DNA of 32,351 nt, taken from positions 1 to 32,351 of the forward strand of contig CAXHAT010000084.1 in the NCBI GenBank assembly GCA_964014485.1, written 5' to 3'. This stretch comes from an uncultured Deferribacteres bacterium (GTDB lineage: Bacteria > Zhuqueibacterota > Zhuqueibacteria > Zhuqueibacterales > Geothermadaptataceae). The notes beneath the pieces are model-generated. The model had not been told where the DNA came from and made no database searches. It saw nothing but the letters and a program-made list of their open reading frames with translations. The position numbers and the translations under genes are program-made. Shown piece after piece: positions 1 to 32,351 of this stretch. The stretch's first letter is position 1; each line of letters begins with the position of its first letter.

Positions 1-1209
1 ACTTTTAACCCCGAACCACAACATTCCCACCTTGACGAGCCCCATTTCGATAAAAATTTCCGTCTTTCAAAAGCGAAGCTGACGATACCCAATCGCGACC
101 AGAAGCGCCTCTTGCGAAAATTGAAAAAAATGACGAATCATTTTATCCCGCCGACATCGATTGATTCATCGTTTTCACTGACCTATGAAGATCAACAATT
201 CAATGTAACCGTCAAGCATGAAGAAGCTGCGAACCCGAGCGCTTTTGATCAGCTCATCGTGGACGTGACCACGGAATCGAACGGCAGACTGCTTGGCACG
301 CAGATGCGAATGCAGCGTTTGGGGTTTTCTCATTTTGCACAATTTGTCGATTATTGGGACCCGCGCGTTGTGGTGCACGACGACCAATTCGACGGGCGGT
401 TCCACACCAACACCGATTTCGCGATCAGCGGCAATGACGGCAAGCACCCTCGTTTTTTGGGAAAAGTGACGACCTCGGGCTACACGATCCACCAACGTTT
501 GCATCCGGCTTTTTTCAAAAAGGACTCGGTGTTTCAGGCTGGTTTGGAAATCGGAACGGCGCCGATCAAATTTCCGAAAAAATTGTATGATCTGGTCGAA
601 AGCGTTGAAAATGACAGTTCCGTTTTCAGATTCGATGAAGAATGCTGGATCGAGTTTGAACGCGACGGCGGATTTTCGTGGCGAAAAAAGTCAGGCGCGG
701 AAGGACGCGTTTCGGCGAACCCGAGTTTGCGATTACTCACCATTGTCAGCCAATCGAAGAACAAGCTGCATGTTTCAGGCACGCTGGCGGGACGAGCTCT
801 TGTCTATAACGTCGGTAAAATCGTGATTTGCGGCGACGTTTTTTACAAAAACTCACCTGAATTTGACCAGGAATCGGACGATTATCTTGGCCTGGTCAGC
901 GAAAACAGCGTGGAAATTGCGCCGCCGAAAGTGACCGGCTCCGGCGATTTGTATATTTACGCCGCGATCATGACGAAGGGCGCTTTCCGCGTCGTCGATT
1001 ACCAGCAACAAGGAAATGCGCAAATGCGTTTGTACGGCAGCTTGACCGCAGGCTCCATCACCGCGACCGAACCGCGCTATGGCACGCGAATCGTCTTTGA
1101 CCGCCGCCTCGAAACCAAGCGCCCGCCCAATTTCCCGATGACCAACCGCTACGAAATGCAGGAGTGGGATGAGAAATGGGAAGTGCTGGAAGACAGCCTG
1201 AATTTCTAA
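1..1209 (+). CDS. 5'-truncated hypothetical protein, PilX-like/DUF4900-type C-terminal region
   Basis: Frame is open from base 1 to TAA at 1207-1209, so the true start lies upstream of the window. Motifs DxFDGRFHTNxDF..P.F.GKVTTS, DYLGLVS..SV.I and LYIYAAI...G.F.V resemble DUF4900/PilX-like proteins (recognised by eye). Confidence 0.55.
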   Translation, partial: TFNPEPQHSHLDEPHFDKNFRLSKAKLTIPNRDQKRLLRKLKKMTNHFIPPTSIDSSFSLTYEDQQFNVTVKHEEAANPSAFDQLIVDVTTESNGRLLGTQMRMQRLGFSHFAQFVDYWDPRVVVHDDQFDGRFHTNTDFAISGNDGKHPRFLGKVTTSGYTIHQRLHPAFFKKDSVFQAGLEIGTAPIKFPKKLYDLVESVENDSSVFRFDEECWIEFERDGGFSWRKKSGAEGRVSANPSLRLLTIVSQSKNKLHVSGTLAGRALVYNVGKIVICGDVFYKNSPEFDQESDDYLGLVSENSVEIAPPKVTGSGDLYIYAAIMTKGAFRVVDYQQQGNAQMRLYGSLTAGSITATEPRYGTRIVFDRRLETKRPPNFPMTNRYEMQEWDEKWEVLEDSLNF

Positions 1210-1282
1210 TAGCCCGCCGATTTATTGCGTCACCCGTAATCGTTTGCAATTCAGTCTCATAGTGAATATGTTTTTCTTTCAC

Positions 1283-1479
1283 TTCACTACCTGACACTTT
1301 TTGTATAGGCTTCTATAACTGGCGAAGAAGGCCGGGATTGTCATGCTGGAAGCATCTTTTTTGATCCGACCCTTGAACTTTTGAGCATGACCTGCACTGG
1401 GCGATAACAAAGATTCCTGCAGAATGACAAAACGAGGCCTTTCGAAAATGCAGTTCACAAAAAAGTGTCAGGTAGAGAG
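1283..1479. mobile_element. MITE-like element, family A copy 1 (contains the 93-bp core at 1338-1430)
   Basis: 16-bp perfect inverted repeat CTACCTGACACTTTTT (1287-1302) / AAAAAGTGTCAGGTAG (1460-1475). Flanked by an 8/9 direct repeat TTCTTTCAC / TTCTTTTAC. Homologous copy at 21283-21485. Confidence 0.85.
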
Positions 1480-1534
1480 TTCTTTTACTAAAAAGACCGC
1501 CCTTTCAAAACTCAAATTGTCTCAATTCCTATTT

Positions 1535-1987
1535 ATGAACATCCATAAAATCATGGCTTCTTGCGCCATATTTTCAATGCTGGCCTGTCAATCGCCGCAA
1601 TCGCAGTCCGGCGTCAAGGACGGACTATTGAAAGTGCGTTATGAAGATGAGAGCGAATTAGAGAGCCTGCGGCAAAGCGGCGCTCAAATTATTGTTAAAG
1701 AAAAAGATTACGTGGTCGTTCGCCTGACGAGCGAAGTCGCTGTGCAGAACATTGTTGGAGAAAAAATCTCCGAAAGCGACTTGGTGCAGCGTCTGGTTTA
1801 CATTGCTTTGAAGGACTCCGGCGACGTACAAAAAATCGTCGATACTGGCCTGGATTTGTGGGAAGTCAAGGGAGATACGGCGATTGCTCGGGCTTTTGAT
1901 CTTTACATTGAAGAACTGCGAAAAGCCGGTTTTTTCGTAAAGGTCGTCGAAGAAAATGCGGGGATGAAAAAAGGGGAGCAAGAATGA
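1535..1987 (+). CDS. Lipoprotein with M14-propeptide-like repeats
   Basis: ATG 1535 gives MNIHKIMASCAIFSMLAC (lipobox LAC). Two related segments: LKVRYEDESELESLRQSGAQII and LVYIALKDSGDVQKIVDTGLDLWEVKGDTAIARA...IEELRKAGFFVKV. ATGA overlap with the next gene. Confidence 0.75.
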   Translation: MNIHKIMASCAIFSMLACQSPQSQSGVKDGLLKVRYEDESELESLRQSGAQIIVKEKDYVVVRLTSEVAVQNIVGEKISESDLVQRLVYIALKDSGDVQKIVDTGLDLWEVKGDTAIARAFDLYIEELRKAGFFVKVVEENAGMKKGEQE

Positions 1988-3012
1988 AAACGAGCTTCCC
2001 CGCGATTTTCAAAAGAATCGGATTTGCCGCAGTCTGCGCTCTGCTTTTGAGTGCGACGCAATGCGTTCCCGGCGGCGGCGGCCCGACTGAACCGGACGCC
2101 GGGCTGTACCACACTTTTGCCGAAACTGAGGCTGCGCTCCGACAACTGGCGCAGGACCATCCGGAAATCGCGCAACTCGCCTCGATTGGGAAATCAGTGG
2201 AAGGACGCGACTTGTGGGCGATAAAAATTAGCGACAATGTCGCAACTGACGAAGCTGAGCCGGTCATTGTCTTTACGGGTGCGCACCATGCCAGGGAGTG
2301 GATTTCCGTTGAAACGCCGTTGATGTTGAGCGATCATTTGGTCAAAAATTATGATTCCGATGCGAACGTCGCCGCGCTGGTTGACGGAGCGGAAATTTGG
2401 ATTGCGCCGATGGTCAATCCCGACGGGCACGTCTATTCCGTTAGCACGAATCGACTCTGGCGCAAGAATCGACGCGACAACGGCGACGGAACGTTCGGCG
2501 TTGACCTGAACCGAAACTACGGTCATAATTGGGGCGGCCCCGGCGCTTCGAGAGACACTTTTTCCGATATTTATCGCGGCCCTTCGGCGTTCTCCGAGCC
2601 GGAAACGCAGGCGATGCGTGATTTTCTGGATCGAGAACAACCGGCGGCGCTGGTTTCTTACCACAACTTCAGCCAACTTGTTCTTTATCCGTGGGGCACG
2701 ACGAGCGATCCGGCGCCGGATGAAGCGCTTCTGCAAAATTTGGCGACGGCCATGGCTGACCGAATCAAGGCTGTTCACGGACAGAATTATACGCCGCAGC
2801 AATCGTCCCAACTCTATCTCGCCAGCGGCGACACGACGGACTGGTTGTACGCGCTGCTTGGCGTTCCCGCTTTTACGATTGAGCTTCGGCCGCGCGGCAG
2901 TTTTCCAGGATTCGAACTACCTGAAGACCAAATCCAACCGACTTTTGAAGAAAATCTTCCCGCCGCCTTGTACTTAATTGGGTGGGCGATTGGACAAACG
3001 ACAACGCTTTGA
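1984..3012 (+). CDS. M14 zinc carboxypeptidase (carboxypeptidase T-like), exported, possibly a lipoprotein
   Basis: HHARE zinc motif, NPDG, RKNR, GVDLNRNY, FSEPET, SYH and FTIELRP (catalytic Glu). N-terminal signal ending ATQC. GGGGAG RBS. Confidence 0.93.
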   Translation: MKTSFPAIFKRIGFAAVCALLLSATQCVPGGGGPTEPDAGLYHTFAETEAALRQLAQDHPEIAQLASIGKSVEGRDLWAIKISDNVATDEAEPVIVFTGAHHAREWISVETPLMLSDHLVKNYDSDANVAALVDGAEIWIAPMVNPDGHVYSVSTNRLWRKNRRDNGDGTFGVDLNRNYGHNWGGPGASRDTFSDIYRGPSAFSEPETQAMRDFLDREQPAALVSYHNFSQLVLYPWGTTSDPAPDEALLQNLATAMADRIKAVHGQNYTPQQSSQLYLASGDTTDWLYALLGVPAFTIELRPRGSFPGFELPEDQIQPTFEENLPAALYLIGWAIGQTTTL

Positions 3013-3019
3013 GCAAGGT

Positions 3020-3604
3020 ATGCAGGGAGAAACGCTAACACAAAAATTCTGCCGATTCTTGCTCCGTTTGCTCGGTTGGAAGGCGGTCGGCAAAACGCCG
3101 GATTTGAATAAATACCTGGTCATCGCCGCTTACCACACTTCGAATTGGGATTTTCTCTATTTCTTGCTCGTGCGCGGCGCTTTGCAGCTTGACGTAAACT
3201 TTTTGGGTAAGCACACGCTTTTTCGCTGGCCGCTGGGCGTATTCATGCGGAAGATCGGCGGCGTTCCGATTGATCGCAGCGCCCCTCGTAATTTTGTCGA
3301 AAATGCAATCGACGCCTTCAAAAATAATCAAAAGCTTGCGCTCTTAATTGCGCCTGAAGGAACGCGCAGCTTCACCAAGTATTGGAAAACCGGATTTTAT
3401 TACATCGCGACGGGAGCTAATGTGCCTATCGTTATGGGTTTTGTGGATTATGCGAAAAAGCGCGGGGGGCTAGGCCCGCTATTCTACCCGACGGGAGATA
3501 TTGAAGCGGATTTTGAAGCTTTCCGAGAATTTTACGCGGACAAAAACGGTAAATTTCCGGAAAAGAACAGCCCGCCGATGTTGCGAAAAGCAAAAGCTGA
3601 TTGA
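3020..3604 (+). CDS. Lysophospholipid/glycerol acyltransferase (PlsC-like)
   Basis: HTSNWD (HX4D) and APEGTR motifs. ATG 3020 lies just after the M14 stop. Confidence 0.9.
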   Translation: MQGETLTQKFCRFLLRLLGWKAVGKTPDLNKYLVIAAYHTSNWDFLYFLLVRGALQLDVNFLGKHTLFRWPLGVFMRKIGGVPIDRSAPRNFVENAIDAFKNNQKLALLIAPEGTRSFTKYWKTGFYYIATGANVPIVMGFVDYAKKRGGLGPLFYPTGDIEADFEAFREFYADKNGKFPEKNSPPMLRKAKAD

Positions 3605-3700
3605 GAATTTTCTAAACAGGATTGTTTCAAAGTTACACGCTAATTTTACATTGATACGAAATTGGCCGCAATTTTTCTGAAAATCAGGCCGTGGAATTTA

Positions 3701-3716
3701 TGGCACGGTAATCGCT
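3701..3716 (+). promoter_or_regulatory. Sigma54 (-24/-12) promoter
   Basis: TGGCACGGTAATCGCT: TGGCAC-N5-TCGCT with exact GG-N10-GC spacing, in an intergenic region. Predicted +1 near 3727. Confidence 0.7.
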
Positions 3717-3726
3717 TAAGCATAGG

Positions 3727-3798
3727 GCAACTCTCTCCTCCTCAAAATGAGCATGACAAGCCCCGACGTTATGGATGACGACGGGGCTTTTCTTTTTT
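3727..3798 (+). ncRNA. Candidate sigma54-dependent small RNA with an anti-SD tract
   Basis: Lies between the sigma54 motif and an intrinsic terminator. Contains CTCTCTCCTCCTC (3731-3743). No complete ORF with an RBS fits inside the predicted transcript. Confidence 0.55.
3758..3798 (+). terminator. Rho-independent terminator
   Basis: AAGCCCCG-a-CGTTA-tgga-TGACG-a-CGGGGCTT followed by TTCTTTTTT. Confidence 0.8.
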
Positions 3799-3873
3799 GC
3801 ACCCGTCCTCGTTCAGCGTTTCGCCATTCACTTGCGACTCTTGCAGCGCAACTCGTCGAATTCCAGGAATTAC

Positions 3874-3914
3874 AAAAAAAAGCAAACCCGCCTGAAATCA
3901 GGAAGGTTTGCTTT
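3874..3914 (-). terminator. Rho-independent terminator for the S8 peptidase gene
   Basis: GCAAACC..CCTGA/TCAGG..GGTTTGC hairpin preceded by A8 on + (U-tract on -), about 145 bp downstream of the S8 stop. Confidence 0.7.
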
Positions 3915-4021
3915 GGTATTGGAGATGAGAAGCTTGATCCAGGCGCCTCAAAGGCGCGCCGCTTTTAACGGCTCATTTATTTCCAATCCGGCCATGGCCT
4001 CTATGTGTGAGGTTACGCTTC

Positions 4022-4049
4022 GTAGAGACGCGATGCATCGCGTCTCTAC
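4022..4049. repeat. GTAG-type REP palindrome
   Basis: Perfect 28-bp palindrome GTAGAGACGCGATGCATCGCGTCTCTAC, 9 bp beyond the S8 stop codon. Confidence 0.85.
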
Positions 4050-4058
4050 AATATGGCC

Positions 4059-7000
4059 TTATTTCAACAACAGCATTTTATTCGTCTGAACGAATTTCTT
4101 CTCGCCGTAAACCGCCTGGATTCGATAGACGTACATGCCGCTGGCGACCGCCGCTCCGGCTGCGTCTCTCGCATTCCATTCAACGCTATAAAAGCCCGCT
4201 TCCTGCGCTTCGTCTTGCACCAGCGTTGCGATTCTTTGTCCTACCGTGTTGTAAATCTCCAACTTTACTTGCGCAAACTCAGCCAGTTGGTAGCGAATGG
4301 TCGTTGTTGGGTTGAAGGGGTTCGGATAATTGGCTTCAAGCCCAAATTCAGCGGGGAGCGCTGAGACCACAATTTCGTTACCTGCGACCTCAACTTGGGC
4401 GGAAGCGAGCGACATTTTTTCGCCTTGAAGCGTATAAACGCGCTCGTTATCTCTAACCGAAGTTCTGAAGCTTGCGGTCGCTTCCACGATTCGAAGCTCT
4501 GAGGCAACCCCGGCTTGCGCTGACTTTTTCGTGCGTAAATCAATTTCTAACAAGACGCCGTTTTTCGAAAGTCCCTTTTCTGACTTGGCGAAACCGCCGA
4601 AGCGCAAGAGGCTCAAACTCTCTTCTTGATCATTTAAGACGTCTTCAAAGCGATGAATCCGGTGTGCAAGCTGAAAATCTTCTGGCGTTGCGCCAACCCA
4701 ACGAACATCAGCGATTTCGAACGTCGCATCGTCGAATTCAACATCGCCGCCAAAGGCGTAGACGCCGTTTTCGAGCACGTCTCCGGAAACAACGACTTGA
4801 ACCGCCGTCAATCCTGAGTTCGCGACGCTCGCTTTCTCGATGTGCATCAATAAATCTGGTTGGCCGTGTGCAATTGGCGAGACGTTTTTGGCTAGAGACT
4901 CAGACTCCTCGACCGGAACCCAGCTTAAATTCGCATCGCCGAGCACGACGGCGAGAAAATCCTGGTCTTTCTTGCGAGACCTGAGATTTGGATAAAGATT
5001 GCCAACCGGCGTCATTTTCCAGGAGTCCGCCGTCTCGTTAATGTCAAAAGCTGCGGGGTAAGCCCGCCACTCGAACGGTTCGAAAGCGCCAACCAGGCCC
5101 AGAAAACGGTCAAATATTGCCGTCGCGTCCGCCAAGTTGAGCTCTCTGTTTTGATCAACGTCCGAGGCCAGCTTTTGCCCGCCGGAAAGCGTTTCCGGAT
5201 TTTGCGTGCCAAGAAAAGCGACCAGTGCGTCGGTCGGGTTTACTGCAAAACCGCGTCCGCCGCTCACACGGCGCAGTTCGAGGGTGTAGTCTTTGCGAGC
5301 TTCAATATTTTCAAGCGAGTACGCTCCTTTAGAATCGGTCTTCAATTCACCGACGCTTTCATCGCCTGACTTGAGCAAAACGTCCAGGCCCTGAACGGGC
5401 TTTGATTCGCTTGGGCTGCCGTCCGTCCTGCTGTAATGAACCACGCCGCCAATTGACAGCTCATTAAAAACCGTGGCTTTGCCGTCAATGCCGATGGTCA
5501 CCAATGAGCGCGCCGTAGGGTCGGCGGAAGACAATTCATTGTATTCAAAGGTTGCCATGTCGCCGGTTTGCGCACCTTGGCTAATCGAAAAATGGAGCGT
5601 AGCGAGAACGCCGGAATCGGACACGGGATCAACGCCGAATCCGCTCAGAGCCATTCTCAAGCTATCGCTGCTCACAGGATTAACTTCAAAAGTTTGATCT
5701 GTCAGAATGTCGCCCTTGGTAAACCCCACATAACTCAGCAAGCCGCCGGTAATTTTCATGGCGGCGCCCAGGACTGCAACGCTCAACGTGGAATCATTAA
5801 TCGTGAGGTAAACAGGAACGTCCAGTTGGTCGCCGACGAGGCCTTCTATGTCGTCCGGCGTCGAGATAATGACTTCTGTTTGTGCGACTTTGAGAAACAC
5901 CGGAATTCTAACGTCCGAAGTGACCGGATCATTTGAAGAGACGTTTATCACAGCTTCGTAATCGCCTTCTTCAAGCGCTGAAGCGTCCGCGGTGACCAGA
6001 ATTTCCGCAGATTCTCCGGCGGGCACAACGCCCTGATTCGGCGACTCAGTCAACCAGCCGCCGGAAGCGACGGCAAGCCCGAACGGCCCGTCTGTTTCCG
6101 GAACGGAAGTTTCAGCGATCACTTCGAATTCGTTCCCTTCCAAATCGACGCGAGCAATGTAGTCTCTGACGTTGTCCGCCCAATAGACATGCCCTCTGTT
6201 GCTTTCAATCGCGAGTGCGAGGGGATTGTCGTCCGCGCCAAGCTGTTTGACCAGGGTCGCGTTCTTGGTCTCAGTGTCAAACGATTTAAGTGCATTATTG
6301 AAGCTGTCTACAAAGTACACTCTGTTTGACTCGGGATCATAGCCTATTCCGCGCGGCCCGTTAAGCCCGGTTTCTATACATATTTCAACTTCGGAGCCGT
6401 CCAGGTTCGCTCTGCTGACGCGATCGACGTTTTGTTCCGTCCAGTATATTTTTCCATGAACCAGATCCAGCGCGATTCCCCAAGGGCTGGAAATAACGTC
6501 CGGCTTTTCATTGGCAACGCTCGGTTTTTCCGCGGCCGTCACTCCGGCGGGATCATTCGACAACCCGTTCGCACCGTTGATGATTACTTCTTCATTGCTG
6601 CCGTCCAGATTCGCACGACTAATAACATTTGCTGAGAAATCCGCCCAATAAAGTTTTTGATTCACAGGGTCGATGGCAACGTCCACCGGCGTAAACAAAC
6701 CGTCGACGACTGTGACAAGATCGCCGCCGTCCATGGCGCTTGACTTGATTGCGCCTTCATCCGGACTGGCCCAGTAAATACGCCGACCGATTTCGTCAAT
6801 TGCAATGCCAAGAAACGTATTCGGCGTAACCAGAATAGAGCTAACCGTGCTTCCGTCAAGGTCGCTGCAATTGAGCGTATCTTGTACGCTCGTGTTGACG
6901 CCCCAGAAGACTGCATGATTGGCGATCTGTGCGTTTACGCTTTGCTCTTCATCACCCACGCTGAAAACAAGGTCGCTGCCTCCGTTGTTTGCGATTGTAA

Positions 7001-10000
7001 GCGCAGCAAAAGTTGAGTCGCCGGGCTTGGCGAAGAGGTTAATCTCAGCCGGAGAAACGTCGATGATCGGCGGGCTAACCGCTTCGCCGCTTAACGGAAG
7101 CTCAAATTGGGGTTGATCGGGATCGTCGCTGAAAAACGTCAAGTTTGCTGAATATTCGCCTGCATTTATTGGCGCAAACGTTACCTCGCCTTTTCCCGCA
7201 TCACCGGGAGCAAGCGTTGTGTCGGAAAATTGAAAGCTAAAAACCGCGTTGTTGGAGGTGATTTCTGAAATGTTTAGAGTATCCGTTCCGGCGTTCTCAA
7301 CTTCAAAAGGCAACGTCTCTGAAAATCCGACAAACACTTCCCCAAAGTTGAGTTCGCTCGGCGCTACGCCGATATCAGGAGCGTTTTCGACGGTGAGCAA
7401 GGCTCTGACAATTGCCTGCGGCGTATCGGGATCATTACTTTCGACGATGACGTCTGCTTGGTAAACGTCGCCGAACAGCCCGGCGGCGTCGAAAGTGACT
7501 TCAATGTTTTCCATCCCGTTGGCCGGTACCGTGCCTTCATTCGGCGTCACCGAGATGAACGGAAGATTCGCGTTCGTAATCAAAACGTCGTCAAAAAACC
7601 ACCCCGGGAACAGGTTGCCAATACCGTCTTGGGTGTCAAAATAGAAGCGTACTTGAATCGTCTCGCCCGTGAATTCGGAAATATCCAGACTGGTCATAAT
7701 CCAGCCGCCGCTGTTGCCGCTGGGCGCTTCGCTAATGTCGCCGCGTAAAGGAATCCAGCTCGTCCCGCCGTCGGTGGAAATGTCAACCATGCAGCGGTCA
7801 AATCCGGTTTCCGTGTTATAGTTTTCAAAAAATTGCAAAGTGATTGGAGCGAGGGCGCCGGAAAGACTGATCTCAGGACTGACCGCTGCAGCGCTGATTC
7901 GAGAACCGGTGCTATAATTTCCGGTCGCTTCGTCTGCACACCACCAACTGGTTTCCGGGCTATTGAAAGAAGAGTTGGTTGGATGCCAAAGTGCGTCCGT
8001 CGTGTTATTGTAAAGTTCAATCGTCCAGCCCTGATCTTCTCCTTCAAAATCATCATAAAAAACCGTCGCTTCAGCACCGGCGTTGGCTAACACGCTTCGC
8101 AGCAAAGGCGTCGCTTTCGACGGTCCCATTTGTACTGGGGCGATGTTTTGCAACTGCCTGACGCCGTCGCGTCGCGTCTTTTGAGAAGGCGTCGGCAAAA
8201 CCTGCACGTGCAAATTGTCGCCTTGCGCCGCGACCAATCTTACAGAGGCTTGTTCGTCAAAATCCGGGATGACAAAATCCAGCGTGCCTTCGCCGACGTT
8301 TGCAATTTCAAACATATCGAAGGCTTTTTCCCCGGTGAATAACATCGCTTCAAGCGTGTCGGGTTCGACCGCAATTTGAGGCGCGCCTAACGTTGAGCCG
8401 TCCACGACGTTTGAAATATCCGAACCGTTACCTTGTTCGTCAAAAACGCGTATTGCGAAAAAATAAGGGGTGCTAAAGTCGAGTCCAGTGACTTTAAATT
8501 CTTCCACCGTTCCTGCCTCTTGCGGACTCGGCGGATTTGCGGCCTTAGACGCTTCATCAAAGTTTCCTTCAAAAATCGGCTGCGTCGAAAAACGCACGTC
8601 GTAGGATTTCGCCGTACCGTCGGAAGTGTCATCGCCTGACGCCGTCCACGAAAGAACCATCGTATTTGAACCTGGGGAAACGATCTGCAGGTCAGAAATT
8701 GCATCTGGCGGAATGCTGTCTTGTTCAACGGCCATTAGCGCATTGTAGGCGTTAATTCTGCCTCCAGTGACCGTGATCCCGTCCAGGGCCGGCAGCGGAT
8801 CAACCGAAGACATGATCGCTTCCTTGACTTCTCCCGGAGCAAGATTCGGCACATAGGACAAGAGCAAGCTTGCAAGTCCGGCGACATGCGGCGAGGCCAT
8901 CGAAGTGCCGCTGATCACGCCGTAGGAGTTGTTTGGGAAAGTGCTCAAAATGCTCGATCCCGGCGCGCCAACGTCGACGGAGGTTAAACCGAAGTTGGAA
9001 AAGCCCGACCGGTTGTCGTTATGATCGGTTGAAGCGACTGAAATGATGTTGTCGAGAGCGTAATTGGAAGGATAATGCGGGAAGTTGTCGTTGTCCGTGC
9101 CGTCGTTTCCGGCTGCGGCAATAAACAACATGCCGGCGTCGCCGGAAGCCTGAATCACGTCGAGAAGCGCTTGTTCGAATGGCCCGCCGCCCCAACTATT
9201 GTTGGTTAGATGCGCGCCCATTGCGGTCGCATACTCGACGGCGGCGATGGCGTCAGACGTCGAGCCGGAACCGGAAGCGTTTAAAAACTTGAGCGCCATG
9301 ATTCGCGCTGACCAATTCACGCCCGCGCCGCCGACGCCGTTGTTGCCAACCGCCGCAGCCGTTCCCGCGACGTGCGTGCCGTGGCCGTTGTCGTCGAAAG
9401 GATTGTTGTCGTTGTTGGCGAAGTCCCAACCGTGAACATCGTCGATAAATCCGTTGTCGTCATCGTCAATGCCGTTGTTGGGGATTTCGCCGGGATTCGT
9501 CCACATGTTCGCGGCCAAATCTTCATGCTCCCAATCCACTCCGGAATCAATGACGCCGATAATCACTTCACTGCCGCCGGTCGTAATGTTCCAGGCTTCC
9601 GGTGCATCAATGTCTGCGTCTTCCGTGCCGCCGGTCTGGCCAGTGTTGTGCAAACCGTAATATTCGGGAAATCGCGGATCTTCAGGGAAAGTCTGTGAAT
9701 CAGCGGCCGCATTTTCAAACGGGCCGATAGCGCGGACGATGTAGTCAGGGTGGGCGTATTCAACAGACGGGTCGTTCTGCAGCAGGGAAATGGCGCGCGC
9801 GGTTGTTGTGTTTGAAATTTCAATCACCTCAGCGCCGATCAGTTTAAATTTTTTCACCGATCTTGCATTGAAAGCTGAGAGCGTGGCGTTAATTGTATTT
9901 TCAGCGGCGCTTGGCTTAAACTTGATGATCAAGCGGCCTTCGATGTAATCCGGTTCGGGGCGTTGCTGTGCAAATACAAATTGGGTGAGAAAAAAAGAAA

Positions 10001-10043
10001 GCGCGCAAAAAAGCAATGTTCTTGGAAACAAACGACTCTGCAT
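4059..10043 (-). CDS. Large secreted S8 subtilisin-like peptidase with FN3, MAM-like, Ig-like, YWTD propeller, cohesin, dockerin-like and FlgD-Ig/T9SS-like C-terminal domains
   Basis: Signal peptide. Triad motifs VIDSG, HGTHVAG and GTSMASPH. Six YW-type blades (VFWG, IYWAS, LYWAD, IYWTE, VYFVD, VYWAD). Dockerin-like DVDQNRELNLADA. C-terminal NYPNPFNPTTTIRY...KMLLLK. CAGGAGG RBS. Confidence 0.93.
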   Translation of the reverse strand: MQSRLFPRTLLFCALSFFLTQFVFAQQRPEPDYIEGRLIIKFKPSAAENTINATLSAFNARSVKKFKLIGAEVIEISNTTTARAISLLQNDPSVEYAHPDYIVRAIGPFENAAADSQTFPEDPRFPEYYGLHNTGQTGGTEDADIDAPEAWNITTGGSEVIIGVIDSGVDWEHEDLAANMWTNPGEIPNNGIDDDDNGFIDDVHGWDFANNDNNPFDDNGHGTHVAGTAAAVGNNGVGGAGVNWSARIMALKFLNASGSGSTSDAIAAVEYATAMGAHLTNNSWGGGPFEQALLDVIQASGDAGMLFIAAAGNDGTDNDNFPHYPSNYALDNIISVASTDHNDNRSGFSNFGLTSVDVGAPGSSILSTFPNNSYGVISGTSMASPHVAGLASLLLSYVPNLAPGEVKEAIMSSVDPLPALDGITVTGGRINAYNALMAVEQDSIPPDAISDLQIVSPGSNTMVLSWTASGDDTSDGTAKSYDVRFSTQPIFEGNFDEASKAANPPSPQEAGTVEEFKVTGLDFSTPYFFAIRVFDEQGNGSDISNVVDGSTLGAPQIAVEPDTLEAMLFTGEKAFDMFEIANVGEGTLDFVIPDFDEQASVRLVAAQGDNLHVQVLPTPSQKTRRDGVRQLQNIAPVQMGPSKATPLLRSVLANAGAEATVFYDDFEGEDQGWTIELYNNTTDALWHPTNSSFNSPETSWWCADEATGNYSTGSRISAAAVSPEISLSGALAPITLQFFENYNTETGFDRCMVDISTDGGTSWIPLRGDISEAPSGNSGGWIMTSLDISEFTGETIQVRFYFDTQDGIGNLFPGWFFDDVLITNANLPFISVTPNEGTVPANGMENIEVTFDAAGLFGDVYQADVIVESNDPDTPQAIVRALLTVENAPDIGVAPSELNFGEVFVGFSETLPFEVENAGTDTLNISEITSNNAVFSFQFSDTTLAPGDAGKGEVTFAPINAGEYSANLTFFSDDPDQPQFELPLSGEAVSPPIIDVSPAEINLFAKPGDSTFAALTIANNGGSDLVFSVGDEEQSVNAQIANHAVFWGVNTSVQDTLNCSDLDGSTVSSILVTPNTFLGIAIDEIGRRIYWASPDEGAIKSSAMDGGDLVTVVDGLFTPVDVAIDPVNQKLYWADFSANVISRANLDGSNEEVIINGANGLSNDPAGVTAAEKPSVANEKPDVISSPWGIALDLVHGKIYWTEQNVDRVSRANLDGSEVEICIETGLNGPRGIGYDPESNRVYFVDSFNNALKSFDTETKNATLVKQLGADDNPLALAIESNRGHVYWADNVRDYIARVDLEGNEFEVIAETSVPETDGPFGLAVASGGWLTESPNQGVVPAGESAEILVTADASALEEGDYEAVINVSSNDPVTSDVRIPVFLKVAQTEVIISTPDDIEGLVGDQLDVPVYLTINDSTLSVAVLGAAMKITGGLLSYVGFTKGDILTDQTFEVNPVSSDSLRMALSGFGVDPVSDSGVLATLHFSISQGAQTGDMATFEYNELSSADPTARSLVTIGIDGKATVFNELSIGGVVHYSRTDGSPSESKPVQGLDVLLKSGDESVGELKTDSKGAYSLENIEARKDYTLELRRVSGGRGFAVNPTDALVAFLGTQNPETLSGGQKLASDVDQNRELNLADATAIFDRFLGLVGAFEPFEWRAYPAAFDINETADSWKMTPVGNLYPNLRSRKKDQDFLAVVLGDANLSWVPVEESESLAKNVSPIAHGQPDLLMHIEKASVANSGLTAVQVVVSGDVLENGVYAFGGDVEFDDATFEIADVRWVGATPEDFQLAHRIHRFEDVLNDQEESLSLLRFGGFAKSEKGLSKNGVLLEIDLRTKKSAQAGVASELRIVEATASFRTSVRDNERVYTLQGEKMSLASAQVEVAGNEIVVSALPAEFGLEANYPNPFNPTTTIRYQLAEFAQVKLEIYNTVGQRIATLVQDEAQEAGFYSVEWNARDAAGAAVASGMYVYRIQAVYGEKKFVQTNKMLLLK

Positions 10044-10332
10044 ATGGCCCTCCTGACAGGTTAGGGAAAATTGTATTCAAAGCATCAAAGCGACGGCCGG
10101 CGAGACGAGAGAAAAAGGCGGGCTTTTCAGGGAGCGTGATGAGACCTTGTTTCTTTCGATAAACGGCTTCGTTCAACTGCAATCACGAAAACACCATGCC
10201 ATAGATTGACGATCAGTAAAGATTTCCCATTGTCGCAATGATTTGCAGCAATGCACCCCTTTTCAATCGGCGGAATGTCAATTTACAAGCTAAAATAACT
10301 TAGACCGTTCCTTTTCAAAAAGGAAGGAAATC

Positions 10333-10361
10333 TTGACGATGTTGCGAGTTATGATTATCAT
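10333..10361 (+). promoter_or_regulatory. Sigma70-type promoter for the S9 peptidase gene
   Basis: TTGACG-N17-TATCAT, 48 bp upstream of ATG 10410. Confidence 0.5.
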
Positions 10362-10409
10362 CACGGGTTTCCGTAAACAACCGCCGATTTATAAAAACGG
10401 GTTTTTATT

Positions 10410-12620
10410 ATGACCAAAAGCTTTCGAATTGTTGCATTCCTGTTTATTGCGCTTGTCACGGGCGTCGTCGCTCAAGAAAAAATTTCTGTCGAATGGATTT
10501 ACAGCGGCCAAAGCGGCGCACTCACCGCCATGCCGTCGTTTAAGTGGCTTGATGACGGGACGGCGCTGCTGTACGATCGCCAAATTCCGGCGGCTGAGAG
10601 GACAATCGAAAGGCTTGACCCAAGAACCGGGAACCGGACGCCCGCGCTCGACCGTGAAGAAACAATGGCCGAGTTGCATCGCATTTTGGGCATGAACAAC
10701 GCGCCTGAAGCGCCGCTGTGGCCCGCCGAGATTACAAGTTCGGGTAAAAGCGCGCTCTACATTTTTGAAGGCGATCTTTACCTGCTCAATTTTGAAAGCT
10801 CAAAAATTACCCAGGTGACCAAGACCAAGGCGGAAGAAAAATCCGCACGATTCTCTCCGGACGGCGGCAAGCTGGCGTTTGTCCGCCAAAACGACCTTTT
10901 TGTCTACGACCTGTCGCAAAAAAGTGAAACTCGCCTGACTTGGGACGGTTCCGAAACAACGCTCAACGGAACGCTGAGCTGGGTTTATTGGGAGGAAATA
11001 TTCGGACGGCAAGACCTTGGATATTGGTGGTCGGACGACTCAAAATCCATCGCCTATTTGCAAACCGACGAGTCAAACGTCGCGGTTTCGCATTTTGTCC
11101 ATTTTCGCCCGGCCACGCCGGAAGTAATCACGCAGCGCTATCCAAAATCGGGCACGGAAAATCCCAAAGTACGCGTCGGCGTCGTGCGCGCGAAAGGCGG
11201 CGAGACGGTCTGGTCTGAATTGAAGCCTTACGATTATGAATACATCGCGCGGGTCAAATGGCTGCCGGACAATCGCCGGTATGCTCTGCAAACTTTAACA
11301 CGCGACGTCCAGACGCTCAATCTTTACTTTATCGATGCGGCTGCCGGCGGCGCTGAACACGTTTTCACCGAAACCGATCCAGGCTGGATCAATATTCACG
11401 ACGATCTCTATTTTCTTAAAAACGGCAAGCATTTCATTTGGCAGTCGGAGCGCAACGGTTACGCGCACTTGTATCGTTACTCGATGGACGGCGAGCTTGT
11501 CAACCAAATCACCAAGGGCGATTGGGCTGTGAGATCAGCCAGCGGCGGCGTTTTTTGGCTGCGTCAAGCCGTGCAAGCCATCGATGAAAAAAGCGGCTGG
11601 GTTTATTTTACAGCTCTGGAAAAATCTTCTGTAGAGAAACATCTCTACCGCATCAAAATGAACGGTTCGCAAATGCAGCGCCTGTCGGCGGAAGACGGCA
11701 CGCATTTTATCGCCTTCAGCCCGCCTGGGGAATATTATTTCGACCGATTTTCGACGCTTTCCAACGCGCCGAGTTTGCGTTTGCACAAAAAAGACGGCAC
11801 ACTGGTGCAAGGCGTCTCTAACTCAAACACGGAAGCGCTGGCCAAGCTCGACTTGCAGGCTCCGGAATTGCTCAACATCCCGGCTTCGGACGGCTTTCAA
11901 ATGCCGGCGAAAATTCTCAAGCCCGCGAATTTCGATCCCAACAAAAAATATCCGTTGATTCTCTACGTTTACGGCGGCCCCTCAGCGCCAACCGTTGCTA
12001 ACGCATGGCAATCGCGTAATTATTATTTCGATCAAATGTTGCTCGACCGAGGCTTTCTCGTCGCCGGCGTCGATAATCGCAGTGCAACGGCGATCAGCAA
12101 GAAACTCGAAAACACCATCCTGCGCCAGATGTCCAGTGACGGTGAATTAAACGATCTTGTTGACGCAGTGCGTTGGCTCAAAAAGCAATCGTACATCGAC
12201 CCGGACCGCGTGGGCGTTTGGGGTTGGAGCGGCGGCGGCACATTCACGATGCTCGCCATGACGCGTTCCAAAGAATTCAAGGCTGGCGTTGCCGTCGCGG
12301 GGGTGACTGACTGGGATTTTTATGATACCAAGTGGGCGGAAACGGTGATGAAAACGCAGCAGGAAAATCGCGATGGGTACAACAAGACCTCGCTTCTGCA
12401 GTACGCCAAAAATTTGCACGGTCGGCTCCTGCTGGTTCACGGCACCTACGACGACAACGTGCATCCGCAACACAGTTGGAGCTTCATCAACGAACTCATC
12501 GCCGCGAACAAGAGATTTGAGATGATGTTTTATCCAATGCGCAAACACAGCATTTCCGACAGTTCGGCGCGGATTCATCTTTACAACACCATGCTGGAAT
12601 TTTGGAAGAGGAATCTTTGA
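10410..12620 (+). CDS. S9B dipeptidyl peptidase IV-like peptidase
   Basis: Signal peptide. DPPIV_N features (NG...WVYWEEI, YPKSG..NP). Catalytic domain motifs YGGP, GWSGGG nucleophile, HGTYDDNVH and a C-terminal His. Confidence 0.93.
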   Translation: MTKSFRIVAFLFIALVTGVVAQEKISVEWIYSGQSGALTAMPSFKWLDDGTALLYDRQIPAAERTIERLDPRTGNRTPALDREETMAELHRILGMNNAPEAPLWPAEITSSGKSALYIFEGDLYLLNFESSKITQVTKTKAEEKSARFSPDGGKLAFVRQNDLFVYDLSQKSETRLTWDGSETTLNGTLSWVYWEEIFGRQDLGYWWSDDSKSIAYLQTDESNVAVSHFVHFRPATPEVITQRYPKSGTENPKVRVGVVRAKGGETVWSELKPYDYEYIARVKWLPDNRRYALQTLTRDVQTLNLYFIDAAAGGAEHVFTETDPGWINIHDDLYFLKNGKHFIWQSERNGYAHLYRYSMDGELVNQITKGDWAVRSASGGVFWLRQAVQAIDEKSGWVYFTALEKSSVEKHLYRIKMNGSQMQRLSAEDGTHFIAFSPPGEYYFDRFSTLSNAPSLRLHKKDGTLVQGVSNSNTEALAKLDLQAPELLNIPASDGFQMPAKILKPANFDPNKKYPLILYVYGGPSAPTVANAWQSRNYYFDQMLLDRGFLVAGVDNRSATAISKKLENTILRQMSSDGELNDLVDAVRWLKKQSYIDPDRVGVWGWSGGGTFTMLAMTRSKEFKAGVAVAGVTDWDFYDTKWAETVMKTQQENRDGYNKTSLLQYAKNLHGRLLLVHGTYDDNVHPQHSWSFINELIAANKRFEMMFYPMRKHSISDSSARIHLYNTMLEFWKRNL

Positions 12621-12673
12621 TTAGTAACTGGTGATGAGTTTTTAATGAATAGAAATGAAAAAACGGGAGCCCG

Positions 12674-13363
12674 ATGAACAACGCTCTCAACATCCATAAC
12701 TGGAACGTTTCAATCGCCGAAGCCAAAGCGATTCAAGAAGAATTGCGACAAAAGGTTGTTTTGAAAGATCAATTTGGTAATGTGCGTTTTGTTGCGGGCG
12801 TAGACGTGGGTTTCGAAGAGCAAAACACGATTGCGCGCACTGCGATTGTCGTACTCACTTTTCCAGACTTGAAAGTTCATGAGCATGTGGTTTCGCGACG
12901 GCCCGTGACCTTTCCTTACGTCCCGGGCTATCTTTCTTTTCGAGAGATTCCCGGAGTTTTGGACGCGCTGTCAAAGCTAAAAACCACGCCCGATCTTTTG
13001 CTTTGTGACGGCGCGGGAATCGCGCATCCGCGCAGGCTGGGTATTGCCGCGCATATTGGCGTACTTACGGGGTTCGCAACGATTGGCGTTGCCAAAAGCC
13101 GACTTTTAGGCAAGCATGAAACGCTTCCAGAAGAAAAAGGCGCGGCGGTTGAGTTGATTGATAAAAACGAAGTTATTGGCTGGGTGTTGAGATCACGAAC
13201 CGGCGTGAAGCCGCTTTACATTTCACCGGGACACAAAGTGAGCCTAGAAACGGCGAAAGGATTCGTATTGAAATGTCTGACAAAATACCGCCTGCCCGAA
13301 ACGACGCGCTGGGCGCATAAACTGGCTTCGGACAAGCGTTATCGAAACGAAGGGCTGCTATGA
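12674..13363 (+). CDS. nfi: Endonuclease V
   Basis: AGVDVGF, FPYVPGYLSFRE wedge motif, DGAGIAHPRRLGIA, GVAKS and RLPETTRWAH. Confidence 0.95.
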   Translation: MNNALNIHNWNVSIAEAKAIQEELRQKVVLKDQFGNVRFVAGVDVGFEEQNTIARTAIVVLTFPDLKVHEHVVSRRPVTFPYVPGYLSFREIPGVLDALSKLKTTPDLLLCDGAGIAHPRRLGIAAHIGVLTGFATIGVAKSRLLGKHETLPEEKGAAVELIDKNEVIGWVLRSRTGVKPLYISPGHKVSLETAKGFVLKCLTKYRLPETTRWAHKLASDKRYRNEGLL

Positions 13364-14160
13364 CCAAACTGTCCCAAAACGCTCTCAAGTCCTTGGCAAA
13401 GCTGCGCCAAAAGAAACATCGTCGGGAAGCGGGACGGTACATTGCCGAAGGCGCGCGATTGGTGCAAGAAGCGTTGCTGTCGAAATGCCCGGTTGAATGC
13501 CTTGTTTGCACCGGCGCTTTTCAGGAGAATGCGCTGGCTGACAAAATCTTCCGACTCGCGAATCACCGCAAAATTCAATGTTTCGAGACAGGTTCAAAAG
13601 ATTTTGCCAGGCTTGCCGAGACAGTCCACTCTCAAGGCGTGTTGGCGGTCGTTCATCTGGAAAAAACTTCACAAAACACACTCAGGGAAATCGCTTCTCA
13701 AGATGAATGCCTCATTCTCGCGATAGAAAAATTGCACGATCCGGGGAACTTGGGAACGATTTTCCGAACCGCCGCATGGTTTGGCGTTGACGGCGTCGCC
13801 CTCGGCACGGACTGCGTCGATTGGACGAACGGGAAGGTGCTGCGCGCATCTATGGGCGCGTGTTTTAATCTGCCAATTTTCGAAATATGCGACTTTGAAG
13901 ATTATTTGGGTAAACAGAAAGAAAATGGCGCAGTGATTTACGCCTCCACTCCAAAGAGCGGCAAGAATTACGTTGAGACGGAATATGCAAAACGGAAAAT
14001 TCTCTTGGTTGGAGATGAAACGGAAGGCCTAAGTCAGACAAGTATAGAACTCGCCGATCAAAAAATTACCATCCCCCGACGCGGCTCCGGAGAATCCCTC
14101 AACGCCGCATCTGCGGCTGCAATCCTGTTCGCTGAAGTGACTCGCGGATCAAAAGGGTGA
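13360..14160 (+). CDS. TrmH/SpoU family RNA methyltransferase
   Basis: DPGNLGTIFRTA, RASMGA, GDETEGLS and ESLNA motifs. ATGA overlap with nfi. Confidence 0.93.
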   Translation: MTKLSQNALKSLAKLRQKKHRREAGRYIAEGARLVQEALLSKCPVECLVCTGAFQENALADKIFRLANHRKIQCFETGSKDFARLAETVHSQGVLAVVHLEKTSQNTLREIASQDECLILAIEKLHDPGNLGTIFRTAAWFGVDGVALGTDCVDWTNGKVLRASMGACFNLPIFEICDFEDYLGKQKENGAVIYASTPKSGKNYVETEYAKRKILLVGDETEGLSQTSIELADQKITIPRRGSGESLNAASAAAILFAEVTRGSKG

Positions 14161-14167
14161 TGTCGCC

Positions 14168-14764
14168 TCACCGGCTTCTCGCTTTCAACACATCAACAAC
14201 ATCATTCAACGACAATTTCATTTCTTCGAGCAAAACTAAAAAATGATAGATAAGGTCGGCGGCTTCTTCTTTAAATTTTTCCTGATTATTGTCTTTGGCT
14301 TCAATGATCAATTCCACCATTTCTTCGCCGACTTTTTGCACGATTCGATTTTTGCCTGCTTCAAATAACGAGCTCGTATAGGAAGCGTCCATTGGATTTT
14401 CTCTCCTTTCTCGAATCGTATCGGCGAGTTGATTCAAAAACTCCACTTTCCCCGCCGTGTTTGATTCGCCAAAACAAGTGTCATCGCCGGTGTGGCAAAC
14501 CGGCCCGGTTGGAACAGCTTTGACAAGAATGGCGTCCCGGTCGCAATCGACCAGAATTTCCTTCACGTACAAGCGATTGCCGGAAGTCTGCCCTTTCACC
14601 CAAATCTCCTGCCGGGAGCGACTATAAAACGTCGCCAATTTCGATTCTTGCGTTTTCTCAAAAGCTTCAGCGTTCATGTACCCGAGCATGAGCACTTTTC
14701 CCGTGTCGGCGTCTTGAACAATCGCCGGAACCAGACCGCCGGACTTCTTAAAATCAATTTTCAT
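14168..14764 (-). CDS. hisIE: Bifunctional phosphoribosyl-AMP cyclohydrolase / phosphoribosyl-ATP pyrophosphatase
   Basis: [39 protein letters not shown] and EAADL. Confidence 0.96.
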
Positions 14765-15516
14765 ATTCGCACCGGAATGTTGTTTTGGCGTAATCGGTTC
14801 TTGAGTTCGAATATCTCGATCTCCTTGAAGTGAAACAAGCTTGCAGCCAAAGCGGCGTCAGCGGCGCCGCGAGTAAAAATCTCAACAAAATGTTCAATTT
14901 TTCCCGCGCCGCCTGAAGCAATAACCGGAATGGAAACTTGTTCAGAGATTTGACGCGTCAGTTCAACCGCAAAGCCTTGTTTCGTTCCATCGTGATCCAT
15001 CGAAGTCAGCAGAATTTCCCCGGCTCCGAGGGACTCAGCACGTTTGGCCCATTCCAGCGCGATGTAACCCGTTGCTTTTTTACCGGCGTTAATAAAAACT
15101 TGCAGGCTCTCCCCCATTCGTTTGGCGTCAATCGCGACGACAATGCACTGGCTTCCAAATTCGTTGGCTAAATTGCGCAAAAGATCGGGATTTCTGACGG
15201 CGGCTGAATTAATGGCAATCTTGTCCGCGCCTGCGTTTAGCAGCTTGGAAACGTCATCGATTGAACTGACGCCGCCGCCGACGGTGAACGGAATATTTAT
15301 TTCCCGGGCGATTTTTTGGACTAGATCGAGCAATGTTTTTCTTCGCTGCAGGGTCGCGGTCACGTCGAGAAAAACCAGCTCGTCCGCGCCTTGCTCAACG
15401 TAAACTTTCGCCATCTCAACCGGATCGCCCGCGTCTCTGAGATTTTGAAAATTGACGCCCTTGACAATCCGACCGTCCTTAATATCAAAACATGGGATGA
15501 TGCGCTTGGTTAGCAT
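14761..15516 (-). CDS. hisF: Imidazole glycerol phosphate synthase cyclase subunit
   Basis: [34 protein letters not shown] and PVIASGGAG. Confidence 0.97.
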
Positions 15517-16238
15517 TGTCGTTGGCGTCGTTTCAGTTCATCAAAGCTGATTTTCTTCTCATAGATCGCCCGTCCGACAATCACGCTCCGCACGCCAATC
15601 GACCCCAGCGCTTCAACGTCATCCATCGACGAAACGCCGCCGCTGGCGATAAAATTCATCCGGGGAAATTCACGCAGCAGTTTTTTGTAAAGCGTAAACG
15701 CCGGCCCCTGCAAGGCTCCATCTTTCGAAACGTCAGTGCAAAGCACGTCGCGTAGACCAAGATTTTGATAGCTCGCTACGTAATCGAAGACGTTGATTTC
15801 GGTTTGGTCTTGCCACGCTGAAACGGCGATTTTTTCATCGATCACATCTGCGCCGAGAATGAATTTTTCAGCGCCGTGTTTTTTAAGCCAGCTTTCGAAA
15901 AGCGGCTTGTTTTTAACGGCAATGCTGCCGCAGGCGATTTGATGCGCGCCGAACTCGAACGCCGTCGCCGCATCTTTTTCCGTTCGAATCCCGCCGCTAA
16001 AATCAATCAACAAATTGGTTTGTTGCGCAATTTGACGCAGAATCGCGTGGTTGACGACCCGGCCGTTGCGCGCGCCGTCCAGATCGACCAGGTGCAGCCT
16101 GCGGACGCCGGCGTCTTCGAAACGTTTTGCCGTCGCAAGCGGATTGTCGCTATAGACGGTTTTTTGATCGAAATCGCCGTGCAGCAAGCGCACGCACTTG
16201 CCGTCGATGAGATCGATTGCAGGAATAATTTCAATCAT
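15510..16238 (-). CDS. hisA: ProFAR isomerase
   Basis: [34 protein letters not shown] and IASGGV. Confidence 0.96.
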
Positions 16239-16816
16239 ATTTTCAGAAAGTTTTCAAGAATTTTCGCCCCGTCATCGCCGCTCTTTTCCGGGTGAAACTG
16301 GACGGCGTAAAAGTTGTCTTTGTGCATCGCGGCGCTAAAAGGGAGGATGTAGTCTGCGGTCGCTGTGGTGAAATCGCCCGACTCGACGTAGTAGCTGTGT
16401 ACAAAATAAACAAACGGTGCGCTCGGCAAACCGTCGAACAACGGGCTCTTGAGCTCAAAAATGTTGTTCCAACCGATGTGCGGCACTTTCAGGTGCGGCT
16501 CGAATTTTCGCACCTTTTGCGCGAAAATTCCCAGACATTGCGTATCGTTTTCTTCCGAATATTCGCACATCAACTGCTGGCCGAGGCATACGCCAAGCAC
16601 TGGCTGCTTGAGCTTGGGAATCAGTTTATCGAGGCCTTTTTGTTTTAGATAATTCATCGCGGCGCTCGCCTCGCCGACGCCCGGAAAAATGACGCGGTCC
16701 GCCGAACGAATTATTTCGATGTCATCGGTTAAAAGCGGCTCAACGCCCAGACGATTCAGCGCATAGAAAACAGACTGGATGTTTCCGGCATTGTACTTGA
16801 TGACGGCCAGTTTCAT
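16235..16816 (-). CDS. hisH: Imidazole glycerol phosphate synthase glutaminase subunit
   Basis: PGVG, GVCLG.Q, YFVHSY and QFHPEKS. Confidence 0.97.
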   Translation of the reverse strand: MKLAVIKYNAGNIQSVFYALNRLGVEPLLTDDIEIIRSADRVIFPGVGEASAAMNYLKQKGLDKLIPKLKQPVLGVCLGQQLMCEYSEENDTQCLGIFAQKVRKFEPHLKVPHIGWNNIFELKSPLFDGLPSAPFVYFVHSYYVESGDFTTATADYILPFSAAMHKDNFYAVQFHPEKSGDDGAKILENFLKI

Positions 16817-17856
16817 AGCGTTCCTTTCGTGCTCGGGACGCTCTGATTTTCGGGGTCTCGCTTGACGGCCATTTTCAGCGCCCGCCCCGTCGCCTTGAAA
16901 ATCGACTCGATCTTGTGATGTTCATTTTCTCCCGAAGCCTGGATATTCAAATTACATTTGGCGCTGTCTGAAAACGACTTGAAAAAATGATAAAACATCT
17001 CCGTCGGCATATCGCCGATTTTTTCGCGGCGAAATTCAGCCTTCCACACCAGCCAACTGCGTCCGGAAAAATCGAGCGCGACTTGGGCCAGCGCGTCATC
17101 CATGGGCAAGAGAAAACCGTATCGTTCGATCCCTTTTTTGTTGTCCAAAGCTTTGGCAAAAGCTTCGCCCAGCGCTAAAGCCGTATCTTCTATGGTGTGA
17201 TGTTCGTCGATGTGCAAGTCGCCTTTGACTCTAATCTCGAGGTCGCAGGACGAGTGGCGCGCGACCTGTTCAAGCATGTGATCGAAAAAGCCAAGACCGG
17301 TCTCAATTTCCGCCTTGCCGTCGCCGTCGAGATTCACTGCAACAAAAACGTCTGTTTCGGTCGTTTGGCGGCGGACTTGCGCTTTGCGAGGCGGGAAACG
17401 CAGGTATTGAAAAATATCGTCCCACGAAGCCGCCGTCAGCGCTGCGTCGGCTTGCGTTTCTTCTGAAATGAGAACGGCCCTTGCCTCGAGATGACGCGCA
17501 AGCTGCATCGTCATTTTGCCTCCGCCGACGACAAAGGAATGCGTCGAGTCGAGTATTTCCTGATAAGCTCTGTGAAGCGTCGATGCAATTTCATCCAGAT
17601 CATCGCCGGAAGTCATGAATTCTTCGAAAACGACGCCTTCGCTTTTCAAAACGGAGAACATCGCGCTTTGCGTGTCGGCAATTTTACTTTCGGCGGGAGA
17701 CGGAGAAATAATCACCAACGCATAACCAAGCTCGTCTTGAATGCGGCACAAATTGCGAATTACTTTGGACGCAAACGCCAAGCTTTCCGGCTCATCCTCC
17801 GCCATAGATCGCTGGAAAATACCCCCTTCTTTTTCGATAAAGAGTGCTTTCTTCAT
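16813..17856 (-). CDS. hisB: Imidazoleglycerol-phosphate dehydratase with a degenerate N-terminal HAD histidinol-phosphatase domain
   Basis: C-terminal IGPD motifs intact (FFDHML, DEHHTIED, NEHHKIES). The N-terminus reads LFIEKEGG instead of FIDRDGT. Confidence 0.93.
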   Translation of the reverse strand: MKKALFIEKEGGIFQRSMAEDEPESLAFASKVIRNLCRIQDELGYALVIISPSPAESKIADTQSAMFSVLKSEGVVFEEFMTSGDDLDEIASTLHRAYQEILDSTHSFVVGGGKMTMQLARHLEARAVLISEETQADAALTAASWDDIFQYLRFPPRKAQVRRQTTETDVFVAVNLDGDGKAEIETGLGFFDHMLEQVARHSSCDLEIRVKGDLHIDEHHTIEDTALALGEAFAKALDNKKGIERYGFLLPMDDALAQVALDFSGRSWLVWKAEFRREKIGDMPTEMFYHFFKSFSDSAKCNLNIQASGENEHHKIESIFKATGRALKMAVKRDPENQSVPSTKGTL

Positions 17857-17859
17857 TTT

Positions 17860-18924
17860 CTAAAATTCAATGCTTTCGAGCGCTTGTAAAAGCCGTCGGT
17901 TTTCCATCGGCGCGCCAACAGTAATGCGCAGGCAGTTCGCGCAATTCTCCAGCTTTGAGCGATCACGAACGACGATGCCTTTTTTGACAAGCGCATGGTA
18001 AATTTTAGCGGCGTTCGCGGTTTTCACAAGCAAAAAGTTCGCTTCTGACGGGTAAACTTTTAAAACGAAATCCAATTCCAAAAGCCTGCGACTGAGCTTT
18101 TCGCGTTCAGAAATCGTTTCTTGCACCCAAGCGTTTTTCTGAACCTCGTTTTCCAGCGCTCTAAGCGCCGTCTTTTGCGTCAGTCCGCTCAGGTTATAAG
18201 GCGGTTTGACTTTGTTCAAAATGTTCACAATTTTGGACGAGGCGTACAGGACTCCCAGACGCAAACTCGCCATGCCCCACGCCTTGGAAAATGTCTGCAA
18301 GACGACCAGGTTCGGATATTCGCTTAATGACGCTAAAAAACTGCCTTCGGGCGCATAGTCGATATAAGCTTCATCCAGCACGACAAGGCCGCTGAATTCT
18401 TGCAGGATTTTTTTGATGCTCTCTGGGTCAAAGCAATTGCCCGTGGGATTGTTTGGAGAGCAAATGAAAATAATTTTCGTTGATTCGCTGGCGGCGCTGA
18501 AAACGGCTCCAGGGGCGATTTCAAAAGATTCACTCAGCGGCGCTTTGAGCACTTTTACGTCATTAATATCCGCGCTGACCGCATACATGCCGTAGGTCGG
18601 CGGCATGATGATGATTTCATCCAAGCCCGGACGACAAAACGCCCGCAGCATTAAGTCAATCGGCTCGTCACTGCCGTTCCCGAGAAAAATCTGACTTGGC
18701 GCAACACCTTTCATCAGGCCCAGCGCCTCCTTGAGCCGCCATTGCAGCGGATCGGGATAGCGATTTAAACCGCCAGCGGCTGTAGAGCCTAAGGCGTTTT
18801 CGTTGGCGTCCAGAAACACATCCGCTTCGCCCAAAAATTCAGACCTTGCGGAAGAATAGGGCTTTAAATTGCGAATATTTTCTCGCAAAAACTCATCGGG
18901 GTTGAACGCTTTCTTTCGGCTCAT
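17860..18924 (-). CDS. hisC: Histidinol-phosphate aminotransferase
   Basis: LDANEN, NRYPDP, GNGSDE, CSPNNPTG, DEAY and TFSKAWG.ASLRLG. Confidence 0.96.
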   Translation of the reverse strand: MSRKKAFNPDEFLRENIRNLKPYSSARSEFLGEADVFLDANENALGSTAAGGLNRYPDPLQWRLKEALGLMKGVAPSQIFLGNGSDEPIDLMLRAFCRPGLDEIIIMPPTYGMYAVSADINDVKVLKAPLSESFEIAPGAVFSAASESTKIIFICSPNNPTGNCFDPESIKKILQEFSGLVVLDEAYIDYAPEGSFLASLSEYPNLVVLQTFSKAWGMASLRLGVLYASSKIVNILNKVKPPYNLSGLTQKTALRALENEVQKNAWVQETISEREKLSRRLLELDFVLKVYPSEANFLLVKTANAAKIYHALVKKGIVVRDRSKLENCANCLRITVGAPMENRRLLQALESIEF

Positions 18925-20207
18925 TCTTCCAGACTTTCCAGACGTACGGTCATTGCTCTTTTGTGCCCGATCAGTCCCTCTGCTTCCGCGAGCGCTTCGA
19001 CGGTTCCACCAAGATTCTTGACGCCTAACGGGGTGAGTTGTTGAAAAGTGATTTTTTTGACAAAACTATCGATGGATACGCCGGAAAACGAGCGTGCGAA
19101 TCCGCTTGTCGGCAATGCGTGATTGGTTCCCGATGCGTAATCTCCCGCCGATTCCGGCGCATAGTTTCCGAGAAAAACCGAGCCGGCGTTTTCGACGCGC
19201 TCCGCAAACCAGTTGACGTCGTTCGCGGCCAGGATCAGATGTTCCGGCGCATATGCGTTGATAAAGTCAATCGCTTCTTCGGCGTTTTGCAACAGAATGA
19301 TTTTGCTGTTCGCAAGCGCTTGTTCCGCGATGCGTTTTCGAGGTAAGTCCGTCAACTGTTTTTCGAGTTCAATAAGTACGTTTTGAGCGACTTGCTCATC
19401 AAGGGAAACAAGCATAACCTGGCTGTCTTCGCCGTGCTCCGCTTGCGAAATCAAATCCGCCGCGACGAACGCCGGGTTGGCGGCGTGATCGGCGACAATG
19501 GCCAGTTCTGACGGCCCGGCGGGCAAATCAATGGCGACGCCTTCTTGCTGTACCAGCATTTTGGCCGCTGTTACAAATTGATTGCCAGGGCCGAATATTT
19601 TGTCTACTTGCGGAATGCTCTCCGTGCCGTACGCCATCGCCGCAATCGCCTGAGCGCCCCCGGTTTTATAAACCGAGTGAATATCCAAAAGCTGCGCCGC
19701 AAACAAAACGGCCGGGTGAATTTTCCCCGACTCATCCGGCGGCGTGCAGACGACAATTTTTTCACAGCCTGCGATTTTGGCTGGGACGCCGAGCATCAGA
19801 AGCGTTGAAAACAGGGGCGCCGATCCGCCCGGAATATAGAGGCCGACTTTTTCGACCGGAACGCTTTTGCGCCAGCATTCAACTCCCGGCATGGTTTCAA
19901 TTTTTCGCACTTTTTCCAACTGCGGCGCATGAAAAGCCTCGATGTTGTTTTTTGCAATATGGAGGGCCGATTCAAGTCCTCCAGAGACAAGTTTTGGTGC
20001 AGCCGAAAACTCCTGTTGCGAAACCGAAAGATTTTCCAGACGCGCTCCATCGAAAAGCGCCGTGTACTTTTTAAGAGCTGCGTCGCCGTTTTCTTGAACA
20101 TCTTGAAGAATCGGGGCGACTTTTTTCATGGCGGTAGTAAAGGAGACCGCAGGTCGCCGCACCAACTCGCTCCACTGATTGCGCCTTGGAAACCTTATCG
20201 TTTTCAT
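18921..20207 (-). CDS. hisD: Histidinol dehydrogenase
   Basis: GLYIPGG.APL, GGAQAIAA, GPGN, PAGPSE, QAEH, APEHL and GDYASGTNH.LPT. Confidence 0.97.
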   Translation of the reverse strand: MKTIRFPRRNQWSELVRRPAVSFTTAMKKVAPILQDVQENGDAALKKYTALFDGARLENLSVSQQEFSAAPKLVSGGLESALHIAKNNIEAFHAPQLEKVRKIETMPGVECWRKSVPVEKVGLYIPGGSAPLFSTLLMLGVPAKIAGCEKIVVCTPPDESGKIHPAVLFAAQLLDIHSVYKTGGAQAIAAMAYGTESIPQVDKIFGPGNQFVTAAKMLVQQEGVAIDLPAGPSELAIVADHAANPAFVAADLISQAEHGEDSQVMLVSLDEQVAQNVLIELEKQLTDLPRKRIAEQALANSKIILLQNAEEAIDFINAYAPEHLILAANDVNWFAERVENAGSVFLGNYAPESAGDYASGTNHALPTSGFARSFSGVSIDSFVKKITFQQLTPLGVKNLGGTVEALAEAEGLIGHKRAMTVRLESLEE

Positions 20208-21064
20208 TGGATCATATTTTCGATTGGAAAGACCAGAACGCCTTCAACCCCAAGCGTTTTAAGTTCCTGGATGATCTCCCAGAAGCGGTCTTCGCGGATA
20301 ACCGAATGCACGGAACTCCAACCTTCAATAGCCAGGGGCATGATCGTTGGGCTTTTAATCCCCGGTAAAATTCGGGTGACTTCGTCAAGAACGTGGTTCG
20401 GCGCATTCATGAGAATGTATTTAAAACGCTTGGCTCTCAAGACCGACTTTATTCGAAACAACAGCTCTTCCAAGGTCTTGGACTTGGCTGGCGGCATTTC
20501 TTTACCGGCGATCAGGACAGCCTGGGAATGCAAAATGGTCTCAATTTCCTGCAAACCGTTACTGATCAGCGTGCTGCCGGAGCTGACCAAATCACAAACC
20601 GCTTCCGCCAGCCCGATGCTCGGCGCAATTTCGACGGAGCCGCTGATTTCATGCAAGCTGGCTTTAACATTCCTTTCTTTGAGAAAGTCCGTTAGAATGG
20701 CCGGGTATGAGGTCGCGATATTCAAACCCTGCAAGTCCGAGACGTCGCGAATATCGGACGAACGTGGCGCCGCAATGGCGAGACGGCATTTTGAAAAGCC
20801 CAATCGCTCAATGATTTCGACGGGCTTTTTCAGCTCGGCAACGACATTTTCGCCGACGATTCCAATTTCAGCAACGTTGTCAGCCACATAACTTGGAATG
20901 TCGTCGTCGCGCAAATAGAGAAGCTCGAGCGGAAAGTTTTCAGCTTTACTTTTAAGCTTGCGGTTGCTGCGATTGAAATGAATATCACAGTCGTTCAGCA
21001 AGCGCATCGAATCTTCGCTTAATCTGCCGGACTTTTGAACGGCGAGTCTCAGAATGTCTTTCAT
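20204..21064 (-). CDS. hisG: ATP phosphoribosyltransferase (long form)
   Basis: QKSGRL, RDDDIP, ATSYP, GSVEIAP and DLVSSGSTL, plus the C-terminal regulatory domain. AGGA RBS. Confidence 0.97.
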   Translation of the reverse strand: MKDILRLAVQKSGRLSEDSMRLLNDCDIHFNRSNRKLKSKAENFPLELLYLRDDDIPSYVADNVAEIGIVGENVVAELKKPVEIIERLGFSKCRLAIAAPRSSDIRDVSDLQGLNIATSYPAILTDFLKERNVKASLHEISGSVEIAPSIGLAEAVCDLVSSGSTLISNGLQEIETILHSQAVLIAGKEMPPAKSKTLEELLFRIKSVLRAKRFKYILMNAPNHVLDEVTRILPGIKSPTIMPLAIEGWSSVHSVIREDRFWEIIQELKTLGVEGVLVFPIENMIQ

Positions 21065-21282
21065 TATTCCTGGAAAACCTGTTTTTGATGGTCGCCCTTT
21101 TAGGAAATTAAGAATAACTTGCCAACTGAATTTTTACCAACTTTATTCTGACGTTGTTTTCAGAAAAAATGTTGTTAACCGGCGCTTTTAACATTGGACT
21201 TCTGTCACGTTAATTCGGGGGGCGCCAGTGACTTTTTCAAAGCATTTTCTACAATCACCTTTGCCAAACACCGCAGGAGTGA

Positions 21283-21485
21283 TTCACTGCCTGACACTTT
21301 TTATAGGTTTCTGAAGCCGGCGAAAAAGGCCGAAATTGTCATGCTGTAAGCATCTTTTTTGGTCCAACTCCTGAACTTTTAGGCGTGATCTGTACTGGGC
21401 GATAATAAAGATTGCTCCAGAATGACAAAACGGGGCCTTTCGATGACTCGAAAATGCAGTTTACAAAAAAGTGTCAGGTAGAGAG
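21283..21485. mobile_element. MITE-like element, family A copy 2 (93-bp core at 21336-21428)
   Basis: Homologous end to end with 1283-1479: core 80/93 identical, plus a 2-bp deletion and an 8-bp insertion outside the core. TIR CTGCCTGACACTTTTT / AAAAAGTGTCAGGTAG. Flanks CAGGAGTGA / GGTGAGTGA. Confidence 0.85.
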
Positions 21486-21551
21486 GGTGAGTGATATAAA
21501 AAAGCGTCAAGCAATAATTAGCTTGATGCTGCTAAATTTGGGAGTCAAGCT

Positions 21552-22493
21552 ATGCATGTCATTTTCAGAAGAAAAATGTCAAGGATTTTGATGTTGTTGA
21601 CAGCGATTATTGCGCTGCTAAAGCTCGGTTGCGGTACGGACGGCGACAACAACAAAGCAGAGCACGCCGCCAAGATCGAAGCTTGGCAGCAGGCGCGCCA
21701 CGCAAGTTTATTCGCCGAAGACGGCTGGTTGAATTTGGCGGGGCTTTTTTGGTTGAAAGAAGGCCCGAATACATTTGGTGCGGCTGAGGCCAATGACTTG
21801 GTCTTGGAAGAGGTCGCGGAGAGATTTCCAGCACGCATCGGCGTGTTTTATTTGCAGAATGGTGAGGTCAAATTTGCGTCTGAAAACGGCGCGGAAGTGA
21901 CGCACGACGGTCGCAGAGTTACGGAAATTGAAATGAAAACCGGCTCAAGTGATTCGGCGACGGTTTTGAAGTATGGATCGTTTCAGTGGTACGTCATCAA
22001 ACGCGATTTTGGGGTCGGTGTGCGCGTGCGAGATTTTGAGAATCCGCTTTTGCGCAGTTTTAAAGCTCTGAAATATTTCCCGATTGATGAAAGTTTACGC
22101 CTGGAAGCCACGCTTGAAAAATACGATCCGCCAAAAGTCGTCGATGTGCCGACGGTGATGGGCAATATCCGTAAGCAAGAATCGCCGGGCGCACTGGTTT
22201 TCGAGATCGCCGGAAAAACTTACAGGCTCGACCCTGTCGGCAGCGTGGAAGACGACAGTCTCTTCGTCATTTTTTCTGACGAAACAAACGGCGCCGAGAC
22301 GTACGGAGGCGGGCGTTTTGTCTATACGCCGCGACCGGATGAAAACGGCAAAACGATCCTGGATTTTAACAAAGCTTACAACCCGCCCTGCGCCTTCAAC
22401 GCCTACGCAACTTGCCCGCTGCCGCCGCCGCAGAATGCGCTGAATGTCGCGATTGTTGCGGGCGAGAAAAACTATGAAGATGCGGCACATTAA
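21552..22493 (+). CDS. DUF1684 family lipoprotein
   Basis: Lipobox LGC. GWLNLAGLFWL, FSDETNG.ETYGGGRF and LDFNKAYNPPCAFN.YATCPLPPPQN.L...AGEK. GGAG RBS. Confidence 0.88.
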   Translation: MHVIFRRKMSRILMLLTAIIALLKLGCGTDGDNNKAEHAAKIEAWQQARHASLFAEDGWLNLAGLFWLKEGPNTFGAAEANDLVLEEVAERFPARIGVFYLQNGEVKFASENGAEVTHDGRRVTEIEMKTGSSDSATVLKYGSFQWYVIKRDFGVGVRVRDFENPLLRSFKALKYFPIDESLRLEATLEKYDPPKVVDVPTVMGNIRKQESPGALVFEIAGKTYRLDPVGSVEDDSLFVIFSDETNGAETYGGGRFVYTPRPDENGKTILDFNKAYNPPCAFNAYATCPLPPPQNALNVAIVAGEKNYEDAAH

Positions 22494-22658
22494 AATAACT
22501 TGACATTCAATGACGTCTGCCCGTTATTACCGTCCCTTTGCAGCCGAAAGCGGTGCGCCTTCATGTCATTCAGGATGAATATATTTTGTCAATTTCACAG
22601 GTTAGGCAAAATAGATTTTTCCTGAATGACATTTTTGATAGAAAGAGAATAAAAATAA

Positions 22659-23975
<1,317 letters not shown>

Positions 23976-23993
23976 AAAACGGAAGAGTGATTC

Positions 23994-25202
23994 ATGGCAA
24001 GTGCATTGATTGATGATTTGGCGATAGCCAACGACAAAAAGATCGTCCTGCTTGTTTTGGACGGTCTGGGCGGTTTGCAGACAAGCGAGCATCCGACGAC
24101 GGAGCTTGAAGCGGCGAACACGCCTAACATGGACAAGCTCGTTGCGGAAAATACGTGCGGCTTGATGATTCCCGTGGAGCCGGGCGTGACCCCTGGCAGC
24201 GGCCCGGGGCATTTTGGACTGTTCGGCTACGATCCGGTCGATGCGAATATTGGCCGGGGCGTTCTTTCCGCGGCCGGACTGGAATTTGAATTGACGGATC
24301 GTGACGTGGCGGCGCGCGTCAATCTTGCGACCATCGACGAAAGCGGCAATATTTCGGATCGCCGGGCGGGGCGTATCGCTACCGAAGAAAACAAGCGAAT
24401 TTGTCAAATACTGCGCGAGAAGGTCAAGCTCTCAGACGGCGTGGAGTTTTTTCTAACGACGGAAAAAGAGCATCGCGTGCTGCTCGTGATTCGCGGCGAG
24501 GGGCTTGGCGGAAACGTTCAGGACACAGACCCGCAAATCGTCGGCGTTCCCCCGTTGGCGCCCAAGGCGCTCTCTCCAGACTCTGAAAAAACCTCGCATT
24601 ATTTGGCCGAATTTCTTGAGCAGGTGAAAGTCGCTCTGAAGGATGAGCCGCAGGGGAACATGATGACTTTGCGCGGCATTGCAAAACACAGGCGGTACAA
24701 AACTCTGGAAGAACGGTTCAAATTAAAGGCGCTTTCAATCGCAAATTACCCGATGTATCGTGGGATTTCTCGCTTGGTCGGGATGGACATTGCGCCGGTT
24801 TCGAACGACTTTCAGGGTCAAATTGAAGAACTCAAGCGCTCCCTGGACAAGTACACGTTTTTCTTCATGCACGTTAAAGCAACTGACGCCGCCGGCGAGG
24901 ACGGCAATTTTGCCAACAAGGTTGCCGCGATCGAAGAAATTGACAAGCAATTGCCCGGAATTACCGCGCTGAACCCAGACGTGTTGATGATTACCGGCGA
25001 TCATTCCACGCCATGCGCAATGAGCGCACATAGCTGGCATCCGATTCCCGTTGCTTTCGGCGCCTCAATCGCGCGTCGCGACGCCGTCACAGCTTTTCAC
25101 GAAAACGCCTGCTTGCACGGCGGCCTGGGAACTTTTGAGTCTCAGCATTTGATGAGCCTGGCGTTAGCGCACGCCGGAAAACTGGCGAAATTCGGAGCAT
25201 AG
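23994..25202 (+). CDS. apgM: 2,3-bisphosphoglycerate-independent phosphoglycerate mutase, ApgM type
   Basis: LDGLGG, TELEAANTPNMD, PGSGPGH..LFGYDP, DRRAGRI, TGDHSTP and HSWHP. Starts 18 bp after eno. Confidence 0.9.
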   Translation: MASALIDDLAIANDKKIVLLVLDGLGGLQTSEHPTTELEAANTPNMDKLVAENTCGLMIPVEPGVTPGSGPGHFGLFGYDPVDANIGRGVLSAAGLEFELTDRDVAARVNLATIDESGNISDRRAGRIATEENKRICQILREKVKLSDGVEFFLTTEKEHRVLLVIRGEGLGGNVQDTDPQIVGVPPLAPKALSPDSEKTSHYLAEFLEQVKVALKDEPQGNMMTLRGIAKHRRYKTLEERFKLKALSIANYPMYRGISRLVGMDIAPVSNDFQGQIEELKRSLDKYTFFFMHVKATDAAGEDGNFANKVAAIEEIDKQLPGITALNPDVLMITGDHSTPCAMSAHSWHPIPVAFGASIARRDAVTAFHENACLHGGLGTFESQHLMSLALAHAGKLAKFGA

Positions 25203-25276
25203 ATTTTCGCTGTATCAAAAACGAATCGCGTTATTTCCATTCCCGCCTGGATGAGGCTAAATCCCGACAGGTAACT

Positions 25277-25306
25277 GGCGCCATTTTCTGGATTCCCGCC
25301 TCTGCG
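25277..25306. repeat. Degenerate remnant of the dRS3-like palindrome at 29708-29777
   Basis: GGCGCCATTTTCTGGATTCCCGCCTCTGCG is 27/30 identical to 29740-29769. Confidence 0.7.
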
Positions 25307-25343
25307 CATAAACGCCAACCTTAGCTTGCATTGATTCTGCGAC

Positions 25344-25433
25344 GGGCTGTCACAAAACGTGATCTCTGAATGAGATGCATGCCAAATGTAGGGGTTCAAG
25401 ATTTTGAACCCCTGCGAAAAGTTGTGTGACGCC
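25344..25433. mobile_element. Miniature element: GGGCTGTC shell around a GTAG-type REP (degenerate copy)
   Basis: Left end GGGCTGTCACAAAACGTGAT is 18/20 identical to 29897-29916. Inner palindrome GTAGGGGTTCAAGATTTTGAACCCCTGC (25388-25415). Right end GTTGTGTGACGCC. Confidence 0.7.
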
Positions 25434-25833
25434 ATAAAAGTATTATGCTTTTAGAGAGTCCCCCAAGCTTCAGAACTCGCAAGGCTTGCCATGGGCAGAT
25501 TTTTCACTTTCGCGTTCATTTGATTTATCCCGCCTTTAAATCCGCAAAAGACAAACCGCTGCAATTCCTGCTTATTTCGCGATAAACTAATGCGCAACGC
25601 CCTTGCTCTGTCGCTATAAAAATGAGCGAGAAAACGAAAAGCAAATTAGTCGCGGTCTTTCTCAATCATCGAAGTGTGATTCGGGTTTGCCGAAACGCGT
25701 CGAGCAGTGCGTCGATCATGAAGAAAATCAGCAATCTGTCAGTCGTTTTTGGTATTGGAATGACACTATGATCTATTATTCAGAAGCATCATTGACACAT
25801 CAGGTTAGTAACGCACCATCGGGGATTGCAACT

Positions 25834-26025
25834 ATGAGACTTAACCTTATTTCTCAAATGATCAATCATTATCACAAGTCCGTGACTGAAAACACGGATG
25901 AAGTTGTCGATGATTTTGGCGTCGATAATTTCGATTCGGAAGTCGAAGATCCGCTCGGAGGTGAAGAAGGGATTACAATTTACGATCGCTTTGACATCGA
26001 CCAGGACTACGGCAACTATGCGTAA
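25834..26025 (+). CDS. Small acidic hypothetical protein (63 aa)
   Basis: ATG 25834 with GGGGA upstream. 16 of 63 residues are Asp/Glu. Followed directly by a terminator-like hairpin. Confidence 0.55.
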   Translation: MRLNLISQMINHYHKSVTENTDEVVDDFGVDNFDSEVEDPLGGEEGITIYDRFDIDQDYGNYA

Positions 26026-26034
26026 AAATACGTT

Positions 26035-26110
26035 AAACTGAGCAACGGATAAACAAGTGGCGCGCTTCGGCGTGCGATAGTCTTGTTTATTCGTTCAGCT
26101 CGGTTTTTTT
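26035..26110. terminator. Long hairpin, probably a bidirectional terminator between the acidic ORF and kmo
   Basis: Stems AAACTGAGC/GCTCGGTTT, AACGGATAAACAAG/CTTGTTTATTCGTT and GCGCGC-TTCG-GCGTGC, ending in a T7 run (26104-26110). Confidence 0.7.
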
Positions 26111-27470
26111 ATTGCTCGCCGCTCAAAATTTCTAATTTTTCCACAACACTCCCTTCCGCTTTCTTCCAATCAACGTCCATTTCATCACTCACATTTTCGC
26201 AAAGCTCATTCAGAAGCTCTTCTTGAATCGCGCCTCGATTTTGCACAATCGCATACGGGATGCGATGAAAGCTGACCATTGAATACTTGGGAATGAAACG
26301 TTCGGGAAATCGTTTGTGCAGCGCGACCTCAATTTGTTTTTTGAGATGAAATTTGGGGGCCGCGGTGTGATCGCGCATTTCAATAAAATTGTCCAGGGCC
26401 ATGTCCGCGATGGCGTTGGCGTTCAGCAAACGTCTCTCCTCAAAAGCGGAAAAGACTTTTCCCCAATCTCCCTGAAATCCTTCCAGACAAGAATTGAACT
26501 CAGAGCAATCTTCAAATGCGGCGTTCATACCTTGCCCGAAAAAAGGCACGATAGCATGCGCCGCGTCGCCAAGCAAGACGGCCTTGTTGTCCATACGCCA
26601 GCTTGAGCATTTGACGGTAACCAGTGCGCCGGTCGGGTTTGTGAAGAAATCTTCGACCAAGGTTGGCATAAGCGGACGAGCGTCTGGAAAATGCATCTCG
26701 AAAAAGCGCTTTACATCCTCTGCGCTATTCAATTTCTCAAAGGAATATTTGCCGCTGTAAGCAAGGAATAACGTGCACGTAAAGCTCCCGTCGGGATTTG
26801 GCAGGGCAATGAGCATGAAATCGCCGCGCGGCCAAATGTGCAGCGCATTCTTTTCGATTCTGTGGCTGCCGTCGTCGTGCGGCGGGATGGTCAGCTCCTT
26901 GTAGCCGTGCGCGAGAAATTGTTGAGAGTAGCTCACATTTGGCCTGCGAATCATCTCCGCGCGCACGATGGAATTTGCTCCATCTGCGGCAACGGCAATT
27001 TTAAACGACGACCGACTGGTTTTTTGAGAAACTGTGTCTTCAAACGCGATCTCGCATTTCTGAAAATCAATCGCGGCGCATTTTTTATTGAAAATAATTT
27101 CGACCCCGGATTCCTCGGCGGCGCTCATCAGCGTCTTGTTCAATCCCGCTCGCGAAACGGAGTTGATGTATTCGGATTTGTCTTTTCCATAGGGTAAAAA
27201 CGTCAAGTCGCCGTCGGAAGAATGGATCATTCGTCCCGGCATGGGGATGGCCTGCCGCATCACTTCCTTGTGGAGTCCGACTTCCTTCAAGGCGTGTTCG
27301 CCGCGTACAGACAATGCGAGATTAATCGAGCGTCCCGCGCTGATTTTTTCGCGCCGCATGTCTGGCCGCCGTTCGTAAATTTGTACCTGAAAACCGCGTC
27401 TGGCCAAGTAAATTGAAAGCAACGAACCGGCCAGCCCGGCGCCAATTACGGTTATCTTTTGGGAAGACAA
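26109..27470 (-). CDS. kmo: Kynurenine 3-monooxygenase
   Basis: GAGLAG, GRSINLALSVRG, LHIWPRG.FMLIALPN.DGSFTCTLF and GDAAHAIVPFFGQGMN..FED. TTG start with AAGGA RBS. Confidence 0.92.
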   Translation of the reverse strand: MSSQKITVIGAGLAGSLLSIYLARRGFQVQIYERRPDMRREKISAGRSINLALSVRGEHALKEVGLHKEVMRQAIPMPGRMIHSSDGDLTFLPYGKDKSEYINSVSRAGLNKTLMSAAEESGVEIIFNKKCAAIDFQKCEIAFEDTVSQKTSRSSFKIAVAADGANSIVRAEMIRRPNVSYSQQFLAHGYKELTIPPHDDGSHRIEKNALHIWPRGDFMLIALPNPDGSFTCTLFLAYSGKYSFEKLNSAEDVKRFFEMHFPDARPLMPTLVEDFFTNPTGALVTVKCSSWRMDNKAVLLGDAAHAIVPFFGQGMNAAFEDCSEFNSCLEGFQGDWGKVFSAFEERRLLNANAIADMALDNFIEMRDHTAAPKFHLKKQIEVALHKRFPERFIPKYSMVSFHRIPYAIVQNRGAIQEELLNELCENVSDEMDVDWKKAEGSVVEKLEILSGEQ

Positions 27471-27513
27471 TGAACGGTCCTTATAGACTGTTTTAAAAGT
27501 CGCGAACCCTTTT

Positions 27514-27652
27514 GAGACTGTCGAAAAAGCCCCCGGCTTGTCATTCTGTAGGAATCTTTGTTATCGTCTGGTACAGATTACGCTCAAAAGTTCAAGGATT
27601 AGATCAAAAAAGATGCTTCCAGCATGACAATTTTGGGTTGTTCGACAGTCTC
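27514..27652. mobile_element. Miniature element: GAGACTGTCGAA shell around an inverted copy of the 93-bp core
   Basis: 12-bp perfect TIR GAGACTGTCGAA / TTCGACAGTCTC. Reverse complement of 27538-27630 is 82/93 identical to 1338-1430. Confidence 0.82.
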
Positions 27653-27934
27653 GTTAGGGTTGTTTTTTTGTAATGGCCGCAAACGCCCGAAGAATCTGCT
27701 TTAAACTCATTTGAAAAATGAGCGCTTCGATTCGGCGATGAATAGATAACGATTTGCTTTTGAATCATGAAACAATTGCTGACAAGCGATAACATGCGGG
27801 AAAGCGGAAGGGAAAAAGTTATTGTTCAGCTAAAAATTATTTTGAATATGAACGTCAAAATCGTTCTTTGTCGCGCAGTTTTTTTCAAAAAAATGCGGCG
27901 AGTAAGTCCGCACAAACGGAGGTTAAATTCGAAA

Positions 27935-29599
27935 ATGAATAAAAATGTAGCAAGGCTTTTTGTTGCAGGGGCGATTGCTTTTTCTCTTGGTTGCCAGTCA
28001 CCGGGAAACGACGGAGGCGGGGAAGCTTCGATCAGCGCTGATGGCTTGGTGAAGCACATTAAAGCGCTCTCCGACGACAAACTCGCCGGACGCGCCCCGG
28101 CCACGGAAGGCAGTGAGATGGGCATGAAGTACATCGCTGAACAATATCAAGAATATGGTTTGAAACCGGCGGCTAAAGACGGTTCCTGGTTCCAGTATTT
28201 TGATATTATCGGTTTGACGGCGGAAACGCCCAAGGCGATGACGATGCGCTCGGGCGGCAAGGAACTGACGCTCAATGATTACGACGATTACATTGCATTT
28301 TCCGGGGTGCAGGAAGACGTCGCCCAGGTTGAGAACGTCGAAATCGTTTTTGTGGGCTATGGCGTACAAGCGCCGGAGTACGATTGGGATGATTACAAAA
28401 ACGCCGACTTGAAAGGTAAAGTTTTTCTCATGCTGAACAACGACCCGCAGGGCGCGGGAGACGATCCGGAATTCTTCGCCGGAAATGCACGACTTTATTA
28501 TGGCCGATGGGATTATAAATATGAAAAAGCGGCGGAGATGGGCGCAGCCGGCGCGATTATCATCCACACGACGCCGTCAGCGGGATATCCGTTCCAGGTT
28601 GTGCAAAGTTCGTGGACGGGCGAACAATTTGAGCTGCCGTACGAAGGCGGCCCGAAAATGCCCTTTAAAGCATGGACGACTTTTGAAGCAACCCAAAAGA
28701 TCACAGATTTGGCGGGCAAAAATCTCGACGAGCTTTTGAAAGCGGCGGAAACCCGCGATTTTCAGCCGGTTCCGCTGGGCGTTGAATTCTCGTTTAGCAT
28801 GAACAATCGCGTGCGCAAATTGAAGACCGCAAACGTGCTTGGTTTGCTGGAAGGCCATGATGAGAAAATGAGCGAGGAAATTGTCATTTTCACCGCCCAC
28901 CACGACCATCTTGGCGCGCGTGAAGATGCGGCCGATGACGGGATTTATAACGGCGCTTTAGACAACGCAAGCGGTGTTGCGACCATGCTTGAAATCGCGA
29001 AGGCGTTCGCAAATATGCCGGAGCCGCCAAGCAGATCCCTGCTTTTTGCCGCCGTGGCCGCGGAAGAATCCGGCTTGCTCGGATCAAAATATTTTGCGCG
29101 CCATCCGTCGCATCATCCGGGGAAAATCGCCGCGAACATCAACATTGACGGCGCCAATATTTGGGGCGAAACCAATGACGTCGAAGTGATCGGCCACGGA
29201 AAATCCGATTTGGACGACGTCGTTCAGGAATTGGCAGAGAAACAGGGCCGACGCGTTGTGCCCGATCAATCTCCCGATAAAGGCTACTATTATCGGTCTG
29301 ATCAGTTCAGCCTGGCAAAAATTGGCGTGCCCGCCGTCTATCTTGGAACAGGCGTCGATTTCAAAGGGCGCGAGGAAGGCTGGGGCAAAAAAGTTCAGGA
29401 CGAATGGACGCAAATTCATTATCATCAGCCCAGCGACGAGTACAACGATAGCTGGGACCTTTCCGGCGCAGTTCAGGACGCCCGGCTTTATTTTCAAATT
29501 AGTCTGAGAGCGGCAAACAGCGCCGTCATGCCTGGCTGGAGACCCGGAGATGAATTTGAAGCGATTCGAAAAAAAATGCTGCAAGAAGCTTCGCAGTGA
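27935..29599 (+). CDS. M28 metallopeptidase with PA domain, lipoprotein
   Basis: ATG 27935 after GGAGG. Lipobox LGC. PA domain FVGYGV.APEY.WDDY. Motifs AHHDHLG, NGALDNASG, AEESGLLGS, NINID, RSDQF and YHQPSD. Confidence 0.92.
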   Translation: MNKNVARLFVAGAIAFSLGCQSPGNDGGGEASISADGLVKHIKALSDDKLAGRAPATEGSEMGMKYIAEQYQEYGLKPAAKDGSWFQYFDIIGLTAETPKAMTMRSGGKELTLNDYDDYIAFSGVQEDVAQVENVEIVFVGYGVQAPEYDWDDYKNADLKGKVFLMLNNDPQGAGDDPEFFAGNARLYYGRWDYKYEKAAEMGAAGAIIIHTTPSAGYPFQVVQSSWTGEQFELPYEGGPKMPFKAWTTFEATQKITDLAGKNLDELLKAAETRDFQPVPLGVEFSFSMNNRVRKLKTANVLGLLEGHDEKMSEEIVIFTAHHDHLGAREDAADDGIYNGALDNASGVATMLEIAKAFANMPEPPSRSLLFAAVAAEESGLLGSKYFARHPSHHPGKIAANINIDGANIWGETNDVEVIGHGKSDLDDVVQELAEKQGRRVVPDQSPDKGYYYRSDQFSLAKIGVPAVYLGTGVDFKGREEGWGKKVQDEWTQIHYHQPSDEYNDSWDLSGAVQDARLYFQISLRAANSAVMPGWRPGDEFEAIRKKMLQEASQ

Positions 29600-29663
29600 C
29601 GGGGGAAAATTGAAAAAGCCGTCGTTGATTTCACGGATTTCCCGTCAAAAAATTACTTTGCAT

Positions 29664-29815
29664 CTGATGTTACGCGCTGGTCCTAAAAAACAAACCCGAT
29701 TCCGAAAGTCATACCCGCGGAGGCGGGTATCCAGCGATCGGCGCCACTTTCTGGATACCCGCCTCCGCGGGTATGACATAGGGGGCATGTTTTGGGGCAA
29801 AGCGTGTAACGTCAG
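29664..29815. mobile_element. Miniature element: CTGAYGTTACRCGCT shell around a dRS3-like 70-bp palindrome
   Basis: Perfect 27-bp arms GTCATACCCGCGGAGGCGGGTATCCAG (29708-29734) / 29751-29777 with a 16-nt spacer. Outer IR CTGATGTTACGCGCT / AGCGTGTAACGTCAG (13/15). Confidence 0.75.
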
Positions 29816-29896
29816 TTTGCAGGTTTGCGGCTTTGATTGAGAAATATTCTACCCTGGAGTCAAACGCTTCAGCGTTTGATTTGGTGAAATCTGTGT

Positions 29897-30013
29897 GGGC
29901 TGTCTCAAAACATGATATTTTCAAAGCGCTACACGACATGTCGTAGGGGTTCAAAATTTTGAACCCCTACAAGTGGTATACCCTTCACTCAGAGACCATG
30001 TTTTGGACAGCCC
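29897..30013. mobile_element. Miniature element: GGGCTGTC shell around a GTAG-type REP
   Basis: TIR GGGCTGTCTCAAAACATG / CATGTTTTG-GACAGCCC. Inner perfect 28-bp palindrome GTAGGGGTTCAAAATTTTGAACCCCTAC (29943-29970). Confidence 0.78.
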
Positions 30014-30074
30014 CACTCCAAAAAGAGTTACTTTCAAACGACGACTAAATCTTTTCGATGCGATTGAGAATGTT

Positions 30075-30758
30075 ATGAACACAAGTAAAAAAACGACCTG
30101 TTTCGGCTCACTGTCTATCAAAAAGCTCAGTTCAATCGCCATGTCCGCGGCGCTGATTTTTCCTGCGTTCGTCGGAGCGCAGCAGCCAAAAGTGGATTTG
30201 CGAATGGTCTCGGAAGCGACGGTTACGGATCAAAAAATCATCGAGACGATTGTGTTGACCAGCTTGATTCCTGAAGACCCGGCAAAAGTCGATTCCGTCA
30301 AATTTATCGACGCGACAAACAACGGCTTCGGGGATAACGATCTGGTGATTTTTTACCCTTCGCAAGCGGGCTACTTGTTTTTTGCCGATGATCGCGTGAA
30401 AGTTATGATGAAAAACTGGACTTTTTCGGAAGGCCGTCAAATCGTGGCGCAGAATCCCGGCGCCGGCTTTTTTGAGAATGGCGCGCCGGAAGATTCCGTC
30501 AAGGCTGCGGTCGCCGACCTGCTTGCTGGCACAATTCGGAACGTCGACTCAACGTTTCAGGGAATACCCGTGAAGCTGTTGTTCCAGCGCTATAGTGACG
30601 GACTGATACGCTTTAACGTCTGGGGATATGACGAAAAAGGGCAGGCCCCGGCGTGGCTGAAGCCGCAATTTGCACGCGTCGATACGCATTATATTTTGAA
30701 AACGGACACCGTTTTTATTCCTGCCGCAGATAGTGTGAAAATCGGCGAACAGGATTAG
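30075..30758 (+). CDS. Secreted hypothetical protein
   Basis: Signal-peptide-like N-terminus ending AFVGA-QQP. No family recognised. Start uncertain; the longer track start lies inside a repeat. Confidence 0.7.
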   Translation: MNTSKKTTCFGSLSIKKLSSIAMSAALIFPAFVGAQQPKVDLRMVSEATVTDQKIIETIVLTSLIPEDPAKVDSVKFIDATNNGFGDNDLVIFYPSQAGYLFFADDRVKVMMKNWTFSEGRQIVAQNPGAGFFENGAPEDSVKAAVADLLAGTIRNVDSTFQGIPVKLLFQRYSDGLIRFNVWGYDEKGQAPAWLKPQFARVDTHYILKTDTVFIPAADSVKIGEQD

Positions 30759-30788
30759 GATTCAACTGCCGCCGCCGTCCATTCTTTT

Positions 30789-31619
30789 ATGAAAAGCCAA
30801 CCTAACCCAGTCTCTCAATTCATTGCTTACCTGGCGCTCTTGCTTTTAGCGGCAACAATGCTTGCACCGTTCTTGTGGATGCTCGCAACAAGCTTCATGG
30901 ATAATCTTGAAGTGTTTACTTTTCCACCAAAGTTTGTCCCCGATGAGTGGTTGTGGCAAAACTGGAGCGAGGCGCTTACCACGCTGCCGTTCTGGCGTTT
31001 TTTCGTAAATTCATTCTTTATGGCAAGCGCGATTGCAGCGTTTCAATTGTTGTTCTGTTCAATGGCGGGCTATAGCTTTGCCAGACTGCAATTCCCGGGG
31101 CGAGAGCTCATCTTTTTCGGCTTTCTTTCTTTTATGATGATCCCGGTTATCGTGTTGCTGATCCCAAGATTTCTGCTGGTAAATGCGTTTGGGTGGGTGG
31201 ATACTTTTTGGGCCTTGATCGTCCCGGAAATGATCACGGTTTGGGGCGTTTTTCTGATGCGGCAGTTTTTCATGGCGTTGCCGCGCGATCTGGAAGACGC
31301 CGCACGCATTGACGGCGCCGGTGAATGGAAGATATTTTGGCGCATCATTCTCCCGCTCTCAAAACCGGCGCTCGCAACGCTTGGCGTGTTCGCCTTTGTT
31401 GGCGCATGGCAAGCATTCTTGTGGCCGCTAATTGCAACCCGCTCGCTCGATATGCGCCCGCTGGAAGTCGGCATTGCAGCTTTTAGCTCAATTTATTCTG
31501 ACAATTGGCCGCTGCAAATGGCCGCCGCTGCAGCAGCGACGGCGCCTTTACTGATCGTTTTTTTCTTCGCTCAAAAATACTTCGTCCGCGGGATAGCCTT
31601 AACTGGAATGAAAGGATAA
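30789..31619 (+). CDS. Carbohydrate ABC transporter permease (MalG-like)
   Basis: About six hydrophobic segments, AGYSFARL.FPGR, EAA loop LEDAARIDGA, LPLSKPAL and QKYFVRGI...GMKG. Confidence 0.93.
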   Translation: MKSQPNPVSQFIAYLALLLLAATMLAPFLWMLATSFMDNLEVFTFPPKFVPDEWLWQNWSEALTTLPFWRFFVNSFFMASAIAAFQLLFCSMAGYSFARLQFPGRELIFFGFLSFMMIPVIVLLIPRFLLVNAFGWVDTFWALIVPEMITVWGVFLMRQFFMALPRDLEDAARIDGAGEWKIFWRIILPLSKPALATLGVFAFVGAWQAFLWPLIATRSLDMRPLEVGIAAFSSIYSDNWPLQMAAAAAATAPLLIVFFFAQKYFVRGIALTGMKG

Positions 31620-31642
31620 TCGCGGTTTTTTCTGCGAAAATT

Positions 31643-32050
31643 TTAGACTGACATTTCAGAATATGCGGGGGTTAATTGCACTTGGCTCATGCGACTGTTT
31701 GGCAGAAGCAGCTTGTGCAAACCTAAATCATGGATCGTATGCTGCAAGTGCGGCTGAACTCCGCTCATACTGACATTGCATCCTCGTCTGCGAACAATGC
31801 GCGCGAACTTTTTCAGAACATGGAGGGCGCGCATGCTGAGCATTTCCAAGCCATCCAGACGCAAATCCCATTTCACATTTTTGTACTGCGCAGCCAAGCC
31901 TTTCAGAAAGCTGTTAAGCTGTTCCGCGTCTCGTCCGAAAACCGCGCCTTCCAAATCGATGTTTATGACGCCGGTTGTCTTTTCGGAGTTAATATGTGCG
32001 GTCATGTTCGCCGCGTTTCTTGTTGTTGGGGTCGTGTTGTCGGTCTTCAT
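31643..32050 (-). CDS. STAS domain protein (anti-sigma factor antagonist-like)
   Basis: IDLEG, DLRLDGLEMLS..AL..L, G..V.MSGVQP and DLGL pattern. ATG 32050 with GGGAG RBS. Confidence 0.75.
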   Translation of the reverse strand: MKTDNTTPTTRNAANMTAHINSEKTTGVINIDLEGAVFGRDAEQLNSFLKGLAAQYKNVKWDLRLDGLEMLSMRALHVLKKFARIVRRRGCNVSMSGVQPHLQHTIHDLGLHKLLLPNSRMSQVQLTPAYSEMSV

Positions 32051-32176
32051 TTGAGTTCTCCCTGAATTCAATGACCTTAGTTGTTTTATGAATTAACGTG
32101 AGTCGTTTTTGAAAGCTTAATGCTTAAAATAGAGACGTCACAATTTGTAACAGCGATGCTGTTTGGCTCTTGCTAA

Positions 32177-32192
32177 TACAACGACTATGCCA
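32177..32192 (-). promoter_or_regulatory. Possible sigma54-type promoter for the STAS gene
   Basis: Minus strand reads TGGCATAGTCGTTGTA: a good -24 box, but the -12 box is TTGTA rather than TTGCA. Confidence 0.4.
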
Positions 32193-32201
32193 TTCCGTAA
32201 A

Positions 32202-32219
32202 TTCATGTAATTACATGAA
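32202..32219. promoter_or_regulatory. Perfect 18-bp palindrome, candidate transcription-factor site
   Basis: TTCATGTAATTACATGAA, 9 bp upstream of the putative -24 box. Confidence 0.45.
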
Positions 32220-32351
32220 GATATCGAAGATATTCGCTTTGATTTCGCAATAAAAGACGGCTTCATCAAATGTCGGAGAAAAGGAGTGCGGCGATTTGGC
32301 GAAAAGGCCAAATTGGAGATTCATGACAGTAACGTTTTATTTCAAATTTGT

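Follow-up and report, generated by a model that had tools for sequence, protein, structure and literature searches.

The segment between two convergent genes of an uncultured Zhuqueibacterota bacterium raises the question of whether it encodes a stand-alone small RNA (sRNA), transcribed from its own sigma-54 promoter and directed against ribosome-binding sites, or is only the 3' end of the operon that precedes it. The window analysed here is the whole stretch of 32,351 nucleotides of contig CAXHAT010000084.1. A sequence-only reading had proposed that this segment holds a complete mini transcription unit of about 72 nt, with a -24/-12 motif, a transcription start (+1) near 3727, a CU tract and an intrinsic terminator. 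Inspection of the sequence agrees with this proposal, the motif, the tract and the terminator all being present within 100 bases.

Upstream of the unit lies an acyltransferase gene (PF01553; 2978-3604, plus strand), which ends an operon that also contains an M14 carboxypeptidase gene, and an S8 protease gene (4059-10043, minus strand) is convergent with it. A terminator hairpin with a U tract on the minus strand at 3866-3914 (fold -21.1 kcal/mol), separate from the terminator of the unit, serves the S8 protease gene. The putative promoter stands about 100 nt beyond the acyltransferase stop codon, in a spacer with a GC content of 33% as compared with 50% for the genome. A 104-codon open reading frame (ORF) at 3775-4089 was rejected as a gene; its start lies inside the terminator, without a ribosome-binding site. 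Other features of the neighbourhood include a REP-like palindrome at 4023-4048, immediately 3' of the S8 stop codon, and the domain composition of the 1994-residue S8 protease, which carries fn3, MAM-like, Ig-like, propeller, cohesin and C-terminal FlgD-Ig domains. With regard to 1424-3012, an unannotated 187-residue ORF without a Pfam match lies directly 5' of the M14 carboxypeptidase gene in 30 of 80 metagenome loci, so that the two form a conserved gene pair. In none of these 80 loci with M14 relatives (at most 70% identity) was the acyltransferase gene or the element found. Five relatives of the acyltransferase (41-48% identity) are followed by different sequence, and a sixth is cut off.

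The host genome (8.4 Mb, 97% complete) is the sole member of its genus in the genome set. Four of the five window proteins are singletons in 90% clusters, and the fifth belongs to a cluster of two members; because the window proteins are nearly alone in such clusters, there is no close relative in the collections for a conservation test. The rpoN gene, whose presence the proposed promoter presupposes, was found by genome search (E = 2e-132), together with 54 matches to the activator domain PF00158, 43 of them strong (E < 1e-50) and none on the contig of the window. No match to Hfq was detected in the host genome, and the 3' tail of its 16S rRNA is canonical.

The candidate promoter (3701-3716, plus strand), a TCGC variant of the sigma-54 -24/-12 motif, is composed of TGGCAC (3701-3706), five bases and TCGCT (3712-3716), with a GG-to-GC spacing of 12, and from its distance to the -12 element we take the +1 to be G3727. 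Scored with a matrix built from 33 other intergenic sites of the genome, the motif reaches 16.5 bits, within the training range of 11.9-21.9; seven of the 33 training sites score lower, and six of the 33 carry the TCGC variant. Only 6 of 5000 shuffles of 3605-3757 reach this score. In the window as a whole the motif occurs once, as it also does in 20 of 100 shuffles, and CTCCTCC occurs once against 2.0 expected. Among 349 strict terminators of the genome, the unit in the window is the only one with such a sigma-54 site within 200 nt on the same strand, and none has one on the opposite strand; as a rough estimate, about 0.4 promoter-terminator pairs per genome would be expected by chance. The single parts are unremarkable, and their combination and register are moderately beyond chance.

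Two palindromes precede the promoter, an imperfect one of the TGT-N9-ACA type at 3623-3637 (about 104-90 nt before the +1) and a weaker copy at 3644-3658, two helical turns downstream of the first. The pair, 21 bp apart and extending from 104 to 69 nt 5' of the predicted +1, is the only such pair in the genome for a motif that was itself drawn from this locus, and it is a plausible fit to an activator-binding site (enhancer). No clear match to the IHF consensus was seen at the locus.

The predicted RNA would extend over 72 nt (3727-3798, plus strand). Its 5' arm (3727-3757), mostly single-stranded in prediction, contains the CU tract CTCTCTCCTCCTC at 3731-3743, the anti-Shine-Dalgarno (anti-SD) core, which starts 4 nt downstream of the predicted +1 and precedes a run of A. 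The arm leads into the intrinsic terminator (3758-3798), with a 13-bp stem carrying one mismatch (3758-3789), a UGGA loop (3772-3775, within AUGGAU at 3771-3776) and a U tract (3788-3798). The predicted folding energy of the RNA is -22.4 kcal/mol (z = -3.4), supplied almost entirely by the terminator, and the CU tract is predicted to be mostly unpaired according to the accessibility of the 72-nt RNA. The hairpin was missed by a stock terminator scan, probably because of its internal A-A mismatch. In Rfam 15, no match at the gathering threshold was found in the window, in keeping with the earlier statement that the RNA could not be assigned to a known family; the best plus-strand match over the unit, located mainly on the terminator, reaches 22.6 bits where 55 would be required, and the weak matches in general cover terminators only.

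The proposal that the CUCCUCC seed is complementary to ribosome-binding sites holds in general terms, the seed being accessible and the 16S tail canonical. With 6218 genes from ORF calls made for this analysis, pairing of the arm over at least 10 contiguous bases was seen for 41 of 6218 initiation regions, as compared with 6 of 6218 coding windows, and the longest pairing of the seed with some initiation regions comprises up to 13 contiguous base pairs. The leaders matched best are those at C31:8026, C92:12016, C26:22598 and C25:37445. Among the 1470 regions bearing a Shine-Dalgarno sequence, the arm matches 36, and 100 shuffles of its flanks match 8.9 on average and at most 28. Natural controls match as many regions as the arm in 2 of 39 cases for coding CTCCTCCT sites and in 1 of 23 cases for mirrored real initiation regions, and in an energy-based target count 8 of 30 shuffled arms exceed the real one. 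In general, the arm mirrors strong initiation regions well, and target predictions from this single genome are generic. The S8, eno, M28 and STAS genes, which had been named as examples of complementary sites, do not stand out as targets: their complementarity extends over 5-8 bases, and none of them is among the regions with at least 9 contiguous bases.

Homologues of the unit were searched for at increasing phylogenetic distance. In 9 genomes of the family and 19 of the order, none was found by BLAST, pattern search or covariance model; BLAST over 29 order genomes returned only short terminator-type matches, and a loose pattern matched order genomes about as frequently as its reversed control. 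In the search for promoter, CTCCTCC and terminator in relatives that the sequence-only reading had suggested, the strict pattern of promoter plus CTCCTCC gave 9 matches in 8 of 125 class genomes, and a terminator follows only at the window. A seed pattern with one mismatch allowed gave nine matches outside the host genome, none with a terminator. The promoter plus the first bases of the RNA matched in 72 of 167 phylum genomes, and none of the 50 loci inspected was convincing. The best of these matches, L306 in a family mate, was rejected as it lies antisense to a coding gene, which indicates that matches of this kind can arise by chance. Viral contigs yielded five pattern matches, none with the design, and a scan of all species yielded eight matches, about the number expected by chance, five of them coding. 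A one-sequence covariance model gave eight weak hits in 150 phylum genomes.

Among the 167 phylum genomes, the sole candidate homologue is L265 in genome G107, from the same class as the host. This unit, about 60 nt long, stands alone between genes; it has a sigma-54 motif, a CU tract and a terminator, and its first six bases are identical to those of the window RNA in the same register. Without gaps, 21 of 34 bases agree between the two, as compared with at most 19 for 585 other sigma-54-like sites, and the covariance score of L265 (27.3 bits, E = 0.046 per genome) is weak though the best of the 150 genomes, both figures applying to a locus selected out of many genomes. No counterpart of L265 was detected in its family mate, and a two-sequence model of the window RNA and L265 recruited generic terminators only. 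L265 may be a homologue of the window RNA and is regarded here as a candidate only.

In the host itself, a possible sibling RNA (G000:C47:11968-12085; L370:1471-1588) has 20 of 23 bases in common with window positions 3721-3743. Two hairpins and a U tract follow the match (z -5.3), a sigma-54 motif is absent, and the sequence 5' of it contains an inverted repeat of 8 bp as well as a MITE-like element. Two further candidates that combine a sigma-54 motif and a terminator, about 160 and 200 nt long, are present on host contigs G000:C12 and G000:C1.

A phylum-wide search for the design pattern gave matches in 25 of 167 genomes, as compared with 11 hits for the reversed control. Eleven of the pattern matches form a single family, conserved in another class of this phylum and characterised by a sigma-54 promoter, a CU tract and a terminator. 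These RNAs of 70-80 nt have a core that reproduces 10 bases of the 16S 3' tail, with a second C run in addition. Dyads lie near -125 and -105, and in the terminator 5 of 11 pairs show two-sided, covarying changes. A model of this family found four more strong members (78-89 bits) as well as a subtype, and 14 of the 15 main-type members are divergent from valS. The loci (L060:1402-1503, L062-L069, L071, L384-L386 and L394) fall in phylum families f21-f23, and with the subtype included the valS-linked family is present in 11 of 12 f21, 5 of 5 f22 and 1 of 3 f23 genomes. The subtype (L387:1501-1604, L395:1501-1587 and L400:1127-1227) has the sigma-54 motif, a different terminator and a position away from valS. 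The four loci of the family that were tested are absent from Rfam.

The window RNA was considered as a member of this family and rejected, scoring 17.2 bits on the family model; the host genome contains no convincing member, and nothing similar lies upstream of its valS gene. The two have in common a sigma-54 promoter, dyads about 20 bp apart, a short leader, an unpaired CU core and a terminator; they differ in the core, the terminator and the dyad spacing, and only the family is fixed beside valS. As judged from its conservation, the valS-linked family shows that the design of sigma-54 promoter, CU tract and terminator is real and selected within the phylum, and its case is stronger than that of the window RNA.

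Similar arrangements were also observed elsewhere. Outside the phylum, L195 and L197 have a promoter, a CU tract and a hairpin. Three loci, L195:1501-1601, L197:1455-1547 (minus strand) and L194:1501-1640, combine a sigma-54 motif with CTCTCCTCCTC and a hairpin, L194 without a U tract, and their hosts are unrelated (a beta proteobacterium, a member of Kofleriaceae and a delta proteobacterium). The L195 element scores only 12.9 bits on the window model, and a sample of 120 other genomes of its order revealed no copy of it. In addition, another sigma-54 mini-RNA with C-rich runs, about 75 nt in length, is conserved in two genomes of one genus (L165:1501-1605 and L166:1476-1576, both on the minus strand), two genes downstream of a sigma-54 activator-like gene.

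Taken together, the best explanation, to which we assign a rough probability of 0.6, is that the unit encodes a stand-alone, signal-induced sigma-54 sRNA that would mask ribosome-binding sites by direct pairing of its anti-SD tract. In this mechanism, an activator is predicted to bind the two palindromes at 3623-3658 and, once bound, would switch on the sigma-54 motif at 3701-3716 to produce the 72-base RNA. Through its unpaired CU-rich arm, this RNA would bind other mRNAs at their ribosome-binding sites and repress them at the level of translation. As no Hfq was found, pairing would depend on a long seed. The same 3' end could also be generated through read-through from the upstream operon. 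From the sequence we infer that the promoter is used, where transcription starts, that the palindromes act as an enhancer, and that the RNA pairs with mRNAs in the cell and represses them. The conserved valS-linked design elsewhere in the phylum is counted in support of a stand-alone sRNA. The earlier idea of an anti-SD translational repressor is consistent with the rpoN gene, the activators, the plausible enhancer and the accessible CU tract; the neighbouring genes as special targets and the suggested CsrA role were not supported.

The unit could instead be merely the 3' untranslated region (UTR) and terminator of the upstream operon, with a CU tract that is a common 3'-end feature in the phylum and a sigma-54 motif that is coincidental or silent, which appears rather unlikely. 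The tail might then be released as a 3'-derived RNA, or the tract might be a protein-binding site. Two points that the sequence-only reading left out bear on this: the terminator probably also ends the acyltransferase operon, and CU tracts are common before terminators in the host. The unit is co-directional with the operon, no other plus-strand terminator was found in 3604-3757, and the chance expectation given above would leave room for an accidental promoter. TCCTCC occurs 0-60 nt before 13 of the 349 terminators, mostly without a promoter; the counts are 1 and 2 in the two bins that follow, and its reverse complement gives 5. Promoter-less 3' ends with a CU tract and a terminator also exist in relatives (the orthologous L174 and L176, as well as L263 and L266). 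However, such promoter-less tracts lie about 10-50 nt from the stop codon, whereas the window tract is about 125 nt away from it and close to the predicted +1, and a separate gene is favoured for this reason; moreover, the tandem dyads and the register match of L265 would both need to be accidental. A quite different possibility concerns the other strand, where the CU tract would be the reverse complement of a ribosome-binding site and the plus-strand RNA its antisense. The minus strand does resemble a strong host initiation region, and 2 of the 14 listed cases of a CU tract plus a terminator are ribosome-binding sites of divergent genes. The tiny ORF in question would comprise 25 codons (3723 to 3646), or 4 if it began at a TTG, but its ATG is 13 nt from GGAGG, a spacing reached or exceeded in only 18 of 508 genes, and the peptide has no long hydrophobic run. 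With the S8 terminator blocking read-through and no sigma-70-type promoter found on the minus strand, this explanation is highly improbable.

It is also conceivable, if improbable, that the sigma-54-made RNA pairs with no mRNA and acts as a protein decoy, binding CsrA via the GGA loop or an RRM/S1-type protein via the pyrimidine run. AUGGAU at the hairpin cap, which had been likened to a CsrA/RsmA site, would suit this idea, as would the presence of csrA and two RRM genes in the host genome and the lack of a prominent specific target. Known CsrA sponges, however, carry many GGA motifs, and those of the CsrB/RsmY type have them in loops; the window RNA has a single GGA, located in the terminator loop. 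In addition, csrA adjoins fliW, the gene of CsrA's protein antagonist, and the loop is conserved neither in L265 nor in the valS-linked family. The evidence on these points does not favour a CsrA site at the terminator apex.

Some CU tracts outside the unit are of interest in themselves. L174:1501-1590 and L176:1501-1588 are the 3' ends of PD40-repeat genes in two order-level relatives, in which the CU tract and the terminator are kept. In the host (G000), CU tracts stand between stop codon and terminator at C8:15060, C54:27715, C305:6852, C119:1316 and C139:3063; the C8 tract follows a sigma-54 activator gene, the C54 and C305 tracts follow response-regulator-like genes, and these may be 3'-UTR-derived RNAs.

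For a stand-alone sigma-54 sRNA of the kind preferred here, several known systems offer comparisons. The Vibrio Qrr1-5 RNAs are stand-alone sigma-54 sRNAs under the control of an enhancer-binding protein that pair with mRNA leaders, depend on Hfq and have four stem-loops with specific seeds; by comparison, the window has no Rfam match and the host no Hfq match. GlmY of Escherichia coli has a multi-hairpin fold. GlmY is reported to have its own sigma-54 promoter, which needs the enhancer-binding protein QseF/GlrR (PMC7073468); it acts as a decoy for the RapZ protein and shows no sequence match to the window RNA. FlmE (CJnc230) of Campylobacter jejuni is described as an RpoN-dependent RNA of about 90-98 nt with a single-stranded anti-SD stretch that represses mRNAs at the ribosome-binding site; RNase III releases it from the flgE mRNA, and it has two stem-loops that flank a 12-nt seed (PMC11187230). 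The window RNA differs in being a predicted primary transcript with only a 5' arm and a terminator, and there is no Rfam link between the two. NfeR1 (alpha-r14, cuckoo) of S. meliloti is independent of Hfq and silences initiation regions with an anti-SD seed of the CCUCCUCCC type; as described, it has three hairpins with the motif in each loop and a promoter without a sigma-54 signature (PMC10746234). RNAs of this group have 2-4 hairpins, each with CCUCCUCCC in the loop, whereas the window RNA has a single strong hairpin, one linear tract and a sigma-54 motif. Finally, CT-rich insulators in sigma-54 promoters are reported to act in cis through an anti-SD CT run on a downstream site within about 25 nt in a read-through RNA (bioRxiv 10.1101/086108). 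In the window, the tract lies after the predicted +1, a terminator comes next and no credible gene follows, and the cis-insulator model does not fit for this reason. By analogy, the window RNA would resemble FlmE and NfeR1 in its action and GlmY in its transcription.

No description of the window RNA was found in the literature on sigma-54 anti-SD sRNAs (main texts of mainly open-access papers), and a literature search for the phylum returned no sRNA study; a paper on the phylum likewise says nothing on sRNAs. The mechanism itself is well known, and the window RNA is probably a new instance of it. A broader interpretation, which we consider distinctly doubtful, is that several minimal sigma-54 RNAs arose independently in this phylum, the window RNA among them, each carrying hardly anything beyond a terminator and a mirror of the strongest start signal in the cell, and serving to damp strongly initiated mRNAs. 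Upon a signal, such an RNA would compete with ribosomes without Hfq across a whole class of mRNAs, many of them for exported hydrolases, and would not be gene-specific.

If the window RNA is real, it would represent a sigma-54-controlled RNA of an uncultured phylum that pairs apparently without Hfq. Its minimal design appears repeatedly, in unrelated sequences, both within this phylum and in other phyla. This recurrence makes it testable how generic anti-SD seeds acquire specificity, a question for which the valS-linked family is the better object.
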